Under the pieces are notes generated by a model. The model searched no databases and was not told the origin of the DNA. It worked only from the letters and a program-made list of their open reading frames with translations. Of a DNA stretch of 64,000 nt, positions 1 through 64,000 are shown one piece after another. A program made the position numbers and the translations under genes. Positions within the stretch are counted from its first letter, which is position 1. Every line of letters begins with the position of its first letter. The stretch is from an uncultured Verrucomicrobiae bacterium (GTDB lineage: Bacteria; Verrucomicrobiota; Verrucomicrobiia; Palsa-1439): positions 256,001 through 320,000 of the forward strand of contig CAWEWF010000005.1 in assembly GCA_963812605.1 (NCBI GenBank), given 5' to 3'.

Positions 1-539
1 TTGGAATCCGCGAGAAAGCCGCCGCTGGACCATCCCCCGTCCGACAAATTCAAATCGCCCCGGATATGGATGCGGCGCAACGCGGTGCCCTGTGAGACGG
101 CCCAAATATTGATCTTGTCGTCTTGTGTCGGCGTTACGGAAAGATTTTCCGCGCTGCGCCAGAAATTGCAGGTGGCATTGCCCCGCATCCAGCGCGCCTT
201 CGAGCGCACGGCACCGGTAATGGCAACGTCGTCGGGAGATTTTCCCAGGCCCATGACCTGCGTGTAAAAGCCGACCTGCACATCCAGGTCGTACTTGCCG
301 GGCTTGAAGAGAAGCGCATAGCGATTCGTCCCAAACTGGTTGCGTTCCTGATTGCTGAAGACCGCATCGAGCCGGCTTTGCATGGTTGTCGCGTTCATGG
401 ACGAATCGAATACCAGGACATTCGGGCCGAAATCCGGGACGGCAATTTGCTCGGCAGCGGACAGCGGAGCGGAAATGAACAAGCCCTGGCCGGTGACGAG
501 CAGGAAGGCAATCATTGAGACGAGTGAAGCGGATTGCAT
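1..539 (-). CDS. GH55-type exo-beta-1,3-glucanase (laminarinase), N-terminal part; runs off the window edge
   Basis: Not in the ORF track. Manual translation from ATG 539: MQSASLVSMIAFLLV...PDFGPNVLVFD...QERNQFGTNRYALLFKPGKY...GFYTQVMGLG...GNATCNFWRSAENL...WAVSQ. These motifs match bacterial GH55 enzymes, and the N-terminus looks like a signal peptide. Confidence 0.8.
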   Translation of the reverse strand, partial: MQSASLVSMIAFLLVTGQGLFISAPLSAAEQIAVPDFGPNVLVFDSSMNATTMQSRLDAVFSNQERNQFGTNRYALLFKPGKYDLDVQVGFYTQVMGLGKSPDDVAITGAVRSKARWMRGNATCNFWRSAENLSVTPTQDDKINIWAVSQGTALRRIHIRGDLNLSDGGWSSGGFLADS

Positions 540-646
540 GCGCCGAACATAGACGCGCGTCTTTTTCGGCACAAGATTAAACCCCTCGATTGGGGCAGAT
601 TCCGACCGGGGTTTGGCATGGGCCGGCCGCTGGCTAAAACCTGCGG

Positions 647-1855
647 TTACGGGGCTGATAAAAGTCGTTTCGTGGGATCGACGGCCAGCCAGCAGAGCGC
701 GGCCAGGACGTAGCAAGCGGCGACGGTCATCAGCGACAAATCCCATGCGCCGTGCCGTTGCAGCCATTCACCGATCACCAGCGGGCTGATCGCGCCGCCC
801 AGGTTCCCGAGCATATTCATCATTCCACTGACCACGCCCGAGTGGATTCCGCCGATTTCAAGACAGACAGCCCAGCCCGGCGCGACGGCCAGCGCGGCCA
901 GGAGCGCCGCAAGCGCCAGCAACCAGGCCGCGGCGATGGGGCTGGGCGTGTGCACCGCGGCCAACATGGTGATGGCGGCCAGCGGCAGGCCGACGATGCC
1001 CGGTACACGCCGGCCGATCTTCAGGCCAACAGTGCGGACCAGCGCATCGCTGACGAGACCGCCGCAGAGCACACCGGTGGCAATTCCAATCAGCGGCAAT
1101 GACGACAACCAGCCCGCGTGTTGCAGGTCGAATCCACGGGCGCGCATGAGATAGGTTGGCAGCCACGTAAGGTAAAAATACCAGCCGTAGATCACGCCAA
1201 AATACATGAAGCACACGGCCCAGACGCTGCGGTTCGCCAACAGGTTTTGCCAGGGCACGCGTTCGTGAGGAACCGGGGGCTGGCAGCCAATTTCCCGCAG
1301 TTCCGCTTCATTGACCGCGGCGTGCCGATGTGGGTCGTCGCGGAACCACCCGTACCACGCCAGCGCCCATACGATGCCCACGCAGCCGAAGATCGGGAAC
1401 GTATGCCGCCAGTGCATTCGGTCGAGCATCCACACGACCAGCGGTTGCGTGATCGCGCCGCCGAGCGCGCCGGTCATTACGGCGAGCCCGAACGCGCGCC
1501 CGTGTTCGCGGGTGGGAAGCCAGCGCGCGAACGCCCGGGCCATGCAGGGGAAACAGCCCGCTTCGCCAACGCCAAATAACATCCGAATCAGGAACAGGGA
1601 CACGAATCCCGTTGCCCAACCCGTCACGGCGGTCATTACCGACCACCAAATCACGATGCGCGTCAGCATCAATCGCGGCCCGAACCGATCCGCCAGCCAG
1701 CCGCTGGGCACTTCCATTAGCGCATAGGCGAACGTGAAGGCACTGAAGACGCGGCCCATCTGCGCGTTGTTGAGGCCCAGGTCGGTTTTCATCGCGGGCG
1801 CGGCGGTGGAAATGCAAACGCGGTCAAGATAGGCGATCGCGGTAAGCAGCAGCAT
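647..1855 (-). CDS. MFS transporter, anion:cation symporter (sugar acid) type
   Basis: YLDRVCIS, EVPSGWLADRFGPR and RMLFGVGEAG motifs with many hydrophobic helices. The true start may be slightly upstream (PTRVRYGVLGF is in frame). Confidence 0.9.
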   Translation of the reverse strand: MLLLTAIAYLDRVCISTAAPAMKTDLGLNNAQMGRVFSAFTFAYALMEVPSGWLADRFGPRLMLTRIVIWWSVMTAVTGWATGFVSLFLIRMLFGVGEAGCFPCMARAFARWLPTREHGRAFGLAVMTGALGGAITQPLVVWMLDRMHWRHTFPIFGCVGIVWALAWYGWFRDDPHRHAAVNEAELREIGCQPPVPHERVPWQNLLANRSVWAVCFMYFGVIYGWYFYLTWLPTYLMRARGFDLQHAGWLSSLPLIGIATGVLCGGLVSDALVRTVGLKIGRRVPGIVGLPLAAITMLAAVHTPSPIAAAWLLALAALLAALAVAPGWAVCLEIGGIHSGVVSGMMNMLGNLGGAISPLVIGEWLQRHGAWDLSLMTVAACYVLAALCWLAVDPTKRLLSAP

Positions 1856-2012
1856 AAACCCCAGTACGCCGTAACGAACGCGTGTGGGAGAAGGCGAATC
1901 GTTGCGGGATGCGATCCACGGGCCTTTTTATAGCGCGGCCTGCGCGCTTCGGGCGACGTTTATTTGCAAGCGTTACGAATTGGCGTAAGTTAATTGAGAA
2001 TAGGAGGCGCAG

Positions 2013-3089
2013 ATGAAAATCATCAGACGAATCATTGTGGGCACGGTGTTTGTTATGCCGTGGTTGATGTTGAGTAATGTTCGGGCGGCAGATGTATCGG
2101 TCGGTGTTGAAATCAATTCGCCAGACGACTTTTATGAGCCGTTGTCGGCCCAAGGGTCCTGGGTGGAAGTCGGTTCGTACGGACGATGCTGGCATCCTTA
2201 TGGTGTCGCGGCCTCGTGGCGACCTTATTGCAATGGGACGTGGGTGTGGACAGATGAGGGGTGGTACTGGCAAAGCGATGAAGCGTGGTCGTGGGCGTGC
2301 TATCACTATGGCCGCTGGGCCGATGATCCGTATTACGGCTGGGTTTGGACACCGGACACGGTCTGGGGACCGTCGTGGGTTTGCTTTCGCGAGGGCGGCG
2401 GTTATTGCGGTTGGGCGCCGCTGCCGCCGGGCGCGGTGTTCGGAGCGAGCGGCGAACTGGTGATTGGCGCTGTGCCGAATGACTGGTTTGTCTTCGTCGG
2501 CGAACGCCATTTCGGTGAGCGCATCGACCAGCGCAGTGTGATTATCAATAACACGACGATCATCAATCGAACGACGATCAATACCAGAATCCGCCGGGAG
2601 AATAACCGGGTGATTGCCGAAGGGCCGCGCGTGCAGGACCTCCAACGGGTCAATCACGTGCGCATCCAGACGGGAAATGTCTCAACATTGCGCCAGCGCG
2701 AAAAGGCCCCGCCGATTGCGCATCGGGCCGCGCCGGAGCCGATACTCCACCGGGAAAATGAGAAACCGGTCGAACGTCCGGCCACTGAGCCGAAGCGTGA
2801 AACCACGCCCGGTAGGGAGCCCGAGATCATTCGTGGGCCACCAAGCGCGCCCGAGCCATCACCCGCCGAGCGGCAACGGACCGAACCGCCACCTGCGGAA
2901 AAACCACAGCGCACGGAGCCGCCGGCGGAACGGCGGGAGCCTGCCGAGCAGCACCCAAGCGAACCGGCTCATGGCGAGAAGGTCGCTCCACCTCAACACG
3001 AAAAAGTTCCTCCTCAAGAACAGAAGGGTGAACAGCACGAGGAGCAGGGACAGCAAAAGGGTGAGGAACAGCCCGGCAAGGAGCGCTAA
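2013..3089 (+). CDS. Exported DUF6600-like Trp/Tyr-rich protein with a Pro/Glu/Gln-rich disordered tail
   Basis: Signal peptide; FYEPLS.QGSW, WRPY.NG.W, WACYHYGRW and GWAPLPP motifs; low-complexity C-terminus. Confidence 0.75.
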   Translation: MKIIRRIIVGTVFVMPWLMLSNVRAADVSVGVEINSPDDFYEPLSAQGSWVEVGSYGRCWHPYGVAASWRPYCNGTWVWTDEGWYWQSDEAWSWACYHYGRWADDPYYGWVWTPDTVWGPSWVCFREGGGYCGWAPLPPGAVFGASGELVIGAVPNDWFVFVGERHFGERIDQRSVIINNTTIINRTTINTRIRRENNRVIAEGPRVQDLQRVNHVRIQTGNVSTLRQREKAPPIAHRAAPEPILHRENEKPVERPATEPKRETTPGREPEIIRGPPSAPEPSPAERQRTEPPPAEKPQRTEPPAERREPAEQHPSEPAHGEKVAPPQHEKVPPQEQKGEQHEEQGQQKGEEQPGKER

Positions 3090-3163
3090 CCGTCCGGTAA
3101 TACTGAAGAGACAGACGCGGCGATGAAGAAAATCATTGCCGCGTCTGCTGTAGTTTATCAACA

Positions 3164-4246
3164 ATGAAAACCATGCCCCATCTCTTCGAGCCGCTTACCT
3201 TGCGCGGGTTGACCCTGAAACATCGCATCATTGTCTCCCCGATGTGCATGTATTCAAGCGAGGACGGATTCGCCAACGATTGGCACCTCGTGCACTTGGG
3301 GAGTCGTGCCTGCGGCGGGGCGGCGCTGGTGTTTACCGAAGCAACGGCGGTGGAACCCGAGGGGCGCATTTCACCCGAAGACCTGGGGCTGTGGAAAGAC
3401 GAACATATCGAGTTCCTGAAGCGCATCACAGCTTTCATCAAATCGCAAGGCGCGGCGCCGGGAATTCAATTGGCGCATGCAGGCCGCAAGGCCAGCACGC
3501 TTTCGCCGCAGGCAGGAAAACGCGGGATCGTTTCCAAGGAAAACGGCGGCTGGACACCGCTCGCGCCGAGCCCGGTTCCTTTCAATCCCGGCGATCCCGC
3601 GCCGGAGGAACTCACCGTCGAGGGCATCCAGCGGATTGTGCGGAAGTTTCAGGAAGCCGCCGCGCGCGCGTTGGCAGCCGGGTTTGAAGTTGTCGAAGTC
3701 CACTCGGCCCATGGTTATTTGCTGGATGAGTTTCTTTCGCCACTTGCGAACCAGCGGAAGGATGCATACGGTGGCTCATTGGAGAATCGCACCCGCATCG
3801 TGCGGGAAGTCGTCTCAGCGATACGGAAAGTGTGGCCGGAGAGCAAACCGCTTTTCATCCGCATCTCCGCGACCGATTGGAAGGAACCGGAGGGCTGGAC
3901 GATTGAGCAGTCAGTGGAACTGGCGAAGATGGTGAAGGGGCTGGGGGTGGATTTGATTGATTGTTCTTCCGGCGGCATCGCTCCTGACGCCAAAATCCCG
4001 TCAACGCCCGGTGACCAGACGCCCTTCGCCGAGAAAATCCGTCGCGAAGCCGGTATCGCGACCGGCGCAGTCGGTTACATCACCACCGCGACTCAAGCCG
4101 ATGAGATCATCCGTACTGGCAAGGCGAACTTGGTCCTCATGGCGCGTGAATTCCTGCGCGACCCGTATTTCCCGCTACACGCCGCCGCCGAACTCCACCA
4201 GGACATCACCTGGCCCAGGCCGTACGAACGGGCCAAAGGGAAGTAG
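3164..4246 (+). CDS. namA: NADH:flavin oxidoreductase, Old Yellow Enzyme YqjM/NamA type
   Basis: SPMCMYS, EATAV.PEGRIS, QLAHAGRKAS, HSAHGYLL.EFLSP and REFLRDPY motifs. Confidence 0.9.
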   Translation: MKTMPHLFEPLTLRGLTLKHRIIVSPMCMYSSEDGFANDWHLVHLGSRACGGAALVFTEATAVEPEGRISPEDLGLWKDEHIEFLKRITAFIKSQGAAPGIQLAHAGRKASTLSPQAGKRGIVSKENGGWTPLAPSPVPFNPGDPAPEELTVEGIQRIVRKFQEAAARALAAGFEVVEVHSAHGYLLDEFLSPLANQRKDAYGGSLENRTRIVREVVSAIRKVWPESKPLFIRISATDWKEPEGWTIEQSVELAKMVKGLGVDLIDCSSGGIAPDAKIPSTPGDQTPFAEKIRREAGIATGAVGYITTATQADEIIRTGKANLVLMAREFLRDPYFPLHAAAELHQDITWPRPYERAKGK

Positions 4247-4278
4247 CTTTGCAAGAGGACAGCGGACGTTCTTCCTAA

Positions 4279-4400
4279 GAGCGCCTAACAGAACTTCCCA
4301 CGCATGTTGTAGCCGCGGCGCTCTGTCGCCGCGCCGACCTGACTTTCACCCCACGCCGACAGAGCGGCGTGCCTACAAGAGTCGGTTTTGTTAGGCGCTC
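4279..4400. mobile_element. MITE (122 bp) with near-perfect terminal inverted repeats and TAA flanks, containing a REP doublet
   Basis: taa|GAGCGCCTAACAGAAC ... GTTTTGTTAGGCGCTC|taa, with one mismatch in 16 bp. Confidence 0.7.
4308..4377. repeat. GTAG-type REP doublet (REPIN-like)
   Basis: TGTAGCCGCGGCGCTCTGTCGCCGCG ... CGCCGACAGAGCGGCGTGCCTACA, inverted palindromic units. Confidence 0.75.
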
Positions 4401-4685
4401 TAAGCCCATTAGCCTGTCGACTCGGAGCCAGCCAGCAATCGGCCTGCGACGATGCCGGATTACGTCGATTGGCGAGCGCAACTCCACGATATATGTCAGT
4501 GACATATATCACGGCTTTCGCGACAATGGATCGTTGTGGATGTATCTCTTGGAGATTTAGCGGAGGCGATTTAGGTGGATACATATGTAACAGATGCATC
4601 ATGCGAGCAAGTGGGGCGGCGCAGCTTGATGAGTTGGGCAATGCTACGGCGCGGAAGAAGGACAACCGGCGATAGAGGTAAGATG

Positions 4686-4927
4686 CGCCCGGCGACCAAC
4701 CCCCCTTGGCCGAGAGAATCCGTCGCGAAGCCGGTATCACCCCCGGTGCAGTCGGTCTCATTACCACGACTGCGCAAGCCGATGAGATCATCCGCGCCGG
4801 ACGAGCGGATGTTGTTTTGATGGCGCGGGAATTCCTGTGCGACCCGTATTTCCCGTTACATGCCGCCGCAGAACTCCACCAAGACATCGGGTGGCCCAAG
4901 CAATACGAGCGGGCGAAAAGCAGATAG
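4686..4927 (+). pseudogene. Diverged duplicate of the last 242 bp of namA
   Basis: Colinear without indels with 4005-4246; encodes AERIRREAGITPGAVGLIT...DPYFPLHAAAELHQDIGWPKQYERAKSR*. Confidence 0.9.
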
Positions 4928-4975
4928 CCTATTGCGTTTTCCACAGTTGCTAGCCTCGCTCACTTGATCGTCTTG

Positions 4976-5650
4976 CTAGAGCCCCAGCACCTTCCCCATC
5001 CACTTGGTAACGTCGTATTTATCGACTATATCGTAACGGCTTAGATGCGGCAGGCCAATGATGCGTAGGCCACCTGGCGAAGTAAAAGCACGACACCTCC
5101 ATGTGTGGTGTCCAGAAGGATGGATCAATTCCGGCATATATCCGAATCGTGAATGCAAAAAACTGTAAGGTGACTTACCAGAATTCCCGAACACGATTAA
5201 GCCGTGTGGCCGAACTATGTTGAGAATTTGCTCATGCACCTTCCAGCATAACTCGACGTTCTCGTTATAGGAACTTGAAGCGACACCTCTGCTTCGATTA
5301 AAAAGCAGATTTGATGCGGGAACTTCGCGTGGTGACAGTCCGAGGTGTTCCAGCAACCAGACGACGTGACGTTGCAGCGCGGCTTGACCAGCATCTCGCA
5401 TGCGCCCGCGTACTGTAATCCATTGCTCGTCGAGATAGTTGTTAATCGTCTTTTGAGGCAACTCTTCGAGACTGGTACGCACTGTATCCGTACCGCGACG
5501 CTCAGGTAAACCTCCCGGATTGTGGCCAATGATATATAGAGGACCGCGGCGTAGCGTGGCAGCACTGCTGTAAAGCACATGTCCGCTTTGATCTAAGATT
5601 GGTCGAAGTTGGCGAAGAGCAAACTTGGCAAGATCTTCGGCTGGCGTCAT
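4976..5650 (-). CDS. Uracil-DNA glycosylase-like superfamily protein
   Basis: YIIGHNPGG, SNLLF, IVFG and C-terminal LPHLS motifs resemble the UDG-like fold; lower GC than the flanks. Confidence 0.55.
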   Translation of the reverse strand: MTPAEDLAKFALRQLRPILDQSGHVLYSSAATLRRGPLYIIGHNPGGLPERRGTDTVRTSLEELPQKTINNYLDEQWITVRGRMRDAGQAALQRHVVWLLEHLGLSPREVPASNLLFNRSRGVASSSYNENVELCWKVHEQILNIVRPHGLIVFGNSGKSPYSFLHSRFGYMPELIHPSGHHTWRCRAFTSPGGLRIIGLPHLSRYDIVDKYDVTKWMGKVLGL

Positions 5651-5684
5651 TTAGTATCCAGACAACATTGATTAAAAACCTTAG

Positions 5685-7652
5685 CTATTCCTCATCCGCT
5701 CTCAGCTTGGCGATGACGTTTAGGTCTTCGAGGGTGGTGGTATCACCTTTGACTTCGCCGCCGGCGGCGATTTCTTTGAGGAGGCGGCGCATGATTTTTC
5801 CACTGCGGGTTTTGGGGAGCGCGTCGGTGAAACGGATGTCGTCGGGCTTGGCGATGGGGCCGATCTGGGTCGCGACATGGCCGCGCAGTTCTTCTTTCAG
5901 CGCGGGCGTGATGTTCACATCGCTGCGCGGGGTGACGAAGGCGACGAGGGCCTGGCCTTTTAGCGCGTCGGGGCGGCCGACAACGGCGGCCTCGGCGACT
6001 TTCGGATGCGACACGAGGGCGCTTTCGACCTCGGCGGTGCCGATGCGATGGCCCGCGACGTTGAGCACGTCGTCGATGCGACCGACGATCCAGAAATAAC
6101 CGTCCTTGTCGCGACGGCAACCGTCGCCGGTGAAATAGACGTGCGGGATCTCGCTCCAATACTGGCGCTGGAAGCGTTCGGGGTCGCCGTAGATGGTGCG
6201 CAGCATCGAGGGCCACGGGCGGCGGATGACGAGGTAGCCGCCGACGTTGGGCGGGAGTTCCTTGCCTTCCTTGTTGACGACGGCGGCATCGACGCCGAAG
6301 AAGGGCAGGGTGCCGCTGCCGGGTTTGGTGGGGATGGCGCCGGGCAACGGCGTGATCATGATGCAGCCGGTTTCCGTCTGCCACCAGGTATCGACGATGG
6401 GGCAGCGTTTCTGGCCGATGACGTTGTGGTACCACATCCACGCCTCGGGATTGATCGGTTCGCCGACCGTGCCGAGGAGGCGGAGGGAACTCAGGTCGTG
6501 TTTGTTCGGCCACTGGTCGCCCCAGCGCATGAACGCGCGAATGGCGGTCGGCGCGGTGTAGAGGATGGTGACTTTGTATTTGTCGATGATGCGCCAGAAG
6601 CGGTCCGGCTCGGGCCAGTTCGGCGCGCCTTCGTACATGAGGGTCGTCGCGCCGTTGGCGAGCGCGCCGTACACCGAATAGCTGTGGCCGGTGACCCAGC
6701 CGATGTCGGCGGTGCACCAATACGTGTCCTGCTCCTTCAAGTCGAAGACGTACTTCGTCGTCAGGTACACGCCTAACAGGTAGCCGGCCGTCGTGTGCAG
6801 CACGCCCTTGGGTTTGCCGGTGCTGCCGCTGGTGTAGAGAATGTACAACGGATGTTCGCTATCGAGTTTTTCGGCGGGACAATTCGCGTCGACCTGCTGC
6901 AATTCGTCATGCCACCAGACATCGCGGCCCTCCTGCATCCTGACTTCGGAATTGATGCGGCGCAGGACGATGACCTTGACGATGGACGGACACTCGCGTA
7001 GCGCGTCATCGACATTCTTCTTCAGCAGGACGGTGGTCCCGCGGCGATAACCGCCGTCGGCAGTGATGACCATCTTCGCGCCGCAATCGTGGATGCGGTC
7101 GATGAGCGCCTGCGCGCTGAATCCGCCGAAGACGACCGAGTGCGTCGCGCCGATGCGGGCGCAGGCGAGCATGGCGATGGCCGCTTCGGGAACCATCGGC
7201 AGGTAGATAATGATGCGGTCGCCTTTGACGATGCCGTTACGCTTGAGCACGTTGGCGAAGCGGCAGACTTCACGGTGCAAACCGAGGTAGGTGAGCACGC
7301 GCTCTTCGCCGGCCTTGCCGGTCGTGGCCGGTTCGCCTTCCCAGATGATCGCGGCCTTGTTGCGGCGCGGGCCATCGAGATGGCGGTCGAGGCAGTTGTA
7401 GGAGAGGTTGATCTGTCCGCCGACAAACCATTTCGCAAACGGCTCGTTCCACTCCGAAAGTTTTTTCCACGGCTTGAACCAGTGCAGTTCCTTCGCCATG
7501 CGCGACCAGAACTTTTGCGGGGACTTGATCGACTCGGCGTAGAGTTTGCGGTATTGCGCGAGTGATTTGATATGCGCCTGTTTGGCGAAAGCGGCGGACG
7601 GTTTGAATTTACGCCCCGCCTTTTGTAGCGACGTGATGTCGGTCTGCGCCAT
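5685..7652 (-). CDS. acs: Acetyl-CoA synthetase
   Basis: [18 protein letters not shown] and [12 protein letters not shown] motifs; ATG 7652 (MAQTDITSL). Confidence 0.97.
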
Positions 7653-7728
7653 GAGATGTGGCTCCGGTTGTGAGATTCCCAACGACATCGCATCGTAACG
7701 GGCACGAACCGGAGGGTCAACCGCGAAC

Positions 7729-8596
7729 TCAGGGCAGTTCGATGTTCTCGATCTTAAACGGAACGCTCTTGATGGCGTCGGGTGTGGCCAGATAGATGTA
7801 CAATTGCAGCCTGGACGGGGTCTCGTTCTGGAACTGGTAGGTGCGGGAGTCGGTGCCGAAGGAATTCAGGTTGGCCCAGATTTGCCGACCATAGGCGTCC
7901 ATGAAAACCATGTCAGCCAGGCGATGATCCGGATCGTTGATGGAAAACTGGAGACCCTTTCCCTGGCCCGACCGTCGGAACGGAAAACGACGCGACATCG
8001 GAGCCGGTTCCCGGAACCGACGGAACAGCCTGGGTCGCGTTGGTCTCGGAACCTTCCTTGCCGAGGTACGTAATGGTCACGTTCCACTTTTTCAAGAGGG
8101 GATCGCTGAACGTCTCGCCAGGATGGGCCAGGAAATCCTTAACTGATGACCAAGCCGCCATTTTCAGGCGTAGGAAACAGTAAGTCCGCTTCGCCTTCGA
8201 GGAGCTTTAATGGTGTGCGCATTGCGCGCCGGACTCACGAGCTCCACCATATGCGTGGTTTGCATGGCGAAGCCGTTTCCCTGGAATGCGTACATGTTAC
8301 CCTGGGAGAAGCGCCTTCGCGTTCGCTCCTGTTCCGAGTCCACCCGCAGATCGTGTCCCGTGTCATCCACGGCGGTCGTAACCCGAACCTCGCGAATTCC
8401 GAAGGCGTCCGCCAACGTCACCGCCCGAAAAGCGCAGTTGCAAATTGCAGCGGGGCATGGCATTTCCCGTCGAGCGCATATCGGTGACACTATCAACCGT
8501 GACTTGAACGTCATTGGTCGCGCCAGTGGCGATTCCCGCAAACGCGGTCACGAACGAAAGACACAACAATGTGCGCACGCACGGGGAAGCCTTCAT
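7729..8596 (-). CDS. Exported hypothetical protein split by several frameshifts
   Basis: Signal peptide [23 protein letters not shown], then successive fragments in different frames (AVDDTGHDL; [10 protein letters not shown]; ...[11 protein letters not shown]) that read as one protein. Confidence 0.55.
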
Positions 8597-8707
8597 GACC
8601 AGCAGGCTAGCAGGAAGCGCCCCAGACTAAAAGAACAAACGCGAAGGCAAGGTCGATGGCCAATTCTCGCGTGCAACAGCTCCGAACATGGATTATCGTG
8701 AGGATCA

Positions 8708-10540
8708 ATGCGACGGCACAACACAGACAATGACGAGACGATGGTCGCGCGGAAGCGCGGGGCGCGGGAGATTTTTACGCGCATTTCCGGTTATGTCCGG
8801 CGTTATCCCGGGTTCGCCGTCAGCATGATGGCGTGCGCGGTGTTGTCGACGCTGGCCAGTCTGGCGGTTCCCAAGCTCACGCAAATGGTCATCGACGAGG
8901 TCATTCGCGCGAAGCGCGGAGAATTGCTGGGGATGTACACGGTGCTGGTGCTCCTGGCGTTTTTCCTGCGCGATGCGTTCAACGTGCTGCGCCTCCAACT
9001 CAACAACCGTTTCGAGCAGCGGGTGATTTTCGATCTGCGCCGCGACTTATACGACAAACTCCAGCGGCTCTCTGTAAATTACTATGACCAGCGCGCCACG
9101 GGCGATCTAATGACCCGCGTCATCGACGATGTCAACGCGGTGGAGCGTGTGCTGATCGACGGCATCGAGCAGGGAACCGTCTCGGTACTGAGCATCGTCG
9201 GCGTGGGCTACATGATGTTTCGATTCGACCCGCGGTTGGCGGCGCTGGCGATCGTGCCCATCCCGTTGCTGGCGGGCGGCGCGTTGCTCTACACGATCAC
9301 GGCGCACACGCGCTATCGGCTCGTGCGACAGGCGACGTCGGCCTTGAACGCGCTGCTGCACGATAACCTGCAAGGCATCCGTCAGATCAAGGGCTTCGGG
9401 CGCGAGACGCACGAGTTGGATCGATTCTCGGCGCGGGCGAATGAGTTGCGGACGGTGACGCTGAAGGTGATGGGCGTGTGGTCGGTTTATTCGCCGGCGA
9501 TGACTTTTGCGGGCGCGCTGGGATACGTCATTTTGTTGTGGTTTGGCGGGCGCGCGGTGATCGCGGGGCAGGTATCGATAGGGCAATTCGTCGGGTTCCT
9601 GTGGTATCTGGCGATGTTCTATGACCCGGTGCGACAGTTGCACAGCTTGAACCAGATGTTCCAGGCGGGTCGGGCGGCGGGCGAGCGGGTATTCGACATT
9701 CTCGACGCGCCCGTGGAGATCGGCGAGAAGCCGGGCGCCAGCGCGTTGAGCGGGCGCGTGCGCGGCGAAGTGGATTATCGGGATGTCGGGTTCGAGTATC
9801 GGGCGGATTTGCCGGTGTTGGGTGGCGTCAACATTCACGCGCGGCCGGGGGAAACGATTGCCCTGGTGGGACCAACGGGCGCGGGGAAAAGCACGATTGT
9901 GAATCTGTTGCCGCGCTTCTATGATGTGACGCGCGGGCAAATCCTGATTGACGGTCACGATATCCGCGACGTGACACTGGAATCACTGCGGAAGCAGATC
10001 GGCATCGTGTCACAGGAGGCGTTTCTCTTCAACGGCACGATTCGCGAGAACATCCTGTATGGACGGCTCGATGCGAGCGAGGCGGAGATGATCGAGGCCG
10101 CGCAGGCGGCGAACTGCCATGAGTTCGTCATGCGCCTGCCCGAGAAGTACGACTCGCGCGTCGGCGAGCGCGGCGTGAAACTCAGCGTGGGCGAGAAACA
10201 GCGCGTGAGCATCGCGCGGGCGTTGCTGAAAGATCCGCCAATTTTGATTTTGGACGAGGCCACGGCGAGCGTGGACACCGCGACGGAGAAGCTGATCCAG
10301 GAAGCGCTGGAGCGGCTGATGGCGCAGCGCACGAGCTTCGTAATCGCGCATCGACTGTCCACCGTGCGCAACGCCGACCAGATCCTGGTGCTGAAAGCCG
10401 GACATATTATCGAACGCGGCACGCACGAGGAATTGATGACGTCGGATGGCTTGTACGCCAGCCTCTGCCGCGTGCAATCCACGGCGGTGACGATTGAAGA
10501 ACGCCTGGACGAGCTGGAAGTGGACGCGACGGCAGGTTGA
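8708..10540 (+). CDS. ABC exporter, fused permease and ATP-binding domains (MsbA/MdlB-like)
   Basis: N-terminal membrane domain, Walker A GPTGAGKS, LSVGEKQR signature, ILDEAT and IAHRLST. Confidence 0.95.
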   Translation: MRRHNTDNDETMVARKRGAREIFTRISGYVRRYPGFAVSMMACAVLSTLASLAVPKLTQMVIDEVIRAKRGELLGMYTVLVLLAFFLRDAFNVLRLQLNNRFEQRVIFDLRRDLYDKLQRLSVNYYDQRATGDLMTRVIDDVNAVERVLIDGIEQGTVSVLSIVGVGYMMFRFDPRLAALAIVPIPLLAGGALLYTITAHTRYRLVRQATSALNALLHDNLQGIRQIKGFGRETHELDRFSARANELRTVTLKVMGVWSVYSPAMTFAGALGYVILLWFGGRAVIAGQVSIGQFVGFLWYLAMFYDPVRQLHSLNQMFQAGRAAGERVFDILDAPVEIGEKPGASALSGRVRGEVDYRDVGFEYRADLPVLGGVNIHARPGETIALVGPTGAGKSTIVNLLPRFYDVTRGQILIDGHDIRDVTLESLRKQIGIVSQEAFLFNGTIRENILYGRLDASEAEMIEAAQAANCHEFVMRLPEKYDSRVGERGVKLSVGEKQRVSIARALLKDPPILILDEATASVDTATEKLIQEALERLMAQRTSFVIAHRLSTVRNADQILVLKAGHIIERGTHEELMTSDGLYASLCRVQSTAVTIEERLDELEVDATAG

Positions 10541-10628
10541 AATCACGGGAACGGAAGGCGGAGCGGATCCCCGTTCGCTAGTTATTAGGGACTTCCTAAG
10601 CTCAGTGCTTTCTGTTATAGTACACCGC

Positions 10629-10850
10629 ATGAAGCTGGAAGAACTCAAAGGTATCGTTCACGTTGACCCGGAGATCATGGGCGGGACGCCGGTATTCGTC
10701 GGTACGCGAGTTCCCTTGCAAAATCTTGTGGACTATCTGGAGGGGGGCGAGTCCATCGAAGATTTCCTCGATGCGTTCCCAACGGTCAAACGCGAGCAAG
10801 CCATTGCTGTCATCGAAGCCGGCAAACTCACGATGCTCGGAACTGTCTAG
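10629..10850 (+). CDS. DUF433 family antitoxin
   Basis: VDPEIMGGTPVFVGTRVP...YLEGGESIEDFLDAFPTV; ATG 10629. Confidence 0.9.
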   Translation: MKLEELKGIVHVDPEIMGGTPVFVGTRVPLQNLVDYLEGGESIEDFLDAFPTVKREQAIAVIEAGKLTMLGTV

Positions 10851-10852
10851 CG

Positions 10853-11131
10853 ATGCGCGTCCTGATTGACGAATGCCTGAATTGGCGTTTGTCCCGCGCT
10901 CTGACCGGTCACTATGCAGTATCGGCACAGAAAAAGGGTTGGGGCGGCATCCAGAACGGGGCACTGCTGACCTTGGCCGAAAAGGAGTTTGACGTATTCA
11001 TTACCGGCGACCGGAACCTGAGTTTCCAACAAGCCGTGGGCAAATTCGATATCGCTGTCGTTGTTCTCCACGCGTCCAGCACGCAACTGCATCACACTCT
11101 CCCATTGATGTCAAAAGTGCTAGTGCTGTGA
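10853..11131 (+). CDS. DUF5615 PIN-like toxin (VapC45-like), possibly shortened at the C-terminus
   Basis: MRVLIDECL, NGALLTLA and FDVFITGDRNL.FQQ motifs; 2 bp after the DUF433 gene. Confidence 0.85.
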   Translation: MRVLIDECLNWRLSRALTGHYAVSAQKKGWGGIQNGALLTLAEKEFDVFITGDRNLSFQQAVGKFDIAVVVLHASSTQLHHTLPLMSKVLVL

Positions 11132-11147
11132 CACAGTTCATTCGATG

Positions 11148-11213
11148 GGTAGGGCGCGGTGGCCCACCGCGCCGTCCGGTGGAATAGCGGACGGCCCGGC
11201 GAGCGTCCCTACC
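11148..11213. repeat. GGTAG-type REP doublet
   Basis: GGTAGGGCGCGGTGGCCCACCGCGCCGTCC ... GGACGGCCCGGCGAGCGTCCCTACC. Confidence 0.7.
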
Positions 11214-11333
11214 AACGACCCTGCAAATGAAGCATGTCATACCACCAGATGCGCTCCCGAAGCTCAAACGTGGTGAAGTCTTGAATGTGTATTCCTGAGA
11301 ACCAGAACTGTCGGGAGGGGAAAGCATGCCCTG

Positions 11334-11466
11334 TTATCGAGCGCGGGACGCACGAGGAATTGATGGCGGCGAATGGCTTGTACGCGAATCTCTGCCGGGT
11401 GCAGTCCGCCGCGGTGACGATTGAGGAACGTCTGGACGAGTTGGAAGTGGACGCAACGGGGGGTGA
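11334..11466 (+). pseudogene. Diverged duplicate of the 3' end of the ABC exporter gene
   Basis: IERGTHEELMAANGLYANLCRVQSAAVTIEERLDELEVDATG versus IERGTHEELMTSDGLYASLCRVQSTAVTIEERLDELEVDATAG at 10407-10540. Confidence 0.9.
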
Positions 11467-11500
11467 GTTCGCTTTTTCTGAAGGGAAAGATTGTCGTGGA

Positions 11501-12373
11501 TCAGTTTTGACTGCTCTGGGTGGGCGAGCCGCTCCACGATCTTTGGGCAAGTCTTTCATAATGCCCCACTAATTCGGCTGGAAAGGAATATCGCTTCATC
11601 CACTCCAACAATTGTCGTTGAATCTCAGAACGCGCAGCCGATGCGTTTGCAGCTTTCCAATGGAGATTTCTCAGCTGTGGTAAAAATAGCAAGTGGAAAT
11701 CGAGAATACATTGGACGAAGTAGATCGCGATTCCTTCTTTACCCCAGCTTAGAAAGCTTTTTGTTATCACGAAAACATCCGCGGCATTCATGTATTTCGC
11801 TTTCGGATCGTACAAAAACGAGTAACGCCGTTCAGCAGTTAATCGTTGAAACATCGCAGGGTCGAGCGTTCGCAACAACGCAATTCCTTCTAGGATGACT
11901 TGCATCTGTTTAGCTGGTGCGAAGAAGGTGCAAGTGCCAACGCGCGATCGCTTGTATCCAGCTAAGCGACAAAATGGTAACGCGAAGCGAAGTAGTAAGT
12001 GTATTAGGAATGCTGCTAGGCGTCCGCACAATTTAATCCCCGACGGCAAGCTCTCGTAACGAGTACCGATTGGGCGCTGTCCAAGGTCGATTTTGCTGCG
12101 CAACCAGATTGACAGTACCAGTCCACTCCATATCCAACCTGTGATCGCCGCCAAGCCGATGATAAAACCGTACCAGCCAGGTGAAAGTGTAGAATCCAAT
12201 ATGGCAAGCATAACACCACCGGTACCAAGGAATACACACCCTGAAAATTCTGCGTCACGACGATAACGCACCTTCAAGAGGACTCCGATCCCGATTACGA
12301 GCATTCCGCTCGTAAAGACTGATAGTCTAATCATGGGTGGCATCAGTGGAATATAGTCAGGTTTTATCATCAA
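11501..12373 (-). CDS. Hypothetical membrane protein (lower GC, accessory)
   Basis: 290-aa ORF with several N-terminal hydrophobic segments; no family recognised. Confidence 0.55.
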   Translation of the reverse strand: MMIKPDYIPLMPPMIRLSVFTSGMLVIGIGVLLKVRYRRDAEFSGCVFLGTGGVMLAILDSTLSPGWYGFIIGLAAITGWIWSGLVLSIWLRSKIDLGQRPIGTRYESLPSGIKLCGRLAAFLIHLLLRFALPFCRLAGYKRSRVGTCTFFAPAKQMQVILEGIALLRTLDPAMFQRLTAERRYSFLYDPKAKYMNAADVFVITKSFLSWGKEGIAIYFVQCILDFHLLFLPQLRNLHWKAANASAARSEIQRQLLEWMKRYSFPAELVGHYERLAQRSWSGSPTQSSQN

Positions 12374-12767
12374 ACAATTCAGTCTGGAGTTTATTGGTCA
12401 CGCGTCGCAATATTTGGTCGCGCGAGCCCTTGTGCCAAGCGATGCTTTGCAGTTTGCGCTGTGCCCGTAGTAGCTGTTGCGAGCCTTCACCGCAGGCTTT
12501 CGCCACGGAACGGGCGATCTTTTTGCCCTGCCACCTGCTTGATCTTCGGTCAATTGCATAATGAAATGGATAAACTTTATTTGTGAGGCCAATTTCAATT
12601 TAGCAGCGAATTCCATGCCTATCGGAACGACTTGAGTCAGGTCTATATCACTATGCATTTAGCGGAGCGGTCCTAAACATTGCCCCGAACTCACGGGCGC
12701 TACATAATTGACTGTTGATTTGAAGAAGATAGGGGAGCGTTTCGGCGCCGCGAACGAATGGGCCGCG

Positions 12768-12951
12768 CTTTAAGATCACAATTTGCGATCTTAAAGGTAG
12801 AGGCGGAACCTGCACATGCCAGGTAAAGGCGTGCGGCAGGTATTTGAGTTTCTATCCCCGCTTCAAGGTCACAAACTGTCACCAGTTCAGCGCAATGCCT
12901 TCTTTGAGATAGGGTTCCAAACTTGAAGTCACAATTTGCGACTTCAAGTTT
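12768..12951. repeat. Three related TCACAA-core palindromes of the ORF6N-associated type
   Basis: CTTTAAGATC-acaatttgc-GATCTTAAAG (12768-12796), a degenerate copy at about 12863-12883, and AAACTTGAAGTC-acaatttgc-GACTTCAAGTTT (12919-12951). Confidence 0.7.
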
Positions 12952-13018
12952 CTCCAATCTTGGGAAGTTCCCACCCCCATGGGCATGACGCTGTTTAAGC
13001 AATTGTTTCGGCGACCAC

Positions 13019-14831
13019 TCACTGAGTGCGTTGAAGCCGCGTCAAGCCTTGCTGCGCGTCCAAGAGGTCCGGCTTGAGTTGCAGCGCGCGCTGATAATGA
13101 GCGATGGCTTCCTTCGGGCGTCCAGCCTTCTCCAGGGCGGACCCCAGATTGCAGTGCGCGTCGGCGTAATCAGGTTTGATTCGCAACGCTTGTTCGTACT
13201 GTTCAATCGCCTCGGGTAATTTGCCCAGTCCCGCCAGGGCGACGGCCAGGTTGTTGTGCGCCTCGGGATAATCCGGCTTGAGCCGTAACGCCAGCTGATA
13301 TTCTCCAATGGCTTCCGGCACTCGGTCCATTTGCTGCAGGACATTGCCCAGTTTGGTGAGTGCCTTGATATAGCCGGGCTCGATCCGTAGCGCCTCCTGA
13401 TAGTGCCCGATCGCGTCCTCAGTCTTGCCCGCTTGCACCAACACATTTGCCAGATTGTAGTGGGCCATCGCGGAATCCGGTTTGATCCGCAGCGCCTGCT
13501 GGAAATGTCCAATCGCTTCTGGGACCCTGCCCAGTTGGGCCAGGACAATACCCAGATTGTTGTGCGCCCGCACGTTTGAAGGGCGCTCCTTCACAGTATC
13601 CTGCCAAATGGTCAATTCGGATTGGTAGTCCTGATTGCGTTGGATTGTCAGGAAGGTGAACAGCACCGCCACGGCACCGGTCGCCACGCATCCGAGCACA
13701 GCGCCTTGCGGCTTGGTGAACAACCGCTTTCCGAGCGCATACCCGCCAACCACGACCACGGTGACGACTGCCGCCAGCGGCAGATACATTCGCCGTTCCG
13801 CCGCCACTTCACCGACGTTGGGCAGAAAGCTCGAACGTCGGCCCCAAGAGGAGAAAAAACCATGCACCCAGGAAACCCACCCATGGTCGGTTACGAAGCG
13901 CCCAGACTGTTGCACTCAGCAGGCCAACCACGACAACACCAGGTACAAGGGCATTCGTCAGCGACGAGGCAATCGGCCAGTCCGAGTAATCGACCACCAG
14001 CGGGCGGGGCCAGAAACAGAGTCGTAAGTAGTAGAGAATGACACTGGCCTCGGTCTTTAGGTAGTCCCATGCTGTCAGGTCTTTCAACCCAAACCCTGTC
14101 GCGGAATGGGGTGTGCGCCACACCAGTACAGCCAGCAGGATCCAGGTTGCGGCCAGGCCAATGTACAAACCGGCGCGCCGCTGCCACAGTTCGCGAAATG
14201 ACAACGTCAGGAACACACGATCGTAGAGCAACACGATCAACGGGGCAGCCACCATGACCTCTTTGCTTCCCATCCCCAAGGCGCAGAAAATAACAGCGGC
14301 AAGGTACCACGGGCGCGGGCGTGGAGAGCGGGCGCCGCGCATCGTGCAATAGAGCGTCAACAGCAAGAACAGGCCCATCAGCGATTCGGTGCGCTGGACA
14401 ATGTAGGTGACGCTTTCGGTTTGGAGAGGGTGAAGCTCCCAGATGAGCGCGATTGCCGCGGCGAGCCAGACGGGCGCGCCGTGAAATCGGCCACGAAGCT
14501 TTTCGCTGTCAAGCGTGCGCCAGACAATTCCGAAGAGCACCAGCGCGGACAACAGATGTACCGTCAGATTGAAGGCGTGGTAGCCAGAGACATTCAGTCC
14601 GCCCCACGCGTAATTCAGGGCGAGGGTCAGACAAACCGTCGGTCGTCCATCGACAGTAGAATATGGCGGCGCCGCCAGGGCTTCGGGAAGCGGCCAGAGG
14701 TGGCGGATATGCGGATTCTCGGGGATGGAAGGCGCATCGTCGAAAAAGAATGGGCCTTGAAAGCTGTTGCGATACGCCCATAAGCCAGCGCCGACCAGCA
14801 AAACAGGGATAAGCTGACGCAGTTTCAACAA
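13019..14831 (-). CDS. TMTC-like membrane glycosyltransferase (GT-C type) with C-terminal TPR array; one frameshift near 13835
   Basis: FFFDD, HPLQTESVTYIVQRTE, SKE and AERRMYLP motifs, followed by TPR repeats (AHNNLG..LA..GR..EAI). ORFs 13809..14831 and 13019..13915 join. Confidence 0.85.
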
Positions 14832-14999
14832 TCCAAGAGTTTAACGGAGCCTGCCTCGCGCGACCAGTGTTTACTGAGCGACGGCTTGGGGCTGTTTAGC
14901 ATGGTGGCGGCCATGCTCGGCTTATTGTCCGATTATCGCGAGTTGATAATTTTACTGAACGCGGTTTGCAAGAACCCACCGACTACGACTGTTCATGGT

Positions 15000-15152
15000 C
15001 TGGCGGCGATCTTCGAGTGGCTGGAAGTCCTCTACAACCGTGAGCGGCTCCACAGCGCTCTCGGCTACCAAACCCTGTGGACTTCGAAACCAACCTCAAC
15101 TAAACTCATGACTCATGCACTCACTCCACTGTCCACTAAATCGGGGCAAGGG
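15000..15152 (+). mobile_element. IS3-family remnant: transposase C-terminus and right end
   Basis: AIFEWLEVLYNRERLHSALGYQ is the integrase-core tail; it is followed by TGTCCACTAAATCGGGGCAAG, an IS3-like end. Confidence 0.75.
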
Positions 15153-15256
15153 CGGTCGCGCCATGGCCTGCGAACTACCGTCGCTCCTGGCTTGTGTCAA
15201 CGGATTTGTCTGATGTTGAGACCTGACCCCTTATCCCCTTGCGAACATGTTTGACG

Positions 15257-15538
15257 ATGAAGAAGACTGAACAAAAGCCCACATGCATCTTTGAAATTGA
15301 GAATCCCGGCCCGGGCGACTTGCTGTTGGCACTTGAGCCGGTTGGGTGTGAGTTTTTGCTTCCGTCAAACGAGCGAGTGCAAGTTCACTTATTCGGCCCG
15401 AATTTACCGGTTTTGATACAACAAGGTGTCAATACGAACGGGATAAGATATGTGTCTTTCTGGCCTAACAGGGGAGAGTACGAATTATTCTTCAAGGGCA
15501 GGCGAGTGTGGGATATAATCGACGAAAAATTACGCTAA
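15257..15538 (+). CDS. Small hypothetical protein (lower GC) between IS remnants
   Basis: MKKTEQKPTCIFEIENPGPGDLLLALEP...; open frame, no family recognised. Confidence 0.5.
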   Translation: MKKTEQKPTCIFEIENPGPGDLLLALEPVGCEFLLPSNERVQVHLFGPNLPVLIQQGVNTNGIRYVSFWPNRGEYELFFKGRRVWDIIDEKLR

Positions 15539-15551
15539 AAATCAAAGAAAG

Positions 15552-15985
15552 GGTAGTGTCCAGAATCTTTCGCACTTTGGTTTGGGTTCCTGATCTGGTT
15601 CGTTGTTTGGCCTCCTCAGAGGAGGAGGTCAAAAAGTTCACGCGGCTATCGTGGCCGTCTCCTTGAGTCGCTCTATATCCAGGTAGCGTCGAGTTCCCCA
15701 CTTCGTGCCGGCGATGTGCCGCAGTCGAGCGGCCACCAGCATCAGCGCCGATTGGCCGTCGGGGAACGGCCCGCCCACGCGGGTGCGTCGCCGAATCTCC
15801 TGCATGATACGCTACAGCGGATTTGGTACGCAGGCAGGCAAGTGTTCGCGAGGAAACTCTTGGTACGACAGGGTTTCCTCCACGCCGTGCGCGCACCACT
15901 TAGGCGGCCTGGGCCAGTCTCATTTGCTGGAGCTTCACCACCCACGTGTCCACTTTCTGGCGCGCCGCTCGCGGTCCTCCTGTCT
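15552..15985 (-). mobile_element. IS256-family remnant: degraded transposase C-terminus and terminal inverted repeat
   Basis: Manual minus-strand translation: RIMQEIRRRTRVGGPFPDGQSALMLVAARLRHIAGTKWGTRRYLD, with upstream stops and frameshifts; end sequence AAAGTGCGAAAGATTCTGGACACTACC. Confidence 0.8.
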
Positions 15986-16221
15986 GACCAGTTCAAGAAA
16001 GTCCTTGATGAATTGTTTTCGTCCCGAACTCCGTAACCGACTGCTAGTGAGGGCACTTAGTGCAATCGTCGAGCTTCGGGGCCCTTCAGTTCCAAGTGTC
16101 AAAAGGGCAGCGCGGCACTCCCTGAGTTCAAAGTTGCTCGACAGACCTCTCTGACGCTACGATTTAGCAAAATATGGGGCCGAAAGACGCTAATCTGCCT
16201 CTGTGCAATACCCAACAGCTG

Positions 16222-16246
16222 CTCCTCTCCCCCAAGGGGAGAGGAG
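16222..16246. repeat. CCTCTCCC/GGGAGAGG-type palindromic intergenic repeat
   Basis: CTCCTCTCCCC-caa-GGGGAGAGGAG, perfect 11-bp arms. Confidence 0.6.
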
Positions 16247-16420
16247 GGCGCGAAAAAACATGTGTTTCTGCGAAACGAACCCGATTTTGGTTCGCCGTAC
16301 TTTCATATGGAAATGCCAGAGCGATAGGAAGTTAGGTTTGAAGACGCGTTTTTGTGAAACGGGTTCGTTTTTCGAAAATCGGGGCTATCGGGGGTCGGGA
16401 TGTTAACGTCCTTCCCGCGT

Positions 16421-17170
16421 TCAGGCGGTGGCGGGGACGGGGACGTTGCTTGGCGTTGCGGCGACGGATTCTTCCAGGCCGAGGCGTTTCATCACGGCGG
16501 GGCGGAGAGCGGAATCGACCAGGATGTTGTCGATGAACTCATCGGCGCGGTTCAGCGGTTGCGCCGAATTTCCCACGGCGATCACGGGGATGGATTTGGC
16601 CGACGGATGGGTCTTGATCTGCTGGAGCAGGGTGACCGCGTTCGGCACGCGGGCGTCGAGGACGATGACCTCGGGAGTGCCACGGTCGGCGGCGTTGACG
16701 ATCTCGGCGGGAATGCTCACGACCGGGGAAAGCACTTGCGGATGAGCCAGCGCGCGGACCATGGGCTCGGCAAGCTGGGCGTTGTTCGTGCACACAAGAA
16801 CTTTCTTGAAGCCGCAGGTTTTGCGAATTTGCCGGGCGATATCTTCCAAGGCAGACTGGCCCTTGGGGAAAAATTGGCGGGCCCCGAGTGCCAGCGCATG
16901 CTGGACATCGTTGCTGGAAGCGCGGTTGGAGAGGACGAAAGCTGGGACGCTGCTCAGAGCGGGGTCGGCGTGGAGGCGAGTGAGCACCTCGAAGCCGTCC
17001 ATGTTGGGCATCATGATGTCGAGGAGGATCACGTCCGGACGGATTTCCGCCGCGCATTGGAGGCCCTGCCGGCCGTCGTCGGCAAGCGTCACCGTGAAAC
17101 CTTCGCGGCGGAATTTTTCGAAGAAAATCCGCTGCAAATGTTGATTGTCCTCAATCAGCAACAGGTTCAT
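16421..17170 (-). CDS. Response regulator with a canonical and a degenerate receiver domain, no output domain
   Basis: LLIEDN...ILLDIMMPNMDGF...FPKG; second unit KKVLVCTN...IVLDA. Confidence 0.9.
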   Translation of the reverse strand: MNLLLIEDNQHLQRIFFEKFRREGFTVTLADDGRQGLQCAAEIRPDVILLDIMMPNMDGFEVLTRLHADPALSSVPAFVLSNRASSNDVQHALALGARQFFPKGQSALEDIARQIRKTCGFKKVLVCTNNAQLAEPMVRALAHPQVLSPVVSIPAEIVNAADRGTPEVIVLDARVPNAVTLLQQIKTHPSAKSIPVIAVGNSAQPLNRADEFIDNILVDSALRPAVMKRLGLEESVAATPSNVPVPATA

Positions 17171-18750
17171 CGGGTGCCACCTACCTCCAACAAATCCGCG
17201 ACCTTTTCCAGGACGCGGTTAACTTTGAACTCGCCCTTGTTGATGAAAGCGTAGTCATGCGTTTGGATTTCCTCGGACTGGCCTTCGTCGAGCATGATGC
17301 CGGAAATGATCAGCACCTGCATATCTTTCAAGCGCGGCTGCTGCGTAAGGTAACGCATGACCTCCCAGCCATCGGTGTCGGGGAGTTGCAGATCGAGCAA
17401 CAGCAAGTCGGGTGTGGTCGTTTGCAGTTTCGCGATGGCCTCGTTTCCCGTCGCGGCCTCGGAAAGCTGATAACCTTCCTCGCCGAGCGCACACTTGAGC
17501 ACGTCCCGGAAACTCTCTTCATCGTCCACGATAAGGACGTTCTTCCGGCCCGTGGAAGTGGCGGCGCGGACGCTACGCAAAACGTCGCGCGGATTCAGCG
17601 CGGAAGCGACCGTCAGCGGTGTGCCGACGCCGTGGGCGTCGTTGTTGGAAAGAAAAATGGTCGGGATGTCCTTGGTCTCGGGCTTGGTCTTCAGTTCCTG
17701 GAAGACGGACCAGAGTTCCGAGGACGAGTCGTGTGCATCGAGCAAAATCACCAGCGGACGGAGCTTGACGGCCAGCGTTACGGCTTCTTCACCGTCGCGC
17801 GCGGTGCGGACGTTGTATTCGTGCGAACCCAGCCCGGCCGTGAGGATGCGCGCGATATCGGGACGTTCGCTGACGACCAGGACCAGACGCTGGTTATCAC
17901 CTGTGGCGTCCGGGGCAGCCGTGCTGGCGGCGGCGAGCCGGGTGCGCAAGCGCTGGATTCCTTCGATTTCTTCAAAGTTCTGCGGGACGGAAATGCTGAC
18001 AGTCGTGCCTTTGCCAGGGACACTCTTGATCTCCACGCGACCCGCCAGGAGTTCGACCAATTGCTTCGTGATGTAGAGGCCGAGGCCCGTGCCTTCGTGC
18101 GAACGGTTGGCCGAGCTGTTGACTTGATAGAATTTCTCGAAGAGCCGATCGAGCTTATCGGCGGGGATGCCGATGCCCGTGTCCTGTACGTTGATGGAGA
18201 GCCGGGGAGAACCGGCGGCACCGGAAGCGGCGTTCACGTCCGCCGAAATCGTGATCGTAACCTTCCCGTGCTCGGTGAACTTGATGCCGTTGCTGATAAG
18301 GTTGACCAGGATTTGTTTAAGCTTGCCGCGGTCGGTGCGGATGACGGCATTGTCGATCAAGATGGTGGAATTGAGTTCCAGGCGCTTGGCGTCCGTGAGC
18401 GGCTTGAGCTGGCCGATCAATTCGCCGACGAGACCGCGCAAATCGAACGACTCGAGGATCAGGTCCGTGCGGCCGCTTTCGATGCGGGCGAGGTCGAGGA
18501 GATTATTGACGAGGCTGAGAAGGTCCTGGGCGCTTTCGCGGATGTAGCGGATGGACTCTTCCTGCTCATCGGTCATCTGGCCGTAGACGGTGTCGAGTAG
18601 CAGTTCGGTATAACCGATGATGGCGTGAACGGGAGTGCGGAGTTCGTGGCTGACGTTGGCGAGAAACTCGGCTTTGAGACGATTGATGTTTTCCAGGGAG
18701 CGGATCTGTTCCTGGGTCACATCTTCCGGTTTGCGTTTGGCGTTGCTCAC
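17167..18750 (-). CDS. Cytoplasmic hybrid histidine kinase (HisKA-HATPase-REC-REC) with no sensor domain
   Basis: FLANVSHELRTP near residue 30, NLISNGIKFT, DTGIGI and GTGLGL boxes, then two receiver domains. Confidence 0.92.
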   Translation of the reverse strand: MSNAKRKPEDVTQEQIRSLENINRLKAEFLANVSHELRTPVHAIIGYTELLLDTVYGQMTDEQEESIRYIRESAQDLLSLVNNLLDLARIESGRTDLILESFDLRGLVGELIGQLKPLTDAKRLELNSTILIDNAVIRTDRGKLKQILVNLISNGIKFTEHGKVTITISADVNAASGAAGSPRLSINVQDTGIGIPADKLDRLFEKFYQVNSSANRSHEGTGLGLYITKQLVELLAGRVEIKSVPGKGTTVSISVPQNFEEIEGIQRLRTRLAAASTAAPDATGDNQRLVLVVSERPDIARILTAGLGSHEYNVRTARDGEEAVTLAVKLRPLVILLDAHDSSSELWSVFQELKTKPETKDIPTIFLSNNDAHGVGTPLTVASALNPRDVLRSVRAATSTGRKNVLIVDDEESFRDVLKCALGEEGYQLSEAATGNEAIAKLQTTTPDLLLLDLQLPDTDGWEVMRYLTQQPRLKDMQVLIISGIMLDEGQSEEIQTHDYAFINKGEFKVNRVLEKVADLLEVGGTR

Positions 18751-18837
18751 AGGGCTGCCCTTCCACGCGCGGTTGCGGGGGACGCGAAGGCTGTCCGCAG
18801 GGGAGGGCAGACACCAACCCGGCCGTCCGCTGCGCGA

Positions 18838-19164
18838 TTACCTCGTTGTTGGGCTGCTGGCGACCTGGCCGGCCAGTTCTTCCTGCAAACTGACAGCGCC
18901 TTCGAAGAGCTCGGTGAACCCGCCGATGGCGGCGGCGATCTGCGGCGACTTCTCGAGACAGAGCTGGCTGAGCTTGGCGCATTGGGCCGGGTTGCGCTGG
19001 GTCAATTCGGCCATCGCCATGATGACGGCGACATTGTTATTGATCGCATGGCGGACGGTGCGCAGGTTTTGATACAGCGCTTCCATCTGCTTATGCAATT
19101 GTTCCAGTTGCTTGTCGCTGTGCTTCACGACGCCCTGGTCAAATTCTGTTGCGGTCGTTTCCAT
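18838..19164 (-). CDS. Small stand-alone HisKA/DHp-like helical protein
   Basis: Coiled-coil segment followed by H-box-like VRHAINNNVAVIMAMAEL; no ATPase domain. Confidence 0.65.
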   Translation of the reverse strand: METTATEFDQGVVKHSDKQLEQLHKQMEALYQNLRTVRHAINNNVAVIMAMAELTQRNPAQCAKLSQLCLEKSPQIAAAIGGFTELFEGAVSLQEELAGQVASSPTTR

Positions 19165-19333
19165 TTATTCCCTTTTCCCCTGATTTCATTGTTTGCTGCG
19201 TGTGGCGCGAGCCACGACAGCGCACTATTAAGCAGGTGATATGCCACGCATTCCCGCGGAATTCCCTAGTTTATGCCAAAACCGCTGTTATAATGGGAAC
19301 TTTCGGAATATTCGGAATTTGGCGGTTTTAGCC

Positions 19334-22210
19334 ATGTCCAAAGACTCTATCATTATAGCTGGCGCGCGCGAGCACAACCTGAAGAACATACACCTGACTC
19401 TCCCCCGTGAGAAGCTAATCGTTGTCACAGGGTTGAGTGGCTCGGGCAAGTCCAGTCTCGCTTTTGACACGATTTACGCCGAGGGGCAGCGCAAGTACGT
19501 GGAAAGCCTCTCGGCCTACGCTCGCAATTTTCTCGAGCAACTGCAGAAGCCGGACGTCGATTACATCGAAGGCCTCTCGCCCGCCATCGCGATCGAGCAG
19601 CACTTTGGCGGCAACAACCCGCGCTCGACCATCGCTACCACCACCGAGATTTACGAGTATTTGCGCCTGCTCTTTGCGAATATCGGCAAGCCGCATTGCT
19701 ACCGGTGCGGGCGTCCGATCACGACGCAGACCACGAGCCAAATCGTCGAACAGATTCTCAATTTAGGCGAAGGGTCGCAACTTATGCTGCTGGCGCCGCT
19801 CGTGCGCAGTCGCAAAGGTGAGTTTCGCGATGTGTTCGCCCGCATCAAACGCGAGGGGTTCGTGCGCGCCCGAGTCGATGGCGAAATCCTCGACATCACG
19901 GAAGGCGTCAAACTCGACAAACGGCGCAATCATAGTATCGAATTGGTCGTGGACCGGCTGATCACCTCCGTGAAAACGCGGACGCGGCTGGCGGATTCCG
20001 TCGAGACCACACTGAAATGGGGGACGGGCTTGTTGCAGGTGCTCTACCGCACGCCGACGACGCCCGTGACCGTGCCGTGGTCCGAGCGCCTCTTTAGCAG
20101 CCAGAACGCCTGTCCGGAATGCGGCATCAGCTACGGCGAGTTCACGCCGCGGCATTTTTCGTTCAATTCGCCCGATGGCGCGTGCAAAACCTGCCACGGC
20201 CTCGGCACCAAGCTTTTTTTCGATCCCGACCTGATCGTTCCCGACCGCACCAAATCGGTCGCGAATGGCGCCATCGCGGCGTGGCGGCGCGGCGGGCGGC
20301 GGTTGATGATTTATTACAAGATGCTGCTGCGCGGCCTTTCCAAGCACTACAACATCGATCTGGAACTGCCGTTCAAGGATTTGCCGGAGAAGGTGCAGAA
20401 GGAATTGTTGCACGGCTCGGGCGACGTGGAAATTGAATTTACCCATTGGCGCAAGGGCGCGTGGCGCAAGATGACCAAGGTCTTCGAAGGCATCATCCCG
20501 AACCTCGAACGGCTCTACGAGGAGACGGACAGCGAGTTCACGAAAGTGCGCCTGCAGCATTTCATGGTCGCGATGCAGTGTCCCGACTGCAAGGGGGCCC
20601 GCTTGCGGCCTGAAAGTCTGGCGGTCACGGTCGGTGACAAATCGATCATCGACTTCACGCGGCTGAGCATCAAGGACGCGCTCAATTTCCTGGCGTCCCT
20701 GATGTTGACGGAATTTGAAGAGCAAGTGGCGGGTGAGATCATCAAGGAAGTGCGTTCGCGGTTGACGTTCCTCAAGAACGTCGGCCTGGCGTACCTCACG
20801 CTCGACCGCCAGAGCGACACGCTTTCGGGCGGCGAAGCGCAACGGATCCGGTTGGCGACGCAAGTGGGCGCGGGCCTGGTCGGCGTGCTGTACGTGCTCG
20901 ACGAACCCAGCATCGGGTTGCACCAGCGCGACAATCATCGCCTGCTCGATACGTTGAAGGGGTTGCGTGATCTTGGCAATACCGTGATTGTTGTTGAGCA
21001 CGACGAGGATACGATTCGCGCGGCGGACTACATCGTCGATCTCGGTCCCGGCGCGGGATTGCACGGCGGCTATCTGGTCGCGGCGGGCCCAATCCAGACG
21101 ATTCTCGACAGCCCGAAATCGCTGACGGGCCGTTACCTGCGCGGTGAATTGCAGATTCCGATACCGAAAACGCGGCACGCCCCGAAAAAAGGCTGGCTCA
21201 TTGTGAAGGGGGCGAATGAAAACAATCTCAAGAAAATCGATGTACGATTCCCGCTGGGTTTGCTCACGTGCGTGACAGGCGTGAGCGGATCCGGCAAGAG
21301 CACGCTGGTGGACGATATCCTGCGCAAGGCGTTGTTCCGAAAATTCTATCGGGCGAAGGACCGGCCCGGCACGCACGAGGCGATCTTGGGTTTGGAAGAA
21401 CTCGACAAGGTGATCGTCATCGACCAATCGCCAATCGGTCGCACGCCACGATCGAATCCCGCGACGTACACGGGCTCGTTCAACCATATCCGCACGCTGT
21501 TTGCGCAGTTGCCGAATGCGAAGGTGCGTGGGTATGGTCCTGGTCGGTTCAGCTTCAATGTCAAAGGCGGGCGCTGCGAGGCGTGCCAGGGGGATGGGAT
21601 CATCAAGATTGAAATGCATTTTCTGCCGGACGTGTACGTTACCTGCGAACAGTGCGGCGGCAAACGTTACAGCCGCGAAACCCTGGAGATCACCTACAAA
21701 GGACGCAACATCGCCGATGTTCTCGATATGACCGTGGACGAGGCCGAGGTCTTCTTTCGCCCGGTGCCGAAGATCCGCGACATTCTCCAGACGCTGCAGG
21801 AGGTCGGGCTCGGTTATCTCAAAATTGGCCAGCAGGCGACAACGCTGAGCGGCGGCGAAGCCCAACGCGTCAAGCTTTCTACGGAATTGGCCAAGCGAGC
21901 CACGGGGCGGACGCTGTATATCCTGGATGAACCGACCACCGGCCTGCATTTTGCCGATATCGCCAAACTGTTGGAAGTGCTCAACAAACTGCGCGACACC
22001 GGCAACACCGTGTTGGTCATCGAGCACAACCTCAACGTCATCAAGTCCGCCGATTGGGTCATCGACCTCGGCCCCGAAGGCGGGGATGCCGGTGGCCGCA
22101 TCATCGCCGAAGGCCCGCCCGAAGAGGTTGCCGAGAATAAAAAGTCCTACACTGGGCAGTTCCTGAAGCACATGTTGGCGCGGGAAACTGCCGGCTTAAG
22201 TTCGGTTTAG
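19334..22210 (+). CDS. uvrA: Excinuclease ABC subunit A
   Basis: [23 protein letters not shown], two LSGGEAQR signatures and CxxC zinc motifs; ATG 19334. Confidence 0.98.
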
Positions 22211-22765
22211 GTGAATATCCTTTATCCCAAAATTGCCCTGCGGGCTTTACCCGTGATGTTTGGCGTCGCGGTTATGGGAGCCTTGATTGCGGGAGCGTAC
22301 GGCATTTTGCATGACCAGATTACTTATACCATTTCGCCGGAATATTTTACCAAATTGAAATTTGAGCAGTTTCATTACGCCAATTTCGGTTTCCCAAGAA
22401 GGGTCTTTGTTGGAGAGGTCGGTTTCCTGGCCACATGGTGGGTGGGCTTCGTTGCCGCCTGGTTTCTGGCTCGGCTTTCTGTTCCCACGTGGCCAATCAG
22501 AAAGGCGCTTCAATATACTCTCGCTGGATTCGGCATCATTTTTGCGAGTGCAATGCTCGCAGGGGTTATAGGAGGCGTGTTGGGGTATTACCGCCGTTCC
22601 AATTCTGACTTTAGCGGCTGGCAGGATTACGCGGTCATGAACGGAGTGCGCGACCTGCCCGCCTTTGTCAACGTTGCCTACATTCACAATGCCGGTTATC
22701 TTGGTGCGCTTGCGGGCCTGATTGCGGCCCTCGGCTACCTCAAACGGAAAAAGGGCCACGCGTGA
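22211..22765 (+). CDS. Conserved-looking membrane protein
   Basis: YGILHDQITYTISPEYFTK motif with about four hydrophobic helices; abuts the uvrA stop. Confidence 0.7.
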   Translation: MNILYPKIALRALPVMFGVAVMGALIAGAYGILHDQITYTISPEYFTKLKFEQFHYANFGFPRRVFVGEVGFLATWWVGFVAAWFLARLSVPTWPIRKALQYTLAGFGIIFASAMLAGVIGGVLGYYRRSNSDFSGWQDYAVMNGVRDLPAFVNVAYIHNAGYLGALAGLIAALGYLKRKKGHA

Positions 22766-22874
22766 TCGAAGTGATGATAATGAATGATGGTAAGGCACTT
22801 TTGAGGCGTGATAATTGGTCTTCAGCGTTGTCGAATCCTAGTGCGGGTATAGAAAAGCCAAAGGAGATATTCGT

Positions 22875-23330
22875 ATGAGATCATCGATTGGGAAGGCTGC
22901 CGGGCTGTTGCTGCTTGGCGGGGGCATTGGCCTGGGTTTATGGAATACATCTCGACCGGCTACGGCCTACAGCGACGCTACGCCCCCTTCGCAACTCATC
23001 GGAAGCAAACTGATTGGGGTTTGGATTTTTGTCGGTGAGCCTGACAACGTGAACGAGGCACCTGTGGCTGGCGGTCGCCTAAAGTTTTTTACTGGCAAAC
23101 ATTGGTGCATCACCCAGGCCAACCCAACCAGCGGTCTTACGATTTATCATCACGGGGGCACCTACACGCTCAAGGGCGACCAGTATGCGGAGACGGTGGA
23201 ATACGCCAATGAAAATACAAAGTCCCTCATCAAAAAGACCCACCACTTCACAATCAAGATCCAGGGCGACACTTTCACACAGATCGGCACTGACAATTCC
23301 TGGTCGGAGGTCTGGAAGCGTGTCGAGTAA
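22875..23330 (+). CDS. Exported lipocalin-like hypothetical protein
   Basis: RBS AAGGAG, signal or anchor sequence, LIGVW, GGTYTL.GD.Y.E and EVWKRV motifs. Confidence 0.6.
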   Translation: MRSSIGKAAGLLLLGGGIGLGLWNTSRPATAYSDATPPSQLIGSKLIGVWIFVGEPDNVNEAPVAGGRLKFFTGKHWCITQANPTSGLTIYHHGGTYTLKGDQYAETVEYANENTKSLIKKTHHFTIKIQGDTFTQIGTDNSWSEVWKRVE

Positions 23331-23482
23331 TGTTTCAATGGCTCGGCGACTATCCTTTGCGACGGATGGACAACCGTCCCTCACCCAAATTCGCTGGATA
23401 CCGTGGTCGAGTTTTCCGGCTGCCGACATCAAATCTTGCCGCGCGGTGAACAATCTGCCAATAATTGCGTCTGATGGGGTGG

Positions 23483-25996
23483 ATGAAAAAACTGCGGCTC
23501 ATAGCGGCATTGCTGTTTATCGGCAGCGCGGTCGGCCGTGTGACGGCGGCGACGCCGGATGAGAGCCGGCTTTACCGGGTCGCCGAGGCGGCATTCAAAG
23601 ATGGCTTGAACGATCTTGCCGAGCGGCAGTTTGCGGAGTACCTGAAACAATTCCCGGACTCGGAGCGGGCGGATGAGGTCGTGCTCGACCTGGCGCAGGC
23701 GCAGTTGAACCAGGGGAAATGGACGGATGCGGAAAAGACGCTGCAGGACGCGCTGGTAAAATGGCCGACCGAAAAGCGACCGGATAGTTTTCGGTTCTGG
23801 CTCGCCGAAGCGCTCGTGCACGGTGAGCGCTACAGCGAGGCGGAGCAGCGCTACGCGGAAGTCATCGAGAAATATCCGCACAGCGCGTACCGACCGCAGG
23901 CATTATATGGGCTCGGGTTCGCGCGGTTCAAACTGGGCCGGTTCGGCGGCGCGATGGAGGCGCTGGATCAACTCGACAAGCTCGGACCGAAGGAGGATTT
24001 GGGGCAAGAGGCGGAACTGCTGCGCGGCCAGACGCTCCTGGCCCTCCAGAAATTCGAGCAAGCCGACATCGTCCTGGGCGGCGTCATCACCAAGTATCCC
24101 AATACCCGCGCGGCGTTTCGCGCCAGTGTCTGGTTGGGCGAGTCGCTCATGCAAAGCGGCAAGTTCGACGAGGCGTTGAAGCGTTACGGGGCGGTCATCA
24201 GCGCCTACCAATCCAGTCCGAACAAACCCGTCACCGGCCAATTGGCCGCGGAAGCCTGGCGCGGCGAGGGCTGGGTTTATTGGCGGCAGGAAAAATTCGA
24301 TAATGCCGCGGAGGCCTTCGCCCAGGCGCTCGCGCTGGCGCAGGACCCTCCCGTAAAGCGCGAGGCGATGCTCAAGCTGGGCGAAGCCTATGTGCGCAGC
24401 GGCAAGCTGGCCGACGGAGTGGGGAAGTTGAAGGCGTATCTACAGTCGACCCCCAGTGACCCGCTCGCCGACGAGATCCAGATGACGATCGGCGACCTGT
24501 TGTTTGGCAGCAAGGATTTCACCAATGCGCTGCCCGAGTACGTGAACCTGATCGAAAAGTATCCGCAGAGCGCGCTGCTGGCCAAAGCGAACTTCAGCGC
24601 GGGCTGGTGCGACTGGAACCTCGGCAAGATCGCCGATGCGCTCCCGTATTTTCGCCAGGCCGCGACCCTTGCCAAGGATCCCATGTTGGCGGCGGAGGCG
24701 CTTTTCAAGGTCGGCGACGCCGAGTTCGCGCTCGGCCAGTTCGTGGACGCGATCAATGACTATCAGCGGCTCATCAGCACGTATCCCGACACGAAGCTGA
24801 TTGACCGCGCCATGTTCCAACTCGGCCAGGCGTACCAGCGCACGCACAACGCGGAAGGGGCGGTCCATGTGTTCGAGGCGCTGGTTCAGCAATATCCCCA
24901 GAGCGAACACGCGGCGGAAGCGCAGTTCAACATCGGCGTCATCGTGGGCGGAACGGGGAAGGAAGCGGATGCGCGCACGGCGTACGCAGCGGTGGAAAAA
25001 AAATACCCGCAGAGCGAATGGGCCACGAAAGCCAACCTGGCCATCGGCGAATCGTTCCAGCACGAGGGCAAATACGACGAAGCGGCGGCGGAGTTCGAGA
25101 AACTGATGGCGGAGTCCCCCAATACAGAGCTCGGCCAGCGCGCGTTCTACAATCGCGGTTGGTGTTACGCGCAGAAAGGGCAGTCGGATAAGACGCTCGC
25201 GGACTTTGACGAGTTCCTCAAAAAGTTTCCCGAGTCGGTGCTCGCGCCTGATGTGCAGTTTTGGATTGCCGATTACTACCTGAAGAAGAAGGATTACATC
25301 AAGGCCCAGGAACAGTTTCAATTGCTCGTGAAGAATTACGCGACCAGCAACTGGGCGGATACGGCGCAGTACTGGGCGGCGCGCGCGGCATACCTGCGAC
25401 AGGACTACAAACCCGCCATCGAGCTTTACGAGGCGGTGTTGAAAAATTTTCCCGACTCGGGATGGCGTTGCGATGCGCGTTTTGGGGAAGGGGACGCGTT
25501 AAGCGAACTCAACCAGTTTGGGGATGCGCTGCTCGTGTTCGATTCGTTCACGAAGGATTTTCCCGATTGTTACCTGGCAGCCGAAGCGATCGGGCGCAAG
25601 GGCGACATGCAATTCACCCTGGGTCGGTTTGACGAAGCCATCGCTAGTTACCGCAAGGCGTTGGATTCCGCGCGGGAAGGGGACCCCACGTTGCGCGATC
25701 AGCTTTATTACGGGATTGGTCTCTCGTATGAAAAAGCGAACAAGCTCGACGAAGCATTCGAGTGGTACAGCAAGGGGGTGCTCGAGCAGTCCGCCGTTCC
25801 GGATCCCAACGCCCCCCCCGAACGCTTCTGGATGTGCAAGGCGGGCTTCGCCGCCGGTACGATCAAGGAGCGGCGTCAGCAGTGGCGCGAGGCGATCATC
25901 CTTTACCAGAAACTGGCGGACCTGTGTCCCGATATGAAAACATTGCTCGAAGAAAAAATTCGCAAACTGCGCGTGGAGCACCTGATTCTATACTGA
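23483..25996 (+). CDS. Exported tetratricopeptide-repeat protein (CpoB/BamD-like repeats)
   Basis: Signal peptide MKKLRLIAALLF and many TPR units ending in YPxS-type turns. Confidence 0.9.
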   Translation: MKKLRLIAALLFIGSAVGRVTAATPDESRLYRVAEAAFKDGLNDLAERQFAEYLKQFPDSERADEVVLDLAQAQLNQGKWTDAEKTLQDALVKWPTEKRPDSFRFWLAEALVHGERYSEAEQRYAEVIEKYPHSAYRPQALYGLGFARFKLGRFGGAMEALDQLDKLGPKEDLGQEAELLRGQTLLALQKFEQADIVLGGVITKYPNTRAAFRASVWLGESLMQSGKFDEALKRYGAVISAYQSSPNKPVTGQLAAEAWRGEGWVYWRQEKFDNAAEAFAQALALAQDPPVKREAMLKLGEAYVRSGKLADGVGKLKAYLQSTPSDPLADEIQMTIGDLLFGSKDFTNALPEYVNLIEKYPQSALLAKANFSAGWCDWNLGKIADALPYFRQAATLAKDPMLAAEALFKVGDAEFALGQFVDAINDYQRLISTYPDTKLIDRAMFQLGQAYQRTHNAEGAVHVFEALVQQYPQSEHAAEAQFNIGVIVGGTGKEADARTAYAAVEKKYPQSEWATKANLAIGESFQHEGKYDEAAAEFEKLMAESPNTELGQRAFYNRGWCYAQKGQSDKTLADFDEFLKKFPESVLAPDVQFWIADYYLKKKDYIKAQEQFQLLVKNYATSNWADTAQYWAARAAYLRQDYKPAIELYEAVLKNFPDSGWRCDARFGEGDALSELNQFGDALLVFDSFTKDFPDCYLAAEAIGRKGDMQFTLGRFDEAIASYRKALDSAREGDPTLRDQLYYGIGLSYEKANKLDEAFEWYSKGVLEQSAVPDPNAPPERFWMCKAGFAAGTIKERRQQWREAIILYQKLADLCPDMKTLLEEKIRKLRVEHLILY

Positions 25997-26064
25997 GTAC
26001 GGAAAATGCTTGGTTTATCGTTGAAAAAGGGCCATATTACCAGGTAAGCAAGAGGAGGTAGCGC

Positions 26065-26709
26065 ATGCTCACACTCATGACAGAAGGCGGTCCGTTGATG
26101 TGGTTTATCCTCATCGCCGCCATCGTGGCTATCGTGGTATTTCTCGAACGCCTCTTCCATTATCACCGCGCCCAGATCCATACGAACGATTTTGTGAATG
26201 GCGTCCTCAATTCCCTCAAGCGCGGGAATATCAGCGAAGCCATCAGCACCTGCAAAGAAACCGCGGGTCCGGTCGCCCAGGTCGTCATGGCCGCGGTGGT
26301 CAATCACGATCGCTCCCGCGAAGAGATCCGCGAGGCGGTCCAGGACACCGCGCGCACAGAGGTGACCCGGCTGGAGCACAACCTGCCAATTCTGGTCACC
26401 ATCGCGCAAATCACGCCGTTGCTTGGCTTTCTCGGGACAGTCTGGGGGATGATTCAGGTCTTCAAAGTTATCGAGAACACACAGGCTACCACGGCAGGGC
26501 AGCTGGCGGGTGGCGTGTGGCAGGCCCTGCTGACCACGGCGGGCGGGCTCGTCGTCGCGATTCCGAGTTATATCGCCTACAACTATCTCGTCAGCCGGGT
26601 TCAAAACTTGGTGTTGGACATGGAGAAGGCCGCCAATGAAACCGTACAATACCTCGCCCGGAAAGAAGAAGGCGGCGAACAGTCGAGCAAGGTGGTGGCG
26701 CTGCGATGA
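26065..26709 (+). CDS. exbB: MotA/TolQ/ExbB proton channel protein
   Basis: PLLGFLGTVWGMI and ALLTTAGGL.VAIP motifs; RBS GGAGG. Confidence 0.9.
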   Translation: MLTLMTEGGPLMWFILIAAIVAIVVFLERLFHYHRAQIHTNDFVNGVLNSLKRGNISEAISTCKETAGPVAQVVMAAVVNHDRSREEIREAVQDTARTEVTRLEHNLPILVTIAQITPLLGFLGTVWGMIQVFKVIENTQATTAGQLAGGVWQALLTTAGGLVVAIPSYIAYNYLVSRVQNLVLDMEKAANETVQYLARKEEGGEQSSKVVALR

Positions 26710-27131
26710 CGTTCCGGACGCAATGCCAGATTTCGAAAGGGTTGGTGGACGCCGCGCCACTCGTAAATGTCGTGTTTCTGCTACTGCTTTTCTTTGTTCT
26801 CAATTCCTCGTTCGTCATGGTGCCGGGCGTAAAAGTGGATCTGTCCCCGTCGGCCATGGGGTTGACGGATATGTTCCCAACCCTGGTTGTCACCGCGGCG
26901 CGCGATGACTTGCTGTTCTTTAACGATCAACCCATCACGATGGACAAGCTGGAACAGACCCTTCGGGATGCGGTGCAACAGGGTCGCGGTCATGAATTGA
27001 TCATTAAGACCGACCAACAAGTTTCCCACGGTACGGTGATGCAGATCATGGGCGCCGCAACTCGGGCCGGCATCACGACAGTAAACATGGCGGCCCGGCC
27101 CGAGTCATCCGCGGCGGGCGCTCCCAACTGA
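26706..27131 (+). CDS. exbD: ExbD/TolR family protein
   Basis: APLVNVVFLLLLFF transmembrane motif and IKTDQQV.HG.VM; ATGA overlap with exbB. Confidence 0.85.
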   Translation: MTFRTQCQISKGLVDAAPLVNVVFLLLLFFVLNSSFVMVPGVKVDLSPSAMGLTDMFPTLVVTAARDDLLFFNDQPITMDKLEQTLRDAVQQGRGHELIIKTDQQVSHGTVMQIMGAATRAGITTVNMAARPESSAAGAPN

Positions 27132-27137
27132 GTTCTC

Positions 27138-27956
27138 ATGAGGCGGGCCCCCAAGCTGTCCTTCGCCCAAGGGCAACTGCTGCTCTGGATTTTGGCCGGC
27201 TCCCTCGTGGCGTTCGGTGTGATGTTTGTGTTCCTTCGTGTTTCCGGTGTCTCGCTTACCACGGCCCCGCGTGAATCGACGCGTGTGCTGCTCATGCCCG
27301 CGGCAAAACAGAACCTATTCTCCTCCAGTGATCCGCGCTACGTTATTGCCGACATTTTTGATCCGAGCCTGATGACCTTGCCCAGCGAACACGGGTATTC
27401 CCGTGGGATATGGCGCCAGAAAATCGAGGTGAAGCAACGCGATCTTGGCTGGAACGAACAGCCGGCCTTTCTTGCCGTTCGAGTAACGGAAACGCCGCCT
27501 TCCCTATTGGAGCCGACCCCGGTAAATACGGCCGTGCTCTCCGCGGCGGAGAAAACGTCCGCGCTCTCGGAAGAGTCGAATGACAACGAAGTAGTCGAGC
27601 CGCCGATGCCGATCAACCAATCTGTCCTCCGTGTCCTGAGCGCGCTGGAAGACCGCGGTGTTGCCTACGCGCCGCCGTTGCCGATAATCAACAGCTCCGG
27701 ACCGATCCGCCCCACGCAAGTTCGAGTCGGGGTGAGTGCCGACGGGTTGGTCCTCTACGCGCTCCTCGATCGCTCCTGTGGTGACGAAGCCGTTGACGCG
27801 CAGGCATTGGCGTTGGCACGACAGATTCGTTTCGAGTCGGAACGCGATACTGGTTCAATTCCGCTGGCTTGGGGCGTCCTGCGGTTTTTATGGGCCGCAC
27901 AAGGAACCGCAGGGACGAATATGCAGAGCACCGCGGCGCAGCCGTCAAATGCCTGA
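27138..27956 (+). CDS. TonB/TolA-like energy transducer
   Basis: N-terminal membrane anchor, Pro-rich linker and TonB-C-like VGVSADG.V...SCGD..VD..AL; follows exbB-exbD. Confidence 0.6.
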   Translation: MRRAPKLSFAQGQLLLWILAGSLVAFGVMFVFLRVSGVSLTTAPRESTRVLLMPAAKQNLFSSSDPRYVIADIFDPSLMTLPSEHGYSRGIWRQKIEVKQRDLGWNEQPAFLAVRVTETPPSLLEPTPVNTAVLSAAEKTSALSEESNDNEVVEPPMPINQSVLRVLSALEDRGVAYAPPLPIINSSGPIRPTQVRVGVSADGLVLYALLDRSCGDEAVDAQALALARQIRFESERDTGSIPLAWGVLRFLWAAQGTAGTNMQSTAAQPSNA

Positions 27957-28122
27957 GCCGCGGCCAGCTTTTTTCCAGCGTTTCAATAAACTTGGGGATT
28001 GTCTTGGCCCTTACCACTCGGTATGAATGGGGCAGCGAGTGAAGGCGGCCCCCAGTTTCATCGGGGGCATTCAACACAGAGTTAATTCAGGAGTCATTTG
28101 GAAACTACGGAGGTTTTCCGCC

Positions 28123-29282
28123 ATGGGCATGTGGATTGGTCGGAATCGTAAAGCCCGGGTCACATACGGATTCGATGATATTGCGCTGGTGCCGGGAGCT
28201 GTCACCATCAACCCCAACGAAGTCGACACGAGCTTTCAACTCGGCGCGCACAAGATTCGCGTGCCGATTCTGGCGAGCGCGATGGACGGGGTGGTGGATG
28301 TGCGTTTTGCCATCGAGATGGGCAAGCTCGGTGGCGTGGCCGTGCTCAACCTGGAAGGCGTGCAGACTCGCTACAAGAATCCGGAAGAGGTCCTCGACAA
28401 GATCGTCAATGCCAGCAAGGAAGAGGCGACGCATCTCCTGCAACGCATCTACACCGAGCCGATTCAGGAAGATCTGATTGCCGCGCGTGTGCGAGAGATC
28501 AAAGACGCCGGCGTACTGTGTGCGGTCAGTTCGATTCCCCAACGCGCCGAGCGTTTCGGCGCCATCGCGCAGGAAGCCGGCGCGGACATTTTTGTGGTGC
28601 AATCCACGGTCTCCACCGTGCGGCATCTTTCCAGCGAGTACAAGACCCTCGACCTCGCGGCCTTCTGCAAAATGCTGCGCATCCCCGTCGTCATTGGCAA
28701 TTGCGTGACCTACAGCGTGACCTGGAACTGATGCAATGCGGCATGGCGGCTGTGCTTATCGGCATTGGCCCGGGTTCCGCCTGCACGACCCGTGGCGTGC
28801 TCGGCCTCGGCGTGCCGCAGGTCACGGCGACCGTTGATTGCGCGGCGGCGCGGGATCAACACTTCAAACAAACGGGCCGATACGTGCCCATCATCACGGA
28901 TGGCGGGATGAGCAAGGGCGGCGACATTTGCAAGGCGTTTGCCTGCGGCGCTGATGCCGTGATGATCGGGAGCGCGTTCGCGCGCACCAAGGAGGCGCCA
29001 GGCCGGGGATTCCACTGGGGAATGGCCACGCCGCACGCCAACCTCCCGCGCGGGACGCGCATCCACGTCGGTGTGACGGGCACGCTTAAACAAATCCTCT
29101 TCGGACCGGCGGAACTCGACGACGGTTCGCAGAATCTCGTCGGTGCGCTGGCGACCTGCATGGGGAACGTCGGCGCGCGCACCGTGCGCGAATTTCAAGA
29201 GACAGAAATCATCATTGCGCCCGCGATTAAGACCGAGGGCAAGGTCTTTCAAACCGTGCAGGGCGTTGGGATGGGGAAGTAA
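28123..29282 (+). CDS. guaB: IMP dehydrogenase, GuaB3 type without CBS domains; frameshift near 28722
   Basis: [29 protein letters not shown] and HWGMATP motifs; two ORFs join at GTGACCTGGAA. Confidence 0.93.
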
Positions 29283-29287
29283 CCCGC

Positions 29288-30878
29288 ATGTCCCGCCTCA
29301 CGAAACCTCCACCAAACAAAGCACGGTCCCGGCTGTGCGATTCCTGAAAAGATCGTCATCCTCGACTTTGGGTCCCAGTACACGCAGGTAATCGCGCGCC
29401 GAATTCGCGAGTGCCAGGTATTCTCGCAAATCCTGCGCTTTGACACATCGGCCGCGAAACTCCGCGCGCTAAAACCTCGTGGACTAATCCTGAGCGGTGG
29501 TCCGGCCAGCGTCTATGGCAAGGCCGCGCCGCATGGCGACCCGGCGATTTGGAACCTGGGGATTCCCGTTCTGGGCATCTGCTATGGGATGCAGTTGATG
29601 GCCCACCAACTGGGTGGGCGCGTCGAGAGGGGTGATAAACGTGAATACGGCCACGCGGAAGTGGAGATCACGGGCGATTCACCGTTGTTTGCCAAAATGG
29701 ATTCCCGCCAAAAGGTTTGGATGAGTCATGGCGACAAGATGACAAAAGTGCCGGACGGCTTCCGTTCCGTCGCGCACAGCCAGAATTCGCCATATGCCGC
29801 CATCGCCAATTCGCAGCGCCGACTCTTCGGTATACAATTTCATCCCGAAGTTCATCACACGCCCAATGGGAAGCAGATTATTTCGAACTTTGTGCATGGT
29901 CTTTGCGGGTGCGGCCGCAACTGGACCATGAAGTCGTTTATCGACCACGCGATTGGGGAGATTCGCGAAACAGTAGGTAATGACCGGGTGATTCTCGGGT
30001 TGTCGGGTGGCGTGGACTCCAGCGTGGCGGCGGCCCTGATTCACAAAGCCATCGGCGACCAACTTGCCTGTGTGTTCGTCAACAACGGTCTGCTGCGCAA
30101 ATCGGAAGCGGAAGGAGTGCAGCAGGTCTTCGGCAGGAACCTGCGCATGAAGTTGCATTATGCGGACGCGACGGGTGTGTTCTTGCGCAAATTACGCGGC
30201 GTGACCGACCCGGAACGCAAACGCAAGATCATCGGTCGAGCCTTTGTAGAGGTGTTTCAGAAGGCGACAAAGAAAGCCGGGGCGGCGCGCTTTCTCGCCC
30301 AGGGCACGACGTATCCCGATGTGATCGAGAGCGTTTCCATCGCCGGCAATCCCGCCGCGATGATCAAATCGCACCACAATGTCGGCGGCTTGCCGAAGAA
30401 CATGAAATTTGAACTGCTCGAACCGCTGCGCGCGCTCTTCAAGGACGAAGTGCGCGAAGTTGGAGCGCAACTGGGGTTGCCGCGCGAGATTGTCTGGCGT
30501 CAACCATTTCCCGGACCGGGTTTGGCCGTACGCATCCTCGGGGCGGTGAGCCCGGAGCGTTTGCGGATCCTGCGGGAAGCCGACTGGGTCGTCATCGACG
30601 AGATGAAAAAGGCGGACCTGTACTACAAAGTCTGGCAGACATTTGCGGTACTGCTGCCCGTGAAAACCGTCGGCGTGATGGGCGACGAGCGCACCTATGA
30701 TAACGTCGTCGCAATCCGCGCGGTGGAAAGCGTGGATGGGATGACCGCGGATTGGGTACGGCTGCCGTATGACCTGCTGGCGCGGCTTTCCACGCGCATC
30801 ATCAACGAAGTCAAAGGCGTCAACCGCGTCTGTCTCGACATCTCCAGCAAACCACCCAGCACGATTGAGTGGGAGTAG
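29288..30878 (+). CDS. guaA: GMP synthase (glutamine-hydrolysing); probable indel near the 5' end
   Basis: [33 protein letters not shown] and KPPSTIEWE motifs. Confidence 0.95.
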
Positions 30879-30954
30879 ATCAGGGGGTGAGAGCTGGGGC
30901 TAGTTGACGATTTGCTTTTGTCGCGGCGTTTAGTAACATGCCGTCTCAATTCGC

Positions 30955-32220
30955 ATGAAGACCCTGCGTTACGACCAGCCGGATTTCGACCGCGCCGTTG
31001 CCGAGGCGTGTGCGACGTCGAGTCTCTTTGACCCGCAAATCGAAGAGCGCGTGCGCGCTATTATCGATGACGTGCGCGCCCGTGGCGACGAGGCATTGGT
31101 GGATTTGACGGAGCGCTTTGATCAGGCACGGCTTACGTCGTCCGAGTTTCGCATCAGGGGTAAACCCTTCAAAACCCGGGCCGAAACTCATGCGTGCGCT
31201 TGCCGCGACACACAAGAACGTCGCGGCCTTCGCCAAACGGTCGTTACGCAAGGACTGGTCGATGCGCAACTCACAGGGTGGGCGTGTCGGTGAAAAGTTT
31301 GACCCGCTGCGGCGCGTGGGCATTTATGTGCCGGGCGGCACGGCGCCACTGGTATCGACCGTTTTGATGACCGCGACACTGGCGAAGGTGGCGGGCTGCC
31401 CGGAGATTGTCGTCTGTTCGCCGCCGCCGATCGATCCTGCGTTGCTATATGCAGCCCATCTCGCGGGTGCGACAGAGGTTTATCAACTGGGAGGGGCACA
31501 GGCCATCGCCGCGATGGCGCTCGGGACGCAATCCATCAAACCCGTCGTTAAGATTTTTGGTCCGGGGAATGCCTACGTCACCACCGCGAAGAAACTCCTC
31601 TTTGGACACGTAGGCATTGATTTGCTTTCGGGGCCAAGTGAATTGCTCGTGGTCGCGGACAACACGGCTGAGCCCGCCTTCATCGCGGCCGACCTGCTCG
31701 CACAAGCGGAGCACGGCAGCGGTTATGAACGGGTCTGGCTCGTGACGACGTCCGAAAAGGTGTTGGCGGCGACGCAAGCGGAGATTCAGAAGCAGATCGG
31801 CGGACTGGAGCGAAGCGAGTTTGTGCGTCGTGCGCTGGAGAACGGCGGGGTTTGCGTTTTGGTAAAGGATATGGCGCAGGCCGTCGCGATTACAAACCAG
31901 TTTGCCCCCGAGCACTGCGAGTTGATGGTGAAGAATGCTCCGAAGGTGTTGCGGTCAATCAAAACGGCGGGCGCCATTTTCCTCGGTCCTGGACGCCGAC
32001 GGTAGTGGGCGATTACCTGGCAGGGCCAAGCCACGAGCTGCCAACCGGAGGCGCGGGCGCAGCGTTTGCGGGGTTGACCGTGGATCAATTCCAACGGCGT
32101 ACGAGCGTCATCGAATTTTCTCGCGCGGCATTGGCCAAATCCCTGCCAGCGTTGGAAGCGTTTGGAGAGGCGGAAGGTTTGGACGCACACGTCGCCTCGG
32201 CGCGGGTCAGGTTTCGATGA
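30955..32220 (+). CDS. hisD: Histidinol dehydrogenase; two frameshifts near 31165 and 31990
   Basis: GIYVPGG, GGAQAIAAMA, GPGNAYV, AQAEH, APEH and GDYLAGPSHELPT motifs across three ORFs. Confidence 0.93.
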
Positions 32221-33268
32221 GCTACATCCGCCGGCAAGTTGAGCGGATGAGCGCGTACACACCCGGAGAGCAGCCGAAGGTCCGGGCCTCATCAAGCTCA
32301 ACACCAATGAGAACCCATATCCGCCATCGCCGAAAGTCCTGGAGACGTTGCGCGGAGCGATTGACGGGAAGCTGCGGTTGTATCCCGACCCGACGTCCTC
32401 CGCGCTACGGACGAAGCTTGGCAAGATTCATGGGTTTGACCCCGAGCAAATCATCATCGGCAACGGTTGCGACGATATTCTTAATCTCTCTGTGCGCGCC
32501 TTCTGCGGCGAATGCGAGAAGCTGGCGTACTTCTGGCCCAGCTATTCGCTGTACCCCGTGCTGGCGAACATTCAGGGCGCAACGCCGGTCGAATTGCCGC
32601 TCGATGTGAACTTTCAGATCGAGGTGCACCCGCCGTTGCTCGCAAAACTCACGGGGGTGAAGCTGGTATTCATCACGCAACCGAACGCGCCGAGTGGCGT
32701 GTGGTTACAACGCGTGGGACTGCAGCGCGTGATTGAGGAGACGAAGGGGGTCGTCGTGATTGACGAAGCCTATGTGGACTTCGCGTCGGAGAACTGTCTC
32801 GATCTCGTGAACGAGTACGACAACGTGATCGTCGCGCGGACGTTTTCGAAAGCGTTTTCGTTTGCGGGCATGCGCGTCGGTTGGGCGGCCGGTCCGCGCG
32901 AGTTGATCGCCGCACTCAACAAAGTGAAGGACAGTTACAATGTCAGCCGCCTGAGCCAACTTGGCGCGGAGGCCATGCTGGAAGAATGGGATTACTTCCG
33001 ACAGAACGTGAAGAAGATTTGTGCCACGCGAGAGCGGACAGCGGCGGCACTCGCCAAACTCGGTTTCTTTGTTTATCCTTCGCAAACGAATTTCGTATTC
33101 GCCAGGCCACCATCGCCATTGACCGCGAAGCAATGGTTCGACGGACTGCGAGCGAAAAATATTCTCGTGCGCTGGTGGGACGCTGATCGCATCCGCGATT
33201 TTGCGCGGGTCAGCATCGGCACGGAGGAAGAAATGGACAAATTTCTGGCGCAACGACTGTCATTCTGA
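32217..33268 (+). CDS. hisC: Histidinol-phosphate aminotransferase; frameshift near 32283; true end may be 33333
   Basis: YTPGEQP, KLNTNENPY, GNGCDD, PNAPSG, IDEAY and RTFSKAFSFAGMRVG motifs. Confidence 0.93.
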
Positions 33269-33335
33269 GCGAAGCGAAGAATCTCAGTCGTAAAGAAGGA
33301 AACGACAGAGACCCTTCGACAGGCTCAGGGTGACA
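33258..33335. repeat. TGTCA-type palindromic element (RPE-like) across the hisC/hisB junction
   Basis: TGTCATTCTGAGCGAAGCGAAGAATCTC ... GAGACCCTTCGACAGGCTCAGGGTGACA. Confidence 0.8.
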
Positions 33336-33971
33336 GAGAAGAGGAAGGAAACTGTGAAGAAGCGAATAGCTAGTTGTCATCGAAAGACGAAGGAGACAGA
33401 CATCTTCGTTAGGTTGAGTATTGACGGCAGAGGCAAGTCGAAGGTGTCAACGGGCATTCCGTTCTTCGATCACATGCTCACGCTGCTGGCAAAACATTCG
33501 TTGTGCGATTTGACCATTACCGCGAGGGGCGATGTCGATGTGGACGCGCATCACACCGTCGAGGATATCGGCATTGCGCTCGGACAGGCATTCGTGAAGG
33601 CGCTCGGCGACAAGCGCGGGATTCGACGCTATGGCTGGGCATTGATTCCAATGGACGAGACGCTGGCGCAAGCGCGCATTGCGCTGGATTTCAGTAATCG
33701 CCCATTCCTCGTGTTTGAGGCGAAGAACTGGAATCGCATCGCGAATGTGTCGCTCGGGCGGAAAAAGGAATTTCGTGTCGGTCTCGTGAAAGAATTCTTA
33801 CAAGGGTTCGCCAACGAGGCGCGGTGCAATCTGCACGTGGATGTATTACGGGGTGACGAACCGCATCACGTAGTGGAAGCGATCTTCAAGGCGTTGGCAA
33901 AAGCGCTGGATATGGCCTGTCAGCGGGATCCGCGTGTTAAGGGCGTGCCGAGCACCAAGGGCAGGTTGTAG
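33330..33971 (+). CDS. hisB: Imidazoleglycerol-phosphate dehydratase
   Basis: RKTKETDI, FFDHML, DAHHTVED, PMDE, HHVVEAIFKA and PSTKG motifs; alternative GTG start at 33354. Confidence 0.96.
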   Translation: MTEKRKETVKKRIASCHRKTKETDIFVRLSIDGRGKSKVSTGIPFFDHMLTLLAKHSLCDLTITARGDVDVDAHHTVEDIGIALGQAFVKALGDKRGIRRYGWALIPMDETLAQARIALDFSNRPFLVFEAKNWNRIANVSLGRKKEFRVGLVKEFLQGFANEARCNLHVDVLRGDEPHHVVEAIFKALAKALDMACQRDPRVKGVPSTKGRL

Positions 33972-34015
33972 TCGCGACTATTACCGGGTTGCCGCGAAAA
34001 GGTTTCGCGGCTACA
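33967..34015. repeat. GTAG-type REP doublet between convergent hisB and dinB
   Basis: TGTAGTCGCGA ... CCGCGAAAAGGTTTCGCGGCTACA. Confidence 0.7.
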
Positions 34016-35405
34016 CAAACTTCGAAGTACGGCTGGTAGAACGGCCCCAGGTGCGGGGCAGAGGCAGCGGCGCGGCGGGAAGCTCGCCCTCCAGCGGCTT
34101 CCATTCGTCCTCGTAAACCAAATCGAGCATGGCCTCGGGGATTTTGTCCATTTTGATTTCCATTTCACGCTGCGGCATAAATGGGCATTTGGGTTTGTCG
34201 CCGACAAGATAGGCGGCTTCTTTTTCGAGTAACAAACGCGTGCCGGTCTTGACGCAACGCTTGCCGTAGCGCGCCTCGACTGCTTCCAGCGCGTGGTGCA
34301 GTTCGCGGCGCTTGAATTCCACGTCGTGATTGAAGAAGTTGGGCTCCAATTCCAGCGGTTGCAGGTTCCAGAAGTTGATGCAGACCTGGCGGATCGGTTG
34401 CTCTGCGTGCGCGGTAAGTTCGTTGAACAATCGCTCCACCTGCGGATTGATGAGCCGCGGTTCGAACTGCGCCGTGGGGAATTTCACGTTGGCGCCATTG
34501 CCTTCATGGTTTTTAAAGCGTACGTAGATCCCCATCTCACGAGCCTTGAGGTTCTCGCGAAAGAACGTCGTCACGACCTTTTCCGCCTGGTCGAGCAGGA
34601 ACAGCAGGGCGGTTTCATAGTCCGGCTCGTCATAGGGCAGGGTGGTGGCGCTGCCGATGCAGGTGCGCGGCTTGTGGGCCAGCGACAACCGTTCGCGCAA
34701 TTGGCCGCTGGAGAGCAGCCACAATTCGAGGCCAAAAAATCCGTAGCGTTTCTCCAGCAATCCCAACGGCAGGTGAGCAATATCGCCCAGCGTCCAAATC
34801 CCCAGCGCCCGCAGAGAGCACGCCCGTCGGGTCGCGATACCCATTAGCTTCTGGATGGGAATATCGCGGAGAAATTCGCGCTCCTCGTCCTCCTTCACTT
34901 CGCGAAAGCCGTCGGGTTTGCAATGCTCCGTCGCCAGCTTCGCCAGCCAGCGCGAGGAACCCAGCCCCATCGACACCGGGACATCGACTTCCTCGGCCAG
35001 CTCGCGCTTCATGCGCGCGACCAGTTCCGCCGGAGTGCGACACCGAAACACGGCGGGCGAATCAGTAAAGTCCAGGTACCCCTCATCGATCGAGGTGGGC
35101 ACGAGCAAGGGAGTGTAGTAGCGCACGCGTCGGAAGATTTCCAGCGATAACCGCCGATACTCGTCGTAGTGCGGAGGCACCAACACACCGTCGGGACATT
35201 TGTGCTTCGCCTCGAAACACGCCATGCCGGTGAGGATGCCGTAGGCCTTGGCGAGGTAGTTGGCCGCGATCACGATGCCATCGCCCCGCCGTCCGCCGCC
35301 GACAAAGACCGGCTTCTTCTTCAGCTTCTTATCGAGCGCCATCTCACAAGAAGCGAAGAACGAATCGCCGTCAACATGAAGGATTCGTTGAGGTCGCAGC
35401 CGCAT
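34011..35405 (-). CDS. dinB: Y-family DNA polymerase IV with a C-terminal extension
   Basis: HVDGDSFFAS, AANY.AK.YG, SIDEGYLD and AKLATEHCKPDG motifs; ATG 35405. Confidence 0.9.
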   Translation of the reverse strand: MRLRPQRILHVDGDSFFASCEMALDKKLKKKPVFVGGGRRGDGIVIAANYLAKAYGILTGMACFEAKHKCPDGVLVPPHYDEYRRLSLEIFRRVRYYTPLLVPTSIDEGYLDFTDSPAVFRCRTPAELVARMKRELAEEVDVPVSMGLGSSRWLAKLATEHCKPDGFREVKEDEEREFLRDIPIQKLMGIATRRACSLRALGIWTLGDIAHLPLGLLEKRYGFFGLELWLLSSGQLRERLSLAHKPRTCIGSATTLPYDEPDYETALLFLLDQAEKVVTTFFRENLKAREMGIYVRFKNHEGNGANVKFPTAQFEPRLINPQVERLFNELTAHAEQPIRQVCINFWNLQPLELEPNFFNHDVEFKRRELHHALEAVEARYGKRCVKTGTRLLLEKEAAYLVGDKPKCPFMPQREMEIKMDKIPEAMLDLVYEDEWKPLEGELPAAPLPLPRTWGRSTSRTSKFV

Positions 35406-35442
35406 ACCACACAAATGTGTGGTATTGGGTGGGGAGTGTCAA
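35404..35442 (-). promoter_or_regulatory. Candidate dinB promoter (-35 TTGACA) with a palindromic operator over the -10 region and start codon
   Basis: ATACCACACA-aa-TGTGTGGTAT at 35404-35425; TTGACA on the minus strand at 35442-35437. Confidence 0.6.
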
Positions 35443-35463
35443 GTGGTCAAATGACGGAAGGGG

Positions 35464-35904
35464 CTATCTGCTAGTCATTCCGATGTAACTGATGGTCGGT
35501 GGCTCGGGTGTGACAACATCCACCAGATCATTGAGACAATATATTCCGTAATGAAAAAGAGGACGACGATGGACATCGCTAAAGAATGTAGACTTCTCAG
35601 TAAAGTCGAGGAATTGGGACTTTTGGTAACGGCGGAAACTAGTCCCTTCAAAGACCTCATCATCGCGGGCGCTGAAATACCCCTCATCCCTCACCATAAA
35701 AGTAAGATACTTTGGAAAAGAAATTTCGAATGTTTCTGACTCAGCTAAAACTAAGGGCGCAGACAGGATATCTCTCACATGCTTGCCAAGAATCTCAGGC
35801 ACCGGTTGGTTCCCAGCAGCATGACGGACGACCGCAACCAGCCTTTGGTTTGGCTGCCATCGAAGTTCTACCAGGAGCAAATGTTTTTGGAGCCGCTCGA
35901 ACAC
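35464..35904 (-). CDS. Hypothetical protein (lower GC)
   Basis: 146-aa ORF with protein-like motifs FRRYQKSQFLDF and HYGIYCLNDLVDV. Confidence 0.65.
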   Translation of the reverse strand: MFERLQKHLLLVELRWQPNQRLVAVVRHAAGNQPVPEILGKHVRDILSAPLVLAESETFEISFPKYLTFMVRDEGYFSARDDEVFEGTSFRRYQKSQFLDFTEKSTFFSDVHRRPLFHYGIYCLNDLVDVVTPEPPTISYIGMTSR

Positions 35905-35957
35905 AGTGTTCTCTTAGCCCAATCAGCGGACAGGTAGCAAGAACTTGTTGTTTGGCT

Positions 35958-36533
35958 CTAATCCGACAAATTCCCGTGCATGGTTTGTGAATGCGGTTTC
36001 GCGCCGGCGTTATCCACCATCAAGTGAAACGTCGTGCCGGCGTGGTAGGCGAGGCGCTTTGAGAGCAGGGATTCTATGCGCTCGATGAGCGGGCCGGTCA
36101 ATTCTTCGATCTCGTCGGCGCGGATGCGGACGGTTGGATTGAGGCCCTGTTTTGGCGGGAGAAGATCAGCGAGCACATCGGCCTGGGCGATGGCGGCGTC
36201 GCCGGAGGTTTGGTCAGCATGGTAACGGCGCACATCGAAGTTCAGCGGTGTGTCGGACGGGTAGTTGGCGAATGTCGCGGCGCGTTCGCGGGTGCAATGC
36301 GGCGCGTCGTCGAACTGCACAAGGCAATGGAGTGGGGCGGGAAGGTAGAGGTCGGCGACAATAGTGACGTGATTTGGGGTGCGGGAACTTGTTCCCGCTT
36401 TGGTGTTCTCTGAAAGCGCCGACAAGTCGGCGCACTCCAAAACGAACTGCTTGTTGCGCTCGGCTTCGACGTTGAAACGCTGCCGCATGAGGGACGCGAC
36501 GGCATCCAGCACGGAGTCCTTCGTGATCTTCAC
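35958..36533 (-). CDS. Hypothetical protein, possible degenerate PD-(D/E)xK/Vsr-like nuclease fold
   Basis: ADLYLP...LVQFDDAPH...ADLLP..GLNPTVRI; GTGA overlap with the upstream aminotransferase stop. Confidence 0.45.
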   Translation of the reverse strand: MKITKDSVLDAVASLMRQRFNVEAERNKQFVLECADLSALSENTKAGTSSRTPNHVTIVADLYLPAPLHCLVQFDDAPHCTRERAATFANYPSDTPLNFDVRRYHADQTSGDAAIAQADVLADLLPPKQGLNPTVRIRADEIEELTGPLIERIESLLSKRLAYHAGTTFHLMVDNAGAKPHSQTMHGNLSD

Positions 36534-37618
36534 AATGACTTCAGGCAATCGTCGAGCATGGCGTGCAATTGCCCAACGGTCTCGGGAGTTTCGTCGCCCA
36601 TGTGCGCGAGGCGGAAGCTCTTGCCCTTGATCGGGCCGTAGCCGCCGTCGATGAGGACCTTGTATTTGTCCTTGAGCGCTTTTTGCAACTTGGCGACGTC
36701 GATGTTCTTATTGTTTTTGACGCAGGTCAGCGTGATAGATTCGTAGCCCGCCTTCGGAAACAACTCGAAGCCGTTTGCTTTGGCCCACGCACGGGTCATC
36801 TGCGCCATCTTGAGATGCCGCGCATAGCGGTTCTCGAGTCCTTCTTTCCCAAACTGATCGAGTTTGAAGTTCAACCCGTAAATGTGCGAAATGCTCGGCG
36901 TGGACGGCGTCATGTTCTTGTCGTGGTTTGCCTTGAACTCGAGGAAATCGAAGTAGTATCCCCGGCCGGAAATTGTCTCCGCTCTTTTTAACGCTCGCTC
37001 GCTCACAGCAAATACAGACAATCCCGGTGGCATCGCCCACGCCTTCTGCACGCCCGCGAGCAACACGTCAATGCCCAGCGCATCGGTGTCAATCTTCAGG
37101 GCGGTCATCGAGCTGACGGTGTCCACAATAAACATCACGTCGGGATATTTCTTCACGACCTGTGCGATCTCCGTCAAGGGACTCATAACGCCGGTCGAGG
37201 TTTCATTATGCACGAGCGTGATGGCGTCGAACTGGCCGGTCTTCAATTTCGCCTCAACCATTTCCGGCAGGATCGGCTGGCCCCATTCGACCTTGAGCGC
37301 CTCGGCTTGTTTGCCACAGCGTTGGCTCACATCGAGCCATTTGTCGGAAAACGCGCCGCAGGAACAATTGAGCACTTTCCTGGCGACAAGATTGCGGATG
37401 GACGCTTCCATCACGCCCCACGCGGACGAAGTGGAAAGGAAAACGGGGTTCTTCGTATAGAGCACCTGCCGCAGCTTCGGTTGGATGGCGCCGTACAGAT
37501 CCTGAAATCCGCTGCCACGATGACCGATCATCGGCTGGCTCATTGCCTGGAAGGTATCTTCGCTAACCTCCACGGGGCCAGGGATAAACAACTTTACGTG
37601 CGGCTTGGTCATGGGCAT
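36530..37618 (-). CDS. Class V aminotransferase (alanine-glyoxylate/serine-pyruvate type)
   Basis: LFIPGPV, IGHRG, VHNETSTGV, IVDTVSS and GVQKAWAMPPG (PLP lysine); start MPMTKPH at 37618. Confidence 0.92.
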   Translation of the reverse strand: MPMTKPHVKLFIPGPVEVSEDTFQAMSQPMIGHRGSGFQDLYGAIQPKLRQVLYTKNPVFLSTSSAWGVMEASIRNLVARKVLNCSCGAFSDKWLDVSQRCGKQAEALKVEWGQPILPEMVEAKLKTGQFDAITLVHNETSTGVMSPLTEIAQVVKKYPDVMFIVDTVSSMTALKIDTDALGIDVLLAGVQKAWAMPPGLSVFAVSERALKRAETISGRGYYFDFLEFKANHDKNMTPSTPSISHIYGLNFKLDQFGKEGLENRYARHLKMAQMTRAWAKANGFELFPKAGYESITLTCVKNNKNIDVAKLQKALKDKYKVLIDGGYGPIKGKSFRLAHMGDETPETVGQLHAMLDDCLKSL

Positions 37619-37711
37619 TTTCCTCTCTTTTCTCGTGACAAACGGGGCAAGCCAATGAGTATAATGTTTCGCAGTAAATCTCAACCCTTTTTGCGAGCGA
37701 GAGGCCAAGCA

Positions 37712-38848
37712 ATGCCAAAGACCCTGAATGTCGGGATGATCGGGTACAAATTCATGGGCCGCACGCATTCCAATGCCTGGCTGAAAGCGGACAAATTCTT
37801 CGACCTCAAGGCCCGTCCCATTATGAAGGTCATTTGTGGCCGCGACAGGACCGGCGTGATGAATGCCTGTAGCCGCTGGGGCTGGAGCCAGTTCGCGACG
37901 GATTGGCGCGAAGTCGTCAATGATCCGACCATCGACATCGTCGACATCAATACCCCCAACGACACACATGCCGAGATCGCCATTGCCGCCGCCAAGGCCC
38001 GCAAAGCGATCCTTTGCGAAAAACCCCTCGCGATGGATGTGAAGCAGGCCAGACAGATGGTCGACGCGGTGAAGAAGGCCGGGGTCGTCAACATGGTCTG
38101 CCACAACTACCGACGGATTCCCGCCATCGTCCTGGCGAAGAAGATGATCGCCGCGGGCGACCTCGGCAGGATTTACCATTATCGCGCCCGCTATGCACAG
38201 GATTGGATCGTTGATCCAAACTTCCCGCTCGTCTGGCGGCTACAGAGCAAGATTGCCGGCTCCGGCGCGCACGGGGACATCAATGCCCATATCATCGATC
38301 TCGGTCGCTATCTCATCGGCGAGTTCAGCGAAGTGTGCGGACTGATGGAAACCTTTATTAAGGAACGTCCGCTGCCAGGCGAGTCGAGCAAAAAGGGAAA
38401 GGTTACCGTTGATGATGCGGTCATGTTCGTCGGCCGCTTTGAGAATGGCGCGCTCGCGAACGTCGAGGCGACGCGTTTTGCGCTGGGCCGCAAGAACGGC
38501 ATTCAAATTGAGATCAACGGCAGCAAAGGTTCACTCGTTTTCGATTTCGAGGAGATGAACCGGTTGAAGTATTACAACGAAGCCGATCCCGAGGATCGGC
38601 GAGGCTTTCGGGACATTTTGGTCACCCAGGGCGGCGGGGTGCATCCGTACGTCGGCAACTGGTGGCCACCGGGCCACATCATCGGTTATGAACATACCTT
38701 CGTCCACACCATCGCCGACTTTATCAACGCGGTCGTGGACAAACATTCCGTCCAGCCAACTTTCGAGGATGGGCTCGCGGACCAGATTGTGCTCGATGCC
38801 GTCGAAAAATCTGCCAAAACGCGGAAATGGGTCACCATTGGAAAATGA
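37712..38848 (+). CDS. Gfo/Idh/MocA family oxidoreductase
   Basis: VGMIGYKFMGRTH, CEKPLA and GAHGDINAHIID motifs; ATG 37712. Confidence 0.92.
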   Translation: MPKTLNVGMIGYKFMGRTHSNAWLKADKFFDLKARPIMKVICGRDRTGVMNACSRWGWSQFATDWREVVNDPTIDIVDINTPNDTHAEIAIAAAKARKAILCEKPLAMDVKQARQMVDAVKKAGVVNMVCHNYRRIPAIVLAKKMIAAGDLGRIYHYRARYAQDWIVDPNFPLVWRLQSKIAGSGAHGDINAHIIDLGRYLIGEFSEVCGLMETFIKERPLPGESSKKGKVTVDDAVMFVGRFENGALANVEATRFALGRKNGIQIEINGSKGSLVFDFEEMNRLKYYNEADPEDRRGFRDILVTQGGGVHPYVGNWWPPGHIIGYEHTFVHTIADFINAVVDKHSVQPTFEDGLADQIVLDAVEKSAKTRKWVTIGK

Positions 38849-38852
38849 TTGA

Positions 38853-39722
38853 ATGACCTGGAGCGAAATACTCGGGGTTTTTACCAAGCCGCTGTTTCAA
38901 CTGGGGCAGACATGGATCTCGCTGGCGACGATCGTGGAGTTCGTCGTCGTCGTCTCGATTGTTGTCCTGCTGTCGCGGCTGGTGCGCCGCCTTTTGCGCA
39001 CGCGGGTCCTCTCACGCACGAAGCTCGCCGTGGGCCAACAATACGCCATCGCACGGATCGTCAGCTATATCGTGCTGGTGTTGGGCTTGCTCATTGGTGT
39101 GGAAACGGTGGGGGTGAACCTCAGTTCCCTGGCGGTCCTCGCGGGCGCCCTGGGCGTGGGGATCGGCTTCGGGCTTCAGAACATCGTCAACAACTTTGTG
39201 AGCGGGCTGATCATCCTGGCCGAACGGCCCATCCAGATTGGCGACCGGATTGATTTGGGCAACAACACGGTGGGGAAGGTTGAGCGCATCGGCGCTCGCG
39301 CCACGCACGTCTTGACCAATGACAACATCTTGATCATTGTGCCGAATTCGGAGTTCGTTTCCAGCCGTGTCGTTAACTGGACACACATCGACCCGCGCGT
39401 ACGCTTTCGCATCGAAGTTGGGGTCGGTTACGGCAGTGATCCGCACGTGGTGGAAAAGCTTCTCCTGGAAGTTGCCGACGGCAACCCGAATATCCTCAAG
39501 AACCCTCCGCCAACGGTGGTCTTCAAGGCATTCGGCGAGAGTTCGCTCAACTTCGAACTGCGGGTATGGTCGGCGGACATGGCGCACCGGGCAGGTTCAC
39601 TCGAAAGCCAGTTGAACTTCGCCATCTGGGACAAGTTCAAGCAGCAGGGGATTGAGATTCCATTCCCTCAACGCGATCTGCGCATCCGGGAGCCCGTCCG
39701 CGTCGAGGTCAAATCGGTGTAG
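38853..39722 (+). CDS. MscS family mechanosensitive channel
   Basis: GALGVGIGFGLQNIVNNFVSG, IVPNS and IEIPFPQRD motifs. Confidence 0.93.
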   Translation: MTWSEILGVFTKPLFQLGQTWISLATIVEFVVVVSIVVLLSRLVRRLLRTRVLSRTKLAVGQQYAIARIVSYIVLVLGLLIGVETVGVNLSSLAVLAGALGVGIGFGLQNIVNNFVSGLIILAERPIQIGDRIDLGNNTVGKVERIGARATHVLTNDNILIIVPNSEFVSSRVVNWTHIDPRVRFRIEVGVGYGSDPHVVEKLLLEVADGNPNILKNPPPTVVFKAFGESSLNFELRVWSADMAHRAGSLESQLNFAIWDKFKQQGIEIPFPQRDLRIREPVRVEVKSV

Positions 39723-39998
39723 ACGGTGACTGCTGTCCGGCTGGGAAAAGAAGGAGCGCAGCCGCAGGTGAGTTCACCGAGTCGTGAACGAGGCATTTTT
39801 GTTTCTTGTTATTGCCTCTCCCTAACGGCTGCGCCCTAGTGAAAACGGCGGTCAAAAGAACGATCTCACACTGAAAAGCTCCCGCTTGGTCAACCACAAC
39901 TCCGCGTATCATCATCCACCATGTTCTGACATTTTGCAAGTGTCCGGCCCATTTCACACTCACGTTGCCTGTCTATCTTACATGGTGAAAACCGCTTA

Positions 39999-41636
39999 CT
40001 ATTGTCCTATATCGATTCGATAAAATTCTGGTGATTGTGTCGCGCCACCGAAATTGGTCAATGTTACCGCGCTACCGGTACCGGTCACTGTCGCGCCGAC
40101 CACGTTGCTCCAGTTGCCCGAAGTCAATGAACTGCGGGATTGAAGTTGATACGATTGGCCGTTCACGGAGGGGGCGGTGACGACAACATTCGAGCCCGTT
40201 AACTGGATAGCGCTGATCTGCGTAAGGGTCGGGTTGGACGAAGCGCTTAGAGCCAGATTATTGTAAAACGCATAGAACTGAGTGCCCGTGCCCCCATTGA
40301 AGTCAAACAGGCGAACCTGGGTAATGGCGGCGCCTGAGATTCCTTCCAACGGAATGCCATTTGTGCGGAAGAAACTCGCGTTCCCATTGAGTTCGTAGAT
40401 GGCCACGTTCATCGTATCTGCGCTCGCGAGGGTGAAGGCGACTTGCAGGCCCGTGCCAGTAAACCCGAGATGAGTATCGATACCCCCCGCGCCATTCGTG
40501 TTCTGAACAATGTAGTCCGTAGTCCCGCCGACAAAGAAGAATTCGACGCGGGAATTGCCACCGGCGTCCTGCAGCGCGAACCCAACCGTGCCACCGCCAT
40601 TGATGAAGCCGTTCTCGAAATCCATCGTAAATGTTTGGCCGATAGAGAGGGGATTGGCAAGGGAGCGATTGGCGCTGGCGGTCTGCCCGTTGCTGGCCGT
40701 CAGACCGAACGCCTGGCCGGTGGTCGGCGAATTGATACCGGCATGACCGGCGCCGCCATTGGTCGTCGAATCACCGAGGAACTCATTGTTCTGGGTAAGA
40801 TCGTTGGTGGTATTGCCGAAACTCCATGCGCCAAAGCCTGCGCCGGCACTGCTGCCATTCGTCCAGCCGTTGGTGTAATTGCCGGCGATATCAAAGCCAC
40901 CAAGCTGGCTGGGCGGCACCGTGAGGGCCAGATTATTGTAGAACGCGTTGTTCGGAGCGCCCCCGCCGGAATTGAAATTAAACAGGCGAACCTGGGCGAT
41001 GGCCGAGCCCAGGGTTCCTTCCAGCGGAATGCCATTGGTAGTGAAGCTGTTCGTGTTCCCATTTAAACCGGTGATGGTCACGTTGATGGAATCGGCACTC
41101 GCGAGCGTGAACGTGAGATGCAGCCCTGTGTCGGTGAAAGGAATGCCTGTTGTAATGCCATTGGTGGTCTGAATTGTGTAGGCGGTTTGCCCGCCGATAA
41201 AGAAAAATTCCAGGCGGTTGTTGCCGGAAGGATCTTGCAATCCGATTCCCACAGTGCCGCCGCCGTTAATAAAGCCGTTTTCAAAATCGATGGAAAACGT
41301 TTGGCCGACGGCGAGCGGGCTGGCGAAAAGCAGCGGACGAGAGGCGCTGGCAGTCTGGCCACTGTTCGCGTAAAGGCCAAATGCCTTGCCGGTGATGGGC
41401 GAGTTGATTCCCGTGCCGTTGGTGTTTCCTCCGTTGTTGGTTGAATCGCCGAGGAACTCGCCATTCTGGCCTGCGTCATTGGTGCTGTTAGCCAGGGTCC
41501 AAGCGGCGAAACCGGTGCCATTATTGCTGCCGCTCACCCAGCCATTGGTGTAATTATCGGCGTTGTCAGAACCCTGGCCCCGTGCCGAAATCGCAGAGAG
41601 TGCAATCATCAAAAGTAGGGCTGAAAATTTTCTCAT
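39999..41636 (-). CDS. Exported Gly/Asn/Thr-rich protein with two tandem ~215-aa domains and a C-terminal surface module
   Basis: Signal peptide MRKFSALLL; repeated NYTNGW..GS..G.GF.AW / GQTF..DFENGFINGGGTVG / FYNNLAL; C-terminal GQSYQLQ...W...FYRI. Confidence 0.85.
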   Translation of the reverse strand: MRKFSALLLMIALSAISARGQGSDNADNYTNGWVSGSNNGTGFAAWTLANSTNDAGQNGEFLGDSTNNGGNTNGTGINSPITGKAFGLYANSGQTASASRPLLFASPLAVGQTFSIDFENGFINGGGTVGIGLQDPSGNNRLEFFFIGGQTAYTIQTTNGITTGIPFTDTGLHLTFTLASADSINVTITGLNGNTNSFTTNGIPLEGTLGSAIAQVRLFNFNSGGGAPNNAFYNNLALTVPPSQLGGFDIAGNYTNGWTNGSSAGAGFGAWSFGNTTNDLTQNNEFLGDSTTNGGAGHAGINSPTTGQAFGLTASNGQTASANRSLANPLSIGQTFTMDFENGFINGGGTVGFALQDAGGNSRVEFFFVGGTTDYIVQNTNGAGGIDTHLGFTGTGLQVAFTLASADTMNVAIYELNGNASFFRTNGIPLEGISGAAITQVRLFDFNGGTGTQFYAFYNNLALSASSNPTLTQISAIQLTGSNVVVTAPSVNGQSYQLQSRSSLTSGNWSNVVGATVTGTGSAVTLTNFGGATQSPEFYRIDIGQ

Positions 41637-41827
41637 TTGGGAGTCTCCTTTCCGTGGAATACGCATGTGAAAGTAAAACGCTTAACTTGGGCATTCAATA
41701 ACGCATTTGGCACATCGCGTCAACACAATTCTGCCTCATCCGGTGGGTCAATCGTCCTTTCACACTTGTCATCGTTTTACACAGCCTGTATAGAAGCTAA
41801 CAGGCTGGTTACGTGGCAGTCTACGTT

Positions 41828-41855
41828 TTGACAAAAAGTTGTGATGTCGTAACAT
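41828..41855 (+). promoter_or_regulatory. Candidate sigma70 promoter for the 41964 gene
   Basis: TTGACA-16 bp-TAACAT. Confidence 0.4.
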
Positions 41856-41963
41856 ATTTGGCAGGAAGCGCCTGCATATAATCAAACGCGCAGTCGCACC
41901 GAGCGCGGTTTATTTCTTGCTAAACATGAAGCTGTTGTAACCCCCTTAAGGAGGAGGGATAAA

Positions 41964-42470
41964 ATGAAGGACAGATTGGAAAACACAAACCCTCTGGCTG
42001 AGTTGATTCGTTCGCAGCGGGAGGAGATTGAAACCTATCGTTGGATCGAAAGTGAGAAGGCAGGTCGGGACATCGGCTGGAAGCGCGCCAGCGAGGAATG
42101 GAAAAGGAGGCATTTAGTGGATTGGAAGCGCTCTCTTCGTGACCGGGGCATCTTGCATCCCCTGTTTGAAGTCCTTTGGTCCCAGCAGCAGGAAATCGAA
42201 AGTTACAAGTGGATTGAGAGCGAGAAGAGAGGTCATGACATCGGCTGGAAGCGCGCTGTGACGGAATGGCAGGACCGGTATTACGGCGAGTGGAAGACGC
42301 ACGTGATGCTCGGCAGTCCTGACCACCCTATCAACGCGAAGGGATTTACATCTTCTTCCGCGATCAGGAAGCCCAAACGTGCCTTCTCCGAGGAGCACCG
42401 CCAGAAACTCGCGCTGGCAATGCAAGCCTGGCATGGGAAGAGGAAATCCAAGGGCGCGGGCAGGATGTAA
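41964..42470 (+). CDS. Tandem DUF4032-like domain protein with a basic C-terminal helix
   Basis: SQ..EIE.Y.WIESEK.G.DIGWKRA..EW occurs twice; tail KPKRAFSEEHRQKLA; strong RBS AAGGAGGAGG. Confidence 0.75.
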   Translation: MKDRLENTNPLAELIRSQREEIETYRWIESEKAGRDIGWKRASEEWKRRHLVDWKRSLRDRGILHPLFEVLWSQQQEIESYKWIESEKRGHDIGWKRAVTEWQDRYYGEWKTHVMLGSPDHPINAKGFTSSSAIRKPKRAFSEEHRQKLALAMQAWHGKRKSKGAGRM

Positions 42471-42511
42471 AGCCCGTGATCCTTATCCATCGCAGGGGTT
42501 GACTACCAGCC

Positions 42512-42970
42512 TTACGCCTTGCCGCCAAAGCTCACGTAATCGTCCAGATCGAGGAGATCGAACCAGCCAAGAATGTCTTCCCGATTCTTGCTGAGCTTCG
42601 CGAGCAAGCCGGTAAAGAACTCGCGCGTTTCCACATCGTTGGGGCCGCGCTGTTCGGCAAACGCGCTCCATTGCGCGATTTGCCAGGGTTGCGGCCTGGT
42701 GGTGGAGTTGGCGTTGATCCACTCCAGGATTTCACTGTCGCCCTTGCCGAGCGCCAACTGTTTCTTGAGGGCGTCACCTTTGATGCCCGCAAACTCCAGC
42801 ACCCGCTGGTCGAGCGGACAATTGAAATTATATTCCCCGTTCTTGCCGGCCAACAACGCCCGGCCTTTGTCGAGACAGCGGGGAAGGATGGCATAGCCGC
42901 CGAGGCGTACTCGCGGGCTGCGCGGCGGATGTTGTGTGAGATCAGGCGCATGGATGTTCTTCGATTTCAT
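42512..42970 (-). CDS. DUF5069 domain protein
   Basis: PDLTQHPPRSPRVRLGGY..LPR.LDKGRA...GEY.FNCPLD...WFDLLDLDD. Confidence 0.85.
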   Translation of the reverse strand: MKSKNIHAPDLTQHPPRSPRVRLGGYAILPRCLDKGRALLAGKNGEYNFNCPLDQRVLEFAGIKGDALKKQLALGKGDSEILEWINANSTTRPQPWQIAQWSAFAEQRGPNDVETREFFTGLLAKLSKNREDILGWFDLLDLDDYVSFGGKA

Positions 42971-43027
42971 AATTCTACTCTCGTGCTTGGTGTGGGATGT
43001 GCGGTTACGGCAATCGGTTTCAGAAAG

Positions 43028-43060
43028 AAAAAGAGCGCCCCGAATTGGGACGCTCTTTTT
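43028..43060. terminator. Intrinsic terminator downstream of the RRM gene, possibly bidirectional
   Basis: AAAAAGAGCG-CCC...GGG-CGCTCTTTTT hairpin with A and T tails. Confidence 0.8.
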
Positions 43061-43084
43061 GTGAACCTTCGTTCGGCTGTCGAA

Positions 43085-43405
43085 TTAACGACGGCTGAAT
43101 TCACGCTTGCCGCCGCGACCGCCGCCACCACCGCCGAAGTCGCCACGAGGACGCTCTTCACGGGGTTTGGCTTCGTTGACGGTCAACGCGCGACCGTCCA
43201 ATTCCTTGCCGTTGAAATCGGTGATGGCCTTGGTGGCCTCTTCCTGCGTGCCCATCTGGACGAACGCAAATCCGCGGGACTTGCCCGTGAACTTATCCAT
43301 GATGAGTTCGCAGCTGCTGACGTTACCGGCCTGCTTGAACAGGTCGAGGATGTCGCCTTCAGTGGTATTGAACGATAGGTTGCCTACGAATAGCTTGGTA
43401 GCCAT
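43085..43405 (-). CDS. RRM-domain RNA-binding protein with a Gly-rich tail
   Basis: RNP2 LFVGNL, RNP1 RGFAFVQM, TVNEAKP and GGGGGGRGG. Confidence 0.95.
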   Translation of the reverse strand: MATKLFVGNLSFNTTEGDILDLFKQAGNVSSCELIMDKFTGKSRGFAFVQMGTQEEATKAITDFNGKELDGRALTVNEAKPREERPRGDFGGGGGGRGGKREFSRR

Positions 43406-43652
43406 TGAGTTGTTTATTCTTTCTGCTGCGGAAGGTGGTCTCAGTGACTGTTCCCGTTTTCGGGTTTCGGACTGTCACCGAGCTACGTGGCCTGACTGAC
43501 AATCTACCAATCTCACTGCGGACTGCATCTCTCTGCTAGCGACGGAACGATACACCAAGGCGCAGCGATTGCAAGAACAACTTACAGCCAGCTCTGGAAA
43601 CCGCGAAATGCGGTGCTGCAAGATATTGTGGCTGTGAGGGTAACATCTTCGC

Positions 43653-44303
43653 TCACGAGGGTTGCGTAGCGGGTAGCCAACCGAGACTCTCAAAGCGCAG
43701 GTACAACTCGCGGCAGGCCCACGCGTCTGTCGCGGCGTAGAGTTGCTGCTTCGGCGAAAGGGTCGGCTGCGACCAATTCGACGTTTGCGGGCCTTTCGTG
43801 ATGCGACCGCCAAGGAACAATCCCGTCAGGTTGCGCAGACCGGTTTGCGCCATCCCACGGCGCTTGGCGATATCGCCGAGATCGACCACATTCGCGGGTG
43901 TGAACGTAAATAGCTTTTGCAGTTCCAAGAGATCGCGCCCTAAAGCCACACCGGCCTTGATGATCTGTGCGTTCCCGAACACTTCCGCGAGCGGCTGCGA
44001 GAAATCCTGCCGTGCGAGCGGAAACAGGTGCACGGCGTGTCCCGTCGCGAGCTGCACGAGGCTGGGAGCATGGAGCTGACCTTTGCGAAACGTTGGACGC
44101 GTCTCTGTATCGAAGCCCACCACGCGCTCGGAGCGGATCTCCTGCAAGGCGCGACGCAGACCGTCTTCCGTTTCAATGAAATGAATCGCGCCGCGATATC
44201 GCACAATCGGGAGCTGCATCAATTCCTCGTGCGGAATCGTGCGGCGCGACGCAGGCTCGTCGGTCTTGGTAACCGGAGGATGTTTGTCGTCGGTCATCGG
44301 CAA
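43653..44303 (-). CDS. 3'-5' exonuclease, DEDDy (WRN/RNase D-like)
   Basis: VGFDTET, VQLAT, SNW and YAATDAW motifs. Confidence 0.9.
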   Translation of the reverse strand: MPMTDDKHPPVTKTDEPASRRTIPHEELMQLPIVRYRGAIHFIETEDGLRRALQEIRSERVVGFDTETRPTFRKGQLHAPSLVQLATGHAVHLFPLARQDFSQPLAEVFGNAQIIKAGVALGRDLLELQKLFTFTPANVVDLGDIAKRRGMAQTGLRNLTGLFLGGRITKGPQTSNWSQPTLSPKQQLYAATDAWACRELYLRFESLGWLPATQPS

Positions 44304-44370
44304 GGCGTCACGTTACTTCATGCAACCGACAAGCGTCGAGCGGATTTCCAAAAATGGCGGTCACGGTTGC

Positions 44371-44673
44371 CTAAAAGCGGCCCTCCCAGTGCCGGTCGTC
44401 CTGCTTGGTGTGGGTCACCGCAAGAATGGTGATCACATCGTCATCGACCATGAAGACGATGCGGTAAGGGAAGCGATGTGCCAGCACCCACCGCACGCGA
44501 TATCTTGTGTGGCGAATCCGGTACAGAAGGGGGTTTACTTGAAGCGATCGGACATTCCGCCGGAGCTCTTCGACAAGCTTTGCACTCAAGCCCGGTTGCT
44601 GGCGTTCGTACCAATCGACCGCTTTGAGAATGTCTGTGGTAACTTCGGGACGGGCGCTGAGCCGGTACGTCAT
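44371..44673 (-). CDS. RelE/ParE family toxin
   Basis: DWYERQQPGL...NPLLY...RFPYRIVF...ILAVTH. Confidence 0.88.
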   Translation of the reverse strand: MTYRLSARPEVTTDILKAVDWYERQQPGLSAKLVEELRRNVRSLQVNPLLYRIRHTRYRVRWVLAHRFPYRIVFMVDDDVITILAVTHTKQDDRHWEGRF

Positions 44674-44903
44674 TTGCCGAAGCGAGCGATTAGTTTCGCT
44701 TCAACATCTTCCCACGGAACGGCCGCCTCAGGATTCTGACGGTGCGCTTCGAGACGGGATTCGATCAGACGTTGTTCCTCGTCAGTAAGATCGGCGGCTT
44801 CAAACCAACCCTCTCCTTCAAGCTGCAAAAGTCTCTCGAGGATCTCCTGACGCTCCTTGGCGCTGAGGGTGGGCAATACCTGTAGGATTTCCGTTTTGCT
44901 CAT
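44670..44903 (-). CDS. Putative addiction-module antitoxin
   Basis: LS..ER..I...LTDEEQRLIESRLEAHRQNPEAAVPWEDV; ATGA overlap with the toxin. Confidence 0.85.
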   Translation of the reverse strand: MSKTEILQVLPTLSAKERQEILERLLQLEGEGWFEAADLTDEEQRLIESRLEAHRQNPEAAVPWEDVEAKLIARFGK

Positions 44904-44954
44904 GGGTACAAAGTAGGTGAAAACCGACTGATTTGCAATGCACAGTGTTCGCGA

Positions 44955-45837
44955 TCATTTCATCAGCTTGACGAGTGTCTCGCCCATTTCGGCGGGGGTC
45001 TTGGCGATGGCGATGCCACAGGCTTCGAGGGCTTTGATCTTGTCCGCGGCGGAACCGCTACCGCCGCTGATGATCGCGCCCGCGTGACCCATGCGACGGC
45101 CTTTGGGAGCGGTCGCGCCCGCGATGAAGGCGGCGACAGGCTTGGTGAAGTGTTCCTTGATCCACAACGCCGCTTCTTCCTCCGCGTTGCCGCCGATTTC
45201 GCCGATAACGATGACGGCTTCCGTCTGCGGGTCGGTTTCAAACATTTCCAGCAGATCGATGAAGTCGAGACCCTTGACGGGATCGCCGCCGATCCCGATG
45301 CAGGTGGACTGGCCGATGCCGCGCGAACTGAGTTGCCACACCGCTTCATACGTGAGCGTGCCGCTGCGCGAGATCACGCCGACCGGGCCGGTTTTGTGGA
45401 TATAGCCCGGGCATGATGCCGATTTTGCAGGCTCCCGGTGTAATGATACCGGGGCAATTCGGGCCAATGAGTTTCACGTCCGTGCCTTGCAACGCGCGTT
45501 TCACGCGCACCATGTCGATCACGGGAATGCCCTCAGTAATTGCGATGATCAACGGAATGCCCGCGTCCGCTGCCTCGAGAATCGCGTCGGCTGCAAACGG
45601 CGCGGGCACAAAGATACAAGAGACATTCGCTGCCGTCTCGCGCACGGCCTCGCTGACAGTGTTGAAAACGGGAATCTTCTGCAAGTCGAGTTCAATGGTT
45701 TCCCCGCCACGGCCCGGCGTGACGCCGCCAACGAGTTTGGTCCCGTACTTGAGACATTGTTCCGCGTGGAATTTGCCCGCGGTGCCGGTGATGCCCTGGA
45801 CGATCAGCCGCGTATTCTGGTCGACCAGAATGCTCAT
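44955..45837 (-). CDS. sucD: Succinyl-CoA synthetase alpha subunit; frameshift near 45410
   Basis: [31 protein letters not shown] and RMGHAGA motifs. Confidence 0.95.
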
Positions 45838-46037
45838 GATCGCACCGTGGTGTGTTTCTCATGTACGACGGCCATCAGGCCGCCGATGCGAAAGCTGGAG
45901 CTTTTCCATTGGAAGGTCTCGACGGAAGTGTCGTGCAGCGCTTCCTCGTACTCCTGCAGAAACCCGTCGACTTCGTTATCGGGGATATCAACCACCAATG
46001 CGTGCTGGACGTTTTCGTAGTAAAGATAGAGTTTCAT
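45834..46037 (-). CDS. Small acidic hypothetical protein inside the suc operon
   Basis: 67-aa ORF, 2 bp after the VOC gene, ATGA overlap with sucD. Confidence 0.65.
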
Positions 46038-46039
46038 GT

Positions 46040-46393
46040 TCAGGACTTCCGCTTGTGAATGATAATTTTATTGCCATCGGGGTCGCCAATCATCGCGAAC
46101 CGGCACACAGGCGTATCCATTATTTCCATCAGGACCATCACATTCCGCGCCTTCAACCGTGACAGCTCCTCATCGAGATTGTCGACTTCGAACCCGACTG
46201 TTGTTCCTTGAGCCGAGGGCTCCCAGCCAGGATAGGAACCGATTCCCAAGGTACCCGCGCCGATATCGTATTCGATCCACTTGCCGCCCGCAGACTCCAT
46301 GGTTTTCTTGAGTCCAAGAACGTCCTCATAGAAAGCGCGAGCGCGCGCCATGTCGGTCACGGGAATGCCGGTAAATGCGATCTCAGTAATCAT
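46040..46393 (-). CDS. VOC/glyoxalase family protein
   Basis: [24 protein letters not shown] and DPDGN motifs. Confidence 0.9.
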
Positions 46394-46396
46394 GGT

Positions 46397-47557
46397 TCAC
46401 TTCGCGGCCTGGACGATTTTCTGCGCGGCATCGGCCATCGAGTCCGCGGGAATGATGGCGAGGCCGCTCTCTTTCAAAATCTTTTTACCCAATTCGACGT
46501 TGGTGCCCTCGAGGCGGACGACCAGCGGCACGCTGACGTTTACCTGCTTGACGGCGGTGAGAATGCCATTGGCGATCACGTCGCATTTCATGATGCCGCC
46601 GAAGATATTGACGAGGATGCCTTTGACGTTCTTGTCGGAAACCAGGATCTTGAAGGCCTCGGTGACCTGTTCGGTGGTCGCCCCGCCGCCGACATCGAGG
46701 AAGTTGGCCGGCGAACCGCCGTAGTACTTGATGATGTCCATCGTGGCCATTGCGAGGCCGGCGCCGTTCACCATGCAGGCGATATTGCCGTCGAGACCGA
46801 TGTAATTGAGGCCGAACTTGCTTGCCTCGACTTCGCGCGCGTCTTCCTCATGGATATCGCGCATGGCGAGGATGTCCTTGTGGCGAAAGAGAGCATTATC
46901 GTCGAAATTCATCTTGGCATCGAGCGCCATCACGCGGTCATGCTGGTCGATGATCAGCGGATTGATCTCGATGAGCGATGCGTCCGTTTCGACGAAGGCG
47001 CGATAGACCCCCAGGATGAGATTCACGGTGGCCTGTAAATGATTGCCGCCGAGGCCGAGCGCATAGGCAATCTTGCGGGCCTGGTAGGGCTGCATGCCGA
47101 CCGCGGGATCGACAGGTTCCTTGAGAATTTTCTCCGGTGTCTGCGCGGCGACGGCCTCGATATCCATCCCGCCTTCCGTGCTGGCAAGGAAAGACGGGCG
47201 CGCAATGGCGCGGTCGATCAAAATGCTCAGGTAAAGTTCGCGTTTCGGAATGCTGCCTGCTTCGATGAGCACTTTGCGGACTTCTTTACCTCGCGGACCT
47301 GTTTGGTGCGTGACCAGAATCTTGCCGATGAGTTCGCGCGTGGCCTTCAGCACTTCCTCGGGCGTTTTGACGACCTTGATGCCGCCGGCCTTGCCGCGGC
47401 CGCCGGCGTGGATTTGCGATTTCACGGCAAAAACATCCGCCTTCAGCGAGCGCGCGATTTTCTCGGCTTCCTCCCGCGCGAAAGCCACCGCGCCTTCGGG
47501 CACGGGCACGCCGAAACGACGAAGGATTTCCTTGGCCTGGTATTCGTGGATATTCAT
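46397..47557 (-). CDS. sucC: Succinyl-CoA synthetase beta subunit
   Basis: [37 protein letters not shown] and [10 protein letters not shown] motifs. Confidence 0.97.
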
Positions 47558-47575
47558 GAAGTTATCGGCTCCGGG

Positions 47576-48697
47576 TCAGCGCTGGTCGATGGGCACGACC
47601 TTCAACCCCTCCGGGCCCGTGTACTCGCTGAGGGGACGGATGAGGCGATTGTCGGCCAATTGCTCCAGCACATGTGCCGTCCAGCCCGCCATGCGCGCGA
47701 TGGCGAAGATCGGCGTGAAGAGGTCGGTCGGGATGCCGAGGCTGTAGTAGACCGTGGCGGAGTAGAAATCGACATTGGCATTGAGATTTTTTTCCTGCTT
47801 CATGATCGAGGCGATGCGTTCGCTCATGCGCAGCCATTTCGGCTCGCCGACTTTCGCGGAAAGTTGTTCCGCCAGGCGCTTTAAGTGCGGCGCGCGCGGG
47901 TCGAGCGTCTTGTAAACGCGATGACCGATGCCCATGATACGCTTCTTATTGGCCAACGCGCTGCGAACATAGTCGTCCACCCGGCTTTCGTCGCCGATTT
48001 CCTGGAGCATGTGAATCACGCCCTCGTTGGCGCCGCCATGCAGCGGACCCTTCAGGGTGCCGATGGCACTGGTGATCGCGGAATACATATCCGACAGAGT
48101 GGCGATGGTCACGCGCGCGGAAAATGTCGAGGCGTTGAAGGCGTGCTCGGCGTGCAGCACGAACGCCATGTCCATCGTCGCGGCAGCTTCGTCGCTCGGG
48201 GGTTCGCCATTGAGCATGTTGAGAAAGTTGGCCGCGGAATTCAGCTTGTGCGACGGCGCGACCGGCGGTTTGCCGGAGCGGATGCGATGGAAATAGGCCG
48301 TGATGACCGGCAACTGCGCCGTCAACTGCACGGCCTTGCGCCGATTCGCTTGTGGCGTGTTGAGGTCGGCATCGGGATCGAGGGTGCCGAGCATGGAGAC
48401 CGCCGTGCGCAGGACGTGCATGGGCGGCGCGTTCCTGGGAAGCAGATGCAGCAAATCGACGACTGCCTTCGGCAGCGGCCGGGCAGCGATCAATTCGCCT
48501 TCCAACTGCTCCAGTTCCTTGCGATTGGGAAGGCGACCTTCCCAGAGGAGATGGATGACTTCCTCGAAACAGACCTTTCCCGCCAGTTCGTTGATGTCGT
48601 ACCCGTAATAAATGAGCTGGCCGATGTCCCCGCGCACGTCGCCGATACGGGTCTGGGCCACCGCAATTCCTTCGAGACCTTTTGTGACAATAGGCAT
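47576..48697 (-). CDS. gltA: Citrate synthase, short type (2-methylcitrate synthase not excluded)
   Basis: KGLEGI, HAEHAFNASTF, GPLHGGANE, GIGHRVYK..DPR and NVDFYS motifs; ATG 48697. Confidence 0.88.
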   Translation of the reverse strand: MPIVTKGLEGIAVAQTRIGDVRGDIGQLIYYGYDINELAGKVCFEEVIHLLWEGRLPNRKELEQLEGELIAARPLPKAVVDLLHLLPRNAPPMHVLRTAVSMLGTLDPDADLNTPQANRRKAVQLTAQLPVITAYFHRIRSGKPPVAPSHKLNSAANFLNMLNGEPPSDEAAATMDMAFVLHAEHAFNASTFSARVTIATLSDMYSAITSAIGTLKGPLHGGANEGVIHMLQEIGDESRVDDYVRSALANKKRIMGIGHRVYKTLDPRAPHLKRLAEQLSAKVGEPKWLRMSERIASIMKQEKNLNANVDFYSATVYYSLGIPTDLFTPIFAIARMAGWTAHVLEQLADNRLIRPLSEYTGPEGLKVVPIDQR

Positions 48698-48893
48698 GTA
48701 TTTTCCTTGTCCAGTGCGATTGAACCGACTCGCGGAGGGCGCCACGGATTGACAGCCACACTTCTCGCGCCGCGCAGTTAATCTATGGACGCGCGCCCGT
48801 AGCGTCAAGGAAAAGTGGAATTCATTGCGCAACGATGGACGAGCCCTACGGCATATCCATTTGCCTTGAAATTGCGCGCCGTTTTATGCGACG

Positions 48894-49943
48894 TTGCGCG
48901 GGGAAGGAACAACCTTTTTGCGCTTGGCTGACAGATCATTTTCATGGAGCATTTTTGTTCTCGGGCTGGTCTGCGCGAGCGCGGCGTTCGCCCAGCCGAC
49001 GACGCTGAAGGCCTATCGCTACGGCAACACCTACTATATCGCCGCCGGCGATGTGGCGTATTACTACGGGCTCGGGCCGGAGGCCCGCGGCGTGGTCAAT
49101 CGCGCCGAATACAAGACGGGTTTCGCGCAACTCGAAATCGAAGTTGACCGCCGCGACATCCTGGTCAATGGCGTGAACCACTGGCTCTCCACGCCGATTC
49201 TGGCCACGCGCGGCAAGCTCTGGATATCCGAGATCGACGTTTTGAAGACCCTCGATCCCGTGCTGCAGCCCGAGCGGTTGCGAAAACCCGGCAGGTCGGT
49301 CCGCACCATTGTGATCGATCCGGGACATGGCGGCAGCGATCGCGGGACGCGCGGGCGGTCAAGTTTCGAGAAGGAGATGACCCTCGACCTGGCGAAGCGC
49401 CTCGAGCGCAACCTGGCCGGCAGCGGCGTCCGGATCTTGCTGACGCGCACGGTCGACAAGACCGTGGCGCTGGAAGACCGGGTGGCGTTTGCGAAGGCGA
49501 AGGGAGCCGACCTGTTCGTGAGCCTTCATTTTAATTCAGGCGGCAGCGCCGAGGGAATTGAGACGTACTGCACACCTCCTGCCGGGGCGACGTCAACGGC
49601 GGACTCTCGCGCGGATAGCGGCGACCGCGACGCGGTGCCAAGCAATCGCTTTGACGACCAGAACGTGTGGCTGGCGCATTGCGCGCAGAAAGCGGCGTTG
49701 CGGGCGACACGGGCGGTGGATCGAGGTGTGCGGCGGGCACGGTTCTATGTGTTGCGGTATGCGACTTGTCCGTCGATTTTGATTGAGGCCGGATTTTTGT
49801 CGAACCCCGCCGAGGAGCGGCGCATCCTGCAGGGCGATTATCGTGAGATGCTGGCAAAAGGCATTGCGGGTGGCATCTTGACGTACAAGAGAACGTTGGA
49901 AACGCCCCCGGGGGTTGTTGGCGCATCGGATCGAATCAAATGA
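48894..49943 (+). CDS. N-acetylmuramoyl-L-alanine amidase (Amidase_3)
   Basis: IDPGHGG.D, FVSLHFN, F.VLR and LIEAGFLSN motifs. Confidence 0.92.
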   Translation: MRGEGTTFLRLADRSFSWSIFVLGLVCASAAFAQPTTLKAYRYGNTYYIAAGDVAYYYGLGPEARGVVNRAEYKTGFAQLEIEVDRRDILVNGVNHWLSTPILATRGKLWISEIDVLKTLDPVLQPERLRKPGRSVRTIVIDPGHGGSDRGTRGRSSFEKEMTLDLAKRLERNLAGSGVRILLTRTVDKTVALEDRVAFAKAKGADLFVSLHFNSGGSAEGIETYCTPPAGATSTADSRADSGDRDAVPSNRFDDQNVWLAHCAQKAALRATRAVDRGVRRARFYVLRYATCPSILIEAGFLSNPAEERRILQGDYREMLAKGIAGGILTYKRTLETPPGVVGASDRIK

Positions 49944-50431
49944 AAATGATCACCTTCGCTGTTGGCCTCGCAGTATTCGCCTCCGCCTGCAATTACAGCC
50001 ACGTCGGGCCCGCCAGCACGACATTCCACCGGCTGGCGCCGCCCTTGGGCGAGGCTCCAAATGAAACGGCGGGCGGCCCGATCGTCTTACGGCTCACCCG
50101 CCACCTCGATACGGTGACCCACGCGCCCGACGTTGACGAAGATCAACTTCTTATCCTTACGGTACAGGACTTTCGCATTGGCCAGAAACTCAAGATCCCT
50201 TCGGAAAATGTGACACCTGAATTCACCGTCACCCGTTTTGGGCCCGGCTCGTTGGGAGACACCTTCGTCGGCTACCTGATCGTGAGAAAAGTCAGCGCGA
50301 CCAAGGTGGATGCGTCGTTGCACCTCGACGTGACCGCCCACACCCGATCTGGTTCCTACACGCAAACCGCCAAATTCCATGGTAACTACAGTTTTGTGTA
50401 TCGGACCTCTGACGACGATTCGGCGCCATGA
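49940..50431 (+). CDS. Putative lipoprotein
   Basis: MKMITFAVGLAVFASAC lipobox-like N-terminus; overlaps both neighbours by 4 bp. Confidence 0.65.
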   Translation: MKMITFAVGLAVFASACNYSHVGPASTTFHRLAPPLGEAPNETAGGPIVLRLTRHLDTVTHAPDVDEDQLLILTVQDFRIGQKLKIPSENVTPEFTVTRFGPGSLGDTFVGYLIVRKVSATKVDASLHLDVTAHTRSGSYTQTAKFHGNYSFVYRTSDDDSAP

Positions 50432-50823
50432 AAGAATTGGTAATCAAGACCAGTCGTCACACCGAGTTCGTGGAAATCACGGACCGGGTACAAGGCGTGG
50501 TGGATGACGCGGGTGTAAAAGAGGGTGTTTGCATTTGTTTCGTGCCGCACACGACCGCCGGTATCACCATCAACGAAAACGCCGACCCGGATGTCATGAC
50601 CGACATGATTTACGCGCTCGACCGGGTCGTTCCATGGAAAGATCCCCAGTACCGGCACGGCGAGGGCAACACGGCGGCGCATGTGAAATCGAGCATGATG
50701 GGACACAGCGCGCACCTGCTCGTGCGCGACGGAAAGCTGCAATTCGGCACGTGGCAGGGGATTTATCTCTGCGAGTTCGACGGTCCGCGTTTCCGCAAGG
50801 TGTGGGTGTCAGTCATCGGATAA
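50428..50823 (+). CDS. yjbQ: YjbQ/UPF0047 family protein
   Basis: PHTTAGITINENADPDV, HGEGN..AHVKS and GTWQGIY.CEFDGPR motifs. Confidence 0.93.
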   Translation: MKELVIKTSRHTEFVEITDRVQGVVDDAGVKEGVCICFVPHTTAGITINENADPDVMTDMIYALDRVVPWKDPQYRHGEGNTAAHVKSSMMGHSAHLLVRDGKLQFGTWQGIYLCEFDGPRFRKVWVSVIG

Positions 50824-50990
50824 GCTTATGATTGGTCTCGTTGACGATCAATCTCGCCGCGTAGACCGTAACCACACTTCTCAGCCGCAGCGGAACAACA
50901 CTCGGTTCGGGCAACGCGAGGCTGATGTCGGCGGGACTACGACGGTGCGAATAAACGTCCTCTTTATGCGGCCCCGTAATCCGGTGTGAT

Positions 50991-51554
50991 CTAGTGGATG
51001 TCCGCCTCGCCGTTGCCGTTGGTGCCGTTGTGGACTGCGCCGCCAATGCCGGCAAAGTCCTGGAGAAGCTCGTGCGCGACGCGGGCGATCTTTTTGCGGT
51101 GCTTGATCACCGCCGGGTGGGTGACACCGAGTTCGCGGGCAGTCTGGCGGACGCCGCAACCCTTCATCAGGAGGAAGAGCACTTGCCGCTGCCTGCCCGA
51201 AAGCAGCGGGAGGATGAGATTGGCGATGTCATTGGTGATCGGTTCGCCCTGGATTTCGATCGGACCGATCGAGGGGCAAGGAGCAAGCGCGCCATTGGCG
51301 CAGCGCTCGTCGTCATGCGGAGCTTCTTCGGCGGGCCCGGATGAAACGATACCGCAGCCATGTTTAAGAAGGTAGTTACGCGCGTGCAATTCACAGTTCC
51401 TGAGATACCAGCTCGCAGTCTGCCCGGGCGCGGCAGTCTGAATGCGGACCAGGTGCAGAAACATCTCCTGCATCAGGTCCTTTTGCAGATCCAGATTCCC
51501 CGCCAGCTCCGAGGCGATCCCCTGCAACTGTTTTACGATCACGTTCTCAATCAT
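50991..51554 (-). CDS. ECF-type sigma factor-like protein
   Basis: Region 2-like DLMQEMFLHL...SWYL and region 4 helix-turn-helix LSGRQRQV...RQTARELGVTHPAV. Confidence 0.7.
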   Translation of the reverse strand: MIENVIVKQLQGIASELAGNLDLQKDLMQEMFLHLVRIQTAAPGQTASWYLRNCELHARNYLLKHGCGIVSSGPAEEAPHDDERCANGALAPCPSIGPIEIQGEPITNDIANLILPLLSGRQRQVLFLLMKGCGVRQTARELGVTHPAVIKHRKKIARVAHELLQDFAGIGGAVHNGTNGNGEADIH

Positions 51555-51892
51555 ATGATAACACCCGTCCCTTCTAACGTTTCAAGTTAGGCACAACAAC
51601 AGGCTAGACGTGACCTGTGTTCGACCATCACCGCCACGACATACTTCCTTAGCCACGATCTAATTAGCGACCCACATGCCAATAAAACAAGGACTTTGGA
51701 GGCATCGGTAAGCAGCCCGTGCAAGTGATAGATGATGTGGATGTTATAGAACTGCGGGACGACCCAATTACCTGCGAAGTCCTCGTCGAGGTCCAAAACA
51801 GGGGTGGCGAGTGTTCAGCAGGGTTTACATGGCCGCACAGTTCACCTGAACACACTGAGTGCTTGAGGTAACCACCTGGCGGCAAGGTTTTG

Positions 51893-53770
51893 CTATTGCG
51901 GCAGGAGAATGAATGCGTCGGCAGTCAGGGTGAAATTAGTCGAGGGATTGCCTTTGCCGGTCACGGTTAGCCGGACGGCATGATTTCCCGTGGTTGGAAG
52001 GTTGGTCACACCGAAGTCCACCAGCGGATAAAAATTGGTCGGCCAGTATTGATCGAGTGTTGTGCCGAACACATTGCCGTCGCAAGTAAGGTTCATTTGC
52101 CCGCGGTTGTTGCCGGCTTTGAACGCGAGCAGGAGGCGATATATGCCTGCCGGAACATTGGGGATGGTGAACTCGATATAATTGCCCGCGCCCGTGCTAT
52201 TGAGCGTTATCAGTGCATCGCCGCTGGCGTTGGTGTCGATGGACGAGGAGGCGGTCGCGCCGTTGGTGACATACGCCAGAGATTCGGCCTCAAAATTCAG
52301 GGGCACCGGCGCGCTGGGCGGCGGGAAATGAAGACGATAAAACCCGCAATTGGCAACCGACCCGGTGGCGATATTTTGCCAGCTTGAACTCACCGAGAAC
52401 GTGCCAATGAAGGCCGTCCAGTCGGCGAGATTGGTTGACGTTTCGAAGATGAAATTGGTGATGCCCGCATTCCAGGAAACCACGACCTGGTTATTGGTTG
52501 CGGCAATATCCAGTTGCGGGCTCAGCAAGATCTCCGCGCCGGCGAGCATGACCGGGCCGGGCCCGTGCGGGTCGTTGCTGGCGGGTTGTTGCGTGACGAC
52601 GTAATAGTTGAAGCTATTGGTGAGACTCGTACCGGGGCAGACCTGGTTGACGACGCCGTTGGTCGTGATGTAATTGCAGAGGCCCGCGAAAGCTTTGCGG
52701 GCCACCGCCATGGTCGCGGGATCGATCCAACCGCGATTGACCGCGCGCGCGATGCTGTAGGCGAACATGGCGGTGCAGGAGGTTTCCTTCCAGACTTCCG
52801 GGTGATCCAGCACTTGATGCCACATACCGTCGGTGTCCTGCACGGATTCGATGCCGGCGATGTGGCGGCTGAGGATATCCAGCAAAGCAGGGCGCGCCGG
52901 GTGATTCGTCGGCATCGCGGAAAGCACTTCCACCGTTGTTACCATGGCCCAGCCGTTGGCCCGGCCCCATTTGATGCCGTTCACGGAATGCGTGTCGTGA
53001 TAGTAACCGTGAAACCAAATGCCGTTCGTATCCTGGAGATAACCGGCCATGTTCATGACCTGCGTGGCCGCATCGTTCAGATAATTCGAATTGCCGGTGT
53101 ATTTATACATGCGGACGAGAAATGGGCAGCTCATGTAAAGATCATCCGCCCAAATCGTGTCCGAACTCTCCGGCCGCCAGAGCGTGCCGTCGGGCAGGCG
53201 CGACTGGCCGGTGCTGACCCAATTGGCGGTCGTCTGGGCGACGAAGGCCTGCAAGTTCGTCATCGTCCCCGTGTGATGGAGCGCGCCTTCGAACAATTGC
53301 GCCGTCATCGCGCCGCAATAGTCCAGGCGGTCGATCGCCATGAATTCGCTCAAAGCGGTACCGGCGTAGAAGGATGCCAACTGCGCGGAGGTCGCGTTGG
53401 TGACGGTGCTTTTCAAGCTGTTCAGCCAGGAATAATAACGGGCGCAGATCAAATTGTGATCGAGGACGAAATTCTCAAAGGTCGTGTTGCCGGTTGCGTC
53501 CTTGACGCGGAGCATTCCGTAGAGGGTGACGCCCCACTGATAGGTCCAGGTGATACCGGTCGGTTTTTGGGCCGACTGCGCCGCCGAGAGCGTTTTGGCG
53601 GTGGCATAATTTCCGTCGGCCAACGTTTTGAGCTGGTTGCTGGCCACGAGTGAGATGACGTTGTATATCGAGGCATCCGTCAGGCCGGACAAGTCACCGG
53701 CCCGGACGACGCTGCAAAGAAGCAAACAGGCGCACATGACAGGAAATCCGAGCTTTGCAGCCTGGCGCAT
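51893..53770 (-). CDS. Exported GH105/GH88 unsaturated glycuronyl hydrolase with C-terminal CBM-like domain
   Basis: WTYQWG, LDYCG, WADDLYM, WGRANGW, GMWHQVLD and ETSCTAMF motifs; C-terminal FEAE...GNYIEF. Confidence 0.88.
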   Translation of the reverse strand: MRQAAKLGFPVMCACLLLCSVVRAGDLSGLTDASIYNVISLVASNQLKTLADGNYATAKTLSAAQSAQKPTGITWTYQWGVTLYGMLRVKDATGNTTFENFVLDHNLICARYYSWLNSLKSTVTNATSAQLASFYAGTALSEFMAIDRLDYCGAMTAQLFEGALHHTGTMTNLQAFVAQTTANWVSTGQSRLPDGTLWRPESSDTIWADDLYMSCPFLVRMYKYTGNSNYLNDAATQVMNMAGYLQDTNGIWFHGYYHDTHSVNGIKWGRANGWAMVTTVEVLSAMPTNHPARPALLDILSRHIAGIESVQDTDGMWHQVLDHPEVWKETSCTAMFAYSIARAVNRGWIDPATMAVARKAFAGLCNYITTNGVVNQVCPGTSLTNSFNYYVVTQQPASNDPHGPGPVMLAGAEILLSPQLDIAATNNQVVVSWNAGITNFIFETSTNLADWTAFIGTFSVSSSWQNIATGSVANCGFYRLHFPPPSAPVPLNFEAESLAYVTNGATASSSIDTNASGDALITLNSTGAGNYIEFTIPNVPAGIYRLLLAFKAGNNRGQMNLTCDGNVFGTTLDQYWPTNFYPLVDFGVTNLPTTGNHAVRLTVTGKGNPSTNFTLTADAFILLPQ

Positions 53771-53835
53771 CCAGGCATTTTACCACATACGGATTTCTCT
53801 GCTCGATATTATTCCAATCGCCTTGTAGCATTGCG

Positions 53836-55301
53836 ATGATGGTATCGACTGGGAACAAACTACTGCGACGGGTTCTCCAGACTGTCCTATTCAGTGTGGT
53901 GGCGATGGAGGCGCACGCGGGCCTTTGGATCTCGGCTTACTACGCGGGCTGGATGCAAAGTTACCTGCCGGCGCAGCAGGTCGATTTCACGGCGATGACG
54001 CACATTATCCATTTTGCCGTGGTGCCCAGGGTTGACGGGACCCTCGACGGCGACGCGAATGCTGTCACGTTGGCGAATTCCAAGGATATCGTCGCTCGCG
54101 CGCATGCCGCGAAGGTCAAGGTACTGATTTCCGTGGGCGGAGAGAATAGCGCGGATGGTTTTCGGGGCGCGACGACCGCGGCGAACCGGCCGCGTTTCAT
54201 CACGAACCTCGTAAACTTCGTCACCGCACGCGGCTACGATGGCGTCGATTTGGACTGGGAACCGTTGGATGCGCCGGATGGCGGTCCATATTCCAATTTG
54301 GTCAACGAGCTGCGTCTCGCGCTGGATGCCATCACTCCACGTCCACTGCTGACGGCGGCCGTGGGATCTCAGCCGTCACTGTTTGCTTCCCTGCAAAGTC
54401 GGTTCGACCAGATCAACCTGATGACCTACAGCTTTTCCGGGGCATGGCCCGGTTGGGTGACGTGGTTTCATGCACCCATTTACGACGGTGGCTATAGGTT
54501 CGCGAGTCGGGCGAGTTGGTGCCATCCGCCGACGGAGTCGTTAGCAATTTTCTGGCGCATGGTGTGGCTGCCGGCAAACTTGGGATCGGGATTTCCTTCT
54601 ACGGTTGTGTTTGGAGCGGAGGCAACGGCACGTCCACCGGCGGCGCGGCGTTGCCGCGCCAATCCTGGACGACAGCACCGACGGTGGCCCCGGTCGCCTA
54701 CTCGGCGATCATGTCCAACTACTATCAGCCGCAATTGTATTTCTGGGATACGAACGCGCAGTCGGCTTATCTCAGTATCGACCGTCTGGGGGCTGCCAAT
54801 GACAAGTTCATTTCCTACGACGATCCGACAGCCTGCCGCGCCAAAGTTGCGTACGCCAAACTGAAAGGATTGGGTGGCCTGATCATTTGGGAGTTGGGAG
54901 GCGGCTACCGCGCCGACCAACCGGCCGGTCAGCGCGACCTGCTATTGCAATCCGTCAAACAAGCGATCGCCAGTCACGCAGTCGCAGCAGACGCGGCGAT
55001 AGAGTGCTTCGTAGCGGGGCACGATGACCTCCGCGGAAAATCGTTCGCGGGCGCGATCTTTTGCCGCGCAACCCAGTGCGGACCGGCGGACCGGGTCTTT
55101 AATCAAACTTTCGACGGCCCGCGCCAGGATATCAGCGTCTCCCGATGGCACCAGCAGTCCGGTCACGCCATTTTCGACGACCTCCGGAATCCCGCCTACG
55201 CTTCGAGCAATGCTGGGGCAGGCAAAACACATCGCTTCCAAAATGCTCAGGCAAAAACTCTCCGTTTCGGATGTAATCAGCCCAAGGTCGGCGGCCTGTA
55301 G
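53836..55301 (+). CDS. Exported GH18 (chitinase-like) hydrolase; frameshift near 54510; domain ends near 54970, 3' end uncertain
   Basis: KVLISVGG, catalytic YDGVDLDWE, NLMTY, FISYDD and GLGGLIIWELG motifs. Confidence 0.85.
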
Positions 55302-56115
55302 ATAATCTTCGATGTCGTTGACCTTGTCGCGCACGATGACCCGGTTTTCGAGGCCAAGCCGCCGCACCATGTCGACGAACGGCGTGAAGTCCCCGCCAGC
55401 GAGAATAAGCAGTTTGAACGAATCTTGCGGACGAATGCGCGCGACGGTATCGAGCAATAAATCGATGCGTTTCAACGGACGAAGATTGGAGGAATGCAGT
55501 ATTAGCACCTCGTCTTGCACGCCGAGGTCGCGCCGCACTTCCGTCCGCGAGCGCAGAGGCGGGCGGGGCGCGAAGAAATTATGGATCACATCGATTGGTC
55601 GATCCACCGCGAGCAATCGCTGGGTTTCCTGTTGCAGGAAAGCCGACACGGTCGTGATGGCATCCGAGCAGGCGAGGGCGTGGCGGATCGCCGGCCCGTA
55701 CCCCGGATCGCGGCCCAGCAACGTGGTGTCCGTGCCGTGCAGTGTGGTGACCACGCGGGGTTGTTGCTCCGGCGGCAGCATCGACTGCGCGAGGATGGCG
55801 GCCGTCGCGTGGGGCACGGCGTAGTGGACGTGCAGTACATCCAACTGATGGTCGCGGCTCACTTCCGCCATCTTGACGGAGAGCGGGCAGCGTGTAATCG
55901 GGGTACTTGAACAGATCGTAGTCGTTGATGATCACCGGGTGGAAATGCAGGCGAGGGACATCGACCGGCAAACGGAACGGACGTTCGTAGCTGATGAAAT
56001 GCACCTCGTGGCCGCGTTTCGCCAACTCTTCGCCCAGGGCGGTGGCGAGGATGCCGCTTCCCCCCACCGATGGGTAACAGGTGATGCCGATTTTCAATGG
56101 GCGGCTGGTGGTCAT
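54942..56115 (-). CDS. bshA: N-acetyl-alpha-D-glucosaminyl L-malate synthase; frameshift near 55885
   Basis: [45 protein letters not shown] and [11 protein letters not shown] motifs. Confidence 0.92.
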
Positions 56116-56121
56116 GGCAAA

Positions 56122-56859
56122 TCAAAAATGCCGCGCGCCCCGGCTCACGGGCACGAGCGAGTCGAAAACGAGTGGATCGTTCGGAAAGAGGGCGATGGCA
56201 TGACCGATTCCGGCGCGCAGTCCGCGCAGACGGGCGCGGGTGAGTTGCAACTCGACGTAATTGCGGGTGCGAGCCTGCGACGCATGCGCTTCCATCGCGG
56301 CAGTCCACGCGCCGAGGATTTCCCGTGCGGAGACGTTGATGAGAATCGGCGTAATGTCGGAAGGCTCGGCTTCGGGCGTTACTGCGTAGAAAAAGAGTTG
56401 ATCGATGGCATGCGGAGGCGCGGCGCGCAATTCCTTCACGCCGCCGTAACGAGCCAGCCGCGCCGCGTCGCGGACGAGTTGTCCGAGTCGCGCGTGGTCG
56501 GGATGCTGATTTTCCACCAGGCTCGGCGCGAGCACGATGCCGGGTCGCGTGCGGCGGAAAATTCTGGCGAGCTTGATGGCGTGGGCGACGCGGACCTCCA
56601 GGTGCGCATCGCCATCGAGTTCGATGAACTCCACTGTCGCACCGAGGAGCGCCGCGGATTTTTTTGCCTCGGCGACCCGTTGCGCGGGCGTGCCGTGCGT
56701 CGCCGCTTCGCCGCGCGAGCAGACGACGAAATGCGCGGCGCGGCCGGCGCGGGTCTCGCTGGCGACAACCCCGCCACAGCCGAACTCGATATCGTCGGGA
56801 TGCGCGCCAAAGGCCAGGAGCGATGCGAGTTTACGACGGGATTTCGGTATAAGCTTCAT
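56122..56859 (-). CDS. bshB1: PIG-L family deacetylase, BshB1-like
   Basis: AFGAHPDDIEFGCGG, SRGEAATHG, HPDH and AHASQ motifs; next to bshA. Confidence 0.85.
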   Translation of the reverse strand: MKLIPKSRRKLASLLAFGAHPDDIEFGCGGVVASETRAGRAAHFVVCSRGEAATHGTPAQRVAEAKKSAALLGATVEFIELDGDAHLEVRVAHAIKLARIFRRTRPGIVLAPSLVENQHPDHARLGQLVRDAARLARYGGVKELRAAPPHAIDQLFFYAVTPEAEPSDITPILINVSAREILGAWTAAMEAHASQARTRNYVELQLTRARLRGLRAGIGHAIALFPNDPLVFDSLVPVSRGARHF

Positions 56860-57607
56860 CGGAACGGTCAATTGTATCACGGTTTACGAACGTAATCCCC
56901 GGCGTTTCTTGCGGATGCAGATAGATCTGTTCGCTGGCCCCGCAAACGTAGTGGGTGCAATGCACGACTGATTGCATCCAACGAAGCCGGGTGTCGCGCG
57001 CCGGGCTGATTTGGTCCCTGGTGAATGCGGTTGCCGGCAGGGTCACGAAACGGTCTCCGCCCTCGTGAAGCGTGAAGACGCCATCGCAACACCGGGCGCG
57101 CACGATTTCACCCTCGTGCGGCACGTCGACGAAGAACTCCTCGACGTCGCACGCCGCGCGCCGGAACGACGGGTCGCTCGAACGCGCCACGCGCAGGCCA
57201 TCGAGCAGTCCAATGCGGCGGTACATCTCCAGACAAAAATCAGCCGCATTTTTGGCGGAAGTTTCCTGGAAGATCTCGATACAGCGGCGCTCGACGTAAT
57301 TGGGCAATTGAAGCGCGGTCCGGGCGTGCCAGTCCGGGGGGATGCGCTTGAGATAGAGCGGGGAGAATTTTCGCTGGAGTTTGTTCTCGAAAGTGAAGTT
57401 GAGGTGCGCCGGTTCACCGGTCTTGCGGTGGCGCAGGAGGGTTTTGGTCTCGCGCGGATCGTGGTCGCTATCGTGGTAGAAAAACACGATCTCGCCTCCG
57501 ATCTCGGCTTGCAGCCGCCGGGCTGTCTGGATTTTTGCCACCAGAAACCGTTTCGGGAAGAACCCGCACGGCTGCTGGCCGAAACAGATGACGGGCGTGG
57601 TGCTCAT
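56831..57607 (-). CDS. Short (258 aa) BshC-like protein
   Basis: GQQP.GFF...AKI, FFYHDSDHD..E and RWMQ...YVCGASE..Y parallel the BshC motifs TGQQ, EDHD and GGPGE..Y; directly upstream of bshB1-bshA. Confidence 0.7.
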   Translation of the reverse strand: MSTTPVICFGQQPCGFFPKRFLVAKIQTARRLQAEIGGEIVFFYHDSDHDPRETKTLLRHRKTGEPAHLNFTFENKLQRKFSPLYLKRIPPDWHARTALQLPNYVERRCIEIFQETSAKNAADFCLEMYRRIGLLDGLRVARSSDPSFRRAACDVEEFFVDVPHEGEIVRARCCDGVFTLHEGGDRFVTLPATAFTRDQISPARDTRLRWMQSVVHCTHYVCGASEQIYLHPQETPGITFVNRDTIDRSDEAYTEIPS

Positions 57608-59295
57608 GGGGCGGCCAAAAGCGGCGCGGCCTGGATGATCAGGCTGAACAGAATGCAGGCGGCGCAGCCGATGAAGTTGTACCAGAGATAGCTGATGTTC
57701 AGCGAAAAATAGAGAATGAAAACGAGGGCTTGCGCCGCCAGGGCTCCCCAAAAGATCGCCGTACCGCCGACCCGACGGAAGAAGAACGCCACGAGGAACA
57801 GCGCGAGCACCACGCCGTAAAAGATCGAGCCGACGATGTTGACGGCCTGGATCAGGTTCTCGACCAGGTTCGCAAAAAGAGCGAAGGCGAGCGCCACCAG
57901 GCCCCAGAAGAGGGTGAACCATTTTGAGGCGGCCACATAGTGCGCATCGGTCGCATCGCGCTTGATGATGTGCCGGTAGAAATCGATGGTGGTCGTCGAA
58001 CCGAGCGCGTTGAGTTCGGCGGCTTTCGACGAGAGCGCGGCGGCGAAGAACGCCGCGACGAGCAGCCCGATCACCCCGTGCGGCAGATGGTCCAGCACGA
58101 AGGTGATGAACACGTAGTCGGAGTCGTTGGTTTTCGCATGCGAATCCGCCGCCAGCAGCGCCGTTTTGACGTCGGCGCGCACGGCCTCGCTGCGTTCGAG
58201 CGCCGCCTGCGCCTGCGCGCGGGCCGCGGCCTCCGCTTTGTGGTCGCCCGAATGTTTGGCGTCGAGCCAGGTGTGAATCAGTCGTTCCTTCTCGGCGTGG
58301 ATCGCGGCGAATTGCTGCTGGAGGGAATGCAGCCGGTCGCCCGGATCATGTTTGGCCTCGAGGTTCCAGGCAGTCTGGTTGAAAAAGACCGGCGGCCGTT
58401 CGAACTGGTAGAAGACGAAGATCAGCGAGCCGAGCAGGAGAATGAAAAATTGCATGGGGATTTTGAACACGGCATTGAACATCAGGCCGAGCCGGCTTTC
58501 GCGCAAGGACGCACCCGAAATATAGCGTTGCACCTGGGATTGGTCGGTGCCGAAGTACGACAGCGACAGGAAAATGCCGCCGAGCAAGCCGGACCAGAAA
58601 GTGTAGCGCCGCCTGATATCGAGCGAGAAATCCACCGCCTGGAGTTTGTGGAAGCCGCCGGCCACGGTGAGGGCGTCGGTCAGCGAAAGGTTCGACGGCA
58701 ATCTTGCCAGCAAGACGACGAAGGCGGTCACCATCCCGCCAAAGATCACGGCCAACTGGTATTTCTGGGTGAGGGTGACCGCTTCGCTGCCACCGGCCAC
58801 GGTGTAGACGATGACCAGCAGGCCGCTGAGGACGATGGTGAGGTCCAACCGCCAGCCCAGCATGGTGGAGAGGATGATGGCGGGCGCGTAAATGGTAATT
58901 CCCGCGGCGAGCCCGCGTTGCAGGAGAAAGAGCGCCGCCCCGAGCAGACGGGTCTTGGTGTCAAAGCGGTGGCCCAGGAACTCGTAGGCGGTGTAGACAT
59001 TCAAGCGCCGGTACATTGGCAGGAAGACCGCCGCGATGATGATCAGCGCCAGCGGCATCCCGAAATAGTTCTGCACGAAACCCAGTCCATCCTGATAACC
59101 CTGGCCGGGAGTGGAGATGAAAGTGATTGCGCTGGCCTGGGTAGCCATGACCGAAATGCCGATAGCGGCCCATTTCACGTTTGGGTCACCCTTGAGGTAG
59201 TCGCTCAGGTTCTGCTGGCCGCGCGTGCGCCACATGCCATAGAGGGCGATTCCGACCATGCTGCCGATCAGGACTACGAAATCGAGCGGGCTCAT
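57604..59295 (-). CDS. Sodium:solute symporter family protein
   Basis: SVMATQASAITF, TAYEFL..RF, YFGTDQSQVQRY and AAALSS motifs; many transmembrane helices. Confidence 0.92.
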   Translation of the reverse strand: MSPLDFVVLIGSMVGIALYGMWRTRGQQNLSDYLKGDPNVKWAAIGISVMATQASAITFISTPGQGYQDGLGFVQNYFGMPLALIIIAAVFLPMYRRLNVYTAYEFLGHRFDTKTRLLGAALFLLQRGLAAGITIYAPAIILSTMLGWRLDLTIVLSGLLVIVYTVAGGSEAVTLTQKYQLAVIFGGMVTAFVVLLARLPSNLSLTDALTVAGGFHKLQAVDFSLDIRRRYTFWSGLLGGIFLSLSYFGTDQSQVQRYISGASLRESRLGLMFNAVFKIPMQFFILLLGSLIFVFYQFERPPVFFNQTAWNLEAKHDPGDRLHSLQQQFAAIHAEKERLIHTWLDAKHSGDHKAEAAARAQAQAALERSEAVRADVKTALLAADSHAKTNDSDYVFITFVLDHLPHGVIGLLVAAFFAAALSSKAAELNALGSTTTIDFYRHIIKRDATDAHYVAASKWFTLFWGLVALAFALFANLVENLIQAVNIVGSIFYGVVLALFLVAFFFRRVGGTAIFWGALAAQALVFILYFSLNISYLWYNFIGCAACILFSLIIQAAPLLAAP

Positions 59296-59423
59296 GAAAA
59301 CGTGACCGTCAGCGCGACGAGGAGTCCCACCCAAATGACGAAGGAGACGAGAACGAAAATGTAAACCGCGCGCCAGGTATTAAGCCACGGCAAGCCGGTC
59401 GCTTTGTCGTCCAATGGCTTCAT
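59292..59423 (-). CDS. 43-aa single-helix membrane protein, probable symporter partner
   Basis: Below the ORF-track cutoff. Manual translation MKPLDDKATGLPWLNTWRAVYIFVLVSFVIWVGLLVALTVTFS*; ATGA overlaps at both ends. Confidence 0.8.
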   Translation of the reverse strand: MKPLDDKATGLPWLNTWRAVYIFVLVSFVIWVGLLVALTVTFS

Positions 59424-61929
59424 TTTCCCAGTGAAATCAGGTTGGCAAAGAGCCGGTAAGCGCCCGGTACGCCTTCGGGCAACTGGCGGAACCAGGACAG
59501 CCCGGTGTAAACGAAATAGCCGCGACCGTAATGCGCCACGAGGAGGCTCCCGTTCTTGGGCGACTCGCCGGGATCGTTGCAGGCAAGGAGCGGCGTGAAA
59601 TGGTCATCCCATTCGCCGGCGAAATACAGTCCGCGCTCCTGCACCCAACCATCGAAATCGGAGGCAACGATACGGTTGGGGGTCGTAAACACCGGATGGT
59701 CGGGAACGAGCAGGGTCATCGGCGCATTTTCGTCCGTGACGCGGTCGCGCGAGATCTTCAGGTTGTAAGGAGCGAGATGGGTCGTCAGCAAACCATCGGT
59801 CGTATTGTATTGGACGATGACATTGCCGCCGGCTTCGACGTACGCGAAGAGGCCGGGCAGATTTTGGACGAGGTCCGTGCGGGTATTGAAAGCGCGGATG
59901 CCAATCACCACCGCATCGAAGCCGCGCAGGCGGTCCGCTGTCAGATCCGCGCCGGTAAGAAGTGTCACGGCGTAACCCATTCGTTGGAGGCTCTCGGCGA
60001 CGGAATCGCCGGCACCGGGCAGGTAGCCGATTTGATGGCCACGAATCGCCAAGTTGAGACTCAGCGCCTTGAACTGCGCGGGGGGCTGCAGCAATAGCGA
60101 TGGGATATGATCGTGGTGAATCTCGACGTGCCGATTGTGGTAGGTCTTGCCATCGATCTCGGCAGCGGCGAGGATTTTCGCAGTCGTGGAGTTCGTCGGG
60201 GCGGTGATGGTGAAAGTAAAGCGCGCCAGCTCATTGTAATTGGTCAGGGAGAACGAATATGTCGCGGGCGTTACTTTCCAATCGGCGGGCATTTCCAGAT
60301 GGAGCGTGCCGGTTGCCCCGGCGCGGGCCGAGGTGACTTCGACCACCACGGGCTTGGCCGTGCCCGGAGCGAACAGCGCGAGGTCTTCGGGAAAATTGAG
60401 CGAAACGGGCGGGATCACTTCCAGGCGCTGACGAATTTCGCCTTTCACCCGGTCACCGATAACTTGTACAGGTTCGTCGGGAATGACCAGCGTTTGGCCG
60501 TCGACTTCGAACACATACTCCACCGGAAATGCCGGAGGATTTTCGGGACGGCCAATGAGCGAAGGATCGTCCACGCGGAACATTCCGATTGTGCCCTCTT
60601 CGCGCAACCAATAAGGTTGGCTCAACGCGGTGTTGGCCGGCAGCGTCCGGGACGATTCCTTGACTGCGGCCTGATTGGGTTTCAAGTCGGCGTTGGTCGC
60701 GAGTTCGTCTCCGCCGGCGGGGTAACGCACGGCAGTCCAGCGCACCGGGAAATCCGTCCGCACCATGGCGCTGTGACGCATCTTCAAGGTTTCGCCGGGC
60801 ACGGCCTCGGCCAGCGGAATCGACGTCTCGACGTACAGCCCGAGGCAGCCTTGCAGGATGTGATCGAGTTGCCGGCGTTTGTATGCAATCACGGTGTCCG
60901 TGGGCAGAGCGGCGAGCCGTCTTCGCAATGTCAACAGGGCCGGCACACTGGCGGCGGGATTCTGCGGGTTGAATTGTGCGATGCCCTCGTCAGTCAATTT
61001 TCCGATCTCCGCGCCATTGGGAACGCGCGCCCAGGTTGTGTCGACGCCATCAAGGATGTCTTTGGTTGCGGGCTCGCCAGCGAGGAGTTGGAAGGTTTCG
61101 TTGGCGTTCCCGCGAGTGCCGACGCTGCCGAAGCCCTGGGTCTTGTGCATGGACCGGCTTTTAGCGGCGATTTCGCCGTAGGATTCACCGAGGAGCGGGT
61201 TGTAGCCGCCGATGTCGAGCTGAAGGCCGGGAGGTGTGTTGGTTCCACTGTCTGTGCCGCGTCCTCCGAATCCCCGGGGGAAGCCATTCCAGAGAATGCG
61301 TTTTGGCTGCCACGGCTGCAACTCGCGGAGTTGGTCGGGAAAAGCATTGGTGTCACCGGCGAGCTTGAAGGCTTCGACGGCGAGAATTGCCGACGCGGTG
61401 TGATGACCATGCGTGTTGCCGGGTTCGGTGGAAAAGCGCGTGATAAGCACATCGGGTCGGAATTCGCGGATGACCCGCACAACGTCCGCCAGCACTTGTT
61501 GACGGTCCCAGATGCGGAACGTCTCGCGGTAGTCCTTGGAAAATCCGAAGTCGAGAGCGCGCGTGAAGAATTGCTGGCCACCGTCGATGCGGCGGGCGGC
61601 GAGCAACTCCTGGGTGCGGACCACGCCCAGTTCTTCGCCCAACTCGGGGCCGATCAAGTTTTGGCCGCCATCGCCGCGGGTCACGGAAAGATAGCCGGTA
61701 CGATAGCCGCGACCGCGCGAGAGGTAGGCGATGAGGCGGGTGTTTTCGTCGTCGGGATGGGCGGCGATGTAAAGCACGCTGCCCATTTCGCGAAAACTGC
61801 GGAGTTCCTGCAGAATCGCTGACGCCGACTGTGGGTCGGCGGCTTGGGTGCCGACCGGAAGGCCGAGCCAGCGTCAAGACACCAGCGGCAAGGAGGCGGA
61901 AGGAACCAAGGACTGCGGATGGCCGGCAT
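59420..61929 (-). CDS. Large exported PIG-L/LmbE family deacetylase with Ig-like and C-terminal GATase-like domains; indels in the signal-peptide region
   Basis: AAHPDDEN, TRGDGGQN, DFGFSK and HGHH motifs; upstream ATG 61929 with a hydrophobic leader joining QAADPQSASAILQELRSF. Confidence 0.88.
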
Positions 61930-61931
61930 TT

Positions 61932-62501
61932 TTATTTTTTGACCGTGAACGGCACTGAGAATTGCGTGCTTTCCCACATCATCTTTAATAGACCACCGCC
62001 GGACGAATTCTTCTCAATCGCCATGGTGAATTGATCGACTGGCTTGTCCAGAGCGTCCTTCTTCAGGTCGATGCGCGCGACATCTTGAGACTCGTCATAT
62101 ACTTCTTTGAAATCACCGCGACTGGCGCCCCATTGGCCGATTTGTTTGTTAATGACCAACTTGGCCGTGCCGTCTTCATTCGGGAGGGTCCAGAGCGTGT
62201 ACGCGCCCGCGGGGATCGTCGTGTCGCCAAAGGCGAGCGGCTTTTGCGTGATGAGGAGCGTGGCTTCGTCGGAGCCGGTGCGCCAGACCTTGCCGTAAGG
62301 CACCAGTCCTCCCCAGATTTTGCGGCTCTCGCCTGTCTTGGGGTCCTTGGTGTACGGACGCCCGTAAATAATCGTGATGCGATTGCCATCGATGACGGTG
62401 CTGATGGTGTCATGGGGGCTGACGCGTTTTTGCTGGGCCATAAGCGGCGAGGCGCTGAGGATAACGGCGGCGATCACAAATGCGGACTTGAACTGGTTCA
62501 T
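61932..62501 (-). CDS. Exported DUF2911 domain protein
   Basis: Signal peptide; SP, YGRP, GGLVPYGKVWRTG.DEAT, AG.YTL.T.P and WE motifs. Confidence 0.88.
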   Translation of the reverse strand: MNQFKSAFVIAAVILSASPLMAQQKRVSPHDTISTVIDGNRITIIYGRPYTKDPKTGESRKIWGGLVPYGKVWRTGSDEATLLITQKPLAFGDTTIPAGAYTLWTLPNEDGTAKLVINKQIGQWGASRGDFKEVYDESQDVARIDLKKDALDKPVDQFTMAIEKNSSGGGLLKMMWESTQFSVPFTVKK

Positions 62502-62531
62502 GCTGTCTCCCGTGTAGGTTGGGCAACTAGT

Positions 62532-63417
62532 TTATTTGGACGAAAGGCTGGAGATCAGGTCCTGGTTCATCTTCACGAATGAACTGGAGGGACCTTCGGC
62601 TTTGACTGCCAACTCGCTGGATTCCTTGGCGGCGGCAATCGCGCCGGGCTTATCGCCCTGCTTCGCGAGAATCTTCGCCTTCAGGTTTAGCAACTCATAG
62701 GCAATGCGGGGCTTGTCGGCGAGACCCGTATCCAGCCACGCGAGGGCCTTTTTCAGGTCGAGATCGTGATTGAAATAAAATGTCGCGGCCTGGAAATAAA
62801 ACTGCGGTTGCTTTTTGTCCGTCGACGCCATGGCGGCTTCGACTTGCGGCACGACCTTGCTGACGACCTCGACTTCGAGATGGATGGGGACGACGGTCTT
62901 TTCCCAGACGAGTTCGAGAAGGGCGGTTTCGTCGCGGATATGATTAAACTCAATCGCGAAGGTCTCGATGCTGTTTCTCCGCCAGCTTCACGGGAGCGGC
63001 CTTGAAGCGCACCAGATCGTTCTCCGGCTTGTAACCGAACGCTCCAAAACTATTGGTGTCCTTGGAGATGATGATCGTCCACTCCTCTTCTCCGGGAATG
63101 GTAAAGAGCGAATACTTGCCCGCGGGAACTGCGTTGCCGTTGAGCTTCACATCGGTTGAAAAGGAAATCTTTGTGGAGGCGTTCGCGCCCGTGCGCCACA
63201 CTTCGCCGTAAGGAACGATGCCGCCGTAGATCGTCCGTCCCTTGACGCTGGGCCGGGAATAGGTGATCTCGATGTCGGTGAGACCGATGTGTTGTTTGAG
63301 AGTAGCGGTGGGACTGGCCTGAGGGAAATCGACTTTGGGTGTCTGGGCCAGGAGCCCGGTCGCGAAAGCCCAGACGAAAACAGACAGCAGAGAGAAGTAG
63401 CGCGCGTGTGATTTCAT
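62532..63417 (-). CDS. Exported DUF2911 domain protein with a C-terminal TPR-like helix bundle; frameshift near 62975
   Basis: PQASP, YSRPSVKGR.IYGGIVPYGEVWRTGAN; second ORF YFQAATFYF...DLKKALAW. Confidence 0.85.
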
Positions 63418-63471
63418 GATTCGAAAGGCTAGCATAACCGAAACGGAATGAAAGCGGGAAGTGGGGGGTGC

Positions 63472-63685
63472 TGTAGGCCGCCTCTGCGAGGCGGCGTAAC
63501 GTCGCTGTAGCCGCGAAACATTTTCGGGGCGGGGAAAGGCCGCGAATGCGATTCGCGGCTACAAAGCGGCTGGAGTCCGGGGCAGTGTCTTAATTTGCCG
63601 CATTGCTTATCGTTCGTGTTTTATAGCCGAAGCGTAAGCTTCGGTGGTAGGAATGCGGATTCCCGAAGCTTACGCTTCGGCTACA
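63472..63685. repeat. Cluster of GTAG-type REP units of three sequence types
   Basis: TGTAGGCCGCCTCTGCGAGGCGGC; TGTAGCCGCGAA...TTCGCGGCTACA; TATAGCCGAAGCGTAAGCTTCGG...CCGAAGCTTACGCTTCGGCTACA. Confidence 0.75.
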
Positions 63686-63773
63686 GTTGGCGTTTGCAAA
63701 TTAAGGCGCCGCCCGGTCCGCGCTTGCATTGATGGAGGCGGTGTGTTACCCCAGCATCCGCGAGGAATGTTCG

Positions 63774-64000
63774 ATGCCTGAAGCCCTTGACCCGGTAGTT
63801 ACGATCAGCTTGCTTGACCCGGTGGCGGGTTATGCGATGCAGAGTTGGGAATTTGAAGGGGCGTCGCTGATTCGCATCGGGCGCGCGGAAACGAACGATG
63901 TGGTCCTCAGCGACACTTCGGTCTCGCGAATGCACGGCGAACTCACGCGGACGGAGGCCGGCTGGAACGTCACCGCCCTGGGGCGCAACGGCATTGTCGT
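63774..64000 (+). CDS. FHA-domain protein, N-terminal part; runs off the window edge
   Basis: Manual translation MPEALDP...IRIGRAETNDVVLSDTSVSRMHGEL...LGRNG contains the FHA GR, SxxH and NG motifs. Confidence 0.85.
   Translation, partial: MPEALDPVVTISLLDPVAGYAMQSWEFEGASLIRIGRAETNDVVLSDTSVSRMHGELTRTEAGWNVTALGRNGIV

Follow-up and report, generated by a model that had tools for sequence, protein, structure and literature searches.

A conserved gene cassette in Verrucomicrobiota links bacillithiol-type genes, including a predicted half-size BshC, to an exported PIG-L amidohydrolase and a sodium symporter

INTRODUCTION

Why would a bacterium encode relatives of the bacillithiol biosynthesis genes in one operon with an exported amidohydrolase and a sodium symporter? 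Bacillithiol is made by the BshA-BshB-BshC pathway, which is found in Bacillus subtilis and also in Chlorobi, Bacteroidota, and Deinococcus-Thermus. The operon that raises this question lies in a stretch of 64,000 nucleotides from an uncultured soil Verrucomicrobiae bacterium; we refer to this whole stretch as the window. We propose that it is a cassette with two halves, one for bacillithiol-type synthesis in the cytoplasm and one for a salvage loop in the envelope, and we assign this proposal as a whole a probability of about 0.5. Its parts differ in strength: the genetic link between the bsh genes and the PIG-L/symporter unit is real, bacillithiol-type synthesis by the cassette is likely, and the salvage mechanism is something we infer. 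The analysis establishes the gene content, its synteny, the predicted folds, the phyletic distributions, and the signals for export; from these we infer all substrates, the thiol character of the product, and the direction of flow. If the proposal is correct, a protective thiol is predicted in Verrucomicrobiota, a phylum for which there was no earlier prediction of this kind.

RESULTS AND DISCUSSION

Organization of the operon

The list of open reading frames and profile searches of the window identified eight co-directional genes, all on the minus strand, between positions 54942 and 63435. In order of transcription, they encode two DUF2911 proteins (DUF2911a and DUF2911b), a large PIG-L/LmbE-family amidohydrolase, a 43-aa peptide, a sodium:solute symporter (SSS), a 258-aa protein that we call mini-BshC, a BshB1-like deacetylase, and BshA. 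A 30-bp gap separates the two DUF2911 genes (62532/62501), and 2 bp separate DUF2911b from the PIG-L gene (61932/61929). Three ATGA overlaps follow, joining PIG-L to the 43-aa ORF (59423/59420), the 43-aa ORF to SSS (59295/59292), and SSS to mini-BshC (57607/57604). The mini-BshC and BshB1-like genes overlap by 29 bp (56859/56831), and the gap between the BshB1-like gene and bshA is 6 bp (56122/56115). An earlier reading of these letters without database searches (the sequence-only reading) had described this gene set, strand, and series of junctions, all of which were borne out. Genes for GH18 and GH88 proteins adjoin the cassette within the window.

Linkage of bsh genes to the PIG-L/symporter unit

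We examined gene order in the best 80 species-level loci, using for each count only those loci with enough flanking sequence. The complete gene order recurs in most of the 80 loci, so the arrangement is far from chance and represents one conserved cassette that is not unique to the source genome. BshB1 directly followed mini-BshC in 70 of the 73 usable loci, with BshA nearby in 65 of 67. On the other side, SSS lay directly upstream of mini-BshC in 65 of 72 loci, with PIG-L upstream in 61 of 63 and DUF2911 upstream in 55 of 59. An independent alternative order, PIG-L-SSS-miniBshC-BshA, was found in loci L143, L148, L151, and L152. Loci L156 and L187 have the order DUF2911-PIG-L-BshC-BshB1-BshA-SSS, and all three of their canonical bsh genes score above the NCBIfam cut-offs. 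These two loci represent a second, independent architecture in which canonical bshC-bshB-bshA is nested between PIG-L and the symporter.

The distribution of these genes was analyzed in a sample of 301 Verrucomicrobiota genomes, in which BshA was scored above the curated TIGR03999 cut-off. This cut-off was exceeded in 22 genomes. The large PIG-L was present in 21 of the 301 genomes and DUF2911 in the identical 21, all of them BshA-positive (21/22, against 0/279 BshA-negative genomes with either gene), although such counts overstate independence because the positives cluster in few families (16/26 in family f17). The genes co-occur even when they are unlinked, as in genomes G215, G248, and G282. 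Together with the second architecture, these patterns uphold the earlier suggestion that PIG-L and DUF2911 are coupled to bsh genes within the phylum. In five congeneric genomes, mini-BshC, BshA, and PIG-L are all missing together. The cassette is therefore dispensable, and its loss as one block adds no independent support for the coupling.

Outside Verrucomicrobiota, bsh genes are usually absent from the vicinity of the PIG-L/peptide/symporter unit. On Bacteroidota-type metagenome contigs, SSS was directly downstream of PIG-L in 45 of the 59 loci with enough flank, and a bsh-type gene was near the pair in 6 of 80 loci (1 of the 31 with long flanks). Occurrence of the module independently of bsh genes had been set in advance as grounds for rejecting a tie between the two, and it was found in part: the tie holds in Verrucomicrobiota, and on the Bacteroidota-type contigs the pair mostly has no bsh gene close by. 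The large PIG-L family is common in Bacteroidota and Acidobacteriota, both of which are predicted to make bacillithiol according to an excerpt of PMC6282198.

The envelope half of the cassette

The large PIG-L gene (59420-61929) codes for a protein of ~840 aa if intact. It consists, in this order, of a leader, a PIG-L domain (PF02585, 58.6 bits), beta-sandwich domains, and, at the C terminus, a class-I-amidotransferase-like domain. The HPDDE and HxHH catalytic motifs are invariant in 13 orthologues. The protein resembles Mca/Bca (BshB2) and MshB/BshB in keeping the PIG-L/LmbE domain with its metal-binding and catalytic motifs, and its best partial match in NCBIfam is Mca. The known enzymes of these types are small and cytoplasmic, whereas the cassette enzyme is far from small, carries an export leader and the additional beta-sandwich and amidotransferase-like domains, and is predicted to be extracytoplasmic. 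The sequence-only reading had inferred cleavage of GlcNAc-X or thiol S-conjugates by this enzyme; profile searches did not support its assignment to the Mca or BshB types. The scores were 55.5 bits for Mca (TIGR03446, cut-off 277) and 22 bits for BshB2 (TIGR04000, cut-off 195), and the PIG-L domain was also far under the BshB1 cut-off. In a Foldseek search with an AF2 model of the protein (pLDDT 83.6), the PIG-L domain came closest, among solved structures, to a diacetylchitobiose deacetylase (E 2.7e-8), and the C-terminal domain matched 3fij.

Hydrophobic N-terminal leaders are present on the intact PIG-L orthologues (828-870 aa) and on those of DUF2911. DUF2911a (62532-63435, with an alternative start at 63417) is an exported protein extended at its C terminus by a helical (TPR-like) region, and DUF2911b (61932-62501) is a second exported protein of 189 aa that is 70-91% identical to its relatives. 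The N-terminal piece of DUF2911a and the whole of DUF2911b scored 160.8 and 137.9 bits against PF11138, well above the gathering score of 27, and intact DUF2911a orthologues of 290-301 aa span both pieces of the interrupted gene. The 43-aa single-helix membrane peptide (59292-59423), which shares ATGA overlaps with both neighbors, is kept in 9/9 relatives holding that stretch. Between their PIG-L and SSS genes, 55 of 58 Verrucomicrobial loci and at least 14 of 49 Bacteroidota-type loci contain a small hydrophobic ORF.

The symporter (57604-59295) belongs to the SLC5/SSS family, with 217.5 bits against TIGR00813 (cut-off 184) and 128.8 bits against PF00474. Its longest ORF begins with TTG at 59334; the ATG at 59295 yields the ATGA overlap. 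Among solved structures, its nearest relatives are SMCT1, SMVT, and the sialic-acid transporter SiaT 5nv9 (E 4e-40 to 1e-38, or to 3e-36 when NIS is included), all matched over the first ~300 residues only, and glucose transporters gave E 7e-24 or weaker. What sets the cassette symporter apart from SMCT1, SMVT, and SiaT is the conserved 43-aa peptide encoded alongside it. The placement of the symporter in the carboxylate/sialic-acid branch fits a GlcN-malate-like cargo.

We propose that the envelope half, composed of one or two exported DUF2911 proteins, the PIG-L amidohydrolase, the 43-aa peptide, and the SLC5-type Na+ symporter, acts outside the cytoplasm, where it most likely hydrolyzes a compound of the GlcNAc-malate, bacillithiol, or conjugate type. 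The symporter would import the GlcN-malate-type product, which would pass back into the cytoplasmic half. Together, these steps would amount to salvage or recycling, with a logic comparable to that of periplasmic gamma-glutamyl transpeptidase and uptake for glutathione. An excerpt of PMC10355420 places Ggt in the glutathione import locus of S. aureus; there, as is predicted for the cassette, the gene for an exported hydrolase stands beside one for a transporter of a low-molecular-weight thiol or fragments of it. The two systems differ in that the cassette enzyme is a PIG-L rather than an Ntn hydrolase, the transporter is SLC5 rather than ABC, and the thiol backbone is not the same.

Alternatively, one operon might serve two unrelated functions. 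The bsh genes would then make a bacillithiol-type compound, and the DUF2911/PIG-L/peptide/SSS genes would scavenge an acidic amino sugar or a deacetylated glycan fragment (derived from chitin or peptidoglycan, for example) for carbon and nitrogen metabolism and not for thiol synthesis. The self-standing PIG-L-SSS pairs on Bacteroidota-type contigs (SSS downstream in 45/59, bsh-type genes in 6/80) are consistent with this explanation, as are the match to diacetylchitobiose deacetylase, the adjoining GH18 and GH88 genes, and the location of PIG-L away from bsh genes in G282, G215, and G248. We nevertheless consider it unlikely. PIG-L and DUF2911 were never found without BshA among the 301 Verrucomicrobiota genomes (0/279), three different gene orders show the link, including the one that encloses canonical bshCBA between PIG-L and SSS, and the PIG-L-rich phyla Bacteroidota and Acidobacteriota are the predicted bacillithiol makers in the excerpt of PMC6282198.

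The cytoplasmic half and a predicted half-size BshC

In the cytoplasmic half of the proposed cassette, BshA would make GlcNAc-malate, and the BshB1-like PIG-L enzyme would deacetylate it. Mini-BshC would attach the last building block, most likely cysteine, to give bacillithiol or a near derivative of it. The bshA gene (N-acetylglucosaminyl L-malate synthase, 54942-56115) has an interrupted reading frame in the source assembly, and its two pieces match TIGR03999 (cut-off 273.7) with 92.4 bits at profile positions 1-71 and 282.6 bits at positions 76-373. The protein thus passes the equivalog test, and intact orthologues score 381-423 bits. The BshB1-like protein (56122-56859) has a PIG-L/LmbE deacetylase domain (PF02585, 76.6 bits) and scores 121 bits against TIGR04001, below the BshB1 equivalog cut-off of 182.5. 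The BshB1 proteins of G282 and L156 pass this cut-off with 213 and 258 bits. The longest ORF of the BshB1-like gene begins with GTG at 56880.

Mini-BshC (56831-57607) belongs to an unannotated family. The 258-aa protein has no Pfam or NCBIfam match, and the canonical BshC model TIGR03998 (family DUF2317) has no match to it or to anything else in its own genome. A PDB profile search returned nothing, and hhalign against two Verrucomicrobial BshC sequences gave E 0.098 over 64 columns only. We collected 6898 homologues, none with a functional name among those listed; full-length members are 253-268 aa.

The relationship to BshC became apparent from the predicted fold. The AF2 model of mini-BshC (pLDDT 94) has the Rossmann-type core of BshC, which is related to class I aminoacyl-tRNA synthetases. 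The top Foldseek match was 4wbd, the B. subtilis BshC (E 1.8e-10, TM 0.68). VIA-align placed 242 of the 258 residues on residues 81-518 of the 4wbd chain (Z 20.2, rmsd 2.8 A), and the runner-up was a class I LysRS (Z 14.8). Identity to BshC in the structure alignments is 14-15% (~15% for 4WBD). Mini-BshC and Verrucomicrobial canonical BshC have in common the motifs GQQ...DHD and, at the C terminus, QS...Y.xGxxE..Y. BshC carries an alpha-helical coiled-coil dimerization domain, according to an excerpt of PMC4360819. The aligned ranges and motif positions suggest that two parts of BshC, its first ~80 residues and the long helical/coiled-coil insertion, are missing from mini-BshC, in keeping with a length of 258 aa as opposed to ~530.

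Mini-BshC also co-occurs with bshA and bshB. Among the 22 BshA-positive genomes, 20 have mini-BshC without canonical BshC, and the remaining 2 have canonical BshC without mini-BshC. All 20 mini-BshC carriers in the 301-genome sample are BshA-positive, and none has canonical BshC alongside it. Such exact replacement is what one would expect if the two proteins were functionally equivalent. The "BshC-like" label given in the sequence-only reading therefore holds by fold and by phyletic pattern with BshA, and we predict that mini-BshC is a previously unrecognized half-size version of the last bacillithiol enzyme.

The cassette thus resembles the bacillithiol pathway in having a BshA that passes the equivalog test and a PIG-L deacetylase encoded between BshA and a BshC-fold protein, with the three genes adjacent, as bshC-bshB-bshA are in G282, G105, L156, and L187. 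It differs in its third enzyme, which is invisible to TIGR03998 and Pfam, in a deacetylase that scores below the BshB1 cut-off, and in the accessory genes. Neither YtxJ nor bacilliredoxin (Brx) was detected in the source genome (90% complete), and no YpdA match there exceeded the cut-off, so the known bacillithiol redox partners were not found there, although the same models also miss some known producers among the control genomes. No glutathione synthetase was found in the source genome either. Genomes G006 and G012 retain mini-BshC and BshA and have no BshB1 homologue; a simple three-step scheme does not account for them.

These differences raise the question of whether the pathway ends in a thiol at all. 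Having lost half of BshC, mini-BshC might join a non-cysteine moiety to GlcN-malate or use another acceptor, and the product would be some other malyl-glucosaminide that serves, for example, as osmolyte, metal ligand, or cell-envelope precursor. The missing redox partners, the low identity to BshC, and the dispensability of the cassette within the genus would agree with such a product. Moreover, excerpts of reviews from 2015 and 2018 (PMC4360819, PMC5790435) describe canonical BshC itself as having no demonstrated in vitro cysteine ligase activity. Against this, BshA orthologues pass the equivalog cut-off, and each of the 22 BshA-positive genomes has either mini-BshC (20) or canonical BshC (2), an exact mutual replacement. 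We regard a non-thiol product as doubtful, and bacillithiol-type synthesis as the likely function of the cytoplasmic half.

Frameshifts in the source assembly

The eight-gene description needs correction in one respect: the reading frames of three of the eight genes are broken in the window, which the sequence-only reading had missed. One extra base near 55887, where the window has CCC and three relatives have CC, divides bshA into 55579-56115 and 54942-55871. In DUF2911a, a 1-nt insertion near 62977, beside a run of A, separates 62950-63435 from 62532-62852. The PIG-L gene has indels at ~61866-61918 in its leader; its ATG at 61929 lies in a different frame from the body of the gene, which is open over 59420-61786. 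All three are intact in relatives, at 383-385 aa for bshA, 290-301 aa for DUF2911a, and 842-867 aa for PIG-L. The neighboring GH18 gene is likewise split over two frames. Because the same genes are intact in relatives and the adjacent GH18 gene is also split, these frameshifts are most likely assembly indels.

Genuine frameshifts in a decaying cassette, which would leave the system inactive in the source genome, could be argued from three single-base indels inside 8.5 kb and from the five congeneric genomes that show that loss does occur in the genus, but this is very improbable given the homopolymer-length difference in bshA, the A run beside the DUF2911a indel, the split GH18 neighbor, and the similar split matches in the few-contig relatives G010 and G015. 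With this indel pattern, the source genome (15 contigs at 90% completeness) looks like a long-read assembly in which some indels remain. Indels aside, the encoded proteins are 73-91% identical to those of relatives and are free of stops.

Organization of the bacillithiol-type cassette

Eight genes lie in a row on the minus strand at 54942-63435. Read along that strand, they code for two DUF2911 proteins (DUF2911a and DUF2911b; PF11138, 160.8 and 137.9 bits), a large PIG-L protein (PF02585, 58.6 bits), a 43-aa ORF, an SSS symporter (TIGR00813, 217.5 bits, cut-off 184), a 258-aa protein at 56831-57607 that matches no family and that we call mini-BshC, a small BshB1-like PIG-L protein (TIGR04001, 121 bits, cut-off 182.5) and BshA (TIGR03999, 92.4 + 282.6 bits, cut-off 273.7). 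We refer to the first five genes together as the envelope unit. For the junctions, the sequence-only reading had given two gaps (30 and 2 bp), then three overlaps by ATGA, one overlap of 29 bp and a last gap of 6 bp, and this list is exact when the starts supported by relatives are used. A promoter and terminator scan returned one promoter-like and 13 terminator-like sites, not above shuffled sequence.

The cytoplasmic half of the cassette would work like the BshA-BshB-BshC pathway, but only its BshA qualifies by profile, and the deacetylase scores below threshold.

A short protein with the predicted fold of BshC

Translation from ATG 57607 gives the 258-aa form of mini-BshC. A 363-aa ORF (56831-57922) was considered as the true gene and rejected, because relatives and the ATGA overlap favor the start at 57607. 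Mini-BshC had no matches in Pfam or NCBIfam, and the sole match of a 15-sequence mini-BshC profile among all PDB sequences was at chance level (E 1.8). When mini-BshC was compared by hhalign with two canonical (full-length, TIGR03998-type) BshC proteins from Verrucomicrobia, the alignment reached E 0.098 over 64 columns and covered only the N-terminal GQQ...DHD stretch.

Structure comparison gave a stronger signal. The best Foldseek match of the AlphaFold model (pLDDT 94, pTM 0.90) is BshC from Bacillus subtilis (4wbd, E 1.8e-10), which VIA-align superposed on the model with Z 20.2 and an rmsd of 2.8 Å over 242 of 258 residues. The runners-up were class I lysyl-tRNA synthetase (Z 14.8) and other class I synthetases (Z < 10). 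Two motifs are common to mini-BshC and the canonical BshC proteins of two Verrucomicrobial genomes. Judged from where these motifs lie, mini-BshC corresponds to the BshC core. Missing from it are about 80 residues at the N terminus of BshC and the long insertion of helices, which is described as a coiled-coil dimerisation domain in PMC4360819. The two proteins thus have a fold in common, but mini-BshC falls outside canonical BshC by both sequence and size. Cys8 and Cys125 are invariant and Cys217 is nearly so among 15 mini-BshC sequences, and a catalytic or redox role for these cysteines is possible.

The mini-BshC family comprises 6898 proteins at E <= 0.001. An exhaustive phmmer search gave 242 clusters at 50% identity, and the gene occurs in at least 585 species-level genomes. 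Wherever one of the 120 homologues listed has a name, it is 'hypothetical protein', never a functional one, and no BshC-sized protein is found among the 150 clusters listed of the 242.

Conservation and distribution in Verrucomicrobiota

Nine relatives in which this stretch is present keep the eight genes in the same order. Neighbors were counted at the best 80 mini-BshC loci of species-level genomes, limited to loci with enough flank. BshB1 follows mini-BshC immediately at 70 of 73 loci, and BshA lies at most 2.6 kb away at 65 of 67. Upstream, the symporter is the immediate neighbor at 65 of 72 loci (further upstream at five, missing from two), and the large PIG-L and DUF2911 genes are found at 61/63 and 55/59 loci, respectively. 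Among the genomes compared (G numbers), G040 has only mini-BshC-BshB1-BshA, and G006 and G012 lack BshB1 in the cassette. The eight-gene arrangement is real and strongly conserved. Record titles place mini-BshC loci in Verrucomicrobiia, Limisphaerales, Pedosphaera, Opitutaceae and Lacunisphaera. Some mini-BshC proteins of 70-75% identity, with identical synteny, come from metagenome-assembled genomes titled Binatia, Acidiferrales, Bifidobacteriaceae, Cyanobacteria or Phycisphaerales; these labels look doubtful because the gene order matches the cassette.

Five queries were run against one and the same sample of 301 Verrucomicrobiota genomes, drawn evenly. BshA scored above its curated cut-off in 22 genomes. 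Mini-BshC was found in 20 genomes, all within these 22, and canonical BshC in the remaining two (G105 and G282). The large PIG-L gene occurs in 21 genomes, namely the 20 with mini-BshC plus G282, and DUF2911 occurs in the same 21; neither was detected in any of the 279 BshA-negative genomes. On the basis of its predicted fold and its exact complementarity with BshC, mini-BshC probably performs the job of BshC.

The positive genomes are clumped in few families (16/26 in family f17, 2/21 in f16, one each in f42 and f49, plus the family of the genome studied here). The cassette genes are clustered, so their joint loss may be a single event. Genomes in which the set is unlinked yet complete are more telling than those with clustered genes: G215 and G248 carry the PIG-L gene with its own DUF2911 gene distant from the bsh genes, and G282 has a DUF2911/SSS/PIG-L unit and a bshC-bshB-bshA cluster on separate contigs. 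Mini-BshC, BshA and the large PIG-L are all missing from five genomes of the same genus (G001, G002, G003, G008 and G016; 84-94% complete). Within this genus the cassette is an accessory trait that genomes either have or lack, and it is dispensable there.

Envelope proteins

The DUF2911 proteins and the large PIG-L orthologues show, by eye, a hydrophobic leader at the N terminus, preceded by basic residues. A cytoplasmic location for the large PIG-L was rejected because all seven of the orthologues inspected carry this leader. The PIG-L model (pLDDT 83.6) contains a PIG-L domain, a helical linker, beta-sandwich domains and a class I amidotransferase-like C-terminal domain. The PIG-L domain is best matched by diacetylchitobiose deacetylase (E 2.7e-8) and the C-terminal domain by 3fij. 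HPDDE and HxHH motifs are invariant among 13 orthologues, and the best partial NCBIfam match of the protein is Mca, with a score well under the cut-off. A large PIG-L of 65% identity occurs in an NCBI record for Nibricoccus aquaticus.

A hydrophobic ORF lies between the PIG-L and SSS genes at 55 of 58 Verrucomicrobial loci and at no fewer than 14 of 49 Bacteroidota-type loci, the latter being a minimum from an ATG-only search that misses some. The nearest solved relatives of the symporter are monocarboxylate, carboxylate-vitamin, sialic acid or iodide carriers (E 4e-40 to 3e-36); glucose carriers match at E 7e-24 or weaker. These relatives would be compatible with, rather than proof of, an acidic amino-sugar cargo such as GlcN-malate. 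DUF2911 had no matches among PDB sequences and is named in a metasecretome study. Coupling to bsh genes would supply the first functional context for this domain.

The envelope unit outside Verrucomicrobiota

Members of the large PIG-L family are likewise common among Bacteroidota and Acidobacteriota, and the G282 protein is nearest to NCBI-named proteins from Chitinophagales, Adhaeribacter, Pontibacter and Vicingus. We searched metagenome contigs with an alignment of such PIG-L proteins. At 45 of the 59 loci whose flank measures 1.5 kb or more, the symporter gene lies immediately downstream of PIG-L (elsewhere in the locus at three, missing from 11). DUF2911 is present at 25 of 80 loci and a bsh-type gene at 6 of 80, or 1 of 31 with long flanks. 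These counts lead us to conclude that the envelope unit is ancient and usually physically separate from bsh genes. The sequence-only reading had proposed the exported PIG-L and the symporter as thiol salvage coupled to bacillithiol-type synthesis, and counted a module occurring independently of bsh genes as evidence against the coupling. On that ground the present counts speak in part against the coupling.

Four of the six exceptional loci (L143, L148, L151 and L152) read PIG-L-SSS-miniBshC-BshA and lack BshB1. The other two (L156, 9425-17921; L187, 9343-17621) read DUF2911-PIG-L-BshC-BshB1-BshA-SSS. Their BshC (490 and 475 bits), BshB1 (258 bits) and BshA (538 bits) all exceed the cut-offs, so that a complete canonical pathway is nested within the envelope unit. 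From these six loci we conclude that the envelope unit has become tied to bsh genes in no fewer than three gene orders, and to canonical BshC as well as mini-BshC. We put the probability that the unit is functionally tied to bsh genes at about 0.6.

A candidate periplasmic cycle

The cassette is a variant of a known pathway joined to a candidate new accessory system. In a periplasmic cycle, GlcNAc-malate or the thiol, either as such or as its disulfide or conjugates, would enter the periplasm. The exported PIG-L, with the DUF2911 proteins, would carry out hydrolysis; the symporter and a dedicated 43-aa subunit would bring GlcN-malate back into the cytoplasm, where the 258-aa minimal BshC would re-ligate cysteine. 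We advance this specific salvage mechanism only tentatively. That such a cycle of outside hydrolysis, re-import and re-ligation operates in many Verrucomicrobiota, and by extension in Bacteroidota and Acidobacteriota, we regard as rather unlikely.

Several observations complicate a simple bacillithiol reading, among them the dispensability of the cassette within the genus. YtxJ and bacilliredoxin were not found in the genome studied here, and YpdA has no match above cut-off. These absences weigh little, because the models also miss known producers among control genomes. Glutathione synthetase was not found in this genome either. Mini-BshC is followed directly by bshA in G006 and G012 (loci L014 and L015/L023), as at L143, L148, L151 and L152. 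No BshB1 homologue exists genome-wide at E <= 1e-5 in G006 or G012 (95% complete each), and the simple three-step scheme does not account for the deacetylation of GlcNAc-malate there. The exported PIG-L may be the sole deacetylase in such lineages, in which case we propose that synthesis itself would be routed through the periplasm.

A 2018 survey of thiol pathways (PMC6282198), which sought full-length bshC orthologues, counts Verrucomicrobia among those major lineages that have "no documented or predicted" low-molecular-weight thiol. Of the papers found that mention both bacillithiol and Verrucomicrobia, only this survey and its preprint deal with the question; PMC8261052 proved unrelated. 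A half-size BshC missed by standard profiles would explain this gap, and would predict bacillithiol-type thiols in soil and freshwater bacteria of the Opitutaceae and of Limisphaerales type. According to reviews, BshC activity has never been demonstrated in vitro, and it is unknown in which activated form cysteine is used (PMC4360819; PMC5790435); the minimal 258-aa protein, with a model pLDDT of 94, would be a simpler target for biochemical and crystallographic work. Whether bacillithiol or its disulfide is imported or exported is not established according to a 2018 review (PMC5790435), and the envelope unit, genetically linked to bsh genes in three different arrangements, offers a concrete candidate for this missing traffic. 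Neither a short BshC nor a link between bsh genes and a PIG-L/symporter pair was described in the literature searched, supplementary tables aside, and no counterpart of the envelope half is described for bacillithiol.

Frameshifts and flanking genes

The eight-gene run proposed from the sequence was borne out, but three of its genes are broken in frame here, which that reading had overlooked. Single surplus bases near 55887 and 62977 break bshA and DUF2911a, and the body of the large PIG-L gene is in a different frame from its ATG at 61929. We read these frameshifts, including that in the PIG-L leader, as assembly indels because all three genes are unbroken in relatives and because the adjacent GH18 gene is split too. 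The assembly has 4.17 Mb in 15 contigs and is 90% complete. The public sequencing runs listed were three soil DNA runs of one study and no RNA run. Their contigs are short and of low depth, and none spans 55887, 62977 or the leader of the PIG-L gene. One contig from X2, 168 nt long, matches 57796-57817 and 61585-61602 by 22 and 18 letters, too short for meaning. The mini-BshC matches in G010 and G015 each fall into 3-4 pieces in differing frames, which suggests that other few-contig assemblies in the genus carry similar indel errors.

The GH18 chitinase-like gene (53755-55301, plus strand) runs in two frames, covering PF00704 profile positions 4-203 and 206-315, and the second frame continues across the 3' end of bshA, which lies on the other strand. 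This split is the fourth apparent frameshift within about 10 kb. Just past the cassette lies a 625-aa gene of the GH88 (unsaturated glucuronyl hydrolase) family (51893-53770, minus strand). The flanks of the cassette vary among lineages.
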